64,000 nucleotides of DNA from an uncultured Lachnospiraceae bacterium (GTDB taxonomy: Bacteria > Bacillota > Clostridia > Lachnospirales > Lachnospiraceae): positions 85,544-149,543 of the forward strand of contig CANRNJ010000005.1 of the NCBI GenBank assembly GCA_947631955.1, read 5' to 3'. Of the stretch, positions 1 through 64,000 are shown one piece after another (positions within the stretch are counted from its first letter, which is position 1; each line of letters begins with the position of its first letter). The notes under the pieces were generated by a model. It did not search any database. It was not told the origin of the DNA and saw nothing but the letters and a program-made list of their open reading frames with translations. Made by a program: the position numbers and the translations under genes.

Positions 1-402
1 TTCCCCGTATGTTTCATGGCCGCGTCCCCATCTGGGATCACGGAAGATATTTACATTGGGCGACCAGAACGTCAATCCCTTGTAGATATCCCTGTCGCCT
101 TCTTTGGAAAGCGCATTGTATTTTGCCCGCCCTTCGGTGGCCGCGACATCTCCCGCCTTTTCGACCAGTTCAGGATCAAAGGCTGCCGCCATGCCGATCG
201 CCTGCGGAAAACTCGTCGCCGTACCGGCGCGCGCCACGCCGTGCAGCGCTTCATTCCACCAGTTATATGCCGGAACATTCAGCCTCTCAATGGCCGGTGC
301 GTCATAGCGCAGCTGGGACGCCCGCTCCTCTATAGTCATTCTGCTCACTAACTCTTTTGCTTTTTCCGCTGCTCTTTTTCTGGCTTCGCTTCTTTTACCC
401 AT
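1..402 (-). CDS. GH3 beta-xylosidase/beta-glucosidase, 5' part (runs off window edge)
   Basis: Absent from the ORF track. Manual translation from ATG at 402: [76 protein letters not shown]...[22 protein letters not shown], classic GH3 N-terminal motifs; SD-like GAAAGGA upstream. Confidence 0.92.
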
Positions 403-652
403 ACATTTTTTCCTTTCAATCACATGATCAGGTTTTCGGTTTTCCTATGTCCGGCGTTTGTATCCGGCTGCGCCGTCGGCAGGAACGTCAACGATCTATT
501 ACTATTACTGAATATACAGTATACTATAACCGTCGGAACAAATGCAATAACGATCACGGCAAATTTGCTTTTTTTACTTTTTGTGGTATTATCAAAAATA
601 GAAAAAAGCAATTTTTCGTAATTGATTATGACCAAAGGAGAACCTGTCGGAT

Positions 653-1507
653 ATGATAGAAGTGCTGAACGGTATCAGAGAAACCGTAGTTTACAAAAAG
701 ATCGAAAGCTTCATGCTGTTTGACAACACCGATTACGAAGCCTATCCCGATCATTGGCACACGCAGATCGAGATCGTCATGCCTTTGGAAGATTCCTATC
801 AGGTTTCCTGCCCGGATTCCGGTTACACGCTTAAAGAGGGCGACCTGCTCTTCATCAATTCCGGCGTGATCCACAGTATGCCCGCCATGCGCGGTGAACG
901 GCTGATCTTTCAGGCGGATTTCTCCCTGCTGCACAACGTGGCGGACGTCGAATCCATTCTGACGAACCTGCCGTCCGCCCTGCTCATCACCCCGGACAGC
1001 GCGCCGTCCATACACGAGAGGCTCAAAGCCCTGATGCTCGACATCTATACCGAATATTTCAGCGACTCGATCCTCATAAGCGCTTCCATTTATTCCAAAC
1101 TGATCGAAATGCTGGTCATGATCGGAAGAGAATGGGCCGTAAACGGCAGAGCCTTTGACGTGACCCGCACCAAGCAGAAAGAATATACCGAAAAATTTAT
1201 GGCGGTATGCAGTTACATCCACGAGCACTGTACCGAGGATCTGTGTCTGGACAACGTGGCGGATCTTGCCGGATTCTCCAAATATCATTTTACAAGGCTG
1301 TTCAAGCGTTTCACCGGCATTTCTTTTTACAAATATCTGAACAAAAAACGGATCGAACATGCGGAGATGCTTCTGGTAGACCCCGAAATATCCATCACGG
1401 AAGTCGCCCTGCAGTCGGGCTTTTCCAGTCTTTCCGCATTTATCCGGATGTTCAAACTGATCAAGAACTGCACCCCTACCGAGTTTCGGAACATGCACGA
1501 AGACTGA
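653..1507 (+). CDS. AraC family transcriptional regulator (cupin + HTH)
   Basis: N-terminal HWHTQIEI cupin motif; C-terminal AGFSKYHFTRLFK...SITEVALQSGFSSLSAFIRMFK; divergent from GH3. Confidence 0.93.
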   Translation: MIEVLNGIRETVVYKKIESFMLFDNTDYEAYPDHWHTQIEIVMPLEDSYQVSCPDSGYTLKEGDLLFINSGVIHSMPAMRGERLIFQADFSLLHNVADVESILTNLPSALLITPDSAPSIHERLKALMLDIYTEYFSDSILISASIYSKLIEMLVMIGREWAVNGRAFDVTRTKQKEYTEKFMAVCSYIHEHCTEDLCLDNVADLAGFSKYHFTRLFKRFTGISFYKYLNKKRIEHAEMLLVDPEISITEVALQSGFSSLSAFIRMFKLIKNCTPTEFRNMHED

Positions 1508-2309
1508 GGGTCTTACCCGCCTCCAAGAGGACATGCCCGCCTTCCACACACAGATAGAGCGGTACGGCGGCCGGATTGTACAGCATCGTTCCGTCTACGG
1601 ACAAAACAAGGGAACGCATCGCCGTTACATACTCATAGATCTCTATATTTGCCGCATACCACACGTCTTGGCGCCCGTGGAGTTTATCGCATATATGCGC
1701 GATATGGTCCCAATTCCGGTTCCTCTCAAACTCAAAACTATGTCCCCAGATATACAGCAGCGACAGATTCCGAAATCCCTGCGGATGCAGGAAATCGTCC
1801 ATAAACGCATCCGTCGCCTTGTCGTGGTGGCAGCTGGGGTGCCAGCGCATGAAATCAGAAGGAAGGGCGAAATTCATCGTATCCTCGACTGTACGGCTGT
1901 ATACGATGCCGAGGTTTTTGGCCGCTGCGATCAGGCGGTCGTTATACTCGCCGAAAGGATAGGACAACCCACGGACGATCCGGCCGCTGTACTGCTCCAG
2001 CGCCGCTCTGTCCTCATACAGTTCGGCCACGGTCTGCGCCATGGACAGCTGATTGAAATACGGATGCGTCACGGCATGGCACGCGACCTCATGACCGGCG
2101 TAAAGATCCTGCACTTCGCCGGACGGGATGAACCCCTCCTGATCCAGAGTCCCGCTGTTCAGATGGAAAGTCGCCTTCATGCCGTATTGGTTAAAGATAT
2201 CGATCAGGCGCCTGTCGTATATCTGCGCGTCGTCATAGCTGAATGTCAGCGCTTTATCTCTCCACTCCGGAAAAAGAAATTTGATCTGTCTTGTTTTACC
2301 TTCTGTCAT
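1476..2309 (-). CDS. Polysaccharide deacetylase (CE4/NodB; possible acetylxylan esterase)
   Basis: TFSYDD, HEVACHAVTHP, SYPFGEY, LYIWGHSFEF motifs. Confidence 0.88.
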   Translation of the reverse strand: MTEGKTRQIKFLFPEWRDKALTFSYDDAQIYDRRLIDIFNQYGMKATFHLNSGTLDQEGFIPSGEVQDLYAGHEVACHAVTHPYFNQLSMAQTVAELYEDRAALEQYSGRIVRGLSYPFGEYNDRLIAAAKNLGIVYSRTVEDTMNFALPSDFMRWHPSCHHDKATDAFMDDFLHPQGFRNLSLLYIWGHSFEFERNRNWDHIAHICDKLHGRQDVWYAANIEIYEYVTAMRSLVLSVDGTMLYNPAAVPLYLCVEGGHVLLEAGKTLSLRACSETR

Positions 2310-2339
2310 TGCCTTCTCTTCTTACCTCCATGATCCTGT

Positions 2340-2432
2340 CACGCTGCCGCGCCGTTTCTGATCTGCTGTTCCGGCCGCGCTGCTTCTGACCGCGTTATTC
2401 CGGCCGCGCTGTTTTGGTCCTGCTGCCGCGCC
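2340..2432. repeat. Degenerate GC-rich tandem repeats (about 30-bp period)
   Basis: TTCCGGCCGCGCTG at about 2368 and 2398; GCTGCCGCGCCG at both ends. Confidence 0.5.
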
Positions 2433-2435
2433 GGT

Positions 2436-2945
2436 CTACAGCGGTTCCCGGCAGAAATAGCAGCTGTATTTCATCCGCGGCGCCGCCGGGATCAGGTTCT
2501 GCGCGCCGCAGTAGCCGCAGGATACGCACTGTTTATTCGGCGGCACGGGATCGCCGTCCAGAAAACGCTCCGCCGCCGTCAGTCTGCCCTTTTCCGCGTC
2601 GAGCCGCTTCTGCTCCACATATTTTTCTCTGGCATGTTCTTTTTCGTCCGCCGCCGCCTTTTCCATCAGATAGGCCGTGGTGGTATTTCCGTCCTCTTTC
2701 GCCTCCTGTATGGCCGACTGGACCGTCGTCTGGCGCGCTGCCTGCTGTGCGCCATGCCCGGCCATCGGACGCTGTTTCTGCTGCGTGTCCGGCCGTCCTG
2801 TGGGCCATGGACCTGCCTGCTGCGGCATTGAGGCATTGGGCCGCCGCTGATTTTCCATTTCCTCCTGCCTGCGTTTCTGTACTGTTTTATAGATCTTAAC
2901 ACCTATGAAGATGATAATAATCAGTTCAATCATTTTATTCTCCAT
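2436..2945 (-). CDS. Hypothetical protein, N-terminal membrane anchor and C-terminal Cys4 zinc-ribbon-like motif
   Basis: MENKMIELIIIIFIGVKIYK hydrophobic segment; C-terminal CGYCGAQN...CYFCREPL; start trimmed from 3053 (2933 also possible). Confidence 0.7.
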   Translation of the reverse strand: MENKMIELIIIIFIGVKIYKTVQKRRQEEMENQRRPNASMPQQAGPWPTGRPDTQQKQRPMAGHGAQQAARQTTVQSAIQEAKEDGNTTTAYLMEKAAADEKEHAREKYVEQKRLDAEKGRLTAAERFLDGDPVPPNKQCVSCGYCGAQNLIPAAPRMKYSCYFCREPL

Positions 2946-2948
2946 TCT

Positions 2949-3019
2949 GGAGCGTTCTCGCGACGGGGCGGCGCGAATCTCAAATTCGCGTCTGCCATCA
3001 GGGGAATTTGTGACGCTCC
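2949..3019. repeat. Dispersed structured intergenic element, copy 1
   Basis: GGAGCGTTCTCGCGACGG...GCCATCAGGGGAATTTGTGACGCTCC; shares both arms with 47534..47610; terminal GGAGCGT/ACGCTCC inverted repeat. Confidence 0.75.
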
Positions 3020-3139
3020 GGCACAAATTCTCGTGTGAAAAATAAGCTATCAAGCTTATTTTTCAATCTATTCTCCTCCAAAATCATTGTCCGGACATCC
3101 GGCCCCGCGCCGTCCTTCCCACTCTGCCGGGATACGCGC

Positions 3140-4123
3140 CTAAGATGCGGCGCTGTATTTCACGATCAGCAGTTCCACGCTCATCACATCGTCCAGTCTG
3201 CCCGTCTTGACCGCTTCTTCCGTTTCCACACAGTCTGTCAGCGCCCTGCGCAGATCGTCCTCCCGGAAACCGGCCGCCTGCGCCGCGTATTTTCGGACTA
3301 TAAAACCTGCCAGTCCCACCTTTTTTCCGATGTCTTCCACGCCATAGCCTTTGTTCCTGAGTTCCTTGACCTGAAGAAGCATATTGAACTGTCTGGCGAT
3401 CAGAAACAGGATACGCATGGGCGGTTCCCTGAGCGCCAGAAGATCATAGTACAGTTCCATCGCTTTCTTCTGTTTCTTTTCCGCCAGAGCGTTGATCATA
3501 TCAAAGATGCGGCTGCTCATCTGCCTTGTGCACACCGCCTCGATATCCTGCGCCGTGACCACCTCTTTGTCCATGCAGTAACACAGCAGTTTCTCCAGTT
3601 CGCCCCGGATGTTCACCATATCCGGGCCCGTTCTGTCCAGAAAAAAGTTTAAGTCGCTCTCTGTGATCTTTTTATTCTCCTTATTCAGGATGCCGAGTAT
3701 CCAGCGTTTCAGCGTCGTTTCGTCCTGCGCGGCGAACTCGATCGCACGCCCTTTGGCCGTCGCCGCCTTGTAGAGCCTGCTCCGCTTATCCACGGTCTGT
3801 TCCACAAATACAAAGTACGCCGTTTCACACGGGTCCTGCAGATACTCCGCAAGTTCTTCCCCGCCATGGGCAAACAGTCCGCTGTTTTCCAACAGGATCA
3901 CCCTGCGTTCAGCCAGAAAAGGCATGGTCTGCGCAAGGTCGATCAGTTCTCCCACCCGGATGTTTTTCCCCTCAAAATAGTGGAAGTTCATGGCGTCGCC
4001 GCCTGCAAGCAGCGCATCTTTCAGCCGGTTCTTATACTGGTTCCGCAGATACGCTTCTTCGCCGTAGAGGATATAGACCTGTTTCAGTTGACCCGATTTG
4101 ATTTCTTCCAACAGCTTCTTCAT
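3140..4123 (-). CDS. holA: DNA polymerase III delta subunit
   Basis: YILYGEEAYL, AQTMPFLAERRVILLEN, ELEKLLCY, IFDMINAL motifs; downstream of comEC. Confidence 0.95.
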   Translation of the reverse strand: MKKLLEEIKSGQLKQVYILYGEEAYLRNQYKNRLKDALLAGGDAMNFHYFEGKNIRVGELIDLAQTMPFLAERRVILLENSGLFAHGGEELAEYLQDPCETAYFVFVEQTVDKRSRLYKAATAKGRAIEFAAQDETTLKRWILGILNKENKKITESDLNFFLDRTGPDMVNIRGELEKLLCYCMDKEVVTAQDIEAVCTRQMSSRIFDMINALAEKKQKKAMELYYDLLALREPPMRILFLIARQFNMLLQVKELRNKGYGVEDIGKKVGLAGFIVRKYAAQAAGFREDDLRRALTDCVETEEAVKTGRLDDVMSVELLIVKYSAAS

Positions 4124-4135
4124 AAATTCAGTATA
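4124..4135 (-). promoter_or_regulatory. -10 box (TATACT) 6 nt upstream of holA ATG, probable leaderless promoter
   Basis: Minus strand reads ctcTATACTgaatttATG; no SD. Confidence 0.55.
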
Positions 4136-4213
4136 GAGTAGTTTGCGTTATAAATCAAATCCAATTTTCCACAGGTTTTGCACGGTCTAAATGCTATCCG
4201 CAATGAAACGCCC

Positions 4214-5548
4214 CTATCTCTCACACAGAAAAGGCAGCAGATAGATCGGCAGGTATCTGAGTCCGTCGGCTCTGTTCAGATCTTTCTGTGAAAGGATGAC
4301 GCTCCCGCCAGCATGACCCGCGTATTTCTTTCTGAATTCCATCAGGGATTCATGTCTGCCTGTCCCGGCGGACTTGACCTCCAGAGCCGTAATCTTCGTT
4401 CCCTGCGCCAGAAGGAAATCTATCTCATAATAATGCGTACTCCCCGTTTTCTCCCATGTATGATAATACAGTTCCCTTCCCGACGACGCTATGAGCTGAG
4501 CGGCGAGGTTTTCATACAAATACCCCAGATTGGCCGGCAGCTTATCCGACAGCAGCTTGACATAGATCTCATTTTCGGCCTCCGGTCTGTCGATAAACAT
4601 CAGCGTGATAAACAATCCCGTGTCTGCGACATACAACTTGTAGCTGTCCGTATCTTTTGTAAGCGGCAGACTGACTCTCGGATCTGTGACATTGTAGGAT
4701 GGCAGTACCGTCCCCGAATCTATCAGGTCATAAACAAGCGCTTCGTCTTTCGCCGTTTTCCTGCGTCCGACCGCCTGTGTCAACCGATAACGCCTGACTC
4801 CTCTGGAAAGCTGCGCCGGTATGGAATGATAGATCATAGCCAGCCTGCCTGACGGATCCAGCCGTTTGAAGTCGTCTTCATAGAGTCTGATGATCTGCCG
4901 CTTGATCTGGTCTATCATTGCAAAGTTTTCACCGTTCACATACGCCTCGACCGCCTGCGGCATACCGCCTACTGCCATATACAGTCTAAGGTCACGCATA
5001 AGTTTTCGATTCGTCTGCTGTCCGATGCTCCTGTTTTTCTCATATATCCCGCCAAGCGCCTCATAGTTTTTTCCCACCGCCAGACAAAATTCCTCATAAT
5101 CCATCGGGTATACATGGATCTTCATTTCCTCAGATGGGATCAGGATATTCTTGACATTCTTTTTAATCGAGATCAGCGATCCCGTTTCCAGATAATGGTA
5201 TCTGCCGTCCTTCACCAAATGCTTGATTGCCTGTCTGGCTTTTGGAAATAACTGCACTTCGTCAAAAATCACCAGCGATTCATGCTCATACAGATCGACG
5301 CCGCGCACCGCCTGCAGCCTTAAAAAAAACATATCCAGATCGTGAATATCGTCAAAACAGGCAAGTTCTTCGTTCGACGTCCGGGAAAAATCCACCAAAA
5401 TATAAGATCTGTACTCATTTGCAGCAAACCTTTCTGCAATCGTAGATTTTCCAACACGTCTTGCACCCTCCAACAGTACAGCGTATCGGTCGGCGTATTT
5501 TGTTTTCCATTGCACCAGGTCGTCATATACCTTCCGCCAAAAAAACAT
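4214..5548 (-). CDS. AAA_14/DUF4143-type ATP-binding protein with C-terminal PD-(D/E)XK-like motif
   Basis: Walker A GARRVGKST, Walker B VIFDEVQ, GGMPQAV, KLYVADTGL, C-terminal YEIDFLL...ALEVKS; start ATG 5548 (GTG 5557 alternative). Confidence 0.85.
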   Translation of the reverse strand: MFFWRKVYDDLVQWKTKYADRYAVLLEGARRVGKSTIAERFAANEYRSYILVDFSRTSNEELACFDDIHDLDMFFLRLQAVRGVDLYEHESLVIFDEVQLFPKARQAIKHLVKDGRYHYLETGSLISIKKNVKNILIPSEEMKIHVYPMDYEEFCLAVGKNYEALGGIYEKNRSIGQQTNRKLMRDLRLYMAVGGMPQAVEAYVNGENFAMIDQIKRQIIRLYEDDFKRLDPSGRLAMIYHSIPAQLSRGVRRYRLTQAVGRRKTAKDEALVYDLIDSGTVLPSYNVTDPRVSLPLTKDTDSYKLYVADTGLFITLMFIDRPEAENEIYVKLLSDKLPANLGYLYENLAAQLIASSGRELYYHTWEKTGSTHYYEIDFLLAQGTKITALEVKSAGTGRHESLMEFRKKYAGHAGGSVILSQKDLNRADGLRYLPIYLLPFLCER

Positions 5549-5571
5549 GCCGTCCACACCCCTTCAAATTC

Positions 5572-5736
5572 AGTGTTTACATTTCTTCAAAATAATAATA
5601 TTGCATTTCATGCATTTCTTCAAGATTTTTTTGTTCTGTTTTATGCATTTCTTCAAGATTTATTTATCCCATTTCTTGCATTTCTTCAAGATTTGTTTAT
5701 TCAATTTCATGCATTTCTTCCAAATTTTTATTTTGT
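5572..5736. repeat. Five tandem 33-bp units, consensus RTTTCATGCATTTCTTCAAGATTT-N9
   Basis: Core CATTTCTTC starts at 5580, 5613, 5646, 5679, 5712 (exact 33-bp period); lies between comEC stop and ATPase start. Confidence 0.92.
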
Positions 5737-5790
5737 TTCCCGTTCCCGGCCCGCTCGATCCTGCTCTCACATGAACAGACGCTCTCTTTT

Positions 5791-8145
5791 CTATCGGCAG
5801 TATTCCTCCACACGCACCCGTCCGCTTTTAACATACACCGTCACCGCGCCGCTCTCCTGCGTGCCGTATATCCGGCATCCCGCCTCTGTAAGTCTTTGCA
5901 GGAGTTCTTCGTGCGGATGGCCGTACCGGTTGTTCCTGCCGGAGGAGATCAGGGCGATCTTCGGCTCGACCGCGTTTAGGAAATCTCCGCCTGTGGAATT
6001 GCCCGACCCGTGGTGCGCCACTTTGAGCAGCGTGACGCCGCGCAGTCCTCTGTTCTTCAAATCCTGCATCGTCTTCGTCACCCTGTCCTCGCCTTCTCCT
6101 TCCAGATCGCCCGTAAAAAGGGCGCTGAAACCGCCGTAGGTCAGATACAGCACCGTCGAGTAGGCATTGACGTCCTCCGTATCCCATCCTGTTTCCGGAT
6201 GTATGCAGATTAACATAACTTTCCCGAATTTCAGGGTATCTCCTCTGCCCAGATACCGAACGTCGGCTCCGGCTCTGCCCGCAGCATCCTCCAGATCGTG
6301 ATACGCCTCATTCCTTCCGGTTTCTCCCACATCCGGCAGATACAGGGCCCCCACGGCGATCCTGTCCGTTTCCGGCTGTTCAAGCAGTTCGCGTATGCCG
6401 CTTATATGATCGCTGTCCGGATGGGTGACGACGACGGCATCAAGATATGACACGCCTTCATGCTTCAAATAAGGCATGATTTGATATTCCGCCACATTGC
6501 TCTTGTCGGAACTGCCGCCGTCGATCAGCAGATTCATGCCGCCGTCCTCGGTCAGACAGATGCAGTCGCCCTGCCCGACATCCAGCATCGTGATCTGCAG
6601 CCCCTGCGGCAGCCGGATCGACAGCACGCGCAGCGCGCACAGCACACACAGCCAGAAATGCATTTTGGACATCTTTCGGTTCCGCAGCACGGCTCCCGCA
6701 AGGATCGCCAGAAAAAAGGCGATCTGCCACGTTTCCGGGCATCCGGCGGCCCACCTGCTGCCCGGAATCCGGATAAAGAAGCCGCAGCACTTTTTGTAAA
6801 ACGCGAGCATCAGATGCACCGGGTAAGCCGCAGCCGTCCCAAGCGGCAGACAGCACGCCGCGACGCCCAGAGCGGCCAGTCCGCCCGCGAGCACAAACGT
6901 CATGCACGGGATCACAAGAAGATTCAGCAGGATCGAGTACGGCGGAAACTCGTAATAGAACCGCAGATATACCGGGAGCGTAGACAGAGAGATGGCGGTG
7001 CCCGACAGCAGCGCTTTCTCCCATCGGCCGGTGCCCAGCTGATTCTCCTGCGCCGCAGGGAGGAAGACACCGATCCCGCATATCGCGCCGAAGGAAAAAA
7101 GGAAGCCGCTGTGCTGAACATATAACGGCTGAGAGGACAGCATCAGAAGCGCGGCGGCGGCCAGTGCGGTCAGAAGGTCGTAAGTCCGCCCGATCAGTTC
7201 CGCGCCCAGATGCAGGCCGAACATGATATACGCCCTGAGCATGGAGATCCCCATGCCGGTCATGACTCCGTATCCGTACATGAACGCTGCCGACAATATT
7301 ATGTTGACCGTATCAGGAAATCTCATGCGCTTCATGATCCTGTGGAGCCCCATCCCGATAACGGACAGATGCAGGCCGCTGATCGCCAGTATATGCAGGA
7401 TCCCGTTCTGGCGGTACAATTCTTTGATATCGCCGTTCAAAGTTCCTTTTTCTCCGAGCAGCATCGCCTTTATGACAGAAGCGTCCTCCGGGTCGAAACA
7501 GTGGTCCGCCAAAAGGCCCAGATACTCTTTCAGCCGGTTCAGTTTATCCCGAAACACGCTGTACGAGGCGCTCCGGGCAAGACAACGGCAGTTCATGATC
7601 CTGCCCTGCTGCCCCATGATGCGGTAATAGTCCGCCGAATCAAATTCGCCGGGATTGGACGCATGGGTAAAAGCGCGGAAGTCCCCCGCAACGACAACAA
7701 GGCTGCCGACGGGCGGCATATCGTCCGCGTCCATATAACACAAAACGCCTTCGATCCCTTCCGTATCCTGATCTTGCAGAGTTTTTCGGTTTTCTTTCCA
7801 GAAATGATGCAGTCCGCGCTGTGAAAGCTGATCAGAACGTAACAAGAATTGCTCCAGACTTGAAATATGACTTTCCGTAAGGACTGCTGCTTCCGATAAG
7901 GTAACGACCGGTGTTTTTCCGGCCGCCGTTTCTTTGTACTCCGTGTACTTTACATATCCCGCCGCCGTGACGGTTTTCCGGTCCAGTTCTTCATAGACCG
8001 GCGCTCCCCGCACCGTACATGCAGCGGCCGCCACCGCTGCCGCAAAGGCAAGCCCCGCAAGGCACAGCGGTCTTCTGACTGATAACAGATTAATCCTGAT
8101 CGCCTCCTCCCGGCACAAGCAGATCCAGATTCCGCTCAAACACAT
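5791..8145 (-). CDS. comEC: DNA internalization competence protein ComEC/Rec2
   Basis: HILAISGLHLS, GFLFSF, LLNLLVIP, metallo-beta-lactamase domain (LDVGQGD, THPDSDH, KVAHHGS, NRYGHP); true start uncertain (probably near 8094-8070). Confidence 0.93.
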   Translation of the reverse strand: MCLSGIWICLCREEAIRINLLSVRRPLCLAGLAFAAAVAAAACTVRGAPVYEELDRKTVTAAGYVKYTEYKETAAGKTPVVTLSEAAVLTESHISSLEQFLLRSDQLSQRGLHHFWKENRKTLQDQDTEGIEGVLCYMDADDMPPVGSLVVVAGDFRAFTHASNPGEFDSADYYRIMGQQGRIMNCRCLARSASYSVFRDKLNRLKEYLGLLADHCFDPEDASVIKAMLLGEKGTLNGDIKELYRQNGILHILAISGLHLSVIGMGLHRIMKRMRFPDTVNIILSAAFMYGYGVMTGMGISMLRAYIMFGLHLGAELIGRTYDLLTALAAAALLMLSSQPLYVQHSGFLFSFGAICGIGVFLPAAQENQLGTGRWEKALLSGTAISLSTLPVYLRFYYEFPPYSILLNLLVIPCMTFVLAGGLAALGVAACCLPLGTAAAYPVHLMLAFYKKCCGFFIRIPGSRWAAGCPETWQIAFFLAILAGAVLRNRKMSKMHFWLCVLCALRVLSIRLPQGLQITMLDVGQGDCICLTEDGGMNLLIDGGSSDKSNVAEYQIMPYLKHEGVSYLDAVVVTHPDSDHISGIRELLEQPETDRIAVGALYLPDVGETGRNEAYHDLEDAAGRAGADVRYLGRGDTLKFGKVMLICIHPETGWDTEDVNAYSTVLYLTYGGFSALFTGDLEGEGEDRVTKTMQDLKNRGLRGVTLLKVAHHGSGNSTGGDFLNAVEPKIALISSGRNNRYGHPHEELLQRLTEAGCRIYGTQESGAVTVYVKSGRVRVEEYCR

Positions 8146-9124
8146 TGTTCAGATCGATCTTTTCCCGGTAGGAAACGTTGGTTTCGCCGTTTACGCTGAT
8201 CTGGACTTTATTGACGTCGGACAGTTCCACCAGTGAATTTGTGATGGAATATATCGTCACTTCCGGATTCACACTGTATGCCTGATTCAAAAAATTTTCA
8301 TCCAAGTTTACATAACATACCCCGTCGTTGACCGTCACGCTGACGATCTTCGTCGCCGGATTCACCGTGGGATAAGCATCCTGCGATTCCGGACCTCCCA
8401 CCAGTTTCTCCACCACCAGTTTTTCCAGAGAGATGTTGCTGCTGTATACTACGTTTCTACGGTTCTCCTCCACCAGACCCGTGCCGTCCTTATTGGCGAA
8501 ATACAGATGCAGGGTGGTCTGCTCATAGGCGTTGATCTCCGTGCCCGCATTATCGATGAACAGATCCGGGGACATCGTGCCGATCGCCGTGCCGGAACTG
8601 TCTAAGAGCATGTCGCCCTGAATCGTAAAAGACACATGATCGATCCCGTCGATCTGGGTCAGAGTCCTTACGACCGCTGCCCTCGACAGCACTTCTTTGA
8701 TGCTGTCCATCTCATTGTAGCGCTCGCTGAAATTCATCGTCAGCTGCCCGTTGTCCAACGTATAGCCCAACAGTTCCATGCTGCCCGTAAGCGGCGGCTT
8801 GTACTCCAGTTTGGCCGGGACCGTTGACAGCTGTTCGATCAGTTCCGCCAGCAGGCTTTCCGTATCCTGCGCTGTGCTGACGTAATTGCCGGTGACTGTT
8901 TTTGTTTCATCGTTGTTTACATAATATATCTCATATGTTTTCCCGCCCTCCGGCTCTTCTCTGCGGCCGCACGCCGTGCCAAGCATCATGACAGCGGCTG
9001 TGCAGATCCACAGCGCGGCGGATCTTATGATTCTTTTATAGGTCCTTTCATGGATCTTTTTATTTTTCAGGATCTCTTCGATCCTGCCGATAACTCTTTT
9101 CTTTTCCATTTCTGCCACATCCAA
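8090..9124 (-). CDS. GerMN domain lipoprotein
   Basis: Lipobox-like MMLGTAC; two GerMN-like repeats (AAVVRTLTQIDGIDHVSFTIQG; SITNSLVELSDVNKVQISVNG); start uncertain (9109 possible). Confidence 0.82.
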   Translation of the reverse strand: MDVAEMEKKRVIGRIEEILKNKKIHERTYKRIIRSAALWICTAAVMMLGTACGRREEPEGGKTYEIYYVNNDETKTVTGNYVSTAQDTESLLAELIEQLSTVPAKLEYKPPLTGSMELLGYTLDNGQLTMNFSERYNEMDSIKEVLSRAAVVRTLTQIDGIDHVSFTIQGDMLLDSSGTAIGTMSPDLFIDNAGTEINAYEQTTLHLYFANKDGTGLVEENRRNVVYSSNISLEKLVVEKLVGGPESQDAYPTVNPATKIVSVTVNDGVCYVNLDENFLNQAYSVNPEVTIYSITNSLVELSDVNKVQISVNGETNVSYREKIDLNNVFERNLDLLVPGGGDQD

Positions 9125-9220
9125 ATCCGTTATGCGGCGGGCGCCGCATGATGTTTCCGCCCAAATCCGTTACAGCTTCCCTGCGCCGCTTGACATTTCT
9201 GTCCCAATCCGCTACAGCCG
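9121..9220. repeat. Three degenerate direct repeats (CCAAATCCGTTA-like, about 40-42 bp period)
   Basis: ccaaatccgtta at 9121 and 9161, cccaatccgcta at about 9203. Confidence 0.55.
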
Positions 9221-9261
9221 CTCGGCGCTTGGGCCGGACTCCGGCCGTTTGGCGCCCGTCC

Positions 9262-10755
9262 TTATTTATCGGTTCCGATATAGGAAAGCGGTATCTTTAC
9301 CGTAAAGACCGTGCCCTCATCTTCGACGCTCTCTACCTTGATCGTCCCCCGGTGCATCAACACGGCGTTTTTGGCGATCGCCAGTCCGAGCCCCGTGCCG
9401 CCGATCTCTCTGGAACGGGACTTGTCCACGCGGTAGAATCTCTCATAAATATGGTCCAGTGAGTCTTCGGGAATACCGATGCCCGAATCGGCCACCACAA
9501 CGGTAAAAAACTGATGATCGGCGTCCAGCGTCACTTTCACCCAACCGTGCTCTTTGTTATACTTGATCGCATTTTCCACCAGATTGGATACGATAAGCGT
9601 GAGTTTTACTTCATCCACGGCCGCTGTCACGGGTCTGACGCTCTCATATACAAGTTCTACATCCCGCTTCTGGGCAATGGGCCTCAGCCGCCGCATGATC
9701 AGTTCCACCAGCACGTTGACGTCCACTTCTGTGATCGTCAGATCCGCCGCCGTGCGGTCCATTTTGACCAAAGACAAAAGATCCGTAATGATCTTGTCTT
9801 CTCTCTCGATCTCTTTGGCGATATCTTCCATAAACTCCTGATAGACTTCTATCGGCACGTCATTCTGATTGATCAGGGAATCCGCCAGCACTTTCATGGA
9901 GGTGATCGGGGTCTTCAATTCGTGGGACACGTTGGAAACAAATTCCTGTCTGGAATCGTCCAGCACTTTCATCCTGCCCAGCACCCGGTTAAAGGCATCT
10001 CCGATGCGCTCCGTTTCTATCACGTCCGTGACCGATATGGGATCGTTGGTATAACCTTCCTGCGCCTGATCGAGCGCAAGCGTGATCTTTTCAAAGGGCC
10101 GGATCAGCACGCGGGCCGCCAGAACGGAAGCCACCACGATCGCCACGATAACGATCGCCTCTATGATCAGCGTCTGGCGGTTCAGCGCATCCAGCGTGGC
10201 CATGATGTTATCCGTAGAAACGCTTACCAGCATAACGCCGCGCATCACTTCCTTCTTGTCCCCCGCGCCGCTGCCTTCGCCGAAATCAGCCGTTTCCGTG
10301 ATCGGGATCGTCATTTCGATATATCCGTTGTCGCGGTCGTATTTGCTGGTGCTCTCTCCTCTGGCGCAGCGCACCACTTCCTCGGAGATGATGGTTTTGT
10401 TCTCGCTGATACCGTAGGTGTCCTTGACGATGCGCAGGTCACTGTTGATAACCATGACACGTCCGTCATAAAGTGTGGATAACTGGTTGACTTCGGCATT
10501 GACCACTTCCGAGGAAGTGTCCTGCAGATAGTGATAGGTAATCAGATGGTTGGCCAGAATACGCAGCTGCATAGTGATATCGGAAGTTCTGACACCGACT
10601 GCGCGCCGCTCGTAATTCTGCATGACCGCATGACGCATACTGACACAAGGAACCAATCCGACAACAAGCATGAGCAGAAAGATCCTTGTTTTAAGACTTC
10701 GTAAGAAAGTAAATCTATGTATGTTTTTTCCCGCCTCAAAGATACTCGTTTTCAC
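9262..10755 (-). CDS. Sensor histidine kinase (HAMP, HisKA, HATPase_c)
   Basis: FVSNVSHELKTP H-box, NLVENAIKY, DSGIGIP, FYRVDKSR, GTGLGL. Confidence 0.95.
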   Translation of the reverse strand: MKTSIFEAGKNIHRFTFLRSLKTRIFLLMLVVGLVPCVSMRHAVMQNYERRAVGVRTSDITMQLRILANHLITYHYLQDTSSEVVNAEVNQLSTLYDGRVMVINSDLRIVKDTYGISENKTIISEEVVRCARGESTSKYDRDNGYIEMTIPITETADFGEGSGAGDKKEVMRGVMLVSVSTDNIMATLDALNRQTLIIEAIVIVAIVVASVLAARVLIRPFEKITLALDQAQEGYTNDPISVTDVIETERIGDAFNRVLGRMKVLDDSRQEFVSNVSHELKTPITSMKVLADSLINQNDVPIEVYQEFMEDIAKEIEREDKIITDLLSLVKMDRTAADLTITEVDVNVLVELIMRRLRPIAQKRDVELVYESVRPVTAAVDEVKLTLIVSNLVENAIKYNKEHGWVKVTLDADHQFFTVVVADSGIGIPEDSLDHIYERFYRVDKSRSREIGGTGLGLAIAKNAVLMHRGTIKVESVEDEGTVFTVKIPLSYIGTDK

Positions 10756-10815
10756 ATTCAGCGCCTTATCTCCGTTTCCAAGATCTCATATCCTCTCTGC
10801 CGCGCATGGAAAACA

Positions 10816-11502
10816 TCAGGCAAAGTAATAGCCGACGCCCCATTTGGTCCGGACATAGACCGGCTCGCTCGGAACGTTCTCGATCTTCTCTCTCAGCCGC
10901 CTGATATGTACGTCCACCGTCCTCACATCTCCCGGATAGTCGCTGCCCCACACAAGCTGCAGCAGCTTCTCGCGGCTGTATACTTTGCCCTGATTGCGCA
11001 TCAGCAGTTCTAAGACCTCAAATTCTTTGGCCGTAAGATTGATCTCTTTTCCTTCTATGCTCACTCTCCTGCTGTCGCAGTCCAGACGCACACCGCTCAT
11101 TTCCAGAAGGGCCGTGGGTTCCTTCGGCGCATCTTTCCGGTTCGTGCGCCGGATGATCGCCTTGATCCGCGCTTTGACTTCGAGGATATTGAACGGTTTC
11201 GTGATATAATCGTCCGCCCCATAGTCCAGACCGAGGATCTTATCCATATCGTCGCCTTTTGCGGTCAGCATGATGATGGGGACACTGGAAAATTCTCTGA
11301 TCTGCTGGCATACCTCGAACCCGGTCATTTTGGGAAGCATCACATCCAGAAGGATCATGTCGTACTCTTTCTGACCGGCCAGACGCAGCGCCTCTTCGCC
11401 GTCATAGGCGCAGTCCACTTCCATACCGTCCTGCTCCAGACTGAACCGTATCCCTTTCACGATCAGTTTCTCGTCGTCAACCACTAATATTCTCTGTCCC
11501 AT
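10816..11502 (-). CDS. OmpR/PhoB family response regulator
   Basis: ILVVDDE, LLDVMLP, ADDYITKPF, RTVDVHIRRLREKIE, VWGVGY-like C-terminus. Confidence 0.95.
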   Translation of the reverse strand: MGQRILVVDDEKLIVKGIRFSLEQDGMEVDCAYDGEEALRLAGQKEYDMILLDVMLPKMTGFEVCQQIREFSSVPIIMLTAKGDDMDKILGLDYGADDYITKPFNILEVKARIKAIIRRTNRKDAPKEPTALLEMSGVRLDCDSRRVSIEGKEINLTAKEFEVLELLMRNQGKVYSREKLLQLVWGSDYPGDVRTVDVHIRRLREKIENVPSEPVYVRTKWGVGYYFA

Positions 11503-11514
11503 CCCTCATACCGC

Positions 11515-12447
11515 CTACTTTATTTTGATGCTGTCTTTTATTTTTTCAAAAGTCCCTTCTTTTATCCCGTCTACGTTCTTGATCTCTTCTATGGACGCAA
11601 AACCGCCTTTTTCCTGCCGGTATGCCACGATGGCCGCAGCCCTTACGGCTCCGATCCCCGGTATGCTGCACAGTTCCGATTCCGAAGCGGTATTGATATT
11701 GACCCTGCCATCCGACGCGCTGCCGGATCCGCCCGATGCACCGCCGAAGCTGCCTGACGCGCCGCCGGAACCGTCCGATATGCCGGCAGAGCTGCCCGCC
11801 GGTTCCAAATACCCGTATCCGCCAGACCCGGCCGCCTGCACCTGTTCATGAGTCGGAATGACAAGTTTCGTTCCGTCCGTAAGCGGCTGCGCTTGGTTTA
11901 CATAATCTTCGTCGGCGTCTTCCGCAAATCCGCCCGCCGCTTCCACGGCCTCGTGCACACGGATACCCAGAGGCAGTTCATATACGCCCGGATCGTTGAC
12001 CGCGCCGCACACATGCACGAAGATGGTCTGCGTTTCCTCTTCCCGGACAGTGCCTTCCGCCTGACCGGACTGTCCTGTCCCCGCCTGCCCGGATATCTCT
12101 TCTTCCGCCTGTTCGGATTTTCCTTCTTCCGTCTGCCCAGACAGCTCTGTTCCTGCCTGACCGGACTGTCCGGACTTTCCTTCTTCCGCCTGCACGGACT
12201 GCTCCACAGACAGTTCCTGCCACAGATCCTGCCCCGGCTCCTCCAAAAGAAGCTGTTCCCTGCGGGTGCACCCGCACAGGATGATCCCCGCCGTAAGCGC
12301 AGACAAGTACAACGAGCGGCGCAGACGCCGCCGTTTTGTATTCTTTCCGACGCTTTTGTTCTTCTCTTCCGTCTTTTTATGAATGGTCTTATGCATAGTT
12401 TCCTTTCCGAATCCGTTCCGTTCTTCAAGGATCGTCCCGCTATGCAC
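11515..12447 (-). CDS. comEA: ComEA family DNA-binding protein (SLBB + HhH) with low-complexity linker
   Basis: VHVCGAVNDPGVYEL; RVNINTASESELCSIPGIGAVRAAAIV...GIKEGTFEKIK; start uncertain (12396 possible). Confidence 0.9.
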   Translation of the reverse strand: MHSGTILEERNGFGKETMHKTIHKKTEEKNKSVGKNTKRRRLRRSLYLSALTAGIILCGCTRREQLLLEEPGQDLWQELSVEQSVQAEEGKSGQSGQAGTELSGQTEEGKSEQAEEEISGQAGTGQSGQAEGTVREEETQTIFVHVCGAVNDPGVYELPLGIRVHEAVEAAGGFAEDADEDYVNQAQPLTDGTKLVIPTHEQVQAAGSGGYGYLEPAGSSAGISDGSGGASGSFGGASGGSGSASDGRVNINTASESELCSIPGIGAVRAAAIVAYRQEKGGFASIEEIKNVDGIKEGTFEKIKDSIKIK

Positions 12448-12472
12448 TTTCCATTGTAAAGGAAATCCTGTC

Positions 12473-12904
12473 CTATGTCCACTTAAAAATCACAATTCCG
12501 GCGATCGCTGCACCCATACCGACGATCTTACGCATTTCAAGCGGCTGCTTTTCCACGCCGAACATGCCGAACAGTTCTATGACATAGGCCACGATCAGCT
12601 GCGCGATCACGATGAGCATGACAGCCCTTGCTGGCCCCAGAAGTTCCATTGCCTTGATAACGGTATAGGTGATGAAAGCGCCGATCGCGCCGCCCAAAAG
12701 CATATATTTCGGTTCCACTTTCCACAGGGCCGCGAAGGAAGACCGGTCCGTCACCAGCCATGCCGCCAGACAGACTAAAAGCGCCGTGAACTGAACAAAC
12801 GCATTGGCCGTCCAGATACCGGAAGTCTTAGTCACCTGCGTGTTAAATACTCCCTGTATGCTCATGAGCGCTCCCGACAACAGTGCAATCAATAATCCAA
12901 ACAT
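12473..12904 (-). CDS. DMT family transporter (YdcZ/DUF606-like)
   Basis: MFGLLIALLSGALMSIQGVFN...LLGGAIGAFIT...AQLIVAYVIELFG; SD AAAGGGG; start trimmed from 12970. Confidence 0.85.
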   Translation of the reverse strand: MFGLLIALLSGALMSIQGVFNTQVTKTSGIWTANAFVQFTALLVCLAAWLVTDRSSFAALWKVEPKYMLLGGAIGAFITYTVIKAMELLGPARAVMLIVIAQLIVAYVIELFGMFGVEKQPLEMRKIVGMGAAIAGIVIFKWT

Positions 12905-13054
12905 AATGTACCCCTTTCCATAAAAAGACAAGGCCTGTTTCCGCCTTGTCTTATCCTTTCCATTATGCATGGCAAATATGCACTTTCAGCCAAAAAAACG
13001 CATCCTGCCGGGAAACTCGGCGCTCCGCGTCCGGCCGCTCTGTGCCCGGACATT

Positions 13055-14626
13055 CTATTCCGCGCTGCCGCCGCTCTGGTCTTCTCCGCTCTCTCCGCTT
13101 TCGTCCCCTTCTTCGGCGATCTCTTCCGTCGTTTCCCCGGTCGTTTCTTCCGGGACATCGATATACTCTTCTTCATACTGGCCGCCGACTACCTGCGCCA
13201 TGATCTTCTCCGACAAAGCTTTCAGATCCTGATTGGCGTCCCCGCCGTCCCATATCTTGGCAAACGTGATCTCCAGTTCGACCCAGAAGTTGCTCGTTTC
13301 GATCATCTTCGGCATAGGGACCGAACTCATATATTCTTGAAGAAAAGCCGCCTTGTTCGGATCGTCGTAGGTGCTGCCGCCGTCATAGACAGGCAGTTTG
13401 CCGGTTCTCGCATAGAGCGTGTCCGTGGCATTTTCGGTCAGATAGACCGCAAAGTCGTTGGCCATCTCTTTCTTCTCGGAATAGCCGTTGACTGCCACAC
13501 ACTCGGTCACGGACAGCGATGAAGATTCCAGTTCTCCGCTCACGTCAGGCATGGTGGAGATGCCGTACTCATAAGTGAAATCACCGTCCGCGGCAGCCGC
13601 GTCGATCTTGGAGAGCGCATCCGTCGTCGCGACGGTATACACGATCCTGCCGTCCAAAAAGTCCTGAAGGACGCTGTCATAACTGGTTTCCACCGTATCG
13701 ATGGAAAAGAACTGGTTCAGGTTCTGATACACTCTCATGCATCGGATCGCATCTTCATTGTAGATACAGATGGAATCCGCCTGATCGCCGTTTACGCCGC
13801 CCACATCGATGGAGGCTCCCACAAAGAAGTAGTTGTAAAAAATATCGGACACATCCCACTTGAAAACGTCCACCTGCTCCGGCGCGTCATACACGTCCGC
13901 AAAAGCCAGAATATCGTCTATCTTATGCGGAAGCGCCTCGTCCACCTTCTTTTCCACTTCTTCGTCGCTCACGGTGAGCTCCGCGGCCGCGTCGTCCGCC
14001 GCATCGGCCATATCCTCCTGCGGCTCCCCGCCGTTGTCCAGATCCTGCTGTGCCTCCTCGCCCGCAGCGGCGTCATATTCCGCTTGGATCTGCGCTCTGG
14101 CCCAATCTTTCAGATACGTCTTATTGTACAGAAGACAGCTGGTTTCAAAATAAAACGGGTAGCTGATCTGCTTATCGTGATAGGTCACAGCCCGTATCGC
14201 CGATTCCGGGAACTTATCCGCCATGGCAGGCGCGCCTTCCGGCAGCCGGATCTCACTGGCCAGTCCCGCCAGATACGCTTTTTCCAAAGAATCGTTGCTG
14301 ATGATGTACAGATCCGGTATCTCCTCCCCGTTTAAGGAAGCCTGATTCAGCGTTTCCAGATATTCCCGCCCGGAAGTATAGACCGGGATCACCCTCACAT
14401 CGCTCTGGTATTCACTGTAAGAAACGGCCGCGCTGTTGAGATAATCCGTCAGCGCTTCGTCCGTATACCACAGATAAAGCGTATCTCTGCGGCCAAAGAG
14501 GGAGTCGTCCTCGACCGTTTCCTCCTCACCGCCGGATACCGTGATCCCCATCGCGCCGATCCCGTATATGCCGCACGCACACAGCACGATCACAAAGATC
14601 ATAATCAATCGTTTTTTCAGAGTCAC
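13055..14626 (-). CDS. Sugar ABC transporter substrate-binding protein (MalE-like), stand-alone
   Basis: N-terminal anchor; IPDLYIISND, YPFYFETSCLLYNK, AVNGYSE, PMPKMIETSNFW; acidic tail. Confidence 0.75.
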   Translation of the reverse strand: MTLKKRLIMIFVIVLCACGIYGIGAMGITVSGGEEETVEDDSLFGRRDTLYLWYTDEALTDYLNSAAVSYSEYQSDVRVIPVYTSGREYLETLNQASLNGEEIPDLYIISNDSLEKAYLAGLASEIRLPEGAPAMADKFPESAIRAVTYHDKQISYPFYFETSCLLYNKTYLKDWARAQIQAEYDAAAGEEAQQDLDNGGEPQEDMADAADDAAAELTVSDEEVEKKVDEALPHKIDDILAFADVYDAPEQVDVFKWDVSDIFYNYFFVGASIDVGGVNGDQADSICIYNEDAIRCMRVYQNLNQFFSIDTVETSYDSVLQDFLDGRIVYTVATTDALSKIDAAAADGDFTYEYGISTMPDVSGELESSSLSVTECVAVNGYSEKKEMANDFAVYLTENATDTLYARTGKLPVYDGGSTYDDPNKAAFLQEYMSSVPMPKMIETSNFWVELEITFAKIWDGGDANQDLKALSEKIMAQVVGGQYEEEYIDVPEETTGETTEEIAEEGDESGESGEDQSGGSAE

Positions 14627-14671
14627 TTTCGTTCTCCTTCTGTATTCCTGTCTTTTTGACCGTTCCTGCTG

Positions 14672-15886
14672 TTAATTCTTGCCGCCGCACACTTCGCTTA
14701 TACTCTTTCGCAGGATCGCGGTCATTTCGTCCACATGTTCTCTGGTGATCACAAGCGGAGGGACAAGCCGTATGATGTTCGTTCCCGCATTGATCAGCAC
14801 CAGTCCCTTGTCCATGGCATTGGTGATGATATCTCCCACGGGTCTGTCAAACACCAGCCCCTGCATCATTCCAACGCCGCGCCTTGTTTCCACGCAGGAG
14901 AAATCGTTCCTGACGGCGTCCAGACATTTTTCCAGATATCCGCCCACCTGCCGCACGTTATCGAGTACATTCAGTTTTTCAAACAGTTCGATCACCCGGC
15001 AGACCGCCGCGCAGGCAAGGGGATTGCCCCCGTAGGTCGTGCCGTGGTCGCCTGCGGCAAGGGAGTGGGCCCCCACTTTTTCCGTCATAAGAAAAGCGCC
15101 TACGGGCACGCCGCAGCCAAGCGCCTTGGCAGCCGCCATCACATCCGGCTTGATCCCGTAACGCTGCCATGCAAACATCTCTCCGGTCCGTCCCATCCCG
15201 CACTGGATCTCGTCAAGCATCATGAGGATGTCCTTTTCGTCGCACAGCGCGCGCACCTTCCGCAGGAACTCCTCCTCGGCCGGATAGACGCCGCCCTCGC
15301 CCTGAACCGTTTCCAGAAGGATGGCGCAGGTCCTGTCCGTGACCAGCCGCTCCACGCTGTCAAAATCATTTAACCGGGCAAATTTGATATTGCCGATCAT
15401 CGGCTCGAAAGGCTCACGGTAATGAGGATTGCCCGTCACGGACAGCGCCCCCATGGTCCTGCCGTGAAAAGAATGTTCCATCGCAATGATCTCATGATCC
15501 GTCCTGCCGTCTTTCAGATAACCATATTTTCTCGCCGTTTTGATCGCGCCCTCGATGGCCTCGGCGCCGCTGTTCGTGAAGAACACCCGGTCCATGCCGG
15601 ATATCTTCTTTAACTTCTTGGCCGCTTCGATGGCGGGAAGATTATAGTAGTAATTCGACGTATGAATGATCTTATCGATCTGATCCTTCAACGCGTCATT
15701 GTATTCTACGTTGTGATAACCGAGTGCAAACACCGCGATGCCGGACACAAAATCCAGATATTTCTTTCCGTCGGTGTCGTAGAGATATACGCCTTCGCCC
15801 CTCTCGAATATGACCTGATAACGGTTATAGGTGTGCAATAAGACTTTCTCCGCCTCGTCTATTTCTCTCTGCATCGTCTGACTCAT
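14672..15886 (-). CDS. argD: Acetylornithine aminotransferase
   Basis: YLDFVSGIAV, VFFTNSGAEAIE, SFHGRT, ETVQGEGG, DEIQCGMGRTG, GTTYGGNP; start trimmed to MSQTMQ. Confidence 0.95.
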   Translation of the reverse strand: MSQTMQREIDEAEKVLLHTYNRYQVIFERGEGVYLYDTDGKKYLDFVSGIAVFALGYHNVEYNDALKDQIDKIIHTSNYYYNLPAIEAAKKLKKISGMDRVFFTNSGAEAIEGAIKTARKYGYLKDGRTDHEIIAMEHSFHGRTMGALSVTGNPHYREPFEPMIGNIKFARLNDFDSVERLVTDRTCAILLETVQGEGGVYPAEEEFLRKVRALCDEKDILMMLDEIQCGMGRTGEMFAWQRYGIKPDVMAAAKALGCGVPVGAFLMTEKVGAHSLAAGDHGTTYGGNPLACAAVCRVIELFEKLNVLDNVRQVGGYLEKCLDAVRNDFSCVETRRGVGMMQGLVFDRPVGDIITNAMDKGLVLINAGTNIIRLVPPLVITREHVDEMTAILRKSISEVCGGKN

Positions 15887-15997
15887 GATCCGCCCCTGAC
15901 TTTCCTTTTGATCGTATCTGACCGGCCGTCCGCCGGTCCCCTGTTCACCTGACTGCGGCGTCCGCCGCCGCACAATGCCTGCGCATCCTTCCTGCCG

Positions 15998-16903
15998 TCA
16001 CTCCGACAGCGCCGCCCTGTCCTTGTCCGCTATAATGGCGGTGCCGATACCTTTGTCCGTAAAGATCTCCAGAAGAAGACAGTGCGCGATACGGCCGTCC
16101 AAAATGTGGACCCGGTTGACTCCCTGCCGGATGGCGTCCGTACAGTTGCTCAGTTTCGGCAGCATCCCGCCGCCGATGCAGCCGCTGCCGATCAGTTCGT
16201 CCGCCTGCGACGCCGTCAGTCTGGAGATAAAGCTGCTCTTGTCCTCGATATCTTTGTACAGTCCCTCGATATCGGTCAAAAAGACCAGTTTGTCCGCGCC
16301 CACCGCCTTGGCGATCGCACACGCGGCATCATCCGCGTTGATATTGTAAGTCACATAGTCCGCATCCAATCCGACCGGCGCTACGATCGGCAGAAAATCT
16401 TTTTCCAGAAGATCGTACAGCACCTTGGGGTCTACGTCCTCGATGTCCCCCACATAACCGATATCCTCGCCGCCCGGACATTTCTTCCTGCACTTTAAGA
16501 GTCCGCCGTCTTTGCCGCTGATCCCGACCGCGCGCACGCCCAACTCCTCCACCATCCGGACTAGGTTCTTATTGACTTTGTTGAGCACCATCTCCGCTAT
16601 CTCCATCGTTTCGTCGTCCGTCACGCGGAGGCCGTTCACGAATCTCGCCTCCTTGCCGACTTTGCCGACCCAGCGGCTGATCTCCTTGCCGCCGCCGTGC
16701 ACGATGATGGGTTTAAACCCTACCAGTTTGAGCAGGGTGACGTCTTTTATCACGTTTTTCTGCAGCTCCTCGTTGCTCATGGCGCTGCCGCCGTACTTCA
16801 CGACGATGATCTTTCGGTTGAATTTCTGAATGTAGGGGAGCGCCTCGATCAGCACCTCCGCCTTGCTCAGGATCTTGTCCATTTCTTTCTGTTCCATAAT
16901 CAT
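15998..16903 (-). CDS. argB: Acetylglutamate kinase
   Basis: [39 protein letters not shown]. Confidence 0.96.
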
Positions 16904-17048
16904 CGGTCCTCTGTTATTTTTTTCTGTCTTTCTGCCAGCTGTTCCGTCTTTCGGTTATCCCTTCCGCTTCATGGCTGTCTTCGGGACCATCCCGCCTTAA
17001 GTCCTCGGAACCTTTTTGTCCTTGGCGGTCCCCGTCAGGCCGCAGGAT

Positions 17049-18272
17049 TCAGCTTCGATAATCCGCGTTGATCTTCACATAGTCGTAACTCAGATCGCAT
17101 CCCCATGCGGACGCCTCCGCTTCTCCCATGTGCATGTCCACAAGCACTCTTACCTCCGGCGACGCCAGTACCTGCGACGCTTCCTCCTCGCTGTAGGACA
17201 CGGCAGCACCGTCCTTGAAGATCAGGATGCTTTTCTCCCCGTTTTCAAAATACAGTTCGATCTTGTCCGGATCAAACTGCACGCCGGAATAACCCAGAGC
17301 GCACAGGAATCTGCCGAAATTGGCATCATGTCCGTAGATCGCCGCCTTGCACAGATTGGAGGAGATCACGCTCCGGCTCAGCACCCTCGCGTCCTGCTTC
17401 GTGGCCGCGTGGATCACTTTTGTTTCAAACAGCGCCGTGGCGCCTTCCCCGTCCCCCGCCATCATCTTGGCAAGCGTGGTATCGATATGGTTCAGCGCTT
17501 CTTTGAAGCGGTAATAATCGTCGTTCTTTTCCCGGATCTCCTCGTTCCCCGCCATGCCGTTGGCAAGCACGACCAGTGTGTCGTTTGTGGACGTGTCCCC
17601 GTCCACCGAGATCATGTTGAAGGTATCCGCCACGTCCTCCCGGAGAGCCTCCTGAAGGAGCTCTTTGGAGATCGCTGTATCCGTTGTGATAAATCCGAGC
17701 ATCGTGCACATCTGAGGATGGATCATTCCGGATCCCTTGCACATGCCGCCTATCGTGACCGTCCGGCCGCCTATCTCGATCTGCACCGCGGCCTGTTTCG
17801 ATATGGTATCGGTGGTCATGATCGCTTCCGCAGCCATCGTTCCCGCCTCAAAAGTTGCGGCTTTGCAGGCTGCCAGTTTCTCCACTCCGTCAAGGACCCG
17901 GTCCATCGGAAGCGGACTGCCGATAACGCCTGTGGATGCCACCAGTACCGCGTCGGGTGAGATCCCGAAAAGTCCGGCCGCTTTCTCGGCCGTCTGCCTG
18001 CAGCACTCGTACCCCTGTCTGCCGGTAGCCGCGTTGGCGATGCCCGAATTGACGACGACCGCCTGAACGCAGGCGGAGTGTTCCACCACTTCCTTATCCC
18101 ATCGTACGGGAGCCGCCTTTACCACGTTGCTCGTGAACACGCCTGCCGCCGTACAGGGCGCAGCGCTGTACACAAGCGCCATATCTTTTCTGTTCCGGTA
18201 TTTGATCCCCGCCTCGACTCCGGCCGCCTCAAAACCGGCCGCCGCGGTGACACCTCCGTCTATGATCTTCAT
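17049..18272 (-). CDS. argJ: Bifunctional ornithine acetyltransferase/N-acetylglutamate synthase
   Basis: GVFTSNVVKAAP, VASTGVIG, IMTTDT, KGSGMIHPQMCTML, VDGDTSTNDT, DGEGA, WGCDLSYDYVKINADY; start trimmed to MKIIDGG. Confidence 0.96.
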   Translation of the reverse strand: MKIIDGGVTAAAGFEAAGVEAGIKYRNRKDMALVYSAAPCTAAGVFTSNVVKAAPVRWDKEVVEHSACVQAVVVNSGIANAATGRQGYECCRQTAEKAAGLFGISPDAVLVASTGVIGSPLPMDRVLDGVEKLAACKAATFEAGTMAAEAIMTTDTISKQAAVQIEIGGRTVTIGGMCKGSGMIHPQMCTMLGFITTDTAISKELLQEALREDVADTFNMISVDGDTSTNDTLVVLANGMAGNEEIREKNDDYYRFKEALNHIDTTLAKMMAGDGEGATALFETKVIHAATKQDARVLSRSVISSNLCKAAIYGHDANFGRFLCALGYSGVQFDPDKIELYFENGEKSILIFKDGAAVSYSEEEASQVLASPEVRVLVDMHMGEAEASAWGCDLSYDYVKINADYRS

Positions 18273-18366
18273 CGTCGCCCACCATGCCTTTCTTTCCCGT
18301 TTGTCCGCGCATCTGCGGAATCGGTACACTTTTCCTATTTTAATACAATTACATGGAAAAAGGAAG

Positions 18367-18813
18367 TCAAATTTTATTAAAGGCGGTAATATTCTCTGCA
18401 TTGAGCGTGAAATCGTAATAGTTCAGATCTTCCCGTTTCGTCCAGCCGATCTGTTTCCAGAACGCATTGCCGATGTCGTTGGCCGTAAATGCGATCAGGG
18501 ACACCTTGTTGATCTCCTCCGCCTTAAGAGCTTCCATACAGAAGACCACCATCGCTTTTCCGATGCCCCGCATACGGTACTGTTCCGCCACGCACACATG
18601 ATACAGGCACCCTCTCCGGCCGTCGTGGCCGCACAGGATGGCCCCCACGATCCTGCCGTCCTCGACCGCCACCGCGCTGGTAGACGGATTTCTCTTAAGG
18701 AACCGCTCGACTCCCTCTCTGGAATCGTCTATGCTCCGGATCGCAAATCCCTTAATGGTCATCCACAGCGCCTTCACTTCGTCATAGTCGTCTATTGTCA
18801 TGAAACGTATCAT
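18367..18813 (-). CDS. GNAT N-acetyltransferase
   Basis: GHDGRRGCLYHVCVAEQYRMRGIGKAMV. Confidence 0.9.
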   Translation of the reverse strand: MIRFMTIDDYDEVKALWMTIKGFAIRSIDDSREGVERFLKRNPSTSAVAVEDGRIVGAILCGHDGRRGCLYHVCVAEQYRMRGIGKAMVVFCMEALKAEEINKVSLIAFTANDIGNAFWKQIGWTKREDLNYYDFTLNAENITAFNKI

Positions 18814-18858
18814 ATCCCTCTCTCCGATCCTGTCCTGTTATAAAATCAATGCCCGCAT

Positions 18859-19419
18859 CTATTCTCCGGTCAGTTCCACTTCCGTATATTCATGTCCCAC
18901 ATACGGCAGGAACCGTTCCAGCACATCCGCCGTCCTCAGCCGCAGACTGGAGGTGTTCACGCACGGGTGGCACCCTATGTATTCTTCCGCCAGCACGTCG
19001 CGGTCGATCAGCAGGCGGACCCGCTTATCCTTATCGTTCATCAGCCCCATCACGCTGACGCTTCCCGGAGTGATGTTCAAAAACTCCTCCATATATTCCT
19101 CTTCCGCAAAAGAAAGCCGCGCGCTGTTGATCTGGGCCGAGAGTTCCTTTGTCTTAAACTTCTTGCCGCCCGGCATCATCAACAGATAAAACTGGGTCCG
19201 CTGGGAATTGCACAAAAAAAGGTTTTTACAGATATGTATCCCTAAGATGCTTTCCACATCATGGCAGGCTTCCACGGACGCCGTCACCTCGTGATCCAGC
19301 CGCAGATAAGGGATCTGTAACTGTTCAAGCAGATCATATACGGCCATTTCTTTTGAAAGTCTACCCTTATGGGATGGTTTTGTATCTACCGGCGTCAGCG
19401 CCATTTCCCGTTCTTCCAC
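18859..19419 (-). CDS. YbaK/ProX-type prolyl-tRNA editing domain protein
   Basis: CKNLFLCN, RLSFA, PGSVSVMGLMND, GCHPCVNTSSL. Confidence 0.88.
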   Translation of the reverse strand: MEEREMALTPVDTKPSHKGRLSKEMAVYDLLEQLQIPYLRLDHEVTASVEACHDVESILGIHICKNLFLCNSQRTQFYLLMMPGGKKFKTKELSAQINSARLSFAEEEYMEEFLNITPGSVSVMGLMNDKDKRVRLLIDRDVLAEEYIGCHPCVNTSSLRLRTADVLERFLPYVGHEYTEVELTGE

Positions 19420-19459
19420 AGATCTTCCCTCCCGTCTATGCGCATAATCATACGCTCAA

Positions 19460-19540
19460 TATGCATAATATGCAAGTATTTTTTTATCTTTATGCATAAA
19501 AACACAAAATATTCATTTGTTTATGCATAAAATTACGCTT
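19460..19540. promoter_or_regulatory. Cluster of putative ArgR (ARG) boxes in the divergent argG promoter region
   Basis: ATGCATAATATGCA (19461), ATGCATAAAAACAC (19492), ATTCATTTGTTTATGCAT (19511), ATGCATAAAATTAC (19523); TTGCAT-17-TATATT promoter at 19539-19567. Confidence 0.6.
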
Positions 19541-19645
19541 GCATTATGCCCGGTCTTGTTGTATATTGTTCATAAGCTGTTTTATGAACGATGCAAAAAA
19601 AGAAACGCGTTCAAAAAGAGAAACGATCAAACGGAGGAGATTATC

Positions 19646-20869
19646 ATGAAAGAAAAAGTTATTCTTGCTTATTCCGGCGGACTTGACACAACTGTCATTA
19701 TTCCGTGGTTAAAGGAAAATTTTGATTACGAAGTCATCTGCGTATGCGGCAACTGCGGGCAGGCAGAGGAACTTGACGGTTTGGAGGAAAGAGCTTTGTC
19801 GAGCGGCGCGTCCAAACTATATATAGAAGATCTTACGGACGAATTCTGCAACGATTTCATCGTTCCCTGCGTACAGGCCCACGCCGTATATGAGAACAAA
19901 TATCTGCTCGGAACTTCCATGGCAAGGCCCGTGATCGCCAAGAAACTGGTAGAGATTGCCCGCAAGGAAGGCGCGAGCGCGATCTGCCACGGCGCAACCG
20001 GTAAGGGCAACGACCAGATCCGTTTTGAGTTGGCTATCAAAGCGCTGGCTCCCGATCTTAAGATCATCGCCGCATGGAGAAACGAGAAATGGACCATGCA
20101 GTCGCGTGAAGACGAGATCGAGTACTGCCGCCAGCACGGCATCCACCTTCCTTTTTCCGCGGACTCAAGCTACAGCCGCGATCGCAACCTCTGGCATATC
20201 AGCCACGAAGGTCTGGAATTGGAAGATCCCGCCAACGAACCCAATTACGACCATCTTCTCGTCCTCGGCACGACGCCTGAGAAAGCGCCCGACGAAGGCG
20301 AGTATGTCACCATGACGTTTGAAAAAGGCGTTCCCACTTCCGTGAACGGCAAAAAGATGAAAGTCGCCGACATCATCGCCACGCTCAACGAACTGGGCGG
20401 CAGGCACGGCATCGGCATCGTCGATATCGTGGAGAACCGTGTCGTAGGCATGAAGTCCCGCGGTGTATACGAAACGCCCGGCGGAACGATCCTCTACGAG
20501 GCGCATCAGCAGTTGGAAGAATTGATCCTTGACCGCGATACCTACGCTATGAAAGCGGATATGGGCAACAAATTCGCCCAGATCGTATACGAGGGCAAAT
20601 GGTTCACCCCGCTGCGCGAAGCGGTACAGGCTTTCATCGAATCCACACAGCGCTATGTGACCGGCGAAGTAAAGTTCAAACTGTACAAGGGCAATATCAT
20701 CAAAGCGGGCACTACTTCACCGTATACGCTGTACAACGAGAGCATTGCATCCTTCACGACCGGCGATCTGTACGACCACCACGACGCAGAGGGCTTTATC
20801 AACCTGTTCGGCCTGTCCTGCAAAGTGCGCGCCATGAAGATGCAGGAAAACGGTGAGAAGCTTATATAA
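19646..20869 (+). CDS. argG: Argininosuccinate synthase
   Basis: [59 protein letters not shown]; SD GGAGGAG. Confidence 0.97.
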
Positions 20870-20881
20870 AAGATCGGTGCT

Positions 20882-21175
20882 ATGAATCCAGTTACATTGA
20901 TACTTATTTATCTGGCTGTTACCAATTTGATCAGTTTTACACTAATGGGGGTGGATAAATCCCGGTCGAAAAAGCGCGCATGGCGCATCCCGGAATCCAC
21001 CCTGTTTGTGCTTGCCCTGATAGGCGGCAGCATCGGTTCGATCGCAGGCATGCATCTGTTTCACCACAAGACACGGCACTGGTACTTCCTGTATGGGATG
21101 CCTGCCATCCTCATTCTTCAGATCCTGATCGTCATCCTGCTGGCGACCTCTCCGATCGAGTTTCTGATCATGTAA
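20882..21175 (+). CDS. DUF1294 domain membrane protein
   Basis: LMGVDKSRSKKRAWRIPESTL...GGSIG...FHHKTRH. Confidence 0.9.
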   Translation: MNPVTLILIYLAVTNLISFTLMGVDKSRSKKRAWRIPESTLFVLALIGGSIGSIAGMHLFHHKTRHWYFLYGMPAILILQILIVILLATSPIEFLIM

Positions 21176-21233
21176 CTTCCGGCGGTCTGCGGAGCCGTCG
21201 GCGTTTTCGTATAAAACAGGGGGAATTTCATTT

Positions 21234-22013
21234 ATGCATATTGCAATTTGCGATGATAATATCGCAGACAGAAAACAGATGGAACGTCTTTTGGAACGGG
21301 CTTCGGACCGGCGCATCCACACTACCGGCGTGTTCTATATCGACTCTTACGGCAACGTGGAAGCTGTCATGCGTTCTCCCATGCTCTACGACGCTTTCTT
21401 TATCGATATGACAAGCGGTCCGGTGAACGGTTTCCAACTCGCCCGCAGGCTGATCGACGCAGGCGTCACCGCCCCGATCGTACTGTGCATCTCCACGATC
21501 AATTACCGCGCCATCATAGACGCGGCCATCGCGGAAGCCCCCGACGCCGCTGCGGAAACATCCAACCACGACATCCTGCGCTGGAAACTCAAATCCCAGA
21601 TCCAGTACCTGAACAAACCGATCCGCGTCGCGGAACTGGACGAGATGCTGGATTATGCCATAGACCAGAAATCCAAGACGATCCCGACCATAGAACTGCG
21701 CGGAGAACAGGATACCCTCTACGTCTATGAAGACGAGATCATGTATGCAGAAAAAAGCGGCAACTATGTCCATGTAACGCTGACGGAAGACAGGGATATC
21801 GATATCCTGTCCACCATGCGCAATCTTTACACGGAAGTTGCCGGTTTCGATCATTTCTTTCCGATATCGGAGCAGGTCTTTGTCAACGTGTCCTTTATCC
21901 AAAAACTGGCCATGCTGAAACTGACCATGCGGGACGGCAGATCCTTTACCGTATCCCCGCTGGAACTTTCCCTTATCAAAAAGGCGATGGAACGCTACCG
22001 CGCCCAGACGTAA
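21234..22013 (+). CDS. LytTR family response regulator
   Basis: MHIAICDD receiver start, FFIDM, KPIR; C-terminal EIMYAEKSGNYVHV...FVNVSFI. Confidence 0.82.
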   Translation: MHIAICDDNIADRKQMERLLERASDRRIHTTGVFYIDSYGNVEAVMRSPMLYDAFFIDMTSGPVNGFQLARRLIDAGVTAPIVLCISTINYRAIIDAAIAEAPDAAAETSNHDILRWKLKSQIQYLNKPIRVAELDEMLDYAIDQKSKTIPTIELRGEQDTLYVYEDEIMYAEKSGNYVHVTLTEDRDIDILSTMRNLYTEVAGFDHFFPISEQVFVNVSFIQKLAMLKLTMRDGRSFTVSPLELSLIKKAMERYRAQT

Positions 22014-22019
22014 AGACCG

Positions 22020-22856
22020 TTACAGCGTCACGATCACGCCGCCGTCATTCGCATACATGCTGCTGACACCGGCCATATCCATTACGACGATATCTCTGTA
22101 AGAAGCCCTCTTCTTCATCAGGTCGAGCATATACTCCGCTCTCTGCGGACAGTTACAGTGCGTGATCATCAGGGTGCGCTGCTCGATATCCGGCATCTTG
22201 GCAACGACCTGATCCGCCATCTTGGTAAGCGCCTTGTTCGTACCGATCGCCTGACCGCTCTGTTCGATCGAGCCGCGCACGCCGACTAGGATCGGCTTGA
22301 TATTGAGCGAGGATGCCACGATTGCCTTGACGTTGCTGATCCTTCCGTTCTTCCGGAACGTTTCCAGATTGTCAAGCACAAAGTAGGTGCGCATCTTCAG
22401 TTTATAGTCTTCCACTTTTCTGACCGTTTCCTCAAAAGAAAGACCTGCTTCCTTGTATTCCAAGATCTTCATTGCCTGCTGCGTTTCGCCGCAGCTTGCG
22501 GATTCCGAATCCACGATATGGATCTTTTTTTCTCCGTGTTTCTCGATATACATGTCCCTGCCGACCGCGGCGCTGTTATAACTGCCGCTCAGATGGGAAG
22601 ACAGCGTCACGACGTACACTTCGTCCACATCGCCTTCATACGATTCCATGTATTTCTCCGGCGACGGGCACGCCGATCTCGGACACTGAGGGCAGGCCGC
22701 CACTTTGGCAAGAAAATCTTTCTGGTCAAACGTTTCGTCATCGACGATCTTCTCACCGCCCACTTCCAAAGTAAGCGGCACGCTGATGAACCGCTCATCG
22801 TTCTTGTACTGCTCCGGCAGTTCGCAGCAGCTGTCTACAACAATTCTGTAACTCAT
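22020..22856 (-). CDS. DegV family protein
   Basis: IVVDSCCEL, SACPSPE, LSSHLSGSYNSA, LETFRKNGRI, LNIKPIL; SD GGAGG. Confidence 0.93.
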   Translation of the reverse strand: MSYRIVVDSCCELPEQYKNDERFISVPLTLEVGGEKIVDDETFDQKDFLAKVAACPQCPRSACPSPEKYMESYEGDVDEVYVVTLSSHLSGSYNSAAVGRDMYIEKHGEKKIHIVDSESASCGETQQAMKILEYKEAGLSFEETVRKVEDYKLKMRTYFVLDNLETFRKNGRISNVKAIVASSLNIKPILVGVRGSIEQSGQAIGTNKALTKMADQVVAKMPDIEQRTLMITHCNCPQRAEYMLDLMKKRASYRDIVVMDMAGVSSMYANDGGVIVTL

Positions 22857-23050
22857 AAAGCCTCCACAACCATTCAATGTAGTTTTCATTACTACATATA
22901 ATAGCATAGTTGTGATGCAATGTAAATAGCAAGATAAAAAACTTGATTTCCCCCGCAGATGCTATATAATAGACTGCATAACCGGATCCGCATCAAACCT
23001 CGGTGCAGCGGCGGGATCCGTATATCGAGCACCGGGAACGGAGAGCCTGT

Positions 23051-23554
23051 ATGACCGCGCTGAAAGTAACCAACGTCAAACAGTTCATGGCAAGACTTCT
23101 TACGGGAGAAGACTTCGACTGCTTTCTTCTGGAGGAGGCTTCCGTCAGCACATACAATACGTTTCTTATCGACGGGCACCAGAACAAAGCGTTCTACACG
23201 GCCGAAGAATGGGAAGACGAAACGGTACGCCCCTATGACCTGTCGGAGTGGAAAACGGTCCGACCGATCTGCTTTGACCTGATCAAAGGGACCCGTACGC
23301 CCGCCGCCTTCCGCTTCGTGCTGCATCTGATCCCGAAATACACGGAGTCCATCCTGACAAAAGGCGGATCATCCGTGTCCGCCGCGCAGGTGAAGGCCTT
23401 CGTCCTGACCATAAAATATGACGGCGCCGGCCTTATCTTAGTAAGCGGCACCGCCTTTCGCACTTTTCTTCCGGACAAAACGCCCGATACCCTGTGGGAT
23501 CAGGCGCTTAAACGGTTCCTGTCCGAAAAAGACATATCGTTCGAGGAATTATAA
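23051..23554 (+). CDS. Conserved hypothetical protein (DUF5721-like)
   Basis: KQFMARLL...FDCFLL...IDGHQNKAFY...CFDLIKGTRTP. Confidence 0.75.
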   Translation: MTALKVTNVKQFMARLLTGEDFDCFLLEEASVSTYNTFLIDGHQNKAFYTAEEWEDETVRPYDLSEWKTVRPICFDLIKGTRTPAAFRFVLHLIPKYTESILTKGGSSVSAAQVKAFVLTIKYDGAGLILVSGTAFRTFLPDKTPDTLWDQALKRFLSEKDISFEEL

Positions 23555-23573
23555 CGGCTTTCGGACGGCGTTC

Positions 23574-23903
23574 CTATCTTACGCCGTACCAGAACTGCCC
23601 GTGAGTGATCCCGTAATCCACCACCGCCAGAGCCATTGCGAACAAGAGCATAAGGCCGAGCATCACCACCGCGGCGAAATCATAGACGATCTTATATTTT
23701 CCGGTTCTGGACTTGTGGTCCTCTGCCAGTATCTCGCAGCCTAAAAGGATGAATATGACCGGCCAGATACGGAAAATGTACTCATATCTGACCAGCGGGC
23801 AGACCGTGTGGACCAGAAACAAGACCCCGTAACATATGAGGACCACCCCGAACGTCACCGATCCGACCCTGCGGACACGGTATTCTGTGTTCTCCTTTTC
23901 CAT
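23574..23903 (-). CDS. Small membrane protein (ECF cassette)
   Basis: RRVGSVTFGVVLICYG...WPVIFILLGCEIL; three hydrophobic segments. Confidence 0.75.
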   Translation of the reverse strand: MEKENTEYRVRRVGSVTFGVVLICYGVLFLVHTVCPLVRYEYIFRIWPVIFILLGCEILAEDHKSRTGKYKIVYDFAAVVMLGLMLLFAMALAVVDYGITHGQFWYGVR

Positions 23904-23910
23904 AGTCTTC

Positions 23911-24513
23911 TCAGTCCTCCTTGTCCCCAATCCCGCGGGCGGCCGCGGTATCCTGCAGATCCGCCGCGCTGTCCGGGTCCGCCGTGAAAGTCTTCTTTTT
24001 CCCCCTGAGCAGCGAAGCGCCGACCCAGATCACCGCTGCCGCAAACAGGACCCTTGGGAACACATCGTACAGATAATAGCAGACGATCTGCATATACCGG
24101 TTGTCATAGCCGAAGATATCCACCAGAATATCCAGCACAACGTTTCCCAACATGATAACGCCGAGAAAAAGCAGCACCGCCGCCACGATCTTTCTGTATT
24201 TTTCCACCAGTCCGATCCGGAACTCCTCGATGCCGTCGATCCCGCCCAAGCCGAACAGATACTCGTCTTTCATCGCGGCAAACGCCTCGTCGCTCAATCC
24301 GCCGAGATTATTGGCATGGAAAAAACTATAGACATACAGGACGACCGGGAAAATCGCCAGCACTCCCATGTTTGTGATCGCCGCAAAAGCGATCAGCCCC
24401 GCAAACCCCAGCATAAAGCTGACGCCCATTTTCATAAACCCAAGATACATCTGTCCTGCCCCCGGTATCAGGGACAAAATAAATAACCAAAATCTATTCT
24501 TCTTTTTCTGCAT
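23911..24513 (-). CDS. Membrane protein (ECF cassette)
   Basis: LSLIPGAGQMYLGFMKMG motif; several TM segments. Confidence 0.8.
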   Translation of the reverse strand: MQKKKNRFWLFILSLIPGAGQMYLGFMKMGVSFMLGFAGLIAFAAITNMGVLAIFPVVLYVYSFFHANNLGGLSDEAFAAMKDEYLFGLGGIDGIEEFRIGLVEKYRKIVAAVLLFLGVIMLGNVVLDILVDIFGYDNRYMQIVCYYLYDVFPRVLFAAAVIWVGASLLRGKKKTFTADPDSAADLQDTAAARGIGDKED

Positions 24514-24988
24514 GATCTTCCTCCCTATCTGCGCCTGTTAATTCTGTGATCCTTTCGTTGAAGTTCTGAAATATTTCTTTGATGCCGCCGCTTTCCCGCG
24601 CTCTCCTGTACCGCTCCCACTGATCCTGCGCGTCCTTCTGGTGCTCTATGGCCATCTGCTCCATATTTTCGGCCGTCTGCTGCATCACGGACTCCTGACC
24701 CGGTTTCTCGGCGCCATCGTCCGGCAGCAGGACAAGAAACGTCAGGGCTGCCGCCATGGCCGCCAGTACCTTGGCCCGGTACAGCAGGATCTGTCTTTTC
24801 CCGCTCTTTTCCCTGCCGCGCCGTATCTGCGCCATGACGTCTTCTTTCAGGCGGGCGGGTGCGCGGAGCATTTCCTGCGACTCAACCTGTTCCATCAGTG
24901 CCCGCAGTTCGTCTTCGCTCAGGTATTCCAAGATGCCGGTGCGTTCTTCAGGATCGATCTTTTCTCTGTTTTCCATGTTTCTTATCAT
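24494..24988 (-). CDS. Putative anti-sigma factor (single TM)
   Basis: Overlaps sigma stop by 4 nt; YLSEDEL...APARLKEDVM, then TM KVLAAMAAALTFLVLL. Confidence 0.65.
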   Translation of the reverse strand: MIRNMENREKIDPEERTGILEYLSEDELRALMEQVESQEMLRAPARLKEDVMAQIRRGREKSGKRQILLYRAKVLAAMAAALTFLVLLPDDGAEKPGQESVMQQTAENMEQMAIEHQKDAQDQWERYRRARESGGIKEIFQNFNERITELTGADREEDHAEKEE

Positions 24989-25500
24989 GTGTCTGACTCC
25001 TTTCCGTACATCTTGCGAAGCATTGCCCTTGCGCGGTAGACCTGCGTCTGTACTGTTTTGATCTTCATGCCTCTGGCGCGCGCGATCTGCGGCGCATCCA
25101 TCTCGTCGTAATAGTACGCCTTGGCGATCTCGTCATAAGGCGGCTTCAGCGACCGGCATCTCTCCAACAGCGTCCGCCGCACTTCCTCTTCCAGACAGAT
25201 ATTCTCCGGCGATTGCGTTCCGGACGCCGGTATGTCCATTCCCGCATCCTCTGTCGGAATACTTCTTCTTCCCGCACTCTGCATATAATCTATACATTTG
25301 TTGGCGGCGATCCTGCACAGCCACGCCTTCTCATTTCCTCCGTCAAAGTTTTTCAGATGGCTGTATGCCGACAGGAACGTTTCCTGCGTCAGATCCTCGG
25401 AGGCAAAATAGTCCGCCGTCATCTTGTAGCATACGGAAAATACAAGGTGCTGGTAAGAATCGATCAGCGCTGATAATCGTTCTTCCCCGTTGATAACTAT
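24985..25500 (-). CDS. ECF RNA polymerase sigma factor; probable non-canonical start (ATA 25500 or ATC 25494)
   Basis: Region 2 LIDSYQHLVFSVCYKMTADYFASEDLTQETFLSAY...KAWLCRIAANKCIDY; region 4 TVQTQVYRAR; in-frame TAA at 25515 and first ATG only at 25422. Confidence 0.85.
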   Translation of the reverse strand: MVINGEERLSALIDSYQHLVFSVCYKMTADYFASEDLTQETFLSAYSHLKNFDGGNEKAWLCRIAANKCIDYMQSAGRRSIPTEDAGMDIPASGTQSPENICLEEEVRRTLLERCRSLKPPYDEIAKAYYYDEMDAPQIARARGMKIKTVQTQVYRARAMLRKMYGKESDT

Positions 25501-25605
25501 GTGCCCCCTTTCTTAAGTGCTTCTATCTATTATAACGGAACAAACACCGGATCGTCTTCAATCTGCGGCAGGAAATATCAAAATTTTTTGCCGCGCCGCC
25601 TGCAC

Positions 25606-25750
25606 GGTCATGCGGGGCTGTTTTATCGGCAGGCCGCCTTTATCCGTTGGTCATGCGGTCTTATTCATGCAAAGCTGCTTTATCGGCAGACTGCCTTTAT
25701 CCGCTAGTCGTGCGGGGCAGTTTTATTGCAGTTGATTTCTTTATCCGTAT
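25606..25750. repeat. Three degenerate direct repeats upstream of patatin gene
   Basis: GCTGTTTTATCGGCAGGCCGCCTTTATCCG / GCTGCTTTATCGGCAGACTGCCTTTATCCG / GCAGTTTTATTGCAG...CTTTATCCG. Confidence 0.6.
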
Positions 25751-25785
25751 TGCATATAATAAATGCTGAAGAAAGGCGGTGTGCT

Positions 25786-26631
25786 ATGAAAACAGGCGTT
25801 ATAGATGTGGGCGGCGGATTCCGGGGGATCTATGCCTGCGGTGTGTTGGACTACTGTCTGGATCAGAATATCCGGTTTGACCTTGGGATCGGCATATCGG
25901 CGGGAAGCGCGAACCTCGCCTCTTTTATCGCCGGTCAAAGAGGACGCAACTATACCTTTTACACGGAATACGGTCTTAGAAAACAGTACGCGGGCGTGGG
26001 AAATTTCATACGGAAAAAGTCTTTTATCGATATGGACTACGTCTACGGCACACTCAGCAACCACGACGGAGAATACCCGCTTGATTACGCCGTATTGAAA
26101 GACAATCCGATGGAATTTATTGTGGTTGCGGCAGACGCCGTGACCGGAAAAGCAAAATATTTTGATAAACGGGATATCTGTCAGGACAACTACGATGTAT
26201 TTAAAGCATCCTCGTCCATACCTTTTATCTGCCAGCCCTTCTTCATTCAGGGAACGCCCTATTACGACGGGGCGCTGGGCGATCCCGTTCCAGTGAAAAA
26301 AGCGTTTGCCATGGGATGCGATCGTGTGGTCTTATTGCTGACGAGGCCGGAAAATGTCCTGCGGACTCCGAAAAAAGACGAGGTACTGGCTGCCCGGATC
26401 CGTAAAAAATACCCCAATGCGGCGAAAAGGCTGCGGCAGAGAGCGGCCCGATACAATAAGGATGTTGCACTGGCACAGGAGTATGCAAAACAGGGAAAAG
26501 TGCTGATCGTTGCGCCGGACGACACCTGCGGCGTCAGTACGCTGTCCCGCGACCCGGCAGACATCAAACGGCTTTATGACAAAGGCTATGCCGATGGAGC
26601 AAAAATCAAATCTTTCCTGCATCAGAATTGA
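25786..26631 (+). CDS. Patatin-like phospholipase family protein
   Basis: GGGFRG, GISAG nucleophile elbow, YYDGAL; SD GAAAGG. Confidence 0.92.
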   Translation: MKTGVIDVGGGFRGIYACGVLDYCLDQNIRFDLGIGISAGSANLASFIAGQRGRNYTFYTEYGLRKQYAGVGNFIRKKSFIDMDYVYGTLSNHDGEYPLDYAVLKDNPMEFIVVAADAVTGKAKYFDKRDICQDNYDVFKASSSIPFICQPFFIQGTPYYDGALGDPVPVKKAFAMGCDRVVLLLTRPENVLRTPKKDEVLAARIRKKYPNAAKRLRQRAARYNKDVALAQEYAKQGKVLIVAPDDTCGVSTLSRDPADIKRLYDKGYADGAKIKSFLHQN

Positions 26632-26658
26632 CAGGCAGGCTTGGCTCATTATCCGCGT

Positions 26659-26720
26659 AAAAAAGACGGCCCGCACACCGGTACATCATTTAAGAAGCAC
26701 CGGCCGCACGACCGTCTTTT
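26659..26720. terminator. Bidirectional intrinsic terminator between convergent genes
   Basis: AAAAAAGACGG...CCGGT loop ACCGG...CCGTCTTTT. Confidence 0.7.
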
Positions 26721-26737
26721 GTTGATCTTGTTTTATC

Positions 26738-26880
26738 TTACTGCTTATCTTATTTTTGATCGGACTTTTATTTTACCGCTTATCTTATTTTTGATCCGAT
26801 TTTTATTTTACTGCTTATTTTATCTTTAATCGGATTTTGATTTTATTGCTGATCTTACTGCTTATCTTATTTTGATCTGA
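26738..26880. repeat. AT-rich 35-bp tandem repeats (TTACTGCTTATCTTATTTTTGATC core)
   Basis: Unit starts 26738, 26773, 26808, 26855; lies between stop codon of 26901 gene and terminator. Confidence 0.8.
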
Positions 26881-27960
26881 TTATTTACCTTCTTAAATCA
26901 TCAGTTCTTAAGAAAAGCGACAACGCCGTTGTTCTGCAGGTTCAGGACAACATGGTCGTTTCTTACTTCCGTCACTTCCACGTCTGTCCATGCGCCGTCA
27001 ACGTACTGTGCTGCCGTGACAGCATCTCCCTGTACAACGCCGGGCATATAGAAGTTGACAACTGCCGCTTTTGCCGGGAATGTCACCTTTACTACGTTCA
27101 GCACTGTGCCCTCGCGAGCCGCGCGTACGGAATTTACATAGAACGAAGATACTTTGGAGATCATCGCGGTCGCGTTCGTTTCCTTGCCGTCAATGATCAG
27201 GCCGCCGCCCTGTGCGACAGGCACTTCGCCTTCGATCCCTTCTGTGTTTATGACCGCATTGTTATAGTACTCGCCTGCAGATTTGCCCGCTGCCTGTGCA
27301 AGCTGCATATCCACCATGTTCTGGAATCCCAGTCTGCTTGCTTCCTGCGCCATCTGAGCCGTTGCTTTGGCTGCTGCCGTATCGCCCGGCTGCTTCGCAG
27401 GCTGCCCGCAGGACGCTGCCTCTCCGCTCTGGCTTTCCTCTCTCACAAGTGTCATAGGCGAGTAGGAGAAGATCGTATCGTCGTCCGTTCTTTTGATATT
27501 CCAGCATAACAGCGTATTATCATCCTTCAGCCAGTATACGCAGGCGTCCTCGCCTACCGCAAGTTCTGAGGGCTTCGTTTCTCCTCTCCACAGGTCGTAA
27601 CCGACGGTCGTCGTACTGCCGTCATAGTACGTCAACGTCACGGTGTCGTTCTCCATATGATAGGTTCTGGAATTCCATCGGTCAGCGGCATAGCCGTCCT
27701 CTCCGAAAGTGCTGAAGCCGATCGGTGCGTCTGTTGTCCATGTGCCGACTATTTCTTCCTGCTTCACCTGCTCGGTCCTGTCCGCCGCTTCCGCCGTCGC
27801 AGGCAGGAACATACCGGCGCACAGCGCCGCCGCCATAGCGCATACTGCTGTTTTCATCCGTTTCATTTTCTTTTCCTCCTAATAATGCCGTTTCTGCCGC
27901 AAAAAACAAAAACGGCGCATTTTCTGTCACTCTGACAACCTTATTATACGCCCCCCCCCA
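26851..27960. repeat. Direct repeat copy A (about 1.1 kb) of 29700..30809
   Basis: Constant offset 2849 bp; identical antisense ORF translations in the ORF track; includes gene and both flanks. Confidence 0.95.
26901..27866 (-). CDS. Secreted/surface protein, copy A
   Basis: Signal peptide MKRMKTAVCAMAAALCAGMFLPATAEA; beta-rich C-terminal domain ...VNFYMPGV...QYVDGAWTDVEVTEVRNDHVVL; SD GGAGG. Confidence 0.85.
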   Translation of the reverse strand: MKRMKTAVCAMAAALCAGMFLPATAEAADRTEQVKQEEIVGTWTTDAPIGFSTFGEDGYAADRWNSRTYHMENDTVTLTYYDGSTTTVGYDLWRGETKPSELAVGEDACVYWLKDDNTLLCWNIKRTDDDTIFSYSPMTLVREESQSGEAASCGQPAKQPGDTAAAKATAQMAQEASRLGFQNMVDMQLAQAAGKSAGEYYNNAVINTEGIEGEVPVAQGGGLIIDGKETNATAMISKVSSFYVNSVRAAREGTVLNVVKVTFPAKAAVVNFYMPGVVQGDAVTAAQYVDGAWTDVEVTEVRNDHVVLNLQNNGVVAFLKN

Positions 27961-27979
27961 AATATGGCAAGCACTTTTT

Positions 27980-28230
27980 GCCTTTTCGACCTTTTTTCGA
28001 CCATTTTTCGACCTGCAGCTTTTCCTTCGTTTTTAATTTTTCTTGCATTGGTTTCTAAATAAAGCGCCTCCCATAACTTCACCCATTCCTTCCACTACTT
28101 TCTCATATTTTTTAGCGATTTCCCGGATCACATCATTTGCTGTTTCCAAAAGCGTTGTCCTGTCAAAATCCGACAAACTGCCTGCTTTTACCAGCGTGTC
28201 CAGACGTTCTATGATATCTCTGTATTCCTT
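27980..28230 (-). pseudogene. C-terminal remnant of an Rpn/YhgA-like (PD-(D/E)XK transposase-family) gene, frameshifted
   Basis: EYRDIIERLDTLV...IAKKYEKVVEGMGEVMGGAL; removing one T gives LETNARKIKNEGKAAGRK; TTTTCGACC x3 resembles GR(E/K)xG tail repeats. Confidence 0.55.
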
Positions 28231-28874
28231 TGTCCCTGCTGGCTGCAATTTTTTTTGCTATTTTTATCTATCTGTAAGCAGATAAGTGTTGCTGTCATTA
28301 GATAAATAACGAGTATCACACCCTCTAAAGCTATTGTGGAATAAGGGCGAGGATAAAAGTTTGACAATGTTCTCACTATAAATCTAATAGGAAAACATAT
28401 TCCTACCCATACTGAAATCTTGTAAAATTTTTTACGAAATGCCTGCGCATTTTCATTCGCTTCACTTTTTCTCTTCTGATATGAATATTCGAATCCACCT
28501 ATAATTACAACAAACGGTATGAAACTGAGCACGCCAAAGAATATATTTTGTAAAATGATAATTGCTATGAACTGAATAATCAATATCATAACTTCGAGCG
28601 TAATCATGAAAATCATAATTTGATGAAACCCATCGCTTTTTACTTCCTTAACCTTTGGTAAGTCATTATCGCTTTCATACTCATCATTCAAAAGATAATC
28701 CGTGGTAACTCCAAACAACCTGCTTAGATGTAAAATATTGGCAGCATCTGGCTGTGCTGTTGCACTTTCCCAACGAGAAATCGCTTGTCTGGATATATTT
28801 AGTTTTTCGGCTAAGTCTTCTTGCGACCAGCCATTTGATTTTCTAAGTTGAATGATCTTATCTGGCAGCTTCAT
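28209..28874 (-). CDS. XRE family HTH regulator with C-terminal membrane domain (low GC)
   Basis: IIQLRKSNGWSQEDLAEKLNISRQAISRWESATAQPD; four TM segments. Confidence 0.88.
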   Translation of the reverse strand: MKLPDKIIQLRKSNGWSQEDLAEKLNISRQAISRWESATAQPDAANILHLSRLFGVTTDYLLNDEYESDNDLPKVKEVKSDGFHQIMIFMITLEVMILIIQFIAIIILQNIFFGVLSFIPFVVIIGGFEYSYQKRKSEANENAQAFRKKFYKISVWVGICFPIRFIVRTLSNFYPRPYSTIALEGVILVIYLMTATLICLQIDKNSKKNCSQQGQRNTEIS

Positions 28875-29115
28875 AACGAAACCCTCCTTGCTTTGGTGAT
28901 TCCATTGTAGCTGAAAGCTCCGTTTAATGCTACCACACCAACTTTACATTTCCGCAACATGACTTTACATCGCTAAAAAATCCCGATTTGTTTCACTGAC
29001 ATAATACCACAATCATACTCATTTACATATCACATCGGGCAGGGCTTCGACCAGGCCCACAATTCAGAAAGGGATTGCGAAGTTCAATAGCGTTTTGTGT
29101 TTTGGCAATTTGGGG

Positions 29116-29440
29116 TCAGCCTGTATATTTTCTGTATTTCTGATTCTTGCTGTTCGGTTTGTCAGGAATCGTGCGTTCAATCAGGTTCTGTTCCAGAGCC
29201 GGATTCAGATAATTCTTTCTGAAGGTCGGCCTATGAGAAAGATTGAGCCGCTCCATAAGTTCCGCAGCTGAGAGCGTATCATCGCCGAGGGCGGAGAGCA
29301 GACGCTCGACCGAAGTTTTATCTTGGACGGTTACTTGGTCGCTATCTTGATCGGTGATGCGGCCGACCTGTTCGCTGATCTCTGCAATCAGGAATATCAT
29401 TTTATCCGTCATGTGAAACGGCGGTTTATAATCGCACGAA
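29116..29440 (-). pseudogene. Fic family gene with in-frame internal deletion of the catalytic domain
   Basis: N-terminus YKPPFHMTDKMIFLIAEISEQVGRI joined directly to C-terminal HTH TDQDSDQV...LSHRPTFRKNYLNPAL...IPDKPNSKNQKY; no HPFxDGNGR motif. Confidence 0.7.
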
Positions 29441-29609
29441 ACATTTACCAAGCGTGCCCCTCCCTTCTTTTCACCGGTGCAGTTCCATTATACAAGACAC
29501 TTTAAAAGTATTCAATTAATTGTTCACTATTCAACAATTAGTTATTCACTGTCGGTTGTTTTGGCTTGTCAAAAGACCTCTGCATCCTTAAACATCACGA
29601 TTCACCAAA

Positions 29610-29666
29610 ATAAAACGCCCGCCTCTGATACGGCTGACACATTCCAGCCGCCAGAAACGGACGTTT
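29610..29666 (-). terminator. Putative terminator hairpin downstream of copy B
   Basis: AAAACG...CGGCTG loop CAGCCG...CGTTT. Confidence 0.45.
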
Positions 29667-29699
29667 GGTCTTATCTTTATCTTATTGCTGTCTTATTTT

Positions 29700-30809
29700 G
29701 ATCTTACTGCTTATCTTATTTTGATCTGATTATTTACCTTCTTAAATCATCAGTTCTTAAGAAAAGCGACAACGCCGTTGTTCTGCAGGTTCAGGACAAC
29801 ATGGTCGTTTCTTACTTCCGTCACTTCCACGTCTGTCCATGCGCCGTCAACGTACTGTGCTGCCGTGACAGCATCTCCCTGTACAACGCCGGGCATATAG
29901 AAGTTGACAACTGCCGCTTTTGCCGGGAATGTCACCTTTACTACGTTCAGCACTGTGCCCTCGCGAGCCGCGCGTACGGAATTTACATAGAACGAAGATA
30001 CTTTGGAGATCATCGCGGTCGCGTTCGTTTCCTTGCCGTCAATGATCAGGCCGCCGCCCTGTGCGACAGGCACTTCGCCTTCGATCCCTTCTGTGTTTAT
30101 GACCGCATTGTTATAGTACTCGCCTGCAGATTTGCCCGCTGCCTGTGCAAGCTGCATATCCACCATGTTCTGGAATCCCAGTCTGCTTGCTTCCTGCGCC
30201 ATCTGAGCCGTTGCTTTGGCTGCTGCCGTATCGCCCGGCTGCTTCGCAGGCTGCCCGCAGGACGCTGCCTCTCCGCTCTGGCTTTCCTCTCTCACAAGTG
30301 TCATAGGCGAGTAGGAGAAGATCGTATCGTCGTCCGTTCTTTTGATATTCCAGCATAACAGCGTATTATCATCCTTCAGCCAGTATACGCAGGCGTCCTC
30401 GCCTACCGCAAGTTCTGAGGGCTTCGTTTCTCCTCTCCACAGGTCGTAACCGACGGTCGTCGTACTGCCGTCATAGTACGTCAACGTCACGGTGTCGTTC
30501 TCCATATGATAAGCTCTGGAACTCCACCCGTCGTCGGCATAGCCGTCCTCGCTGAATGTAGTAGCTCCGGTTGGAGGGCCGCCTAACCATGTGCCGACTA
30601 TTTCTTCCTGCTTCACCGGCTCGGTCCTGTCCGCCGCTTCCGCCGTCGCAGGCAGGAACATACCGGCGCACAGCACCGCCGCCATAGCGCATACTGCTGT
30701 TTTCATCCGTTTCATTTTCTTTTCCTCCTATGGATGCCGTTTCTGCCGCAAAAAACAAAAACGGCGCATTTTCTGTCACTCTGACAACCTTATTATACGG
30801 CCCCCCCCA
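29700..30809. repeat. Direct repeat copy B (about 1.1 kb) of 26851..27960
   Basis: See copy A. Confidence 0.95.
29750..30715 (-). CDS. Secreted/surface protein, copy B
   Basis: Same as copy A except residues LGGPPTGATTFSEDGYADDGWSSRA and two single substitutions. Confidence 0.85.
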   Translation of the reverse strand: MKRMKTAVCAMAAVLCAGMFLPATAEAADRTEPVKQEEIVGTWLGGPPTGATTFSEDGYADDGWSSRAYHMENDTVTLTYYDGSTTTVGYDLWRGETKPSELAVGEDACVYWLKDDNTLLCWNIKRTDDDTIFSYSPMTLVREESQSGEAASCGQPAKQPGDTAAAKATAQMAQEASRLGFQNMVDMQLAQAAGKSAGEYYNNAVINTEGIEGEVPVAQGGGLIIDGKETNATAMISKVSSFYVNSVRAAREGTVLNVVKVTFPAKAAVVNFYMPGVVQGDAVTAAQYVDGAWTDVEVTEVRNDHVVLNLQNNGVVAFLKN

Positions 30810-30836
30810 GAAAAAAAGCAAGTACTTTTTTCCTTT

Positions 30837-31193
30837 TCATCCTTTCATTTTCGGACGAAAGACAAGGCTTGCCAGATATCCGAACACGAGCGCAGCGCAG
30901 CACCCCACCGCGCCGGTCTTAAAGCCTCCCTGAAAAAGCCCGATAAACCCGCTTTCCGACACCGCTTCTTTCACGCCTTTCATCAGGATATTGCCATATC
31001 CGAGAAGCGGCACACTGGCGCCCGCGCCCGCATACTCCATAAAGGGCTCGTACCAGCCAAAGAAGCTGATCACCGCGCCGGTGCAGACAAGGAGCACCAT
31101 GATACGCCCCGGCATCAGTTTGGTCTTTTCCATCAGGATCTGGACAAGGGCGCAGATCGCTCCGCCCACCCAGAAAGCATTGAAATAATCCAT
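30837..31193 (-). CDS. spoVAE: Stage V sporulation protein AE (SpoVAEb)
   Basis: MDYFNAFWVGGAICALVQIL...GAGASVPLLGYG...AALVFGYLASLVFRPK. Confidence 0.9.
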   Translation of the reverse strand: MDYFNAFWVGGAICALVQILMEKTKLMPGRIMVLLVCTGAVISFFGWYEPFMEYAGAGASVPLLGYGNILMKGVKEAVSESGFIGLFQGGFKTGAVGCCAALVFGYLASLVFRPKMKG

Positions 31194-31307
31194 ATGATCC
31201 ACCATCCGTTCTATGAAAATATTCTGCACGGACCGCCGCCGCACGAAGGCATCCGGCAGATCCGTTTTCTTATATTTTCCGACGTTTGGGGGAATATTAT
31301 ACATCGA

Positions 31308-31814
31308 TCACAGCAGCAGCTGCGCGATCTTCTCCACCGTTTCCCTGATCGACAGATGTTCGCAGTCGATTGTGATATCGGCGTATTTGTCGTACAGCGG
31401 GACCCGCTCGGCGTACAACCCCTGCAGATCCTGTCCGTCCCGCAGCGTGACGCCGCGCTCGCTTAAGTCGCCCAGTCTGTGCGAAACCGCTTCACAGGAC
31501 AGTTTTAAGTAGACCACCGTTCCGATCTGCCGGAAATGTTCCATGGCTCTTCCGCCGTAAACGGCGCTGCCGCCCGTGGCGATCACGGTCCGGTCCGCAT
31601 CGACGGAGAGGTTGACCCGCTCCTCTGTTTCCCAGAATCCTTCTGTCCCGCGTTCTTCTATGATCTCATGAAGCAGTTTTCCTTCTTCGGCCTGAATCAA
31701 AAGGTCTGAATCCACGAAAGCGTACCCCAGTTTTTTTGCAAGAACGACTCCTACCGTACTCTTGCCCGCTCCGGGCATACCGATCAGTATCACGTTATCC
31801 TTTTTCTTGTTCAT
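31308..31814 (-). CDS. aroK: Shikimate kinase
   Basis: LIGMPGAGKSTVG, DSD, IATGGS, ERVPLY. Confidence 0.93.
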   Translation of the reverse strand: MNKKKDNVILIGMPGAGKSTVGVVLAKKLGYAFVDSDLLIQAEEGKLLHEIIEERGTEGFWETEERVNLSVDADRTVIATGGSAVYGGRAMEHFRQIGTVVYLKLSCEAVSHRLGDLSERGVTLRDGQDLQGLYAERVPLYDKYADITIDCEHLSIRETVEKIAQLLL

Positions 31815-31938
31815 GTGTTATGTAAACCTGTCGTGTATTATTAAACTGCTGTGTTACATAAATTTCCGTATTATAAAGCTTCCTGCATTACACAGGCTGC
31901 TGCATATTGTACGGTTTATATATTATGTAAACCTTTCG

Positions 31939-32316
31939 TTATTTTAAATACGCCGTTACTTCCACTTCGCACAGCACGTCTTTCGGGAGCTGCTTTACGG
32001 CCACACAGCTTCTGGCCGGTTTCTGCGTGAAATACTTTTCATACACGGCGTTGAAAGCTGCAAAATCAGCCATATCCGCCAGAAAACAGGTGGTCTTTAC
32101 GACCTTGCCGTATTCCGTTCCCGCTTCCGCGAGGATCGCGCCGACATTCTCCATCACCTGCTGTGCCTGCTGTGTGATATCGTTTCCTTTGATGCTGCCT
32201 GTGGAAGGATCGATCGGGATCTGCCCCGAAGCGAACAGGAAATCTCCTGCGATGATCCCCTGTGAATAAGGTCCTATTGCCGCCGGCGCTTTGTCTGTAG
32301 ATACTTTTGTGAACAT
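31939..32316 (-). CDS. ridA: RidA family deaminase
   Basis: APAAIGPYSQG, SGQIPIDP, KPARSCVAVKQLP, EVEV. Confidence 0.93.
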   Translation of the reverse strand: MFTKVSTDKAPAAIGPYSQGIIAGDFLFASGQIPIDPSTGSIKGNDITQQAQQVMENVGAILAEAGTEYGKVVKTTCFLADMADFAAFNAVYEKYFTQKPARSCVAVKQLPKDVLCEVEVTAYLK

Positions 32317-32431
32317 ACGATTATCCTCTCTTTCTGCTTTCCATATTCTCAGTAGTGATTAACGTCCCTCTTCAAGGACAAGACCGTACCGCGCGTCCGG
32401 CCGCCGCATTTTGGGACCGGCACACGCTTTA

Positions 32432-32662
32432 TCATTCTCCGAAACGCACTTTTACATAGAATCCCCGCGCGTTCTCGATCACTTCCGTCACCACTCCTTC
32501 GCGCTCCAGCATACGCTCCCGAAAGGGAAAATTGCCGGACATTGCAAGGGAAGGGTCGATCGTATAATAATAATTGCTGGGTAGGACTCCCTCCGTCACG
32601 GTGACATGATCGCCTTCTTTCAACAGACCGGAACGTTCCATCTTAAACTCCATTTCCCGCAT
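32432..32662 (-). CDS. Small hypothetical protein (76 aa)
   Basis: SD AGGAGG before MREMEFKMER; typical codon usage. Confidence 0.7.
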   Translation of the reverse strand: MREMEFKMERSGLLKEGDHVTVTEGVLPSNYYYTIDPSLAMSGNFPFRERMLEREGVVTEVIENARGFYVKVRFGE

Positions 32663-32678
32663 GGCCCGCACCTCTTTC

Positions 32679-33716
32679 CTATGATCTGCGATACTCGGCC
32701 CGCACGGCGGCAAGCGCTTTTTCCTGAGCCTCGATCACGCAGTCGCACCAACGGTCGAACTCCGGATCTTCCACCTGACATTCGGGGTGGCTGAGCACAT
32801 GATCGACCGCCATGCGCATCCCCTGATCGAAGCGGACCGTCGCCGTATAATCCGGCACCAGACGTTTCAGCTTGGTGTTGTCAAATACCACCGAATTTGA
32901 CTTGTCGCCGATCAGACTGCCGCGCAGATCCCATTCCTGCGGACAGCACTCGGCAAGAAACTCGCTGGAAACATAGCAGGCCTTAAGCGGCACACCCAGA
33001 GCGTCCGCTATCGCCTGATACACCTGATTCCATGTAAGCGATTCGTCGCTCGTGATCTGCACCGATTCGCCGATCGCATGGATATTTCCCATCAGTCCCA
33101 CAAACCCTTTGGCAAAATCGGTATTGTAGGTCATGGTCCACAGAGATGTCCCATCTCCTTGGATCAGGACCTTCCTGCCTTCCATCATTCTCTTGACCAC
33201 CTGATAGCTGCCCTTGGAGCCGTGGATGCCGAGAGGCACCGAACGCATGTCGTATGTATGGCTCGGACGGACGATCGTGACCGGAAATCCCTCTTCGCGG
33301 TACCGTTTCATCAGGAACTCCTCCCCCGCGATCTTGTTGCGCGAATACTCCCAATAGGGATTGGACAGCGGCGTACCCTCGTCGATGCGGTAGTCCGACA
33401 GGGGTTTCTGATAGGCCGAAGCGGAACTGATATAGATGAACTGTCTGGTCTTTCCTTTGAAAAGACGATAGTCCCGTTCCAACTGCTGCGGAACAAAGGC
33501 GATAAAGTCCGCCACCACATCAAAAGACATGCCCTCGATCTTCTTCGCCACATCCGCCTCGTCGGAGATATCCGCCTTGATGATGCGGGCGCCCGCGGGC
33601 AGCGCATCGTTGCGCGTGCCGCGGTTGATCAGCCATAACTCATGCCCTTCTTCGAGTAACTTAGCGGAAATCGCGGTACTTATCGTACCGGTTCCGCCGA
33701 TCAATAATGCTTTCAT
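32679..33716 (-). CDS. NAD-dependent epimerase/dehydratase (extended SDR)
   Basis: LLIGGTGTIST, YIYISSAS-like motif, YSRNK, TIVRPSHTY. Confidence 0.9.
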   Translation of the reverse strand: MKALLIGGTGTISTAISAKLLEEGHELWLINRGTRNDALPAGARIIKADISDEADVAKKIEGMSFDVVADFIAFVPQQLERDYRLFKGKTRQFIYISSASAYQKPLSDYRIDEGTPLSNPYWEYSRNKIAGEEFLMKRYREEGFPVTIVRPSHTYDMRSVPLGIHGSKGSYQVVKRMMEGRKVLIQGDGTSLWTMTYNTDFAKGFVGLMGNIHAIGESVQITSDESLTWNQVYQAIADALGVPLKACYVSSEFLAECCPQEWDLRGSLIGDKSNSVVFDNTKLKRLVPDYTATVRFDQGMRMAVDHVLSHPECQVEDPEFDRWCDCVIEAQEKALAAVRAEYRRS

Positions 33717-34756
33717 TCTGATCTGCTCCCTTCTACTTTATATTTTTCATAATGTTCCAGTACGATCGCATGAGCGATCCCCGGTATGGTCTGTCCTTCG
33801 TTAAAACTGGTCTTGCTTAAAAGCGCGCCGGTGGGCACAAACAGCACTCTTTTCCAGATGCCCTCTTCGATCTTCTTAAGGATATAAGCCGAAAGCACCA
33901 CCGCGCTGCAGCCGCACCCGGAACCGCCTGCGTTGGTATCCTGTTTCTTTCCGTCATACACTTCTATGCCGCAGTCCATGTGCTGTTTGGTAATGTCGAT
34001 CTGGTGCTCCGCGAGCAGATCGAACAGAAGCTTCTGTCCTACCTCTCCCAGATCCCCCGTGATGATCTTGTCGTATTCTCTGGGCGCGCGCCCGAAATCC
34101 GCCAGATTCTGCCGGATCGTGTCCGCCGCCGCAGGAGCCATGCACGCCCCCATGTTCATGGAATCTTTCAGGCCGTAATCCACGATTTTGCCGATGGTCG
34201 CGCCTGATATGACCGCCCGCACCTGTTTGCCCGGCTGCGCCGACAGGATAAACGCGCCGCTTCCCGTCACCGTCCACGTTGCCGATTTCGGCCGCTGATT
34301 GCCGTAGGCTAACGGAAAACGAAATTCTTTTTCCGCACTGGCGAAATGACTGGACGTAACGCATGCCACGCGCTCCGCAAAAGCTCCCGTGACCGCCATG
34401 CTCCCCATCATAAGCGTCAGACCGCATGTGGAGCACGCCCCGTACAATCCGATATGAGGAAGCTGATAACCGGCCAGACCGAAACTGCTTGCAATGGACT
34501 GTCCCAGCAGATCGCCCGCATATACGATCTGAATATCCTGTTTCTGCAGCCCGCCTTTCCTCAGCGCGATCTCAAGCGCCTCTTTCTGCATGCTGCTCTC
34601 CGCTTCCTCCCATGTATCGGCGCCGAATTTATCGCCATAGCATACTTTATCGAATAACTGCCCCATCGGACCTTCCGCTTCCTTGCTTCCCACAATGGAT
34701 CCGCTGCTGACCAGATACGGCTTATTTACAAATTGAAGACTCTGTTTTCCTAACAT
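33713..34756 (-). CDS. spoVAD: Stage V sporulation protein AD
   Basis: WEEAES, AGDLLGQ, GLYGACST, SSHFASAEKEFRFP, TGDLG, AGGSGCGCS, PTGALLS. Confidence 0.95.
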   Translation of the reverse strand: MLGKQSLQFVNKPYLVSSGSIVGSKEAEGPMGQLFDKVCYGDKFGADTWEEAESSMQKEALEIALRKGGLQKQDIQIVYAGDLLGQSIASSFGLAGYQLPHIGLYGACSTCGLTLMMGSMAVTGAFAERVACVTSSHFASAEKEFRFPLAYGNQRPKSATWTVTGSGAFILSAQPGKQVRAVISGATIGKIVDYGLKDSMNMGACMAPAAADTIRQNLADFGRAPREYDKIITGDLGEVGQKLLFDLLAEHQIDITKQHMDCGIEVYDGKKQDTNAGGSGCGCSAVVLSAYILKKIEEGIWKRVLFVPTGALLSKTSFNEGQTIPGIAHAIVLEHYEKYKVEGSRSE

Positions 34757-34790
34757 CCTGCTATCTCCTTTTACGAAATATTCTCAGAGA

Positions 34791-34820
34791 TAGTATGGAT
34801 TTATTGCCCGCGATCTATAC
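34791..34820 (-). promoter_or_regulatory. SigG-type promoter for spoVAD
   Basis: Minus strand GTATA-N18-CATACTA, matching the forespore SigG consensus. Confidence 0.75.
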
Positions 34821-34850
34821 CGTCCGGCGCATGATTCCTTCTTCCGGGCG

Positions 34851-35522
34851 TCAGAAAACGATTGGTATCATGCTGTACGCCGCATCCCTGTTTTCCTCGC
34901 AGCAGACCGCAACGCAGTAGTTTTCTATTTCAAAATATTCTTTCATATAATAATATTTTGCGTTAAAAGAATGTTTTACATGTATCTTGTCCGCGGCTTC
35001 GTCCACCGTCACGGCAAAATCGCCCAGCGAAAGGGAGATCCCTTTCCCCGTAGCTTTCAAAAACCCTTCCTTCATCGTCCAGATGCGGAACATCCGCCTG
35101 GTCGTTTCTTCCCCGCTTTCGGCCGCATACATCCAGTCCAGTTCTTCTTTTGCAAAAAAGCGATCCGCCACTTTCAGTCTTCCCGGCTTGATCTGTTCGA
35201 TGTCGTTGCCCATTGCCCTGCCGCCGATGCTGCATATGGCGTAATCCCCCGAATGGGACAGGGAAAAATGTATGTTCGGCTGATATTTAAGCGACGGCTT
35301 GCCCCACTCGCCGAATTCATACTCGACGCTTTTTTCCCGCAGGCCGTACGGCTCCAGAGCGTGATCGAGCGCGATCCCCGCGCCAAGACTCCTGTTTTTG
35401 TCCTTTGCATGTTTTAAAAGCGCGATCTTCTGCTGCCTGTACGGGGAAAGCAGTTTCAGTTTTTCCTGAAAAAGCGTTTCGTTTTCAAATTGTGTGACAT
35501 CGATATAGTATGTGTAGATCAT
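34851..35522 (-). CDS. 4'-phosphopantetheinyl transferase (Sfp-type)
   Basis: GKPSL, FSLSHSG, GNDIE, FRIWTMKEGFLKATGKG. Confidence 0.92.
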   Translation of the reverse strand: MIYTYYIDVTQFENETLFQEKLKLLSPYRQQKIALLKHAKDKNRSLGAGIALDHALEPYGLREKSVEYEFGEWGKPSLKYQPNIHFSLSHSGDYAICSIGGRAMGNDIEQIKPGRLKVADRFFAKEELDWMYAAESGEETTRRMFRIWTMKEGFLKATGKGISLSLGDFAVTVDEAADKIHVKHSFNAKYYYMKEYFEIENYCVAVCCEENRDAAYSMIPIVF

Positions 35523-37549
35523 CCTTTAACATGCCGCCTTCTGTGGCCGTTATGCGGATACCGGCGCATGGACCGCCGCACGCGGTCATCTTCTTCACCG
35601 CTTTCATGGTAACACTCCTGACAGATGGGATAGTTATAGTCCCAAGGCAGGGTCTTTCCGCAGATACGGCACTTTTTCTCAAATAATCCTTTGTTCTCCC
35701 GGAGCAGTTCGCCGATCTCCTGCTGCGCCCACTCGCGGTTGACCGCGATCTCCTCCTTGTCCACTTCCCAGTTCATCCTGCCGGAAAACTGGGTATACAG
35801 ATCCAACTGTTTATAGTAGGATTCCAATCCCTCCAGACTGAAATCCTGAGGAAGCATCGGGCAGTTGTGGAACTCGGTCGGCCGCTCGCAGTAGCGGAGC
35901 CACAGCCGCAGAACGTCCCTGTCGTTGACGTCAAAAGGACAGGTGATCAGGGACAGCACAAATTTCCGATCGTTCATATAAGGCAGATTCTTTCGGTAGT
36001 TTCTGAGGAACCGGTACTTCTTGACGCTCTCCGACATGGAGATCTTGTCGTACATAGGCTGATTCTTCGTCTGCTCCCATGCCTCTATGATCTCATCCAT
36101 CTCCATATCGATATCCAGCAGCACTTCGGGGAATCCCACTCTGGCCCTTTTTAACGGGTGGAACGGCTCCTCCAGTTTGCGCCCTATATATTCCGCATCC
36201 ACCGCCGACTGTACATACCCTACGTCGTAATAGCCGTACCGTCCGGCGCGCCCGGCGATCTGCCGGATCTCTTCCGCTTCCAGTCTGCGCTTGCCTTTGC
36301 CGTCGAACTTCATGCTGTTCATAAAGACGATCCTCCGGATCGGAAGATTGATCCCCATTCCGATGGCGTCCGTGGCGACGACTACCTGATTGACGCCTTC
36401 CGTAAAAAGCCTCACCTGCTCCTGTCTGGTCTGCGGCGGCAGATTGCCGTATATGACACTGGCTTTGATCCCCCGGCTCTCCAACGCCGCGGCTATGGCA
36501 AGCACGTTTTTCTTGGAAAAAGCGATCAGGGCGTCCCCGGCTTCCACATCCCTGCCGATATCATACCGTTTCGGGATAAATTCCAGTCTGGTATTCCGCT
36601 CATGGTGCACGATCTCATAAGAATCGCCGCATCTTCGGATCATTCGGACAAGGATCTCCTCCGCCGTTGTGGAACAGCATACATGGATCTCCTCCGCGCG
36701 GATCCCTAAGATCGCCCGCGTCCAGAAACTTCCTCTGTTCTCGTCCGCCATCATCTGCGCCTCGTCTATCACGGCGATATCATACACTTCCCGGATATCC
36801 AGTATTTCCACCGTAGACGCTTGGACAAAGCTGCCCGGCGTGCGGATCGTTTCCTCTCCCGTGATCATGCTGCACGGGATCCCCGCCGTCATCATCCTGT
36901 CATAGACTTCCAGAGCCAAAAGCCGCAGCGGTCCCAGATAAATGCCGCGGTAAGCCTGTTTGAGCCGCTGCAGCGCCTGATAAGTCTTGCCGCTGTTGGT
37001 CGGCCCGATATGCAGGATAAAGTGCCGTTTCATACCCCGCGCTTCCGGATACTGTTTCTCCGGTTCCGCTTCCATCAGTTCCTCTATCCGCTGCCCGACC
37101 AGATACTGCATATATTCTTCTTTATAGATCTCGTAAAGCGACTTGGCGCGCAGAAGTTCGGCGGTCTTCTCCATTCCCGCAATGTCTTCCGGATTGGCGC
37201 CGGGCGCCATATCGTTCAGGAAACGGATGTCCAGTTCGGCCAGACGCCGCAGCACATGCCGGAATCTTTTATTCAGGTGTTTCTCCTTCTCCGCCACGGT
37301 GTAACCGATGAGCGCCGCGCGCTTGTGCAGTTCTTTCATGTCGGCAAGGACCTGATGGTTTTCCTGCCCTTTCTTGCGGGCGATACGGCCTTCAAGACGC
37401 CGGATCTGTTTCTCGCAGCCGCTGATGGTCCTTCTGCGCTGCTGCGGGTCGAACCGCAGGAAGGCTTCTATATAAGTATTCCAGACGCTCTCCGGCAGAC
37501 TGGCGGAGATCTCCTGTTTTTCTTCTTCGTTGTGGTTTTCTGTGTTCAT
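35519..37549 (-). CDS. SUV3-like SF2 helicase with C-terminal Cys4 motif
   Basis: HIGPTNSGKT, YLGPLRLLA, VIDEAQ, VIYGNLPP, VATDAIGMGINL, QIAGRAGRYG; CRICG...CQEC. Confidence 0.9.
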   Translation of the reverse strand: MNTENHNEEEKQEISASLPESVWNTYIEAFLRFDPQQRRRTISGCEKQIRRLEGRIARKKGQENHQVLADMKELHKRAALIGYTVAEKEKHLNKRFRHVLRRLAELDIRFLNDMAPGANPEDIAGMEKTAELLRAKSLYEIYKEEYMQYLVGQRIEELMEAEPEKQYPEARGMKRHFILHIGPTNSGKTYQALQRLKQAYRGIYLGPLRLLALEVYDRMMTAGIPCSMITGEETIRTPGSFVQASTVEILDIREVYDIAVIDEAQMMADENRGSFWTRAILGIRAEEIHVCCSTTAEEILVRMIRRCGDSYEIVHHERNTRLEFIPKRYDIGRDVEAGDALIAFSKKNVLAIAAALESRGIKASVIYGNLPPQTRQEQVRLFTEGVNQVVVATDAIGMGINLPIRRIVFMNSMKFDGKGKRRLEAEEIRQIAGRAGRYGYYDVGYVQSAVDAEYIGRKLEEPFHPLKRARVGFPEVLLDIDMEMDEIIEAWEQTKNQPMYDKISMSESVKKYRFLRNYRKNLPYMNDRKFVLSLITCPFDVNDRDVLRLWLRYCERPTEFHNCPMLPQDFSLEGLESYYKQLDLYTQFSGRMNWEVDKEEIAVNREWAQQEIGELLRENKGLFEKKCRICGKTLPWDYNYPICQECYHESGEEDDRVRRSMRRYPHNGHRRRHVKG

Positions 37550-37601
37550 TACATTTCCATTCCGTATTCTATCGCTTTATTTCACATTCTGTCAGTTCGT
37601 T

Positions 37602-38243
37602 TCACATTTGATCCATTCCATACAGCAGGGCGTTACAGACTGCCGCCGCCACGTTGCTGCCCCCTTTGCGGCCCCTTGCCACGATGTAAGGCACATCCGC
37701 CTGCATGATCAGTTCTTTGGCCTCTGTCACATGCACAAATCCTACGGGGACGCCGATCACAAGCGCCGGATGCACCCTGTCTTCCTCGATCAGTTCATAC
37801 AGGCGGATCAGGGCGGTGGGCGCATTTCCAATGACATAGATCGAGCGGTCCCCTATCGCGGCGGACTTCTCCATGCTGACCGCTGCTCTGGTGATCCCCC
37901 GCCTTGCGGCTTCCTCCGCCACATCCGCATCCGACATAAAGCAGTACACTTCCCCGCCGTAAGCCGCCAGACGTTTCTTGTTGATCCCGGCCTTGGCCAT
38001 CTGCGTATCCGTGATCATATGGGCGCCCGCACGGATCGCTTCCCGCGCATGTTCCACCGCGTTCTTAGAAAAACACATGGTATCGGCGTAAGAAAAATCC
38101 GCCGTGGTGTGGATCACGCGCTTGATGATGGGAGCATGGACCGGATCCAGCGCATGCGGCAGTTCCCGTTCTATGATCTCAAAACTCTTCTGTTCTATCT
38201 GTGCCGGTGTGATCGGCTGCGGTATCCGCGGCATATCGTTCAA
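37602..38243 (-). CDS. cbiC: Precorrin-8X/cobalt-precorrin-8 methylmutase
   Basis: RVIHTTADF, GNAPTAL, GVPVGFV, GRKGGSNVAAA. Confidence 0.95.
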   Translation of the reverse strand: MNDMPRIPQPITPAQIEQKSFEIIERELPHALDPVHAPIIKRVIHTTADFSYADTMCFSKNAVEHAREAIRAGAHMITDTQMAKAGINKKRLAAYGGEVYCFMSDADVAEEAARRGITRAAVSMEKSAAIGDRSIYVIGNAPTALIRLYELIEEDRVHPALVIGVPVGFVHVTEAKELIMQADVPYIVARGRKGGSNVAAAVCNALLYGMDQM

Positions 38244-38328
38244 GACCCTGCCTCCTTGCTATGCTATCCTAACTATACCACTTTTGCACCCTGTCCGCCA
38301 CCACGAATACATTTACGGGCTCCGAAAC

Positions 38329-38398
38329 CTGCCTTTTATGATTCCGTCGTTCAACATCCATAGCCTGCCGTCTGCCTTTTACGGTTCCGTCGTTCAAC
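38329..38398. repeat. Intergenic tandem duplication (43-bp period)
   Basis: CTGCCTTTTAYGRTTCCGTCGTTCAAC at 38329 and 38372. Confidence 0.65.
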
Positions 38399-39992
38399 TT
38401 TTGCAGGCTCCGATGATCTCATAGATCCGCTCCATGTCCACATGCTTTCTCACGGCATCCGCCAAAAGATCATACTGGGATTCCTTGAACGCGTGGTATG
38501 CGGCGGTATCCGCTATCGCTTTCTCCAGCCGGTTCCTGTCAAGCCCTTTTTCCACGCCCAGAAGCAGCAGGAGCCTTCCGGTAAATTCATCCGTTTCCAG
38601 AAGTCCGTGGAGATAAGTGCCGAGCACCCTGCCCGCCGCGCAGCCGTCCGCCCTGCCGTCCGACAATATGCTGAACGGAGCGAAGCCTCCCGTATTGCCC
38701 ATCTCCGGTACGCTGCCCGCGCCGTCCGTTCCCGGCGCACCGTCCGCATGATACCGGCTCTCTCCCATATGGATCTCATAGCCGTCCACAGAAAGACCTG
38801 CAAGCGTCCGCCATTCCGGCGGCATACCGCACACCGTGCCCTTTATTCTGGTCCGCCTTTTTTCAGGCGTAAAAGCGGTCGTTATCGGGAGCAGTCCCAT
38901 TCCGCGCACGTCGCCGCCGCCTTCGCTCCCCGTTTCGTCCGTGATCCTGCCGCCAAGCATCTGATAGCCGCCGCAGATGCCGATCAGTCTGCATCCCGCC
39001 GATACTTTGTCCCGTATCGCCGCTTCCAGTCCGGAATCCCGAAGCCACTCCATGTCCCGTATCGTGTTCTTCGTACCCGGCAGCACGATCAGATCTATGC
39101 CGTCCGCACGCTCTATCTGCGCCGCGCTGTCAACATACCGCAGCGACACAAAAGGATATCTCGTCAGAGGGGTGAGATCCGTAAAGTTTGAAAGATGCGG
39201 CAGCCGGATGACCGCGATCCGTATCATGTCCTCCCCGGCCGCCGTCCTATCGGTCCTCTTCCTGTCTTCCAGCTGCTCCGACAGGCTGTCCTCATCGTCT
39301 ATCGTAAGGTTCAGATACGGAAGCACGCCAATCGTCGGGATCCCGCATCTTTCGTACAGCATCTCCGGTCCGGGACTGAGCAGTTTTTCATCGCCCCGGA
39401 ACTTATTGATAATGAAACCTTTGACGCGCCGCCGTTCCTCCTCGTCCATCCATGATACCGTGCCGAGCAGCTGCGCGAACACTCCGCCCCGGTCGATATC
39501 TCCCACGAGAAGCACCGGCGCATCCACCAGTCCGGCCAGTCCCATATTGACGATATCGTCCGCTTTCAGGTTGATCTCCGCCGGACTTCCCGCGCCTTCT
39601 ATCACAATGATATCCGTCTGTTTTTTAAGCTCCTCGTATGCCGACAGGATATCCGGTATCAAGTCTTTTTTCATCCGGAAATATTCCCGCGCCGTGTAGT
39701 TTCCCCGCACCCTGCCGGAAACGATCACCTGCGATCCGACGTCGCTCGTGGGTTTGAGCAGGATCGGATTCATGCATACCGAGGGTTCGATCCCCGCCGC
39801 CTCCGCCTGCATGACCTGCGCGCGCCCCATCTCCAGTCCGTCCTTCGTGATGTAGGAATTCAGCGCCATGTTCTGCGATTTGAAAGGCGCCGCGCGAAAA
39901 CCGTCCTGCTTAAGCACCCGCAGTATCCCCGCCGTCAGCAGACTCTTTCCGGCATTGGACATTGTTCCCTGAATCATCAGATTACCCGCCAT
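38394..39992 (-). CDS. cbiP: Cobyric acid synthase
   Basis: QGTMSNAGKS, PFKSQNM, EGAGSPAEINL, DIDRGG, GICGGYQML, GYEIH, GTYLHG. Confidence 0.96.
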   Translation of the reverse strand: MAGNLMIQGTMSNAGKSLLTAGILRVLKQDGFRAAPFKSQNMALNSYITKDGLEMGRAQVMQAEAAGIEPSVCMNPILLKPTSDVGSQVIVSGRVRGNYTAREYFRMKKDLIPDILSAYEELKKQTDIIVIEGAGSPAEINLKADDIVNMGLAGLVDAPVLLVGDIDRGGVFAQLLGTVSWMDEEERRRVKGFIINKFRGDEKLLSPGPEMLYERCGIPTIGVLPYLNLTIDDEDSLSEQLEDRKRTDRTAAGEDMIRIAVIRLPHLSNFTDLTPLTRYPFVSLRYVDSAAQIERADGIDLIVLPGTKNTIRDMEWLRDSGLEAAIRDKVSAGCRLIGICGGYQMLGGRITDETGSEGGGDVRGMGLLPITTAFTPEKRRTRIKGTVCGMPPEWRTLAGLSVDGYEIHMGESRYHADGAPGTDGAGSVPEMGNTGGFAPFSILSDGRADGCAAGRVLGTYLHGLLETDEFTGRLLLLLGVEKGLDRNRLEKAIADTAAYHAFKESQYDLLADAVRKHVDMERIYEIIGACKS

Positions 39993-40072
39993 AATGATCT
40001 CCGTTCTATCTTTCCAGTATTTTTGCCCCTTCGCTCAGGCCGATGCGGCTCCGGCCCAGACAATGATCTGAC

Positions 40073-41065
40073 TCAGGCAGCCGCGGCGCCGATCAGGACG
40101 AGGACCGCCACGCAGAGGACCCACGTCGATATGGATGCGGCGTACAGCAGCTTGTTGGCCCTGACGATATCCTGCGGTTCGATCGGCCGGGTATCATCAC
40201 CGATATACGGTTTCTCTGTTTTCCGGCCAAAATACCATGCGTCGCCCGCCAGACGCACGCCCAGCGCACCGGCGCAGACCGACTCCGTCTGTGCGGAATT
40301 GGGGCTTGCATGGCGATAGCGGTCGCGGCAGAAGATGCGCCACGCTCCGCGGGCGGAAAAATCTTTTTTAGGTTTACATAATATGCTTCCCCAGATCATG
40401 AGAAGCGCCGCTGCGCGGCTTGGCAGATAATTGGCCGCATCATCCAGTCTGGCCGCGCACCTGCCGAAATCCAAATAGGTTTCGTTCTTGTATCCAAACA
40501 TGGAATCCATGGTATTGACCGTCTTATACAACACGCCAAACAGCGCCCCGCCGACCGCCAGATACAGCATGGGCGCAACGGCCCCGTCGGAAGTGTTTTC
40601 CGCCACCGTTTCCACCGCCGCCCTCGTGATCCCGTCACGGTCAAGCCTTTGGGTATCCCTTCCGACGATCATAGACACGGCAAGGCGCGCTTTGGGGATA
40701 TCGTCTTCGCACAGCGCCCGGTATACTTTCATGCTCTCGTCTTTCAGGCATTTTACGGACAACATCTGATAACAGAGAATACTCTCCAGCGCGATGCCCG
40801 CCAGACGGTGGATATGATAGGCCGCCGAGAGTGCGGCAAACGTCACGCCGCCGGTCAGAAGCAGCATGACGGCTGCAAGGAGAGCGCCGCGCCTTCTCTT
40901 GACCGCCCCGCTGTCTTTGTCCCGTCTAAGACGCTTGTCCAGCCATCCTGCCGCGGCGCCGATCCATCTGACGGGATGCGGCAGTCTGTAGGGATCGCCG
41001 AACAGCAGATCGAGCATAAACCCCACGCTCAGGCACACGATACGGTTTGCGATAACAGTTTCCAT
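40073..41065 (-). CDS. cbiB: Adenosylcobinamide-phosphate synthase
   Basis: GDPYRLPHPV, IVGRDT, AENTSDG, VNTMDSM, SPNSAQTE. Confidence 0.95.
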   Translation of the reverse strand: METVIANRIVCLSVGFMLDLLFGDPYRLPHPVRWIGAAAGWLDKRLRRDKDSGAVKRRRGALLAAVMLLLTGGVTFAALSAAYHIHRLAGIALESILCYQMLSVKCLKDESMKVYRALCEDDIPKARLAVSMIVGRDTQRLDRDGITRAAVETVAENTSDGAVAPMLYLAVGGALFGVLYKTVNTMDSMFGYKNETYLDFGRCAARLDDAANYLPSRAAALLMIWGSILCKPKKDFSARGAWRIFCRDRYRHASPNSAQTESVCAGALGVRLAGDAWYFGRKTEKPYIGDDTRPIEPQDIVRANKLLYAASISTWVLCVAVLVLIGAAAA

Positions 41066-41071
41066 CTCCCT

Positions 41072-42076
41072 CTATATCCTCCCGATGCGTTTCTCGATCG
41101 TCATGCGGTGCAGGCTCCCGTCGCCCGCGATCTCCGCTTTGCACAGATACCCGGTCCCGTTGGCGCACCGATATTCATGAGGATTCCGCCGTGGCTGTGC
41201 ATACCTACTCAGGATCCCCATGATGACCCCGCCGTGCACGATAAATGCGGCGTCTGCGGCAAGCGTCGGCAGCAGCCGTTCAAAGGCCTGTCCGCAGCGG
41301 TCTGCGGTCTGTTTCATGGATTCTCCCTGCGGAAACGGATCGCGGCCGCCGCTGTCGATCCATGCCTGATACCGGTCACGGTATTTTTCCAAAGACATCA
41401 GTTCCTCATAATTCCTGTACTCAAACAGGCCGAAATCCGTTTCCCGAAACGCTTCCACCGCCTGCGGTTCCAGATCCGGATAGATCTGCGCCGCCGTCTG
41501 CACGCATCTTTTCAAAGGACTGGTAAAGACCTGCCGCACTTTGGGATACAGCCCGTCCTGCCGGAAACTCTCTATCTCGGCCGCCCCTTCCTCACAGAGG
41601 GCCTCGTCCGTTGTGCCCACATACCTCTTCTCCAAATTGCCGCGGGTGGTTCCATGGCGGACAAAAGCGATCCGCACCGTGCGTTTGATCGTCTGCCCGA
41701 CGCCGCAGCAGACTCTTTCCACTGTTTCGGCCTCGTCTGCAAGTTTACATAATATTCTCCCCACGCACTCCCGGTAGTCCCGCTGCGCCTTTTCAATCGG
41801 CACGATGCCGCCGCCCACCTCGTCGCATATCAAAATGAGATCAGGGCAGTCCAGCGTCAATCCGCGGATATACCGCCATATGGTTTCTTCCTGTTCATCG
41901 ACCGGCCGCACGGGATCCATCATTTCCCGGATAATATTATGTAAACCATCGATGCAGCTCATGCCTTCTGTCTGCACGGGATACTTCCCCGGCCGGATCC
42001 GGTCGTCTTCCACCCGATATTTTGCTTTGACATAATCTTTTTTGCCCTGATAGGCGCCCCCGATCACAAGACGCAT
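41072..42076 (-). CDS. Fusion: short CobU-like domain + histidine phosphatase (CobC-like)
   Basis: N-terminal MRLVIGGAYQGK...DEVGGGIVP...GRILCKLA...CCG; C-terminal VRHGTT, SPLKRCVQTA, ETDFG, GES, VHGGVI. Confidence 0.85.
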   Translation of the reverse strand: MRLVIGGAYQGKKDYVKAKYRVEDDRIRPGKYPVQTEGMSCIDGLHNIIREMMDPVRPVDEQEETIWRYIRGLTLDCPDLILICDEVGGGIVPIEKAQRDYRECVGRILCKLADEAETVERVCCGVGQTIKRTVRIAFVRHGTTRGNLEKRYVGTTDEALCEEGAAEIESFRQDGLYPKVRQVFTSPLKRCVQTAAQIYPDLEPQAVEAFRETDFGLFEYRNYEELMSLEKYRDRYQAWIDSGGRDPFPQGESMKQTADRCGQAFERLLPTLAADAAFIVHGGVIMGILSRYAQPRRNPHEYRCANGTGYLCKAEIAGDGSLHRMTIEKRIGRI

Positions 42077-42089
42077 GACCGACTCCTTT

Positions 42090-44891
42090 CTATCTGCCTT
42101 CGTTCTTCAGCCGTTCCACATACGCCGTCACTTCCTCGGAAGCATCCGACATCAGATAATTCCGATCTCCCGGCGCGCCCGTTCGGCCATCCAGAAACAT
42201 CTGCCGCAGTTCCTCTCCGGCCGCCATCACTTCTTCCCGGAACTCCGCCGCGGACACCCGTACCGCACCGGCGCCCATGATGATCAGCTGTTCAAGGCCG
42301 TCGGATGTGGCCACGCGGACATGATGCTTCCTGCCGATCTCATGCGTTACTTTCTCGATATATTGATCCGCTGTTTCCGCTTCCTTAGTGTACACCACAT
42401 CGATATTGTGGTAACGCTGCGTGCTCCCCGGATTTCCCTTGACCTTATAGGCGTCAAACACAAGGATCAGCCGCATCCTGCGGTATCCCTGATAATTGCT
42501 CAGTATGTCCATCAGGCGGCCGCGCGCGCCGTCCAGACTGGTCTTGGCCAGTTCGTTCAAAAAATCCCATGCAAAAATGATATTGTAACCGTCCACAAGC
42601 AGATATTCTTCCTGCGGATATCCATCCGCTCTTTTGGGCGAGCGGCCGCCATTTCCGCCGTTTTCCGGTCCGGCGCCGTCTGATCCAGAAGCGCTCTGGA
42701 TCGTTTTCGCCCATCCCTGTTTCTTCCGCTCCTTCGTCCCGTATGTGCGATTCATGATCTCGTCGATCTCTTCCTGTGAGATGAAATCCACGGCCGTGCT
42801 GCCCGAAGGCGTTCCGGCAGGCTTTTTTTCCTGTTTTTCCCCGTCCGCCGTCCCAAAGACACCGGGCAGGTGCATATAGTCTTCGACCTGATCCCAATCC
42901 ACGTTAAAGCCCGCCCCGTGGGCACAGAATACCGATCCGCACGGATTCTGCATATCGCGCCCGGCCTCATAGCCGATCTCTTCTATGACCTGTGCGGCGT
43001 TATGGCAAGGCTCGTATCCTTTAAACGCGATGTGGAATCTGCCCTTTCCACCCGAATAGGCCAGCACCTGCGCCTGATAACCGGCTATCTCGGAAGCCGG
43101 AACCGTTCCCCTTAAGACCGCCGTTTCTCCTGCCGTATCCGGCGCGTCAAAGCGGCCGGATCTTGCTTGGATATCCGTCATTCCGCGCCCGATCAGGGCT
43201 GCCGGAAGTTCCAGACTGAAAGCATAGACCGGCTCCAGCAGGACGCTCTGCGCCCTGCACAGGCCCTGTCTGACAGCCCGGTAAGTCGCCTGCCTGAAAT
43301 CGCCGCCCTCGGTATGCTTGATATGGGCCCGCCCTGCCACAAGCGTGATCCGTATATCCGTAACGGGCGAGCCGGTCAGCACGCCCACATGCTTTTTTTC
43401 CTCCAGATGCGTCAACACCAGCCGCTGCCAGTTCCGATCCAGTTCATCCTCGCTGCACCGCGACGCGCAGACGACCCCGCTGCCCGGTTCGCCCGGCTCC
43501 AGCAGCAGGTGCACCTCCGCATAATGCCGGAGAGGCTCGTAATGCCCCACGCCTTCCACGGTCGAGGCGATGGTTTCTTTATACACGATGCTGCCCTCGT
43601 CGAAATCGATCTTTGTCCCGAACCGCTCCTTCATAATATTGCGCAGTATCTCCAGCTGCACTTCGCCCATCAGCTGCGCCTGAATCTCGCCCGCCTGCTC
43701 GTTCCAGACGATATGCAGCTGCGGCTCCTCCTCTTCAAGTTGACATAACTCTTTATAAGCCCGGTGCATATCGCACCCTTCCGGCAGCGCCACCCGGTAA
43801 GTCATGACCGGCTCCAGCAGCGGCGGCGTGCTTCTGCCTTCCTCCGCTCCCAGCCCTTGGCCGCAGTATGTGGCCGCCGGGCTCGTCAGCGCGCAGATCG
43901 TCCCGGCGCAGACCTCCTGTTTCGTCGTATACTTTTCTCCGGAATAAATGCGTATCTGATCGACCTTTTCCTCCGCGGCGGACTCGGCGCCGCCGTTTCG
44001 TCCCTCCGCTGCGCCCTTTTGTTCCTTCGTCCCGCGGTCGTAAGTCCGTATCGTCTGCTTGACCTTAAGCGTTCCGCCCGTGATCTTGACATAAGTCAGA
44101 CGGGTCCCCTGCGCATCTCTGGCGATCTTGTAGACGCGGGCGCCAAAATCCTGTGTATAGGACGGCATCCGCGAATATTCGTACAGCCCGTCCAACAGTT
44201 CCTCCACGCCTTCGGCTTTTAAGGCCGAGCCGAAATAACACGGAAAAACCCTGCGCTGCGCCACAAGGGACGCGATCGTATCCCGGTCGATCACGGTTTC
44301 GGCGCGTCCCGCAGCCCCTTTTTGGCTCTCTTCATCGCCCGTCACTATCTCCAGATACCGCTCCAGAAGTTCCTCGTCGCAGACCGCGATCTCCTCATAA
44401 AACGCGGCGTCCCTGTTTCCGAACGGCACGCACCGCACGCTCAGTTTTTCTTTCAGCTCCTTCAGGAGCGCGTCGGCATCCGTACCCGGCTGATCCATCT
44501 TGTTGATAAAAAGAAAGACCGGCACGCGGTATCTCGCAAGCAGCTTCCACAGAGTCAGCACATGCCCCTGAACGCCGTCCGCGCCGCTTATAACGAGCAC
44601 CGCATAATCCAGAACCGGCAGCGTCCGCTCTGTTTCCGCCGCGAAATCCACATGCCCCGGCGTATCCAGCAGGACGATCTCCATATCCTGCCATTGGATC
44701 CGCGCCTGTTTGGAAAAGATCGTGATGCCCCGGTCGCGTTCCTGCCGGTCCGTGTCAAGGAACGCATCCCCATGATCGACGCGTCCCATCCTGCGGATGC
44801 TTCCGCCCGTATATAACATGCTTTCCGCCAGCGTTGTCTTTCCGGCGTCTACATGGGCCAAAATGCCCACAACCAGTTTCTTATCGCTCAT
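42090..44891 (-). CDS. EF-G/TetM-like translational GTPase fused to YacP-like NYN RNase domain
   Basis: AHVDAGKTT, RGITI, DTPGH, NKMD, HTEGGDF; C-terminal LLVDGYN...VFDA...ETADQYIE...VATSD. Confidence 0.9.
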   Translation of the reverse strand: MSDKKLVVGILAHVDAGKTTLAESMLYTGGSIRRMGRVDHGDAFLDTDRQERDRGITIFSKQARIQWQDMEIVLLDTPGHVDFAAETERTLPVLDYAVLVISGADGVQGHVLTLWKLLARYRVPVFLFINKMDQPGTDADALLKELKEKLSVRCVPFGNRDAAFYEEIAVCDEELLERYLEIVTGDEESQKGAAGRAETVIDRDTIASLVAQRRVFPCYFGSALKAEGVEELLDGLYEYSRMPSYTQDFGARVYKIARDAQGTRLTYVKITGGTLKVKQTIRTYDRGTKEQKGAAEGRNGGAESAAEEKVDQIRIYSGEKYTTKQEVCAGTICALTSPAATYCGQGLGAEEGRSTPPLLEPVMTYRVALPEGCDMHRAYKELCQLEEEEPQLHIVWNEQAGEIQAQLMGEVQLEILRNIMKERFGTKIDFDEGSIVYKETIASTVEGVGHYEPLRHYAEVHLLLEPGEPGSGVVCASRCSEDELDRNWQRLVLTHLEEKKHVGVLTGSPVTDIRITLVAGRAHIKHTEGGDFRQATYRAVRQGLCRAQSVLLEPVYAFSLELPAALIGRGMTDIQARSGRFDAPDTAGETAVLRGTVPASEIAGYQAQVLAYSGGKGRFHIAFKGYEPCHNAAQVIEEIGYEAGRDMQNPCGSVFCAHGAGFNVDWDQVEDYMHLPGVFGTADGEKQEKKPAGTPSGSTAVDFISQEEIDEIMNRTYGTKERKKQGWAKTIQSASGSDGAGPENGGNGGRSPKRADGYPQEEYLLVDGYNIIFAWDFLNELAKTSLDGARGRLMDILSNYQGYRRMRLILVFDAYKVKGNPGSTQRYHNIDVVYTKEAETADQYIEKVTHEIGRKHHVRVATSDGLEQLIIMGAGAVRVSAAEFREEVMAAGEELRQMFLDGRTGAPGDRNYLMSDASEEVTAYVERLKNEGR

Positions 44892-44911
44892 ATCCGCTCT
44901 TTTCTTTTAGT

Positions 44912-45679
44912 TTACATAATTCTTCCCATCATGCCGATCAGGATCACGCACACCAGTTCGCACAGACACAGGAAATATCCTGCCAGATCCCCCGTGATGC
45001 CGTCCAACTGCTTAATGGACATGTAATAATAGTATGTCCAGACCCACATGACCGCAAGCGACACCACCGCGCCGATCAGCGGCTGAATAAGAACAGCTGT
45101 TATGAAACACAGCGCGAGCACGACCGCAAGCACGACCCGCACCGTGCGCTTTTTTGCCATGGATGCAAAAGAATACAGGACGCCGTCTTTTTTGGCGGCC
45201 GGAAACCACACCATCCCCATGCCGCTCAGCGTTCTGGACATGACAAAACTCAGCCCCAGAAGAAGAAGCTGTTCCTTTTTCCAGATCAGCACCAGACCCG
45301 CACAATACATCATCATAAAACAGATTCCCGAAACCACCGCAAAAGCGCCCACATGAGGATCCCTCAGGATCTCCAGTTTCTTTTCCTTTTTGGCGTAAGA
45401 GTGCAGAGCGTCCGCCGTATCCAAAAAACCGTCCAGATGTATGCCGCCCGTCACCGTGATCGGCAGCACAGCCCCGATCAGCCCGAAGCAGACCTGCCCG
45501 AATCCGCAGGCGCTGCAGAGCACACTCCACGCATAGAGCAGCACGCCGATCATCACTCCAACGACCGGGAAAAAACAGATCGCATACTGCATGTTCTTTT
45601 TGTTCCACTCCACCTTTGGCATCGGTATTCTGGAATACATTCCGACCGCTATGATAAGCCCGTTTATAACAGATTTCAT
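44912..45679 (-). CDS. cobS: Adenosylcobinamide-GDP ribazoletransferase
   Basis: TGGIHLDGFLDTADA, LRDPHVGAF, GITGDLAG. Confidence 0.95.
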   Translation of the reverse strand: MKSVINGLIIAVGMYSRIPMPKVEWNKKNMQYAICFFPVVGVMIGVLLYAWSVLCSACGFGQVCFGLIGAVLPITVTGGIHLDGFLDTADALHSYAKKEKKLEILRDPHVGAFAVVSGICFMMMYCAGLVLIWKKEQLLLLGLSFVMSRTLSGMGMVWFPAAKKDGVLYSFASMAKKRTVRVVLAVVLALCFITAVLIQPLIGAVVSLAVMWVWTYYYYMSIKQLDGITGDLAGYFLCLCELVCVILIGMMGRIM

Positions 45680-45794
45680 ATAGTGACCCCCTTACCTTGA
45701 CCGCAGCCATTACGGCCGCATTACCTTCATTTTGATCTCCGTTCCGAAAATTTCACAGATCCCTGTGTGAAAAATCAGCGCATCGCGCAGTCTT

Positions 45795-46394
45795 TCACAC
45801 GATCTTCATCGGTATGGTATAGACCACTTCCACCGCTTCGTCAGCCGCCTCTGCAAGTCTTCGGTTAATGGCTCCCAAGTTTTTTATGTAATCTTGCGTT
45901 TCTTTGTCGTAAGTGCACCCGTCCGCAAAGACATCATTTGTGACAACGATAAGATTTTTGGTCTGCCGGACAAGAACGGATATGCCGGACAGGATCTTCT
46001 CCACCACGTCCGCCCCGGTTTTCTCCGGCTGCGTCCCCGCTTCCGATTCCATCGGACACCTATCCGATCCTGCGCAAGACGGCCGGGCGTCCGGCGAAAA
46101 CATCTCGTTGGCGAGCAGATTCGACATACATTCCAGAAGGATCGTTGCCTCCCGGCACTCTTTTGGTCCGATCATTCCCACAAGATCCTCAATGTTCCGA
46201 TAACATTCCAGAGTCCGGAACCCTTTGCCGGACCGCAGCCTGCGGTGCCGCTCTATTCGTGCTTCCGCGTCCCTTCCGTACGGTTCCATGGCCGCCGCAT
46301 AGTACAGCTTTCCGCCCTCGGCCAGCCGGGCCGCCCTGTTCTCAGCATATTCGGATTTCCCGCTCCCGCTCACTCCCACGACAACCGCAAACAT
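45795..46394 (-). CDS. cobU: Adenosylcobinamide kinase/phosphate guanylyltransferase
   Basis: GVSGSGKSEYAE, RIERHR, LECMSNLLANE, VVTND. Confidence 0.9.
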   Translation of the reverse strand: MFAVVVGVSGSGKSEYAENRAARLAEGGKLYYAAAMEPYGRDAEARIERHRRLRSGKGFRTLECYRNIEDLVGMIGPKECREATILLECMSNLLANEMFSPDARPSCAGSDRCPMESEAGTQPEKTGADVVEKILSGISVLVRQTKNLIVVTNDVFADGCTYDKETQDYIKNLGAINRRLAEAADEAVEVVYTIPMKIV

Positions 46395-46419
46395 CGGTAG
46401 TTCTCCTCTCCCCGCCGCT

Positions 46420-47496
46420 TCACTGACAGCGTTTATAGGCCTCTATCGCCATCTGTTCAAACGAATCGTTCAGCCGGTACACGGCAAGCGCCATATCGAT
46501 CAGGGGAAAAAGCGCCGCCGCGCCCGTTCCCTCCCCCAATGCCATATCCGCATGGATCACCGGATGCAGCCCCAGCGCATCCATCATGGCTTCCGCCGAA
46601 GGTTCCCGGCTCATATGCGAGGCGATCAAATAATCCTTTACACCCGGCACCAACCGTTCGGCTGCAAGGGCCGCCGCCGCCGTGATCATGCCGTCCAGTA
46701 CCACAGGCACATGAAAAAGCGCTCCCCCGATCATGATCCCTGCAAGTCCCGCGATGTCCAGTCCGCCCACAGCCGTAAGCGCCGTCATGGCATCCGCATG
46801 GTACAGGCCGTACCGTTCGACCGCCCGCGCTATGACCGCCTTCTTGCGGGCAAATCCCAGATCATCCAGCCCGGCGCCGCGCCCTGCCGTTTCGTCCGCC
46901 GTGCGGTGGAGAAGGGCGCAGCACACGGCCGCAGCCGTCGTCGTGTTGCCGATCCCCATCTCGCCGCAGCCAAGTATCCGGTACCCTTCTGCACAACATT
47001 CTTCGACCCAACCGATCCCTTCGTTGATCGCTGCAAGAGCTTCCGCCTCGGTCATGGCCGGTTCTACGGCAAAATTTCTCGTGCCGGGCCGGATCTTCCG
47101 CTTTCGGATCCCTTTGTGGTCCATGTCGGCGCGTATGCCGATATCCGTAACGAACACGTCGGTCCCGGACACTGACGCCATGTGGTTGACACTGGAGCGC
47201 CCGGACGCTATATTGGCCGCTACCAAAGCCGTTACCTCGTCGGAAGTCTGGCTGACGCCCTCCTCCACGATGCCGTTATCCGCGCACATCACCAAAATGG
47301 CCCTCTTCTGTACCTGAACATCGGCAGTCTTCTGTATCCCCGCAATGCGCACAAGGATCTGTTCCAGCTGACCCAGTCCGTCGAGGGGCTTGGCTATGGC
47401 ATCCAGCCTGACGCGCGCCTTTTCCATTGCGTCCGCGTCAGGCGGCTCGATCTTTAGTTTACATAAATCATCCAGACTCCCGATCTTATCATGCAT
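46420..47496 (-). CDS. cobT: Nicotinate-nucleotide:dimethylbenzimidazole phosphoribosyltransferase
   Basis: AKPLDGLGQLE, CADNG, GEMGIGNTT, GEGTGA. Confidence 0.96.
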   Translation of the reverse strand: MHDKIGSLDDLCKLKIEPPDADAMEKARVRLDAIAKPLDGLGQLEQILVRIAGIQKTADVQVQKRAILVMCADNGIVEEGVSQTSDEVTALVAANIASGRSSVNHMASVSGTDVFVTDIGIRADMDHKGIRKRKIRPGTRNFAVEPAMTEAEALAAINEGIGWVEECCAEGYRILGCGEMGIGNTTTAAAVCCALLHRTADETAGRGAGLDDLGFARKKAVIARAVERYGLYHADAMTALTAVGGLDIAGLAGIMIGGALFHVPVVLDGMITAAAALAAERLVPGVKDYLIASHMSREPSAEAMMDALGLHPVIHADMALGEGTGAAALFPLIDMALAVYRLNDSFEQMAIEAYKRCQ

Positions 47497-47533
47497 ATTT
47501 CTCTCCGTAATTTTTCACACTAATCCCTATTCC

Positions 47534-47610
47534 GGAGCGTTCTCGCGACGGAGGCCAGAAGTAAATTCCTTCGGAATCAACTTCGCCATCAGAGGGATTT
47601 GTGATGCTCC
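47534..47610. repeat. Dispersed structured intergenic element, copy 2
   Basis: GGAGCGTTCTCGCGACGG...GCCATCAGAGGGATTTGTGATGCTCC; see 2949..3019. Confidence 0.75.
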
Positions 47611-47703
47611 TGTAAAACCTGCTGCTTTACCGCCTTACCCATTTATATTTATGTCCGCTCCGGCCGTTTTACGCCCCTGCGCTGCAAGTCTTTGTTTATT
47701 TTA

Positions 47704-50490
47704 TCACAGATACGGACCACCGGAATTTCTTTGAACCGACGCATATTCTGCCGCCGCTTTAAGGAAACTCTCTCCGATTTTGGGACTGCCGTAGAAATAC
47801 AGATGCGCGAATCCGGCGTACAGCGTATCCGTACAGAGCCCTTCCTGCCATGACGACCCGTTCCCCGGCTTGTATACGTTCAGGTCGGCGCAGGCTGCAA
47901 GGGATTCCCAGTAATGGAACTCGTGGGCCCGGAAAGTATCGCCTTTCTGTCCCAACAGACAGTCTTTTGTGAGAGCCGCCTCGATATAGCCGAAGCGCCC
48001 TTTCCTGCGCTTATTTACCGCATCCGATTTAATAACACCAGTCATTTTATAAAATCCGTTCTCCCGGTCCGCTTCCAATCTCTCGTGCAGATACAGGAAA
48101 CCGCCGCACTCAGCAATACAGGGCATCCCGCCTTCGATCTTGTCCTTCACGGCCTTCCGCATGGAAACATTCTCTTCCAGTCCCGCACCGTACAGTTCCG
48201 GATAACCGCCGCTCAGATACAGGGCGTCACATTCCGGCAGAGTCTTGTCGTGAAGGGGGCTGAACGGTATGATCTGCGCGCCGCGCTCGGCTAGGAAATT
48301 CAGGTTGTCCTCGTATTGAAAACAGAAGGCTTCATCCTGCGCCACGGCAATACGGCAGCACACGGGTTCTTCTGATTGATTTATGTAAACCGAATCAATG
48401 CCCGCCCAACCGCCTTTTCTCTTTTCGGCATCCACATCACTACATCCTATCTGTTCAGCTCCTGCCATCCGGAGGAGTCCTTCCGCATCCACTGTCCGGG
48501 CGGCGGTATCCGCGTCACCGCATCCTCTTTTTTCGGCTCCCGCCATCCGGAGAAGTCCTTCCACATCCACAGTCCGGGCGGCGGCATCCGCAATACGCCC
48601 GACCACTTCTTCAAGACCCGGCACTTCATCCGCCATCACCAGTCCCAGATGCCTGCTCTCCAGTACGGGCCGTCCCAGATCCGGCAGATAGCCGAGCGGC
48701 GCAACATGCAGAGCGCGGCACGCTTCCGCGGCCTGTTCATAAAGCTGCGGAGCAAGCCTATTAAAAATTACGCCCGTTATATAACTGGGTCTTCTATGGC
48801 GCAGAAAGCCTTCCAGTACCGCCATGACCGAACTTCCCATGCCTTTGCAGTCCAGTATCAGGACCACCGGGACGCCGAGGGCTTTCGCCACGCTGTAGGT
48901 GCTCGCCTCCCCGGTAAAACCGATCCCGTCATAATATCCCATCACGCCCTCTATAACGCCCGCTCCGCGCCCGGCGCTGTGACGCTCGTACAGCTGCCGC
49001 AGAGTCTGTTCGTCCGTAAAAAAGGGATCGAGATTATAACACGGAACACCTGTTATTTTTTGATGAAAAGAAGGATCGATGTAGTCCGGGCCGCATTTAA
49101 AGGCGCAGGGATCATATCCCCGGTCTTTCAGGATCTTTAACAGTCCGCAGACGATCGTGGTCTTGCCGCTCCCGCTGCCCGCTCCCGCGATCAGGATCCC
49201 TTTTGCCGCCGTTTTCGCAGCGCCCGCGCCTCTGGCGGACACGATCGTGATTGGATTCTGCGCCGCCGCCATATGAACCTGCCCCGCTTTTCTTATGCGG
49301 CTGACTTGGATCTGAACTGCCTCCACATCCGTAAAAGGCCCGTTTTCCAACAGATCGACCGCCCGCTGCGCATTTTCCAGAGTGACGGTATCGATCACCA
49401 GACGGACGGACGGATTCTTTCTGACAAGACTGTCTATGATGCCGCCAAGCTGTCCCTTGCTGCCGCCGATAAAAGCGGCATCGGGAACCGGCAGATCCCG
49501 CAGGGCGTCCGGTGCCGTTCCTTCCACGATTTCCATGTTATGTAAACAAAAAGCTTCTTTGTTGAGTTTACATAATTCTATTGCTCTTTCGTCGCACTCC
49601 ACGGCATATACGGTTCCTTTGGATGCCGCAAGCGCGGTTTCCACCGACACGGAACCGGTCCCCGCCCCAATATCGTACACGATATCCCGTTCCCGTATGC
49701 GGAGTTTGCTCATGACCACGGCGCGCACTTCAGCCTTGGTCATAGGCGTCTGCCGCTGCGCATCCCGCACAAACGCCGTATCGGGAAGCCCCGTCAGGCT
49801 GCTGCCCGCCGGATGCGGGTTTACCAGATACAGGACAGTCAGTCCGTCGTAATCATACGCAGAAAGTTCCTGAACGGAGCCCTGCCGGATCCGCTCGTCC
49901 GCATAGGACAGCCGTTCTCCCACATAACCGTGCACGGACGTCCCCATGCCTTTTTCTGCCAGTTCCGACAGCGCCTCTTTGACGCCGCCGCCCGTTACGG
50001 CAAACACTTTTTCGTGCGTCAGGACCGCCTGCCACAGATTTTCCTTTGTCCCATGCAGGCTGACGATTTTTACATCCTCCCACGGCATACCGATCCGCGC
50101 GCAGAAATAAGACAGCGAGGAGATTCCCGGCAGCACCGTAACGGCGTGATCCTTCTCTTTCAGGATCTCCAGAAGTTTTCTGGCGCCGCTGTAGAAACCG
50201 CTGTCGCCCGAAACCAAAACCGCCGCGGCAGCCGCGCCGCCCTCTCTGGTCCGCTCCTGTTCAAGGATCCGCACGATCTCTTCCGCCTTATACGCCTCAA
50301 TGCACCGCTTGGTTTCCCTGTAAGGCGCAAGCACGCGCGGCGCACCGATCAAAAGCTGTGCGGATCCGATGGCTTCTTTGGCCTCCGCCGTCAGGTTCCG
50401 CGGATCTCCCATACCGATGCCCACGATGTACAGCCGCGCGCCAGAAATATCACTTGTTATTTTATTGGCTGTGTCCTTTTTCTCCGTCAC
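47704..50490 (-). CDS. Triple fusion CbiE-CbiT-CbiA (two methyltransferase/decarboxylase domains + cobyrinate a,c-diamide synthase)
   Basis: CbiE: IVGIGMG, LVSGDSGFY, PGISS; CbiT: PMTKAEVR, DIGAGTGSVS, FIGGS; CbiA: SGSGKTT, FKCGPDYID, EGVMG, SGGYPE, AECGGF, HEFHY. Confidence 0.92.
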   Translation of the reverse strand: MTEKKDTANKITSDISGARLYIVGIGMGDPRNLTAEAKEAIGSAQLLIGAPRVLAPYRETKRCIEAYKAEEIVRILEQERTREGGAAAAAVLVSGDSGFYSGARKLLEILKEKDHAVTVLPGISSLSYFCARIGMPWEDVKIVSLHGTKENLWQAVLTHEKVFAVTGGGVKEALSELAEKGMGTSVHGYVGERLSYADERIRQGSVQELSAYDYDGLTVLYLVNPHPAGSSLTGLPDTAFVRDAQRQTPMTKAEVRAVVMSKLRIRERDIVYDIGAGTGSVSVETALAASKGTVYAVECDERAIELCKLNKEAFCLHNMEIVEGTAPDALRDLPVPDAAFIGGSKGQLGGIIDSLVRKNPSVRLVIDTVTLENAQRAVDLLENGPFTDVEAVQIQVSRIRKAGQVHMAAAQNPITIVSARGAGAAKTAAKGILIAGAGSGSGKTTIVCGLLKILKDRGYDPCAFKCGPDYIDPSFHQKITGVPCYNLDPFFTDEQTLRQLYERHSAGRGAGVIEGVMGYYDGIGFTGEASTYSVAKALGVPVVLILDCKGMGSSVMAVLEGFLRHRRPSYITGVIFNRLAPQLYEQAAEACRALHVAPLGYLPDLGRPVLESRHLGLVMADEVPGLEEVVGRIADAAARTVDVEGLLRMAGAEKRGCGDADTAARTVDAEGLLRMAGAEQIGCSDVDAEKRKGGWAGIDSVYINQSEEPVCCRIAVAQDEAFCFQYEDNLNFLAERGAQIIPFSPLHDKTLPECDALYLSGGYPELYGAGLEENVSMRKAVKDKIEGGMPCIAECGGFLYLHERLEADRENGFYKMTGVIKSDAVNKRRKGRFGYIEAALTKDCLLGQKGDTFRAHEFHYWESLAACADLNVYKPGNGSSWQEGLCTDTLYAGFAHLYFYGSPKIGESFLKAAAEYASVQRNSGGPYL

Positions 50491-51293
50491 GGTCTGTCCG
50501 CCTTTCCGCTGTCATGCCGCAGCGCTTCCAACACTTTTTTGGCCTCCTCGACGCAGATCCCTTCCGGCTCCTTCGGCGGAAGGACCGCGACCAGTTTTGC
50601 ACCGGCGGCCTTCGCGGCCCTGTATTTTTCAGGATAGCCTCCGGCATCCCCGGACATCTTCGTGAGAAGATACCCGATCTGATACTGCGCAAGCATCGCG
50701 CGGTTCATTTCCTCCGTAAACGGCCCCTGCATGCATATCATATGGCCTGCCGCCAGACCCGCCGAAAGGCATCTTTGCAGGATATCCGGATTGGGCAGTA
50801 TCCGCAGGTAGAGCCGTCCGGCAAAGTCATTAAGTTTACATAACTCGTCCAACTCTTTGCTCCCGACCGCTGCTAAAATATTGCCTTTCGTTCCGTTCAG
50901 ATACTCTACCGCCTGCCGCATACTGTCAAACGCCGCGTCAGGCGGACAGTCCGCTTCCCCGGTCCCGCGCAGGACCCGGTAATACACCGCGTCCTCTATC
51001 CCCTGCGCCTTCCGGTAACGCCGGACGGCTTCCTGTATCTGCGCCGTCGCCTTTGCCGCGTAGGGGTGTGTGGCGTCGATCACCGCGCGCGGTCTTTCTT
51101 TTGAAAAAAGATCGGCCATCTCCTCCGCCGTCATTCTGCCCGTGCGGATATCGAGTTTACATAACTTGTCCAACGTTTGGCTGCCGTAATCCGTCGCCAC
51201 GCAGAAAAGCGCGTTGATCCCGCTGCCCGCGCAATAATCATACAGTTGTCTGCCTTCGCTCGTTCCGGCAAATACGATCGCATCCCTCATCAT
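50487..51293 (-). CDS. cbiJ: Precorrin-6x/cobalt-precorrin-6A reductase
   Basis: FAGTSEG, IDATHPYA, MQGPF, TKMSG. Confidence 0.93.
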   Translation of the reverse strand: MMRDAIVFAGTSEGRQLYDYCAGSGINALFCVATDYGSQTLDKLCKLDIRTGRMTAEEMADLFSKERPRAVIDATHPYAAKATAQIQEAVRRYRKAQGIEDAVYYRVLRGTGEADCPPDAAFDSMRQAVEYLNGTKGNILAAVGSKELDELCKLNDFAGRLYLRILPNPDILQRCLSAGLAAGHMICMQGPFTEEMNRAMLAQYQIGYLLTKMSGDAGGYPEKYRAAKAAGAKLVAVLPPKEPEGICVEEAKKVLEALRHDSGKADRP

Positions 51294-51300
51294 CTCTTTG

Positions 51301-52026
51301 TCATATCCTGTATCCTCTCGGCGTCACCATACGGCCGCCGATCTTCTTTGTCCTGCTGCTGCCGACGTAGACCGTGGTAAACATGTCCGCCGGATATTCC
51401 CTCAGTTCCTCCAGTGTCATCAGACGGCTCTCCTGCCCATCCCTGCCGATATTGCGCACCACACCGCACAACCGGTCCTTTTCCACATATCCGCTCCTCA
51501 ACAGGACGTCGCACGCCCTGCGCAGATGCTCCGGCCTTTCCCTGCTGGCCGGATTGTACAGGCAGATGACGAAATCCCCCATTGCCGCGGCGCAGAGCCT
51601 TCTCTCGATCTGTTCCCACGGAGTCAGCCTGTCGCTCAAACTGACCACGGCGAAATCATGGGTAAGAGGGGCTCCCAAAACCGCCGCGCCGCTCAAAGCC
51701 GCGGTCACTCCCGGCACGATCCGGATCTCGTCCCCGCTGTTTCCAAGCAGTTCATATACCAATCCCGCCATTCCGTACACGCCGCTGTCGCCGCTGCACA
51801 CTATGGCCACGCTGCGTCCCTGCGCAGCCTGTCCGACCGCCCATCGGCATCTCTCCTTTTCCTGCGTCATAGGCGTTGTGTAATATTCTTTCGCCGGAAA
51901 CAGGTCCCTCACCAGATCCGCGTACACCGTATACCCGACGATACAGTCGCAGCTTTCCAGCGCCTGATACGCTTCGATCGTCATACCTTCTTTTTTGCCC
52001 GGTCCGATCCCCACTATAGTCAACAT
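51301..52026 (-). CDS. cbiH: Precorrin-3B C17-methyltransferase
   Basis: IVGIGPG, CSGDSGVYGM, PGVTAA, HDFAVVSLSDRLTPW, LYNP, TPRGY; SD GGAG; start trimmed from 52212. Confidence 0.94.
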   Translation of the reverse strand: MLTIVGIGPGKKEGMTIEAYQALESCDCIVGYTVYADLVRDLFPAKEYYTTPMTQEKERCRWAVGQAAQGRSVAIVCSGDSGVYGMAGLVYELLGNSGDEIRIVPGVTAALSGAAVLGAPLTHDFAVVSLSDRLTPWEQIERRLCAAAMGDFVICLYNPASRERPEHLRRACDVLLRSGYVEKDRLCGVVRNIGRDGQESRLMTLEELREYPADMFTTVYVGSSRTKKIGGRMVTPRGYRI

Positions 52027-52064
52027 AACATTTTCTCCATCATAAGCCCCTCTGCCGCAGGAAG

Positions 52065-53246
52065 TTACCATTGATAACACTTGGGATGATATTCCGCCAC
52101 CGCAACGGTCACTCCGTCCTGCGCCTGCTTTTCGACGATCAGCCGGTATCCGGCGTCCGCCGCCGTCCCGCGCCCATACCGTCTTGCCAGACACAGCGCG
52201 CTTCTCTCGCACACGTTGTCCACTCCCACGGTACGCCTGACAAACTCGGACCCGTGCACCTCGTCCGGGATCTGCGCAAGTTCCTGCGCCGTGAAGACCT
52301 CATAGGGCACGCAGAGCCTTCTGGACAGCTCCCATATTCCTTCTTCCTCTTTCTTGGCATCTATGGAAGCAAGCGCGGCGATCCGGGTTTCATCGATCCC
52401 ATATCGTCCACAGACCTGATCCAGAAGCTGTGCCATCGCATCGGCGCTCTTTCCTTTTCTGCACCCTATCCCGACCACATACGGCCTTGGCAGCAGCCGA
52501 CACACGGCTTCTTCTCCCGACGCAAAGATCACGCCGCCGCACCGCAGTACGCCCATATCCGGGCTCTCGCTGTCCCGCAGTACGGCCGCATCCGGTTCCA
52601 CACCGCACCGCAATCCGTCAGCATCCGGTCCCTCGCCGCTCCGCAGCACATCCGTATCCGGTCCCACATCGTCCCACAATCCGTCAGCATCCGAAGCTCC
52701 GGCTGCGCGCACGCCTGCCGGTATCGTTCCCTCGATCGGCAGTCCCGTATGCACGGTGATCTCTTTGTCTTTTAAAAGAACAGATGTTATTTTTTTGACA
52801 GAAGACAGATCATGGATCAACAGGTGGTTTTTCACGGCAAACAGATCCACCGCAAATCTTTTCTCCGTATCGGTGGCAGTCGTGATCACCGCCTGCGCGC
52901 CAAGCAGCCCGGCGACCCTGTCCGCCAGAGCGGTACCGCCGCCCACATGCCCGGACAGGATCGGAATCACATAAGCGCCGTTTTCGTCCGCCACAAGCAC
53001 CGCCGGGTCAAGCGCCTTACTCTGCAGCAGAGGGGCAATATGCCGCACGGCGATCCCGGCAGCTCCCACAAAAACAAACGCGCTGGTGCGCCGCCACTCC
53101 TGCGCGAGCACACCGCCCGTATCCCGAAACTCTTCTCCGTACCGGAAGGAGAGCGCCACATCTCCCTGCGCCCGCAGTCCGGCTCCGATCCTGTCGTTCA
53201 GTTGTCCGCCCTTTTCCGTATAGGAAAGAATCATTACCCGAATCAT
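52065..53246 (-). CDS. cbiG: Cobalt-precorrin-5A hydrolase with 11-aa repeat insertion
   Basis: GIAVRHIAP, DPAVLV, LSGHVGG, ITTATD, GIGCRKG, SEFVRRTVGVDNVCE. Confidence 0.92.
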   Translation of the reverse strand: MIRVMILSYTEKGGQLNDRIGAGLRAQGDVALSFRYGEEFRDTGGVLAQEWRRTSAFVFVGAAGIAVRHIAPLLQSKALDPAVLVADENGAYVIPILSGHVGGGTALADRVAGLLGAQAVITTATDTEKRFAVDLFAVKNHLLIHDLSSVKKITSVLLKDKEITVHTGLPIEGTIPAGVRAAGASDADGLWDDVGPDTDVLRSGEGPDADGLRCGVEPDAAVLRDSESPDMGVLRCGGVIFASGEEAVCRLLPRPYVVGIGCRKGKSADAMAQLLDQVCGRYGIDETRIAALASIDAKKEEEGIWELSRRLCVPYEVFTAQELAQIPDEVHGSEFVRRTVGVDNVCERSALCLARRYGRGTAADAGYRLIVEKQAQDGVTVAVAEYHPKCYQW

Positions 53247-53306
53247 ACGTTATTTTTTATCCGTTCCGCCGGATCCTGTATGTATCCGCCCGTGTTTTCG
53301 CGCATT

Positions 53307-54251
53307 TTATATGTTCGCCGGATAGGTGACGGCATAGCGGCTGTCGTAAACCCGGCGCAGCGCGTCGTGGCTGTTATATTCTTCGCTCAGCACAAACTCC
53401 TTGCTCCATGTCATATAGTAGCACCACGGCACGCGGCTCTTCTCCAGCATGTCCATATCCGGCAGGACCCCGACTTCGGCCAGCGCTGCCGGTTTCGCCG
53501 CCTGCGTGACGGTCATCAGATCCTCATACTCTCTGCGGTAATCCGTTCTGGTCCCTTTGGGCGGATACAGATCGCAGGAGATGATATCCACTACGTCGTC
53601 CCCCGGATAGCCCTCCTTAAGCGGGCAGTTCCACACCCACAGCAGGTTGTTGAGATGGTGCACATTGACGAAACGGTCGTACTGGAGCCTATACAGCTTG
53701 GCCGCCACGGCAGGTCCTTTTCTGCCCCACCAGAACCATCCGCCCTCCGATTCATGGAAGGGCCGCCACAAGATCGGTATATCTTCTTTGGCAAAAGGTT
53801 CCAGACACCCCGCCATCACATCCAGATCGTGATAAAATGCCTCCCTCTCCTCGGTCCCCTGAAGAAGCACTCTTTCCGGGTCGAACTCGGTCTTTTCCGA
53901 ATAAAAACTCTTGTCCCATCCCCCGATCGGCGAATACCAGTGCCATGTAAAAGTGATGATGCCGCCTTTTCTGCCGAACTCTCTTGCATGTTCCAAAGTG
54001 TTGCGGTTCTCGTCGATCTCTGTCCGGCACGCTTCGTCGCCTGTTTCATAACGTATGTTAGGGGAATATGCCAACAGTTCAAACCCCCGGAGAGCGGGCT
54101 CTTTGCCCGTTATCTTCCGAATCTCGTCGATCTCTTCCATCGCCACGGTCTGGGTGTGCTGCCCCGTAACGATCCTGCGTCCGCCCAGAGCAGTCAAATA
54201 CTGTAACAATTTTCTCGCATTGTGTGATGCCTGTGGATTTACCGGTACCAT
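53307..54251 (-). CDS. GH26 glycoside hydrolase (beta-mannanase-like), no signal peptide
   Basis: FTWHW, ILWRPFHE, WFWWG, LLWVWN, DIISCDLY, ALAEVG. Confidence 0.9.
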   Translation of the reverse strand: MVPVNPQASHNARKLLQYLTALGGRRIVTGQHTQTVAMEEIDEIRKITGKEPALRGFELLAYSPNIRYETGDEACRTEIDENRNTLEHAREFGRKGGIITFTWHWYSPIGGWDKSFYSEKTEFDPERVLLQGTEEREAFYHDLDVMAGCLEPFAKEDIPILWRPFHESEGGWFWWGRKGPAVAAKLYRLQYDRFVNVHHLNNLLWVWNCPLKEGYPGDDVVDIISCDLYPPKGTRTDYRREYEDLMTVTQAAKPAALAEVGVLPDMDMLEKSRVPWCYYMTWSKEFVLSEEYNSHDALRRVYDSRYAVTYPANI

Positions 54252-54278
54252 TTTCTCTTCCTATGCCTTTCCGTGATC

Positions 54279-55031
54279 TTATATTTCCGTTCGGTATCCC
54301 GTCGTAAAATGCTTGTCATACAACTTGGACAACTCGTAATCGTCCCCCAGGACATCGCCCACTATGATCAGCGCTGTCCTGTTGATCCCGTTGTCTTTAG
54401 CAAGTTTACATAACTCTCCGACGGTTCCGCGCACGACTTTTTCGTCTTCCCATGTCGCCTTATATACAATAGCACAAGGAGTCTGTTCCGTATAGACTCC
54501 CTGAAGCAATTCTTTCTGGACTTCTTCCGCCATACCGCTGCTCAAAAACAGCACCATGGTGGCTCCGTGCCCGGCCAGTGCAGATAGTTTTTCCCGCTCA
54601 GGAACGGCCGTGCGGCCTTCCATCCGGGTGATGATAACGCTCTGGCTCACCGCCGGAAGCGTGTATTCCGTCTTCAGCGCCGCCGCCGCGCCGCAGAAAC
54701 TGCTGACGCCCGGACAGATGCGGAACGGGATATCCCGCTCCCGAAGCCCGTCCATCTGCTCCCTGACCGCTCCGTACAGGGAAGGATCCCCGGTGTGCAG
54801 CCGCACGGTGTTTTTCCCCTGCGCCTCCATCCGTTCCATCACCGACAGCACCTCTTCCAGATACATCTTAGCGCTGTTGTAGACCTCGCAGTCCGCTTTT
54901 GCATACTTAAGCAGCTGCGGATTGACCAGAGAACCCGCGTAAATGATGCAGTCGGCCTCCTCGATCAGCTTTCTGCCGCGCACCGTAATCAGATCCGGCG
55001 CCCCCGGACCCGCTCCCACAAAATCGATCAT
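54279..55031 (-). CDS. cbiF: Precorrin-4 C11-methyltransferase
   Basis: FVGAGPGAPDLIT, YAGSLV, RLHTGDPSLYG, PGVSSF, SKLYD. Confidence 0.96.
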   Translation of the reverse strand: MIDFVGAGPGAPDLITVRGRKLIEEADCIIYAGSLVNPQLLKYAKADCEVYNSAKMYLEEVLSVMERMEAQGKNTVRLHTGDPSLYGAVREQMDGLRERDIPFRICPGVSSFCGAAAALKTEYTLPAVSQSVIITRMEGRTAVPEREKLSALAGHGATMVLFLSSGMAEEVQKELLQGVYTEQTPCAIVYKATWEDEKVVRGTVGELCKLAKDNGINRTALIIVGDVLGDDYELSKLYDKHFTTGYRTEI

Positions 55032-56164
55032 ACCTGTTTTCCCCGCTTATGTATCTCCATCAGCCGCTCTGCGCCGTCCGTCATTCCCAAAATACCGTGT
55101 TTATTGGAAAAAACCACCGCTTCTATGTACAGGCCCTCGCAGGCGCGCCTTCTCAGCACATCCCGGATCCTTCCCATAAGCTGCGCCATAACGGCTTCCA
55201 GACAGTCCTCCTCTTTCAGGACGTCCACCGCTTCATCCGTCGTATTGCACCGCAGCATACGTCCGGCCAGTGCGGCGTTTCCGCCTGCCAGAAGCACGCA
55301 GGCCGCCAGTGTTTCCATCCTTCCGTCCGCATATCTGCTGTGCGTATTCATGATTCCGCTTCCCAGTTTGACCAGTTTGCCCAGATGCCCGATCAGCAGC
55401 AGGCTGTCCAGTCCGAACTCATACGCCATATCGATGGTGTCGCCGATGAAATTACTGCATTTTACCGTATGTTCCAGATCAAGGCCCAGTTCTTCTGCCG
55501 CAAACGTCTGACCGTAATTTCCCGGTGTGATAATGAGATCTTTTTCTCCCTGCGCGCTGTGCTGGCTGATCTGCGCGCGGATCGTATCCACAAGAGCGGC
55601 TTCGCTCATCGGTTCCACGATGCCGGAAGTCCCAAGGATGGAGATCCCGCCTTCGATCCCCAGTTCCGCGTTCATGGTCCGCTGCGCGATCTTTGCGCCG
55701 TCCGGCACTGAAATAACGGCTTTCATGCCGCCTTCGTAGCCAAATTCATCGGCTGCCTCCTGCATCGCCTCCGTTATCATCCTCCGCGGGACGGAATTGA
55801 TCGCCGCATTTCCTATGGGCTGGTCGAGCCCCGCTTTTGTCACCCTTCCGACGCCCTCGCCGCCGTCCGTTTCAAACCCTTTTTCCGTCAGGGTCACGCA
55901 GGCGTGGATACAGACGCCGTCCGTCACGTCGGGATCATCCCCGGCGTCTTTCCGGACCGCACAGGAAACGCTGTCCTTCCGCATCAGGATCTCTTCCACC
56001 GCCAGTTTAAAAGGGATCCCTTTCGGCGTGACCAATTCTATCTGCCGCACCGGGACCCCGCCCAGAAGCATCATCGACGCCGCTTTTGCGGCGGCCGCCG
56101 CGCAGGTGCCCGTGGTATAACCGAGTCTTAGTTTTTTCTGATCTTTGTAGATAAACCGTTCCAT
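55028..56164 (-). CDS. cbiD: Cobalt-precorrin-5B C1-methyltransferase
   Basis: LRLGYTTGTCAAAA, KDAGDDPDVT, GVGRVT, GGISILGT, NFIGD, GKLVKL. Confidence 0.96.
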   Translation of the reverse strand: MERFIYKDQKKLRLGYTTGTCAAAAAKAASMMLLGGVPVRQIELVTPKGIPFKLAVEEILMRKDSVSCAVRKDAGDDPDVTDGVCIHACVTLTEKGFETDGGEGVGRVTKAGLDQPIGNAAINSVPRRMITEAMQEAADEFGYEGGMKAVISVPDGAKIAQRTMNAELGIEGGISILGTSGIVEPMSEAALVDTIRAQISQHSAQGEKDLIITPGNYGQTFAAEELGLDLEHTVKCSNFIGDTIDMAYEFGLDSLLLIGHLGKLVKLGSGIMNTHSRYADGRMETLAACVLLAGGNAALAGRMLRCNTTDEAVDVLKEEDCLEAVMAQLMGRIRDVLRRRACEGLYIEAVVFSNKHGILGMTDGAERLMEIHKRGKQV

Positions 56165-56179
56165 TAGAATAGTATATCA
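56165..56179 (-). promoter_or_regulatory. Extended -10 (TGaTATACT) 6 nt upstream of cbiD ATG, probable leaderless promoter
   Basis: Minus strand ...tTGaTATACTattctaATG; no SD. Confidence 0.6.
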
Positions 56180-56278
56180 TAAAATCCGTTCCCGGAGAAC
56201 GATTATCTTTTCCATGTTCTCCATGCGTCCTCCACGCGCTTTTTTGCATATCTTTTCCTTATCCGGCCAGACGCCGCC

Positions 56279-56767
56279 CTACACGATGCCGATCACGGTG
56301 CCGATCCAGTATACCAGACCCAGCGCCCAGCTGGTGACGATGCCGAACAGTATGACCGGCCCGGCGATCGTAAAGATCTTGCAGCCGATCCCGAAGACCT
56401 GCCCTTCTTTCTGGTACTCGATGGCCGCCGACGCCACCGAATTGGCAAATCCCGTGATCGGTACAAGCGCTCCGCCGCCGCCCCACTCTACCAGTTTGGG
56501 ATACAGGTTAAAGCCCGTCAGGAGCACGCTCGCCAGTACGAGGATCATGGAGCACCATGACGCCGCCGTTTCCTTGTCCAATCCCATCCTGCCGGTCGCA
56601 TAATTTAAAATAAACTGGCCGATCACACAAATGATCCCGCCTGTGACAAATGCCTTGATCATCTGGACCGGCAGACTGTACTTGGGCGTCACCTGATCCA
56701 CATGCTGTCTGTATTCCTGCTCCTTCTTCTTTTGATCCGTCTGCGGTCGTTCCATATTCTGCGCCAT
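56279..56767 (-). CDS. spoVAC: Stage V sporulation protein AC
   Basis: AFVTGGIIC, GGALVPITGFANS, IFTIAGPVI. Confidence 0.93.
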   Translation of the reverse strand: MAQNMERPQTDQKKKEQEYRQHVDQVTPKYSLPVQMIKAFVTGGIICVIGQFILNYATGRMGLDKETAASWCSMILVLASVLLTGFNLYPKLVEWGGGGALVPITGFANSVASAAIEYQKEGQVFGIGCKIFTIAGPVILFGIVTSWALGLVYWIGTVIGIV

Positions 56768-56904
56768 GCTTTCATTCCTTTCCGTTTTCAATATATTATC
56801 TGTTCCCGCTGTTTTTCATTCCTTCTGCCTTACATTTCCGCTGCTTTCCGCTCCGCCGCACTTTTTTCGTCGGCCCATATCCGGCTGTGCGTCCTGCGCC
56901 GCCG

Positions 56905-57402
56905 TCAGCCCCCGTACAGATACACCCTCTGGGTAAAATACACCAGACTGCCGATCAGCTTGCCGAGCGCCACCGCAAGGATAGCGATGCCTAATCCGTG
57001 CCGGAAACCGATCCTTCTGGCAAAAACAGGGATCGTGTTGAGCATCTCCGCGATGGCGAGCGCCAGACAGCCCACAAAAATACCCGCAAACAGCCCGAAC
57101 GTGATCAGAAATAAGGTCCCGATCAGATCCCACACTCCGTCCGTGGCTTCTGCGCCGAATAATTCACGGCTGCGCACAAATGCGCCGATCTGCCCCCAGT
57201 CGCCAAAAATGCTGAAAAATCCGCCTGCAAGAGTCCCAAGCACCACCATTTCCTCTAAGGCAAAGATCCTGCGGGCCACATGCATTTTTCCCGCAAACCG
57301 GGGAATCAGTCCGACCGATATCAGCACCGTAAATACGCCCGCCGACACGATCAGCCCGCTGCTTGCCCCGATGACCATGAGCAGTAACTGTCTAATCCAC
57401 AT
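56905..57402 (-). CDS. spoVAB: Stage V sporulation protein AB
   Basis: VSAGVFTVLISVGLIPR, FVGCLALAIAE, ALGKLIGSL. Confidence 0.9.
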   Translation of the reverse strand: MWIRQLLLMVIGASSGLIVSAGVFTVLISVGLIPRFAGKMHVARRIFALEEMVVLGTLAGGFFSIFGDWGQIGAFVRSRELFGAEATDGVWDLIGTLFLITFGLFAGIFVGCLALAIAEMLNTIPVFARRIGFRHGLGIAILAVALGKLIGSLVYFTQRVYLYGG

Positions 57403-58051
57403 CGATCGTCTTCCCCTCCCTGTCCGCCGTTTCGATAAGCGCCTTGTTCACATCTTCCTCATAGATCCGCATCTCCACCTCAATGGGCGTGGGATCCTTG
57501 GTGATCCTTCTGCCTCCGATATGATTGAAGAACACGATGATCCCGACGGCAAGGCCCACGGAATAGGACAATTCCAAAATTCCGTATCCATCTCCCTGAT
57601 ATCCCGTCACCATCTCGTAGATCTTGGAAAACACATCGTTTATCCCGATATCATTGTGAAAGGCCATGATCGTAAAAGAAGTCCCGAAGAAACTGACCAA
57701 CGCCACAAATACGAGTTTCAGCGTCTGAACCGGTCCTTTATGCTTGTCCACACGGATATGATCGACCATGACCGCCGGTTCCCCGATGCTCTGGATCTGC
57801 ACGCCCGGACAGGCCTTCTCGATCTCCTCGATCACCTTGAGCAGACTGATCACCTGCCTCTGGGGGCCGTCCTCCTTAAAATGGCACAGTTTGATCGCTT
57901 TGGCCTTCGCCAGGACATGCGGATCGCTGCAGTTCAGCTTGGCGATATCCTTTACATAGACGTCTTCCGACTGTATCTCCACATTTTGTTCCGCTTTGAT
58001 ATAGATGGTTGCATTTTTATCCAAATGACTGGATGGGTTATTAGCTGGCAT
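57392..58051 (-). CDS. spoVAA: Stage V sporulation protein AA
   Basis: FFGTSFTIMAFHND, FFNH...DPTPIEVEMRIYE. Confidence 0.9.
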   Translation of the reverse strand: MPANNPSSHLDKNATIYIKAEQNVEIQSEDVYVKDIAKLNCSDPHVLAKAKAIKLCHFKEDGPQRQVISLLKVIEEIEKACPGVQIQSIGEPAVMVDHIRVDKHKGPVQTLKLVFVALVSFFGTSFTIMAFHNDIGINDVFSKIYEMVTGYQGDGYGILELSYSVGLAVGIIVFFNHIGGRRITKDPTPIEVEMRIYEEDVNKALIETADREGKTIDVD

Positions 58052-58145
58052 GACATATCCTTTCGGGCGGCGTGTTTTTCTTTTTTTGGTTTACATAAAG
58101 TATGCGCAACGCATACCTGTCGGCCGGTTCCTATAACAACAATAT

Positions 58146-58174
58146 CAGTATGTCATTTTACTGAGCTTTTATTC
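58146..58174 (-). promoter_or_regulatory. SigG-type promoter for spoVAA-AB-AC
   Basis: Minus strand GAATA-N17-CATACTG. Confidence 0.65.
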
Positions 58175-58209
58175 TCTTCCAGTTTTTATTCTCTGTAATC
58201 AAAAACATA

Positions 58210-58238
58210 TTGACAGATTGTATATCCGTGTATATACT
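58210..58238 (+). promoter_or_regulatory. SigA promoter of TA operon with overlapping GTATAT-rich operator-like motifs
   Basis: TTGACA-N17-TATACT; palindrome GTATATAC at 58230. Confidence 0.7.
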
Positions 58239-58308
58239 TATAGTGTACAGTATATCTGATATATATATTTGGCAATACTAGTTTCACAAAACAGAGGAGA
58301 ATTTTCAA

Positions 58309-58629
58309 ATGAGTGAAACATATAAAGTATTAGATCAGGCGATCGATAATTCCGCTGCATTTCATGAGTTTTCCGAAACGACCATTGTAAAATGGGGAAA
58401 CAGTCAGGGTATCAGGATTCCCAGATCACTGATGGAACTGATGAACTTAAGTATTAACGAAAAAGTAGAAATTGGTGTTGCCAACAATATCATGTATATT
58501 AGAAAAAGCTGTCAATATCAAAATCTAAAAGAAAGGATGGAGGCCTTTTATCAAAAACCAATCGATAAAATCTATGTAGAAAGCACAGAAGAAGATTGGG
58601 GGCCGCCGCAAGGTGATGAAATATGGTAA
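58309..58629 (+). CDS. AbrB/MazE family antitoxin
   Basis: IVKWGNSQGIRIP; C-terminal EDWGPPQGDEIW. Confidence 0.9.
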   Translation: MSETYKVLDQAIDNSAAFHEFSETTIVKWGNSQGIRIPRSLMELMNLSINEKVEIGVANNIMYIRKSCQYQNLKERMEAFYQKPIDKIYVESTEEDWGPPQGDEIW

Positions 58630-58958
58630 GCGATGATGATTTTCACTATGGCGCCATCATCAGGATGGATTTCAATCCACAAGCCGGGCATGAACAGGCC
58701 GGATGGCGTCCTGCCATCATTATCAGCAACGATTATCTGAACAAGCACAGCAACATGGCAATGGTCTGTCCGATCACGCATACGAACAGGGATCATCCTT
58801 TTCATGTCCCACTGGACGATCGTACGAAAACAGACGGATTTATTCTTTGTGAACAGGCGAAAATGCTTGATATCCATGCCAGACGAGCGAAATTTATTGA
58901 AGATGCGCCGGAAGAAATCATTAACGAGGCTAACGAGATCGTTAGACAATTTTTGTGA
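58623..58958 (+). CDS. PemK/MazF family toxin
   Basis: FNPQAGHEQAGWRPAIIIS, VCPIT, LCEQAKMLD; overlaps antitoxin stop. Confidence 0.92.
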   Translation: MVSDDDFHYGAIIRMDFNPQAGHEQAGWRPAIIISNDYLNKHSNMAMVCPITHTNRDHPFHVPLDDRTKTDGFILCEQAKMLDIHARRAKFIEDAPEEIINEANEIVRQFL

Positions 58959-59124
58959 ATATTAATAGATTGCCTGAACTATTATATCAAAATTTACGCA
59001 AGAAGCGAAAAAGTGACTAAAAGGATATTTTTTTAATTTCTTATTATGAATAAAACCAAATGAAATACAACGAAAATGAGAACAAATCATAATTTTATCA
59101 AGGAATTTTGATTTTATAAAATGA

Positions 59125-59180
59125 AAAGAGTCATTGCCTCACAGATACACGATCATCTATGGTGCAATGGCTCTTCTTTA
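59125..59180. terminator. Hairpin terminator between convergent TA and XRE units
   Basis: AAAAGAGTCATTGC...GCAATGGCTCTTCTTT. Confidence 0.6.
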
Positions 59181-59264
59181 TGCAGCCATTTATTACCTCA
59201 TTCCACATCTGCATCATTACCACCGATTTTTCTTTAGATATACCATCAGATAAACCGGAAACTG

Positions 59265-59504
59265 TTACTGCCTTTTAAGTAAACGCTGTTTGAAAGCTCT
59301 TATTCTTTGCCCATAACGACTTGTAAAGACAATGCCGCATAAAATCATTCCGACTGCGGCGCCTTCGGCAAAGTTTGAAACTGTATTTAGGACGGTATTA
59401 TTATTTAGTTCCGTGTGGCTGATCAAACTTGCCGCAAACCAAAAGATCGCCCCTGTCAGTAGAAGTAAGTGTACACGCTTCGTATATTGTTCTGTTACTT
59501 TCAA
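59265..59504 (-). CDS. Small two-TM membrane protein
   Basis: TTG start after SD GGGGAG at the XRE gene end; MKVTEQYTKRVHLLLLTGAIFWFAASLI...GAAVGMILCGIVF. Confidence 0.6.
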   Translation of the reverse strand: MKVTEQYTKRVHLLLLTGAIFWFAASLISHTELNNNTVLNTVSNFAEGAAVGMILCGIVFTSRYGQRIRAFKQRLLKRQ

Positions 59505-59508
59505 ACTT

Positions 59509-60393
59509 TTATACTCCCCTGCCCGTGCAAATGACAAGCTCACTCTTAATGCCGTTCAGTTCAATAATATTCTCCGCATCGGGCGTGTCAAACCGCTCAG
59601 CCTGCCTACCGTCTTTCTCATAAGAGATATGCGTTTCAATGCCCTTCGTAACAGCGGTAAAGACAGCATCCTCTGGGATATGGATTCTTGAAGTCGCCGA
59701 TATTTGATTGATGTCCACCTCACCTTTTAAGGAATGGCACACCACTTCCATATCAAGATTGCAGTTGATCTCTACCGTCCCAGAAATATTCTCCAAAATA
59801 ATATTGGGCGTCTTTGCATCAAGCTCTATACTGTCACATTCTAAAGAACGGATTTCTACAGTTTCCGCATGGACAGCACATTCAATTTTTCCGATATAAG
59901 GCGATGGGATTTGGACAAAGATACTGACCGCTTCCTTTGCCGCCGCTTCGGATACGCTGTTTTTTCGGTTTACATCCACATCGATCCGTTTTCGGATGTC
60001 GTCAATCTTGACCTTAAAATCATTCTGGAGCGTGGAGAAGGTATTGGATGCCAGACGGACACGGATTTTCTCGCCCTCATAGCCCGACAACAGGAATTGC
60101 TTTGCCCCGCCAAACTTCATGTCATAGCGTTTCGGCTCGTCGATATCGTACTCTGTGACGCTCTCAAAAAGATACTCTGTCGGTTTTTTCGCTCCTCCTT
60201 CATTGGAGAGCAGCTCGTCAATGGAAATGTCAAACAGGGCGGAGATTGCCATGATATTTTCAATATCGGGGATGCCTGCATCCGTTTCCCATTTTGTAAC
60301 TGCCTGTCTGGACACGCCGAGCTTCTCCGCCAACTGTTCCTGCGACATACCTGCCTGCTTGCGGATGGATTTCAGTTTTTCTGCAAATATCAT
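59509..60393 (-). CDS. XRE family HTH protein with C-terminal beta-rich (DUF4097-like) domain
   Basis: LKSIRKQAGMSQEQLAEKLGVSRQAVTKWETDAGIPD. Confidence 0.85.
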   Translation of the reverse strand: MIFAEKLKSIRKQAGMSQEQLAEKLGVSRQAVTKWETDAGIPDIENIMAISALFDISIDELLSNEGGAKKPTEYLFESVTEYDIDEPKRYDMKFGGAKQFLLSGYEGEKIRVRLASNTFSTLQNDFKVKIDDIRKRIDVDVNRKNSVSEAAAKEAVSIFVQIPSPYIGKIECAVHAETVEIRSLECDSIELDAKTPNIILENISGTVEINCNLDMEVVCHSLKGEVDINQISATSRIHIPEDAVFTAVTKGIETHISYEKDGRQAERFDTPDAENIIELNGIKSELVICTGRGV

Positions 60394-60591
60394 GTTCGTG
60401 ACCTCCTTGTTTTGCTCTGTCCAGTATAGGAAAACGCATTTTGCATTACAAGCAAGCAGAGATTACATTCCTGATTTTCCTGCTGCTTTGCGTGGCATTT
60501 CTGAATTTTAGGCATTTTTCTGTTTGAAGTCCAGCATTTTAGCTTCGATCCCTTTAGTCACTGTTACCTGTCAATCCTTTGCGTCAATCAA

Positions 60592-60663
60592 ATTAGGCGC
60601 TTTCATCCAAAGCTCATATGCCACAGCTCGTTTCGGCTCTCTTGGATCAATCTCTTTCGACAT
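60592..60663 (-). pseudogene. 5' fragment of CatA-like O-acetyltransferase gene
   Basis: MSKEIDPREPKRAVAYELWMKAPN matches the recalled N-terminus of this Lachnospiraceae family; similarity ends abruptly and a stop follows. Confidence 0.5.
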
Positions 60664-60671
60664 ATTTACCC

Positions 60672-60974
60672 TCACAACTCCCGATTTTTCTTTGAGTTTA
60701 TCAAAAATATATCCTGCCTTCAATCGCACAAATGCAATCCCTGGCAGCGCTATCCTTCCCTATCATCCGGCAGATACAGCAGATTCCCGCGCCCGTCCGC
60801 CCTAATCTTCTCCACCGCATACCGCAGCCATTCCTCCGGCACAGGAATATCCCCGGTATATGGTATCCGTCGGCATTGCTCCCGCCGCGCCAGCCATTCA
60901 AAACCGTTTCCAACCTTTTCATGGAACGATATTTCGTTAAATGAAAGTCTAAAATTTTTAAAGTTAATTGACAT
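60672..60974 (-). pseudogene. Frameshifted/decayed gene of unknown family
   Basis: MSINFKNFRL...GNLLYLPDDREG stop; another frame continues ALPGIAFVRLKAGYIFDKLKEKSEL to a TGA just before the next ATG. Confidence 0.4.
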
Positions 60975-61071
60975 ATTTTCGTTGCCTTCGTAAAATGATA
61001 ATAACGATGAGGAAAGTACTCCGCCTATGAATCGTCCCGGCGAAGAAAAATGCAGGTTTGCCATTTTTTGA

Positions 61072-61100
61072 TTGACATTGTAAACCAAAACGTTCATAAT
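61072..61100 (+). promoter_or_regulatory. SigA-type promoter of RelB/DinJ gene
   Basis: TTGACA-N17-CATAAT. Confidence 0.6.
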
Positions 61101-61128
61101 GAGAACATAGATGAAAGGAGATGATTGC

Positions 61129-61401
61129 ATGGCTACCACTCCAACACAAATTCGTATTGATTCAAATATTAAACGTGAAGCAACAGCCCTATTTTCAAAC
61201 CTTGGTTTGGATATGTCAAGCGCAGTAAATCTTTTTCTGCATCAATGTGTCCTCCACGGCGGTCTGCCTTTTGCAGTAGAGATTCCGCAATACAGCGATA
61301 AAACGCTCAACGCCATGGCCGAAGCCAGAAAAATATCCCGCGATCCTGACATCAAAGGATACAGCAGCATGGAAGAACTAAAGGCGGCACTTGACGACTG
61401 A
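61129..61401 (+). CDS. RelB/DinJ family antitoxin (orphan)
   Basis: QIRIDSNIKREATALFSNLGLDMSSAVNLFLHQ...GGLPFAV...YSSMEELKAAL; SD GAAAGGAG. Confidence 0.9.
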   Translation: MATTPTQIRIDSNIKREATALFSNLGLDMSSAVNLFLHQCVLHGGLPFAVEIPQYSDKTLNAMAEARKISRDPDIKGYSSMEELKAALDD

Positions 61402-61415
61402 TGTACCAAGTCAAA
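61401..61415 (+). pseudogene. Stub of YafQ-like toxin (first 5 codons)
   Basis: TGATG stop/start overlap, then MYQVK; no toxin similarity afterwards. Confidence 0.45.
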
Positions 61416-61455
61416 ATATCAAAAGCACCCCTTGTCCTCAACCACGCAGACGCAA

Positions 61456-63036
61456 TCATGAAAACTCTATCGTTTTCGTGGCAATCTGTTCACGGAAACG
61501 CACATCGTGCTCTACAAACAGCATAGTCGGCTGATGTGTGAGCAACAGCCTTTCGATCTGTATTCGCGAAAAAACGTCGATATAGTTCAGCGGCTCGTCC
61601 CAGATGTACAGATGGGCAGGCGTGAGAAGGCTCGCCGCAATCAGCACTTTCTTTTTCTGTCCTTCGGAATAATCTTCCATATTTTTCAGGAACTGCACCC
61701 GTTCCATATCAAGCTGCCGCAAAATTGCGCAGAACAGGCTTTCATCCAGGCCACGCGCCCTGCAAAATGCCTGAATATTGCCCTTCAGCATGGAAGTATC
61801 CTGATTGATGTAAGAGATCACCAACCCTGCCGCTGTTTCGCAGACGCCGGATTCCGTCACCGGAAGTCCCATGCCCGTGCCGCTTTCCTGCCTTCCCGGC
61901 AAAGCACACGTTTCCTGAACCTCTTGCCCCATGCCTGCTTTCTGCAGGATCAGTTTGATCAAGGTAGATTTTCCGCATCCGTTTTCCCCGTGAAGCGCGA
62001 CCCGTTCACCCTGCATCAGATCAAAAGTCAGATCAGAAAATACCGGGCGGATCGCTCCCTCATAGACAGCGGAAAGCTCACGGATATGGATCAGCCGTTC
62101 CTTATGATGCCGCAGCGGCATAAGTTTCAGATCTGCCGGTTCCTCCAAGTCGGTAAGCAGACCTTCTTTTTCCGCAATCTCCCGCTCGATTCGCTTCTGC
62201 ATCTGCGAAACCCGGCTCTGCGCTTTCTTCGTCTTCGCCCCAATATACGCGCGTGTGTCTATGAAGCGGTCGTGGTCCTTCACGGGATCAAACCCGATCT
62301 TTGTCTGCTCATTTCGGTCTGCCCACTGAGCCTTCTGCGCCGCGGACTGTTTCAGCTTGCCGATCTCTTTTGTATGCTTTTCATTCTCCGCACGCGCAAA
62401 CTGATCCCTGCGCTGTTTGTTCTCCCACCAAACAGAAAAATTACCGGCTTGTACATCAATGCTCTTTCGGTTCAACACCAGCACATGGTCTGTGCAGGCA
62501 TCCAGCAGATCCCGATCGTGGGATACAAGAATAAAACCCTTTTTCGACGCCAGATAATCCTTTACATTCTCTCTGGACATCTGATCCAGATGATTCGTTG
62601 GCTCATCGATCAGCAGAAAATCATTCTCACCGGAAAACAGAACCGCCAGCATGACCTTAGTGCGTTCGCCCAGACTTAGAGTGCGAAACGGACGGTACAG
62701 AACCTCCGCGCTTCCCCGAAGCTGATCCAGCTCCACGAGAACACGCCAAAATTCACAGCTCGCTTTCCAATGCTCCAGAAAGTCCGCAGCCGGAAGCTGC
62801 ATCTGCCCCTGTGTGACCGAATAAGGGAAATAGTCAAATGCAGAAGATGTGACAATGCTTCCGCTATACTCATACTTTCCCAATAACAGGTTCAAAAATG
62901 TAGTCTTGCCCTTCCCGTTGCGCCCTAAAAAACCAAGCCTCCAGTTCGTATCAATGGAAAACGAAACATCTTCAAAAATATTGTCAAAACTGCCCTCATA
63001 GGCAAACGTCAAATGATCCACAAGTATCTGTGCCAA
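61456..63036 (-). CDS. ABC-F ribosomal protection protein (Lsa-like)
   Basis: LTFAYEGSFDNIFEDVSF, GRNGKGKTT, LSLGE, LIDEPTNHLD, linker, GENGCGKST, YSEGQKKK, WDEPLNYID; TTG start after SD. Confidence 0.9.
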   Translation of the reverse strand: MAQILVDHLTFAYEGSFDNIFEDVSFSIDTNWRLGFLGRNGKGKTTFLNLLLGKYEYSGSIVTSSAFDYFPYSVTQGQMQLPAADFLEHWKASCEFWRVLVELDQLRGSAEVLYRPFRTLSLGERTKVMLAVLFSGENDFLLIDEPTNHLDQMSRENVKDYLASKKGFILVSHDRDLLDACTDHVLVLNRKSIDVQAGNFSVWWENKQRRDQFARAENEKHTKEIGKLKQSAAQKAQWADRNEQTKIGFDPVKDHDRFIDTRAYIGAKTKKAQSRVSQMQKRIEREIAEKEGLLTDLEEPADLKLMPLRHHKERLIHIRELSAVYEGAIRPVFSDLTFDLMQGERVALHGENGCGKSTLIKLILQKAGMGQEVQETCALPGRQESGTGMGLPVTESGVCETAAGLVISYINQDTSMLKGNIQAFCRARGLDESLFCAILRQLDMERVQFLKNMEDYSEGQKKKVLIAASLLTPAHLYIWDEPLNYIDVFSRIQIERLLLTHQPTMLFVEHDVRFREQIATKTIEFS

Positions 63037-63063
63037 TACGATCTCTCCCTTCTGAGGCTCCAC

Positions 63064-63095
63064 AAAAAAGGAACCGTTCGTCACCAAACAGTTCC
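63064..63095 (-). terminator. Premature terminator (attenuator) in ABC-F leader
   Basis: GGAACTGTT-loop-AACGGTTCC-TTTTTT about 30 nt upstream of the start; overlaps uORF stop. Confidence 0.8.
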
Positions 63096-63107
63096 ATTAC
63101 GCATCAT
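63081..63107 (-). CDS. Candidate leader peptide MMRNGTVW
   Basis: 9-codon uORF ending inside the terminator hairpin. Confidence 0.4.
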   Translation of the reverse strand: MMRNGTVW

Positions 63108-63268
63108 AACCACACAGGGAGCGCCTGCGATCTTTTATTTCTGTCAACAAAAAAGAGCGGTTATGAGAACATAATCCACTTTTGGCAACATGAAACAATC
63201 ATCTCATCTTCATGCAATCAAAAGCAGATTATCTCCTCATCTTTTCACCCCTCTCATTTATTGGCAGA

Positions 63269-63298
63269 ATTATAACATATGGCAAAATAGGCTGTCAA
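63269..63298 (-). promoter_or_regulatory. SigA promoter of ABC-F leader
   Basis: TTGACA-N18-TATAAT with TG extension. Confidence 0.7.
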
Positions 63299-63315
63299 TC
63301 CTTATTCCTTACCAA

Positions 63316-63507
63316 TCACGAATCCCCCCTGCCAATGACTCTGCGAGCCTTTTCATCTGACAAAATGCCATATCTGTCCGGGCGTCTGTACTTATCGCCC
63401 ATGATGTCGCTGTTTCTATGTATCCTTAGACGATCCAAATCAAGTTCCACAACGTAAACGTTGGGCGTTCCCGGCAGAATCTGTAAAAACGCTCTTTTAA
63501 TATTCAT
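63316..63507 (-). pseudogene. Carbon-nitrogen hydrolase-like gene with in-frame internal deletion
   Basis: N-terminal MNIKRAFLQILPG joined to C-terminal VYVVELDLDRLRIHRNSDIMGDKYRRPDRYGIL. Confidence 0.5.
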
Positions 63508-63572
63508 TTTGATCCTCTTCAATCAATTCGAACTCTATTGCTACCCTGCGTGTCTCTCCGATAAACGAAAAT

Positions 63573-63992
63573 TCAAATTTCTAAAAAATACTTGCTGGAT
63601 ATTTTTTTAAACCCGACTTTTTCATAAATGTGCGCAGCATCCGGAGTATTTGTTGTCAATATAATATCATTAAAACACTCTTTCTTTGCGAAATCCAATA
63701 AATATCTGATCATTTCTTGCTGATACCCCTTACATCTATACTCTGGCTTGGTATAAACACTCACGACGCAACCGTGCCGTCCGTTGCTTTCTGTACATAC
63801 TGTTATTTGCGGTAATTCCGCCAATTCTTCGATCCCGCACATTGCTATCGGTTTTCCCTTTAAATACATCAAAGCAAAATATAACGACTTATTAAGGTGT
63901 TCTTTGATATAATTTTTTGTAATTTCATAAAACTGATCTGAATAAATAGAAAAATCTTTATTCAACGTAAACTTCCAGTCCTCGATTTGCAT
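63573..63992 (-). CDS. GNAT N-acetyltransferase (probably 5'-truncated by window edge; low GC)
   Basis: VVSVYTKPEYRCKGYQQEMI...YEKVGF; frame is open to the window end. Confidence 0.8.
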   Translation of the reverse strand: MQIEDWKFTLNKDFSIYSDQFYEITKNYIKEHLNKSLYFALMYLKGKPIAMCGIEELAELPQITVCTESNGRHGCVVSVYTKPEYRCKGYQQEMIRYLLDFAKKECFNDIILTTNTPDAAHIYEKVGFKKISSKYFLEI

Positions 63993-64000
63993 ATTAACTC

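Follow-up and report, generated by a model that had tools for sequence, protein, structure and literature searches.

The DNA analyzed herein is a stretch of 64,000 nt (the window), corresponding to C5:85544-149543 of a 3.11-Mb genome (designated G000; 25 contigs, 49.8% G+C). On its minus strand, a structured repeat was found between holA and a zinc-ribbon gene, and again between a cbiET-cobB-type fusion gene and cobT. A preliminary description had pointed to two look-alike stretches at 2949-3019 and 47534-47610 of the plus strand, and these were located exactly as claimed: the shared arms GGAGCGTTCTCGCGACGG and GCCATCAGRGGRATTTGTGAYGCTCC occur exactly twice each in the window, against 0.07 and 0.00 occurrences expected by chance, and the inner hairpins of the two copies differ as described, each interior folding into a hairpin of its own. 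The proposed extent of ~75 nt, however, covered only the core of a larger conserved unit (2934-3070 in copy 1), and the strand described was the antisense one, the meaningful strand being the minus strand, which is sense for the genes. The features of copy 1 and its surroundings are as follows.

2934-3070, minus strand: copy 1, a complete unit lying between holA and the zinc-ribbon gene; it begins at TAG/H1 and ends with the base preceding the start codon
3069-3076, minus strand: left direct repeat GGAGAATA, the presumed old SD stranded upstream of copy 1; the 8-mer recurs at 2936-2943
3036-3065, minus strand: hairpin H1, with a 13-bp AU-rich stem and the loop UGAU
3002-3032, minus strand: hairpin H2, with the 5' arm at 3022-3032, a 9-nt loop at 3013-3021 and the 3' arm at 3002-3012
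3013-3019, minus strand: 5' strand of helix P1, GGAGCGU (SD mimic), within the H2 loop
2967-2996, minus strand: hairpin H3 of type A, the variable hairpin in pseudoknot loop 3
2949-2955, minus strand: 3' strand of P1, ACGCUCC (anti-SD mimic); the SD of copy 1 follows 5 nt downstream
2940-2943, minus strand: SD of copy 1, GGAG, within the right direct repeat (2936-2943)
2931-2933, minus strand: start codon of the zinc-ribbon gene, downstream of the SD of copy 1

Covariance model R1 gave a score of 111.6 bits over 2937-3034 of copy 1, and alignment of its flanks revealed conservation from TAGATTG through GGAGAATAAA. The sense strand of H1 in this copy contains a promoter-like TTGAAA-16-TATTTT, the H1b variant being a 9-of-12 match to the consensus. 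The 165-aa zinc-ribbon gene starts at the ATG at 2931-2933 according to the gene callers applied to conspecific contigs. The longest ORF for this gene (2436-3053, minus strand; 205 aa) begins at a TTG inside H1 and stays in frame through the whole repeat, and N-termini may be over-extended by naive gene callers wherever ORFs run through the repeat. A ribosome reading through GGAAUGGAGAUUAGUAUGA would terminate at or beside the start codon in two of the three frames and be in frame with the gene in the remaining one. On the plus strand, a terminator-like GC-rich hairpin (GCGCC-N8-GGCGC) followed by TGTATTTCAC is located at 3136-3153, overlapping holA, on the opposite strand, at its 3' end.

The other copies lie within a run of cobalamin-synthesis genes comprising the cbiET/cobB-type fusion, cobT, cobU, and cobS. 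The internal features of copy 2 listed below were assigned by reading the sequence.

47507-47610, minus strand: copy 2, 5'-truncated (H1 and the H2 5' arm absent), between the cbiET-cobB-type fusion gene and cobT
47604-47610 and 47534-47540, minus strand: P1 strands of copy 2
47553-47587, minus strand: H3 of copy 2, type B
47525-47528, minus strand: decayed SD of copy 2, AGGG
47507-47519, minus strand: trailing H1 fragment of copy 2
47501-47506, minus strand: cobT's own SD, presumably used instead of that of copy 2
about 45731-45800, minus strand: degenerate third copy, in the cobU-cobS spacer

Copy 2 was scored by model R1 at 52 bits. The third copy, in which a diverged H1 and an H2 5' arm are followed by CGGAACGGAGAUCAAA-AUG, was matched only weakly (9.2 bits, E=1.9), and its probable identity is based on agreement with the H1 module at 19/20 positions and with the END module at 17/19, as counted by reading. 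The stop codon of cobU is provided by the GUGUGA of this copy, the SD of which leads merely a 6-codon mini-ORF upstream of cobS's own SD. Neither a cobalamin riboswitch nor any other Rfam family was detected at gathering score in positions 1-64000 of the window. The repeat had initially not been assigned to any known family, and this held in the comparison with Rfam 15, whether the 64 kb were scanned at gathering thresholds or the surroundings of each copy at E up to 10, the latter giving only chance-level matches for both copies.

When read along the sense strand of the gene, the full unit spans approximately 140-170 nt (the repeat as a whole, approximately 100-170 nt) and consists of the old SD upstream, the AU-rich hairpin H1, hairpin H2, the variable hairpin H3, and the new SD in this order. 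The series starts with an SD-like G-rich box belonging to the flank. H1, a 13+3-bp AU-rich hairpin with a UGAU-type loop, is opened by (TA)GUGUG or (TA)GAUUG and is followed by GGGAAUUUGUG-CC-GGAGCGU-CACAAAUUCCC, which constitutes H2. Thereafter come CUGAUGGC, the variable H3, and GCC-CCGUCGCG-AAA-ACGCUCC, and the 3' end of the unit reads GGAAUGGAG-AUUA-NN-AUG. The loop GGAGCGU of the 11-bp H2 pairs with ACGCUCC located just 5' of the new SD (helix P1). Because the strands follow one another in the order H2 5' arm, P1 5' strand, H2 3' arm, and P1 3' strand, the two helices constitute an H-type pseudoknot, in which loop 1 is formed by 2 nt (CC), loop 2 is absent, and the long loop 3 houses H3; such an arrangement is sterically ordinary for pseudoknots. 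Across genomes, H3 may be missing altogether or reach about 60 nt, and thus what had been termed an exchangeable inner hairpin is a dispensable insertion in pseudoknot loop 3.

The base pairs were counted in an alignment (A1) of sense strands, comprising 92 distinct copies taken from about 20 congeners as well as G000. Among the 11 pairs of H2, 7 had changed on both sides, with 91.6% of the cells paired; the corresponding values were 4 of 7 pairs and 96.9% for P1, and 11 of 12 pairs and 87.2% for H3, amounting to 22 of the 30 pairs altogether. At one P1 position, for instance, 67 copies carry G-C, 17 carry A-U, and 6 carry G-U. The observed covariation values were reached by none of 500 shuffles, and only 34-48% of the cells were paired in slid controls. 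All three core helices (H2, P1, and H3) therefore passed the covariation check proposed in the preliminary description. The GGAGC/GCTCC terminal stem of that description was likewise borne out as a real, covarying helix, namely P1, but it is not a closing stem: since GGAGCGU lies in the H2 loop, P1 is the second stem of the pseudoknot. As for H1, pairing is retained despite differing outer and inner stems in 64 distinct variant copies, a set that was selected for pairing.

The counts of G-U versus A-C combinations in the 92-copy alignment (23:8 in P1, 46:33 in H2, and 60:60 in H3) mildly favored the sense strand for P1. As this wobble-pair strand bias was weak for H2 and absent for H3, the helices could equally act as single-stranded DNA signals. 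Of the other pairings considered, an alternative helix GAUGG/CCGUC was discarded, as it exhibited no covariation and 76% pairing; anti-SD pairing of the UCC/GGA type (CUCC:GGAG) is compatible with the alignment only and displayed no covariation; and the covariation support for a GCG/CGC mini-hairpin was weak. In folds computed without pseudoknots, the SD was usually engaged in pairing (mean probability of being unpaired, 0.31), since ACGCUCC pairs either with it or with nearby sequence. Judging from this modeling, formation of P1 would take away ACGCUCC as the competitor of the SD. The unpaired CUGAUGGC and CCGUCGC are also deeply conserved, which hints at a binding partner, although the explanation favored below does not need one.

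Copies in G000 were collected by pattern scans and two rounds of nhmmer search (E < 1e-5), resulting in ~48 copies dispersed over 18 contigs in front of housekeeping genes. With respect to the inner hairpin, ~30 belong to type A and ~15 to type B, whereas four are short forms that begin at GATGGC. BLAST searches with the individual modules further uncovered a third type of inner hairpin, as well as deletion derivatives in which H1 is fused to the SD, H1 stands alone, or H1 and the H2 5' arm are fused to ACGCTCC. Head-to-tail tandems of the repeat also occur. Copies are near-identical within one genome (four cores are identical in G000, and at least seven in genome G116), and those from different genomes are separated by compensatory changes. 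The preliminary view of a dispersed structured repeat, in which structure is conserved while sequence diverges, was thus borne out by the 48 copies and their covariation; the genome-wide search for the arms suggested therein took the repeat beyond any chance match between two copies.

The flanking genes in G000 were called with a simple codon-usage gene caller. Approximately 46 of the 48 copies lie in the sense orientation, i.e., the orientation noted earlier is antisense to the flanking genes in ~46/48. Most copies terminate in CGGAAUGGAG, followed by 5-8 nt and then the start codon of an unrelated gene. Conservation extends to CGGAATGGAG-N5-8-ATG, placing a putative RBS inside the repeat and adjoining the ATG, and an ORF of at least 40 aa starting with ATG, GTG, or TTG begins 5-13 nt, mostly 6 nt, after the SD GGAG in 38 of the 48 copies. 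The preliminary description had missed this supply of an SD by a repeat that reaches the start codon. The genes 3' of the copies are presumably gltX, serS, smpB, fmt, folA, coaX, nth, engB, uxaC, cobT, and those for ABC ATPases and membrane proteins, as read from N-terminal sequences. Since ABC ATPases were the sole recurring family among 166 downstream proteins from many genomes, the repeat has no conserved "home" gene, and no "master" gene constantly preceded by it was found among these proteins. With regard to the cis-regulator suggested earlier, a gene-specific regulator is unlikely because the downstream genes are unrelated.

G000 displays a strong GC skew, and 87% of its genes are co-oriented with replication. 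Two full copies in this genome precede lagging-strand genes and are still in the sense orientation, indicating that the orientation follows the gene rather than the replication fork and ruling out replication-strand bias as its source. A coding or leader-peptide role was also rejected, as the copies vary in length by 1-3 nt, the uORFs are consistent neither in frame nor in stop, and in the H1b type the stop falls within the core.

BLAST searches detected the repeat in 18 of 25 sampled genomes of the genus, including G000, with 0 to >20 copies per genome, and gave no match in 16 other families of the order. With covariance model R1, 49 of 300 Lachnospiraceae genera (about one in six) were positive, about 20 of which had at least 13 copies, and zero matches were obtained in about 290 genomes of other Clostridia. 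In addition, one genome per species was scanned with a 20-nt pattern, and 78 of the 80 loci fetched among the matches listed turned out to be full elements; the carriers among these matches included metagenome-assembled genomes labelled Acetatifactor, Eisenbergiella, Kineothrix, and "Roseburia", together with the cultured Parablautia intestinalis D8-82 and Bianquea renquensis NSJ-32. No match was found in the plasmid records searched, and those in phage records were confined to three short unannotated human-faecal "Bacteriophage sp." contigs (MT837007.1, MT838414.1, and MT836788.1; 73-82% identity), which may be bacterial fragments or bear prophage-borne copies.

The junctions of the repeat with its flanks were then compared. 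The left flank nearly always ends in ...GGAG(N2-4)TA or ...AA, depending on the subfamily. When obvious tandems were excluded and permutation was performed within the subfamily, the longest common substring of the left and right SD regions was 4.85, versus 4.25 ± 0.10 in the permuted sets, and none of 1000 permutations reached the observed value. Rare variants match on both sides, such as GGAAAGG (L239), CCAAAATGG (G000 C1:251317), and GGTATGG (GGUAUGG; L097), and copy 1 itself bears GGAGAATA on both sides. Over all copies, these flanking direct repeats of the SD region form a continuous length range of 8-26 nt, the long ones including those of 15 nt in L161 and 26 nt in L156. The ends of the repeat, TAGTGTG... 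and ...GGAGATTA, are not inverted repeats. The MITE proposed in the preliminary description was not supported, as neither terminal inverted repeats nor a fixed-length target duplication could be recognized, and a transposase is expected to give a fixed duplication length. A repeat length rising with the homology between target and element end would fit template switching or gene-conversion-like copying, although local tandem duplication and subsequent deletion could also account for the long, variant-matched repeats.

Filled and empty sites were identified by comparison among species. At the cbiET/cobB-cobT junction of G018, the repeat is absent from a spacer of 44 nt, as read directly in L016, and in G006 and G009 the flank matches of the same cobT junction are only roughly 45-50 nt apart, too close for the repeat. 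Conversely, the sites orthologous to elements of G014, G007, and G017 are empty in G000. As orthologous sites are thus filled in one species and empty in another, the repeat moves. At one of these operon junctions (L003 of G014, compared with G000 C11:56365), the leading TAG of the inserted repeat serves as the stop codon of the upstream gene, and the protein encoded downstream begins four codons further on than its orthologue at the empty site. In conspecific rabbit-gut metagenome contigs, both window copies were fixed and none was polymorphic; a precise empty site in a near-identical strain was not found among them, nor did the predicted empty-site strings match in metagenomes. Two conspecific ENA contigs terminate at the repeat, L044 at 88 nt and L045 at 13 nt upstream of cobT; short-read assemblies are broken by the repeat.

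Candidate mobilizers were assessed with five families (Y1_Tnp, RVT_1, PDDEXK_2, IS110, and TnpB) in 18 high-copy genomes that were mostly >95% complete. RVT_1 was present in 10, PDDEXK_2 in 14, IS110 in 7, and TnpB in 5 of the 18. Y1_Tnp was absent from G116, G060, G254, G294, G182, G205, G246, and G130, and it occurred in 18 of the 49 repeat-positive genera, compared with 170 of 301 (56%) overall; the suggested link to HUH/RAYT (Y1, IS200) transposases was not upheld, since Y1_Tnp does not track the repeat. None of the five families is universal in the high-copy genomes, and a correlation with the repeat was rejected for each. An autonomous partner in G000 was rejected as well, as no repeat found by BLAST of the genome against itself shares the element's ends; these repeats included genes for Rpn/PDDEXK_2 nucleases and others that we take to encode a TnpB-like protein, a serine recombinase, and a Fic-like protein.

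Several of these repeats were inspected individually. A 3-kb repeat of 96% identity (C7:144605-146062 and about 230-3265 of C10) carries a 485-aa TnpB-like (Cas12f1-like_TNB) gene and a 509-aa ORF, and no similarity to the element's ends was seen in it; the PF07282 matches in G000 coincide with these two TnpB-like loci. Four near-identical PD-(D/E)XK "Rpn-type" nuclease/transposase genes (PF12784) are located at C7:51296-52123, C7:71532-72440, C7:75250-76125, and C11:32968-33873. PF12784 has 9 matches genome-wide in G000 and is not universal in the high-copy genomes, and two tandem elements follow one such gene, the first of them about 45 nt beyond its end.

With its copy number, orientation, position, architecture, covariation, presence or absence between species, and flanking SD repeats established, the repeat is probably a mobile, non-coding "portable translation-initiation region" confined to Lachnospiraceae, of which the window would hold two copies and a decayed third. 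In the mechanism that we propose, a target gene acquires the repeat in or beside its SD; this old SD would stay upstream as a direct repeat, and the gene would then be translated from the repeat's own SD. New copies would arise by homology-dependent copying, i.e., template switching or gene-conversion-like repair, using SD-like microhomology at both ends, and this copying would be carried out by host replication or recombination functions instead of a dedicated transposase. That the five candidate families are not universal in the high-copy genomes, together with the variant-matched SD repeats, suggests such homology-driven copying into SD sequences, at least as far as the junctions can be read. 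In the mRNA, the pseudoknot would tie up the anti-SD-like ACGCUCC in a compact 5' structure, keep the new SD open and shielded from upstream sequence, and possibly stabilize the transcript. With the SD open and shielded, insertions before essential genes would be tolerated.

The hairpins might instead be single-stranded DNA signals for an enzyme encoded elsewhere, the repeat being a transposase-mobilized, non-autonomous element (a MITE or an IS200/IS605-type palindrome-associated one), the link of which to start codons would stem from a GGAG..TA-type target and the purging of harmful insertions. Its richness in hairpins, strict orientation, head-to-tail tandems, near-identical copies within a genome, stereotyped left flank by subfamily, and H3 without wobble-pair strand bias are all consistent with this explanation, and G000 has four Y1_Tnp matches and two TnpB genes. 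We nevertheless regard it as unlikely: terminal inverted repeats are absent, the flanking repeats of 8-26 nt scale with target/element-end homology, no longer repeat in G000 has the element's ends, and for each of Y1_Tnp, TnpB, IS110, RVT_1, and PDDEXK_2 there are several nearly complete genomes with at least 13 copies that lack it, some of them (such as G116) holding identical copies. The variable length of the flanking repeats, a 3' end that is always intact, 5' truncations at many positions, and the conserved RNA-type pseudoknot would also be understandable if the repeat were a SINE-like retroposon, the RNA of which is copied by reverse transcription where an SD is nicked, with its SD-like 3' end pairing as the primer; both the variable-length duplications and the frequent 5' truncation would follow from this. 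However, 8 of the 18 high-copy genomes have no reverse transcriptase gene, among them G116, in which identical copies occur; selection for the SD would account just as well for the retained 3' end; and the promoter-like H1 would fall outside the element's own transcript, which leaves this origin extremely improbable.

The pseudoknot and several unpaired residues are conserved, with compensatory changes, in 49 genera; this, along with the three-part layout of SD mimic, anti-SD mimic, and SD beside the start codon, would be expected of a trans-regulated, cis-acting RNA spread by mobility, which binds a protein, small RNA, or small molecule and switches with the CUCC:GGAG anti-SD pairing, so that its carriers constitute one translational regulon like the Neisseria REP2 genes. 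By reading of the copies, triple changes in L006 and L088 preserve P1 and the small GCG/CGC hairpin, and the REP2 genes are indeed co-regulated (PMC3184786). On the other hand, the downstream genes share no functional theme, the anti-SD pairing amounts to 3-4 bp without covariation, the GAUGG/CCGUC alternative is unsupported, no conserved partner gene was found, and many decayed or truncated copies persist before working genes; we therefore consider such regulation quite doubtful. Still more of a long shot is the combination of a transposase-free element homing to SDs by microhomology copying with a pseudoknot acting as a shared translational module, an arrangement that in many gut Lachnospiraceae would have joined dozens of genes, unrelated to one another and partly essential, in one post-transcriptional regulon.

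The portable translation-initiation region favored here was also compared with known systems. REP/BIME, pneumococcal BOX, bcr1 of Bacillus cereus, and Neisseria Correia elements are small, multi-copy, structured intergenic repeats that are co-transcribed with neighboring genes. BOX is modular, resembling the swaps of H1 and H3 in the Lachnospiraceae element; unlike the latter, which does so by position, none of these four is fixed at the start codon or supplies an SD. Correia and RUP elements have inverted terminal repeats and TA duplications, and REPs are mobilized by RAYT, whereas the Lachnospiraceae element is not tracked by Y1 transposases. The preQ1-II, SAM-II/V, and fluoride riboswitches likewise place an H-type pseudoknot directly beside the SD; the present element differs in having no Rfam match, in occurring in tens of near-identical copies before unrelated genes, and in leaving the SD outside the pseudoknot. 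Integron attC sites were dismissed, as no R''/R' core sites (RYYYAAC...GTTRRRY) were recognized on reading the sequence and the copies are dispersed on 18 contigs, and so was the hammerhead ribozyme, as the sequence reads CUGAUGG (position A9 = G), with no GAA after H3 and no Rfam hammerhead match.

The closest known analogue appears to be Neisseria REP2 (Parkhill 2000; Morelle 2003), a repeat of 120-150 bp with about 26 copies, two stem-loops, and no inverted terminal repeats, which carries a promoter, an RBS, and an ATG immediately upstream of genes and the proliferation of which is unexplained (PMC3184786). The Lachnospiraceae element resembles it, by description, in being interspersed in tens of copies before unrelated ORFs, in placing an RBS next to the ATG within the repeat, and in having internal stem-loops without terminal inverted repeats; as homology is not expected across phyla, we regard REP2 as an analogue and not a homologue. 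Besides belonging to another phylum, the Lachnospiraceae element adds a covariation-supported pseudoknot abutting the SD, a modular variable hairpin, SD direct repeats, and a spread over 49 of 300 genera, and in it a possible promoter is limited to a weak match to the consensus in one H1 variant. The IR-A/IR-B repeats of Borrelia plasmids (Dunn 1994) are likewise situated upstream of genes and combine two stem-loops with a promoter, an RBS, and an ATG (PMC3184786). They share with the Lachnospiraceae element the gene-upstream position, the stem-loops, and the RBS/ATG, and differ in being low-copy, plasmid-borne, and about 180 bp long, with no pseudoknot or family-wide spread reported. By analogy, the element would thus act like REP2 while going beyond it in its pseudoknot, in its modular hairpins, in the direct repeats of the SD, and in its family-wide spread, and a family of this kind seems not to have been described so far for Lachnospiraceae.

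For genome annotation, start-codon calls can be misled by long ORFs that run through the repeat, which is also a point at which assemblies break. For expression engineering, the element may offer a natural, context-insulated RBS cassette. It also represents a tractable case, with cultured carriers available, of the question posed since REP2 as to how start-carrying repeats multiply when no transposase is obvious. The butyrate producers that dominate in the gut include Lachnospiraceae, and in about one genus in six of this family, tens of genes appear to be translated from a repeat-borne RBS, among them, judging by sequence, those for an aminoacyl-tRNA synthetase, smpB, folA, and the cobalamin pathway.

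What the first reader, a model, noticed from the sequence alone, without database searches (positions are those of the whole stretch)
4214..5760. AAA/DUF4143 ATPase-nuclease preceded by a phased 5 x 33-bp array, inserted between comEC and holA
Seen: most of the region between the comEC stop (5791) and the ATPase start (5548) is five units at an exact 33-bp period. Each has a ~24-nt conserved core (RTTTCATGCATTTCTTCAAGATTT) and a ~9-nt variable part. The minus-strand repeat frames contain stops. The protein has Walker A/B motifs and a C-terminal YEIDFLL...LEVK nuclease-like motif. Known: comEC-holA is a usual gene order, and this ATPase family is largely uncharacterised. Inference: the array is a phased operator (about 3 helical turns) or an RNA scaffold for the ATPase. 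Together they could form a self-regulating accessory, possibly defence, module.
Basis: partly seen in the sequence, partly recalled or inferred. Interest (0 to 1): 0.72.

Follow-up and report, generated by a model that had tools for sequence, protein, structure and literature searches.

The report
Phased repeat operator of ATPase-nuclease gene
A very common but uncharacterised bacterial ATPase-nuclease gene (candidate phage-defence gene PDC-S01) carries, here and in relatives across several phyla, two to five short repeats spaced about 33 bases apart over its own promoter; each protein clade has its own repeat word, so the repeats are most likely the protein's own docking and self-control sites.

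Summary
Window 5563-5730 has four good units and one degenerate unit at an exact 33-bp period (core TTGAAGAAATGCA on the gene strand), just upstream of an AAA_14/DUF4143 gene (4214-5548, minus strand; PADLOC PDC-S01). The array is not local. 74 of 81 close homologues (63-93% identity; Lachnospiraceae, Erysipelotrichaceae, spirochaetes and others) carry the same core in a strict 33-bp chain. Relatives at 23-62% identity (Bacteroidota, Vibrio, Acinetobacter, Criblamydia) carry arrays with other cores but the same 32-34-bp period. A motif-agnostic scan finds that period in 39/43 upstream regions against 13/400 controls. No neighbouring gene is conserved; homology runs only from the array to the stop codon. 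The sigma-70-type promoter lies inside the array. The modelled protein is an Orc1/Cdc6-like AAA+ plus winged helix plus PD-(D/E)xK nuclease. Best reading, inferred and not shown: each unit binds one ATPase protomer, and the phased oligomer autoregulates the promoter. An RNA scaffold is not supported. A defence role is unproven; one published test of a family member was negative. No paper in the held library describes the arrays. Two-unit arrays without the gene also exist, apparently deletion relics.

The parts
4214..5548 (-). AAA_14/DUF4143 ATPase-nuclease gene (444 aa, ATG at 5548, stop at 4214-4216); PADLOC PDC-S01
   Evidence: ORF list; Pfam AAA_14 1.2e-21 and DUF4143 7.9e-14; PADLOC PDC-S01 4.5e-85; dN/dS about 0.06-0.1 against L001-L003
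5444..5467 (-). Walker A (residues 28-35, GARRVGKS)
   Evidence: G28, A29, R30, G33 and K34 are invariant in alignment A1; sequence read
5252..5275 (-). Walker B region (residues 92-99, IFDEVQ). It also gives a 2-mismatch look-alike of the repeat core at +283
   Evidence: D96, E97 and Q99 are invariant; a recurrent +283 core-like hit in many loci, out of phase with the array
4628..4846 (-). Predicted winged-helix domain (residues about 235-307: three helices and a beta hairpin); the candidate reader of the repeat core
   Evidence: AlphaFold2 model with pLDDT 87.3 and pTM 0.87, and its secondary-structure elements; best Foldseek PDB matches are archaeal Orc1/Cdc6-DNA complexes 2qby_B and 2v1u_A over about 385 aligned columns
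4373..4426 (-). PD-(D/E)xK nuclease core (E375-x-D377 ... E390-V-K392; YEIDF...LEVK)
   Evidence: Invariant columns E375, D377, E390, K392; DUF4143 is listed in the PD-(D/E)xK superfamily (PMC3424549)
5695..5727 (-). Repeat unit 1 (core TGGAAGAAATGCA, 5710-5722)
5662..5694 (-). Repeat unit 2 (core TTGAAGAAATGCA, 5677-5689)
5629..5661 (-). Repeat unit 3 (core TTGAAGAAATGCA, 5644-5656)
5596..5628 (-). Repeat unit 4. Its TTGAAG (5618-5623) is the predicted -35; TATTAT (5595-5600), 17 nt downstream, is the predicted -10
   Evidence: The only sigma-70-type match in the intergenic region. Family-wide, a TATAAT-like hexamer follows the penultimate unit in 42/74 arrays and upstream units in 19/74
5563..5595 (-). 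Repeat unit 5, degenerate (core TTGAAGAAATGTA, 5578-5590). It covers the predicted transcription start and the early leader
   Evidence: Hit at -42 in phase with the other four; sequence read
5559..5565 (-). Ribosome-binding site GAAGGGG, 10 nt before the ATG
   Evidence: Read from the sequence; inference

Best explanation
The array is the gene's own promoter-operator. Each unit of about 33 bp has a clade-specific core of about 13 bp and an A/T-rich flank, and is the docking site for one protomer of the encoded ATPase. The ATPase reads the core with an Orc1/Cdc6-like winged helix. Units sit three helical turns apart, so protomers line up head to tail on one face of the DNA, where their AAA+ domains can make ATP-dependent contacts. 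In the window the sigma-70 -35 hexamer is the TTGAAG of unit 4 and the transcription start falls in unit 5, so a loaded array should block RNA polymerase. This would hold the ATPase-nuclease at a low, self-limited level (negative autoregulation). Shown: the array, its strict phasing, its family-wide conservation with clade-specific cores, its overlap with promoter elements, the lack of any other co-inherited gene, and the domain architecture. Inferred: that the ATPase is the binding protein, that binding is cooperative, and that the effect is repression.
For: (1) Linkage. The core, with up to 2 mismatches, occurs 224 times in 31.6 kb of ATPase-upstream DNA and 97 times in 1.77 Mb elsewhere. 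74/81 loci have at least 2 units in a strict 33-bp chain, most often 3. TRF finds period 31-35 arrays in 46/80 upstream regions against about 8 in the other 812 kb.
(2) Selection on core and spacing. Core positions are 91-100% conserved while the spacers are near random. A 99.5%-identical strain differs by exactly one 33-bp unit. L001 has 3 units where the window has 5.
(3) Stand-alone module. No neighbour family is shared by more than 7/81 loci. DNA homology starts at the array and ends at the stop codon.
(4) Same architecture, different words. Paralogues a few kb away on the same contig have their own cores (L011 GAGAAAACGTGA, L034 TGCAYTTTTGACA, L018 CTCATAAAATGTG) at period 32-33. The same holds for IMG/VR and plasmid relatives down to 23% identity, including Vibrio, Acinetobacter and Criblamydia. 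The top period is 32-34 in 39/43 loci against 13/400 AT-rich controls. Core similarity tracks protein identity (Mantel 0/2000).
(5) Promoter overlap, in different registers. The core carries the -35 in the window family. It abuts an extended -10 in the L018, L011 and P0322 types. It flanks a Bacteroides TAnnTTTG motif in the Bacteroidota types.
(6) Protein. A confident model shows AAA+, lid, winged helix and PD-(D/E)xK nuclease. The best PDB matches are Orc1/Cdc6 bound to origin DNA.
Against: No binding or expression data exist, and the metatranscriptome contigs do not resolve the transcription start. Core-protein covariation is also expected from simple co-inheritance of linked DNA. The array's position relative to the promoter is not uniform: it lies upstream of a canonical promoter in L128/L129 and downstream of one in L098, so repression may not be the rule. 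A -10-like hexamer follows the penultimate unit in only 57% of arrays. The third helix of the predicted winged helix is acidic in the window protein, which is unusual for a recognition helix (sequence, elements). Two-unit arrays persist without the gene.
Confidence: 0.6

Rival explanations
1. The units are bound by the ATPase, but regulation is secondary. The array would mainly be a loading, nucleation or parking site, in the manner of ORB boxes for Orc1 or parS for ParB. There the AAA+ oligomer assembles or is kept inactive on self DNA, and the nuclease acts elsewhere once released or activated.
For: Orc1/Cdc6-like architecture with best matches to origin-bound complexes. The array position relative to the promoter varies between clades. 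Two-unit arrays survive without the gene and could be trans sites for paralogues.
Against: Arrays always sit immediately 5' of the gene and usually overlap promoter elements. The core occurs nowhere else in the 64-kb window.
Confidence: 0.15
2. No dedicated binding protein is involved. The array is a tandem duplication of the promoter and acts through RNA polymerase alone. In-phase A/T tracts would give curved, UP-element-like DNA, and the unit number would tune expression.
For: In the window family a unit equals -35 + 17 + -10 + 4 = 33 bp. Some arrays (L014) repeat a full TTGAAG-17-TATAAT. Unit number varies between near-identical strains. A/T tracts recur about every 11 bp.
Against: Conservation extends 7 nt beyond the -35 hexamer (AAATGCA). 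Cores in other clades are not promoter-like, for example CAACCCCTTAAAAAGTTGCA upstream of a separate canonical promoter and the palindromic TTTTATGCGCATAAAA. The same period is kept in hosts with sigma-70-type and with Bacteroides-type promoters. Paralogues in one genome use different words.
Confidence: 0.1
3. The array is a recombination or attachment site used to move or excise the single-gene cassette. The PD-(D/E)xK nuclease would act as its own mobility enzyme.
For: The gene is a single-gene island in about 80 contexts and several phyla. An empty allele (L157/L143) of the L012/L008 locus keeps two units and lacks the gene. The ATPase dS is less than half the comEC dS in the same genome pairs.
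Against: There is no unit or other conserved sequence at the 3' end of the cassette (3/81 weak hits). The empty allele has 36 nt of unrelated filler and no clean junction or target duplication. Visible pseudogenes (L144, L153) point to ordinary decay.
Confidence: 0.07
4. The array works as RNA: a repeated leader or small RNA that scaffolds or guides the ATPase.
For: The last unit is predicted to be transcribed. In L098 the whole array lies between a canonical promoter and the start codon.
Against: No Rfam match at E up to 1. Fold z-score -1.65. In the window family the promoter lies inside the array, so units 1-3 are not in the mRNA. The variable parts are short and are not protospacer-like.
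Confidence: 0.03

Closest known systems
PADLOC phage-defence candidate PDC-S01 (Pfam AAA_14 + DUF4143; COG1373 'predicted AAA+ ATPase')
   Same: The window protein is a full-length member (PDC-S01 HMMs 4.5e-85, both Pfam domains above threshold). It is a single-gene, horizontally mobile, multi-copy family, reported as the fourth most common 'defence' call in prokaryotes (PMC12988326).
   Different: The papers found give no mechanism, no regulation and no cis-element for the family. The defence role rests on guilt-by-embedding only. One representative failed to protect E. coli B from T4, T5 and T7. The promoter array described here is additional to what is recorded for the family.
Archaeal Orc1/Cdc6 initiators and their origin recognition boxes (ORB)
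   Same: An AAA+ module followed by a winged helix; these are the best structural matches (2qby_B, 2v1u_A). The gene lies next to several copies of a non-palindromic box in A/T-rich DNA. From my own knowledge of those structures, one monomer per box contacts the DNA with both the winged helix and the AAA+ domain, covering two to three helical turns.
   Different: There is no sequence-level membership: no Pfam hit other than AAA_14/DUF4143, and Foldseek TM-scores are only about 0.3. The window protein has an extra C-terminal PD-(D/E)xK nuclease. The boxes are tandem and head to tail at a fixed 33 bp, not dispersed or inverted around an unwinding element. The locus is a chromosomal single-gene island, not an origin.
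Iterons with autoregulated Rep initiators of plasmids (and DnaA boxes in the dnaA promoter)
   Same: Phased direct repeats beside the gene of the protein that binds them. The repeat word is specific to the replicon or clade. Autorepression occurs through sites that overlap the promoter (my own knowledge).
   Different: Typical iteron spacing is about 22 bp, against 32-34 bp here. The protein is not a Rep or DnaA family member. There is no replicon context in the window, and most loci are chromosomal.
MalT/STAND-type ATP-dependent regulators that oligomerise on direct-repeat boxes
   Same: A P-loop ATPase with a DNA-binding domain that would assemble cooperatively on repeated boxes at a promoter. 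MalT and Avs proteins appear among the Foldseek matches (8bob_C, 8dgf_A).
   Different: MalT activates other operons through a LuxR-type HTH in response to a ligand. Here the only linked target is the gene's own promoter, and the protein carries a nuclease.

Membership tests
AAA_14/DUF4143 (PADLOC PDC-S01) | Pfam AAA_14 domain above the gathering score | tested here: met
   77.4 bits against a cut-off of 27, residues 24-158
AAA_14/DUF4143 (PADLOC PDC-S01) | Pfam DUF4143 domain above the gathering score, C-terminal to the ATPase | tested here: met
   52.1 bits against a cut-off of 28.1, residues 229-396
AAA_14/DUF4143 (PADLOC PDC-S01) | Full-length match to a PDC-S01 HMM | tested here: met
   PDLC04786, E 4.5e-85, residues 1-440 on profile positions 1-431 of 439
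AAA_14/DUF4143 (PADLOC PDC-S01) | Intact Walker A/B and PD-(D/E)xK catalytic residues | tested here: met
   G28-K34, D96/E97, E375, D377, E390 and K392 are invariant
AAA_14/DUF4143 (PADLOC PDC-S01) | Anti-phage activity | not testable with these tools
   Candidate only. One family representative gave no protection against T4/T5/T7 (PMC12881386)
Orc1/Cdc6 initiators | AAA+ module followed by a C-terminal winged helix | tested here: met
   Model elements H235-248, H256-260, H266-278, E281-287, E298-307; top Foldseek matches 2qby_B and 2v1u_A
Orc1/Cdc6 initiators | Sequence membership (Orc1/Cdc6 Pfam/NCBIfam models) | tested here: not met
   Only AAA_14 and DUF4143 in Pfam, nothing in NCBIfam, no PDB sequence hit
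Orc1/Cdc6 initiators | Acts at a replication origin | not testable with these tools
   Nothing in the context suggests an origin. GC skew is monotonic across 1-12 kb
Plasmid iterons | Direct repeats beside a Rep-family initiator gene on a replicon | tested here: not met
   The protein is not a Rep family member. The loci are mostly chromosomal and in varied contexts. The period is 33 bp, not about 22 bp
CRISPR array | Repeats of 23-50 nt separated by unique spacers of similar length, with cas genes | tested here: not met
   The period is 33 bp with a 13-24 nt conserved part and 9-20 nt variable part. There are 2-5 units, no cas genes nearby, and the promoter lies inside the array
Known RNA families (Rfam 15) | Covariance-model match | tested here: not met
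   No match at E up to 1 in window 3000-9000

The most novel reading that the evidence does not exclude
PDC-S01 ATPase-nucleases are sequence-programmed enzymes. Each clade's Orc1-like winged helix reads a specific word of about 13-20 bp, and the promoter array is a self-copy of that word. If so, the DNA specificity of tens of thousands of these proteins could be read directly from their own promoters. The phased array would then both throttle the gene and define the geometry (sites three turns apart) on which the AAA+ oligomer assembles before the nuclease fires on DNA that carries the word. That would be a new, ATP-dependent, methylase-free kind of sequence-directed nuclease, acting in defence or as a selfish element.
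Probability: 0.15. Interest if true: 0.85.

Novelty: new variant of a known kind. Interest (0 to 1): 0.68.

Why it matters
AAA_14/DUF4143 (PDC-S01) is among the most abundant unexplained gene families in bacteria and archaea. One survey counts about 29,500 bacterial and 10,000 archaeal copies and ranks it the fourth most common 'defence' call (PMC12988326). It was the most frequent single locus in rumen genomes (PMC13356809). No mechanism or regulator is reported for it in the papers found. A conserved, clade-specific, phased repeat array in its promoter gives the family its first concrete, testable molecular handle: a predicted DNA word for each protein, a predicted geometry of one protomer per three helical turns, and a predicted autoregulatory loop. 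The arrays would also give a set of naturally orthogonal protein-operator pairs. In addition, they mark where such genes used to be, since relic two-unit arrays remain after gene loss.

Tried and rejected
- RNA element: Rfam at E up to 1 found nothing, and the RNA fold of the array plus leader is not unusual (z -1.65).
- Coding repeat on the opposite strand: the window has a 75-aa plus-strand ORF through the array (5547-5774). A stop-free antisense frame is seen in 39/53 arrays. By my own rough estimate this fits the T-rich, stop-poor core. Periods of 32 and 34 bp in other clades exclude coding.
- CRISPR-like array: rejected on unit size, unit number, lack of cas genes, and the promoter lying inside the array.
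- Conserved partner gene such as a separate regulator: none; the largest neighbour family occurs in 7/81 loci at inconsistent positions.
- Unit copy at the 3' end of the cassette (mobile-element ends): 3/81 weak hits only.
- The same double core on phage contigs, as possible targets: 0 hits in IMG/VR.
- Transcription start from public RNA: only low-depth contigs, broken at the repeats. They show that the gene is transcribed in metatranscriptomes and nothing more.
- Sequence searches for a solved structure or an NCBIfam name: nothing.
- The L034-type paralogue in IMG/VR: no relatives found.
- Internal core-like sites at +283 and +415: these are coding look-alikes (Walker B codons) and are out of phase with the array.
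Full report
**1. The observation**

The intergenic region between the comEC stop (5791) and the ATPase start (ATG 5548) holds a tandem array. Tandem Repeats Finder gives 5580-5728, period 33, 4.5 copies, 79% matches and no indels. The repeat finder gives spacings of 33, 33, 33.

On the gene (minus) strand the units read AAATCTTGAAGAAATGCATGAAAT plus about 9 variable bases. The 19-mer TTGAAGAAATGCATGAAAT matches four times with 0-2 mismatches. All four matches are in the array and there are none elsewhere in the 64 kb. None of 100 shuffles reached four matches. A fifth, weaker unit (TTGAAGAAATGTA, 5578-5590) continues the chain.

The ORF 4214-5548 is AAA_14 + DUF4143. Its neighbours are comEC and holA.

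**2. The array belongs to the gene, not to the place**

A genome-collection scan returned 80 loci encoding 63-93% identical proteins. They come from Lachnospiraceae, Erysipelotrichaceae, spirochaetes (including the isolate Bullifex porci), and bins labelled Bacteroidaceae, Anaerovibrio and Succinivibrionaceae.

- The 13-nt core, with up to 2 mismatches, occurs 224 times in the 31.6 kb just upstream of these genes. It occurs 97 times in the remaining 1.77 Mb, both strands.
- 74 of 81 loci have at least two units in a strict 33-bp chain. The chain lengths are 2 units in 19 loci, 3 in 39, 4 in 13 and 5 in 3.
- With TRF, which uses no motif, 46/80 upstream regions have a period 31-35 array. About eight such arrays occur in the other 812 kb, not counting two that belong to paralogues of the same family.
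- No neighbouring gene is conserved; the largest neighbour family is in 7/81 loci.
- DNA homology between loci runs only from the first unit (-100 to -190) to the stop codon.

The unit of inheritance is therefore array plus gene.

**3. Anatomy of a unit and of the promoter**

Across 222 units the positions TTGAAGAAATGCA are 68-100% conserved, and nine of the thirteen are at 91% or more. They are preceded by AAAAT and followed by a W-rich stretch. The rest of the unit is close to random.

In the window, the only sigma-70-type match in the intergenic region uses the TTGAAG of unit 4 as the -35, a 17-nt spacer, and TATTAT (5595-5600) as the -10. This places the transcription start in unit 5.

Family-wide, the hexamer at that position has the consensus TATAAT after the penultimate unit and AAAAAA after upstream units. 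A -10-like hexamer follows 42/74 penultimate units, 29/74 last units and 19/74 upstream units. The conserved AAATGCA beyond the -35 is not something sigma-70 needs. It points to a second reader of the same DNA.

**4. The spacing is under constraint while unit number is fluid**

- A strain 99.5% identical over 2.2 kb lacks exactly 33 bp within 5695-5744.
- L001 (93% protein identity, same comEC context) has three units where the window has five.
- Most intervals between successive upstream core hits are exactly 33 bp. The exceptions are a few of 32 or 34 bp, some multiples (66, 67, 99, 100), and a handful of irregular ones (L022, L057, L064).

**5. Same architecture, different words, across the family**

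This is the key result.

Paralogues found by chance on the fetched contigs have their own arrays:
- L011: GAGAAAACGTGA, three units, period 33.
- L034: TGCAYTTTTGACA, three units, period 32.
- L018: CTCATAAAATGTG, three units, period 32.

Each lies a few kb from a main-family copy with its TTGAAGAAATGCA array. One genome therefore holds several word-protein pairs.

The word is conserved within a subfamily: P0217 (83% identical to the L018 type) has four CTCATAAAATGTGA units at period 32. It drifts with divergence: P0322 (62% identical to the L011 type) has TGGATTCGTG.

Relatives at 26-62% identity from IMG/VR show further words, almost always as 3-4 units at 33 bp. Examples:
- TGGAAAAATGTGA
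- ATTCGCTYGAAAAARTGTA
- AAAAAGTGCAAAA
- AAAATTGCGATTTTG
- ACATTTTCCNNTTTCCGACAAA
- TTTGAGANNNTAGCC
- ACCCTTGATTTGGTGTAT
- CAACCCCTTAAAAAGTTGCA
- TAGAAAAAGTGTAGAA
- TTCATTTTATGTGTGTA

Plasmid-borne members at 23-28% identity extend this beyond Firmicutes and Bacteroidota:
- Vibrio coralliilyticus: three units at 32 bp with the palindromic core TTTTATGCGCATAAAA.
- Acinetobacter baumannii: the same kind of core, two units at 32 bp.
- Criblamydia: 3.5 units at 32 bp.
- Bacteroides cellulosilyticus: two copies 66 bp apart around a TAnnTTTG promoter motif.

A motif-agnostic scan of periods 20-50 bp puts the best period at 32-34 in 39 of 43 upstream regions, and in 24 of 27 outside the main family. 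In AT-rich control windows from the same contigs the figure is 13 of 400, and 2 of 400 at comparable strength.

Core similarity is 0.86 for protein pairs at 65% identity or more, and falls to background (about 0.62) below 50%. The Mantel test gave 0/2000, and 2/2000 without the main family. Covariation alone could reflect co-inheritance. What needs explaining is complete turnover of the word with the phase, unit number and position retained.

**6. Relation to promoters differs by clade**

This argues for an operator and against a sigma-factor element.
- Window family: the core carries the -35.
- L018, L011 and P0322 types: the last core ends in GTGA directly before the -10, forming an extended -10.
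- Bacteroidota types: the Bacteroides-type TAnnTTTG sits in the penultimate unit and one unit follows it.
- L128/L129: the array ends just upstream of a separate TTGACG-17-TAAAAT promoter.
- L098: the array lies between TTGACT-17-TATAAT and the start codon.

The effect may therefore not be repression in every clade.

**7. The protein**

An AlphaFold2 model built from a 58-sequence alignment (pLDDT 87.3, pTM 0.87) has these parts:
- an AAA+ core (residues 1-145);
- a helical lid (151-230);
- a three-helix plus beta-hairpin winged helix (about 235-307);
- a C-terminal alpha/beta domain that carries the invariant E375-x-D377 ... E390-x-K392.

The best PDB matches are archaeal Orc1/Cdc6 bound to origin DNA (2qby_B, 2v1u_A; E about 1e-5, about 385 columns). 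Next come Avs4, MalT, clamp loaders and MuB. There is no sequence-level hit to any solved structure. dN/dS of 0.06-0.1 shows the gene is under purifying selection.

From my own knowledge of the Orc1-ORB structures, one monomer contacts DNA with both the winged helix and the AAA+ domain over two to three helical turns. That fits a 33-bp unit made of a conserved core and an A/T-rich flank.

**8. Most likely mechanism (inference)**

- One protomer binds per unit, head to tail on one DNA face (33 bp is 3.1 turns; 32 bp is 3.05 turns).
- ATP-dependent AAA+ contacts between neighbouring protomers make binding cooperative.
- The loaded array covers the -35 and the transcription start and limits synthesis of the ATPase-nuclease.

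It is the only gene inherited with the array. The word is clade-specific even within one genome. The phase is conserved where the protein architecture is conserved. The protein has an initiator-like DNA-binding module. Confidence is about 0.6.

The rivals are given with their tests in the Rival explanations section: a loading or parking site, a promoter duplication acting through RNA polymerase alone, a recombination site, and an RNA element.

**9. Defence?**

The protein is a full-length PADLOC PDC-S01 member. PDC families were proposed by 'guilt by embedding' and are unvalidated. One PDC-S01 representative gave no protection against T4, T5 or T7 in E. coli B (PMC12881386). COG1373 appears in a table of genes characterised as horizontally transferred among gut bacteria (PMC10782964).

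The window gives no defence-island context: the flanks are comEC, holA and a Germane-domain sporulation/germination protein. Defence remains a hypothesis. A selfish or addiction-type role is equally open.

**10. Turnover**

An exact double-core search of metagenome contigs gave 21 loci.
- Twelve have a match to the ATPase just downstream of the array. Two of these are visible pseudogenes: L153 is truncated after about 37 residues, and in L144 the array is fused to about residue 140.
- Nine have no detectable ATPase. Seven of those are two-unit arrays (L141, L142, L143, L146, L149, L157, L160), L155 has three units, and L152 is dubious. L142 and L155 have too little contig downstream to exclude the gene.

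L157 and L143 are the empty allele of the L012/L008 locus. Homology stops 6 nt after the core of unit 2 and resumes 67 nt after the stop codon. In between lie 36 nt of unrelated filler. No unit copy lies at the 3' end of the cassette. I read these as relics of frequent gene loss. Landing pads or trans sites cannot be excluded.

In the window's own clade, the ATPase dS (0.24-0.56) is less than half the comEC dS (0.88-1.29) for the WIN, L001 and L002 pairs. This suggests exchange of the gene after the host lineages split, or unusual synonymous constraint.

**11. Limits**

- Many loci are metagenome bins, so individual taxon labels may be wrong. Isolate genomes and plasmids do support the spread across phyla.
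- Core-based counts are biased toward the query word. The TRF and period scans are not.
- Archaea, about a quarter of the family, were not sampled.
- No binding, transcription-start or phenotype data exist.
- No paper in the held library mentions these arrays. Absence from that library is not proof of novelty.

Noticed in passing
L141, L142, L143, L146, L149, L155, L157, L160 (metagenome contigs); L012 5947/7400 against L157 2210-2246: 'Solo' arrays, mostly two perfect units, with no ATPase gene. L157/L143 are the empty allele of the L012/L008 locus: they lack unit 3, the gene and 67 nt, and carry 36 nt of unrelated filler instead. L144 and L153 carry decayed ATPase remnants behind intact arrays.
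   Followed up: partly
window 4214-5548 and 5791-8145 against L001, L002, L003: Between the same genome pairs the ATPase is much less diverged than the adjacent comEC (dS 0.24-0.56 against 0.88-1.29; amino-acid identity 93-95% against 66-75%). This suggests later exchange of the gene at a conserved site, or unusual synonymous constraint.
   Followed up: partly
L001-L003, 6 kb downstream of the ATPase: Relatives that share comEC upstream do not have holA downstream. L003 has a GGDEF-EAL protein and a hybrid histidine kinase. L001 has four ORFs with no Pfam hit. The region after comEC is variable in this clade.
   Followed up: partly
window 5547-5774 (+): A 75-aa ORF runs antisense through the array and encodes an 11-residue hydrophobic repeat (HFMHFFKI...). 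Most likely an artefact of the stop-poor, T-rich complement of the core.
   Followed up: yes
window about 5253-5265 (position +283 of the gene) and +415 in many loci: The Walker B codons (TTTGACGAAGTGCA) mimic the repeat core with 2 mismatches in many homologues. The site is 5 bp out of phase with the array and is probably a coding coincidence.
   Followed up: partly
L049 8559-10352 (-): About 1.2 kb from the ATPase lies a 597-aa protein. Read by eye only (no family search was run), it looks like the other 'AAA-ATPase-like + PD-(D/E)xK' family (DUF1703/PDDEXK_9 type).
   Followed up: no
L161 (Vibrio coralliilyticus plasmid), L162 (Acinetobacter baumannii plasmid): In these distant members the unit core is itself a perfect palindrome (TTTTATGCGCATAAAA; CACTTTTATGCGCATAAAAGTG), unlike the asymmetric core in the window. 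This hints at dimer binding per unit in that clade.
   Followed up: no
window 8090-9124 (-): Directly upstream of comEC lies a protein with two Germane (sporulation and spore germination) domains, which fits a spore-forming Lachnospiraceae host.
   Followed up: no
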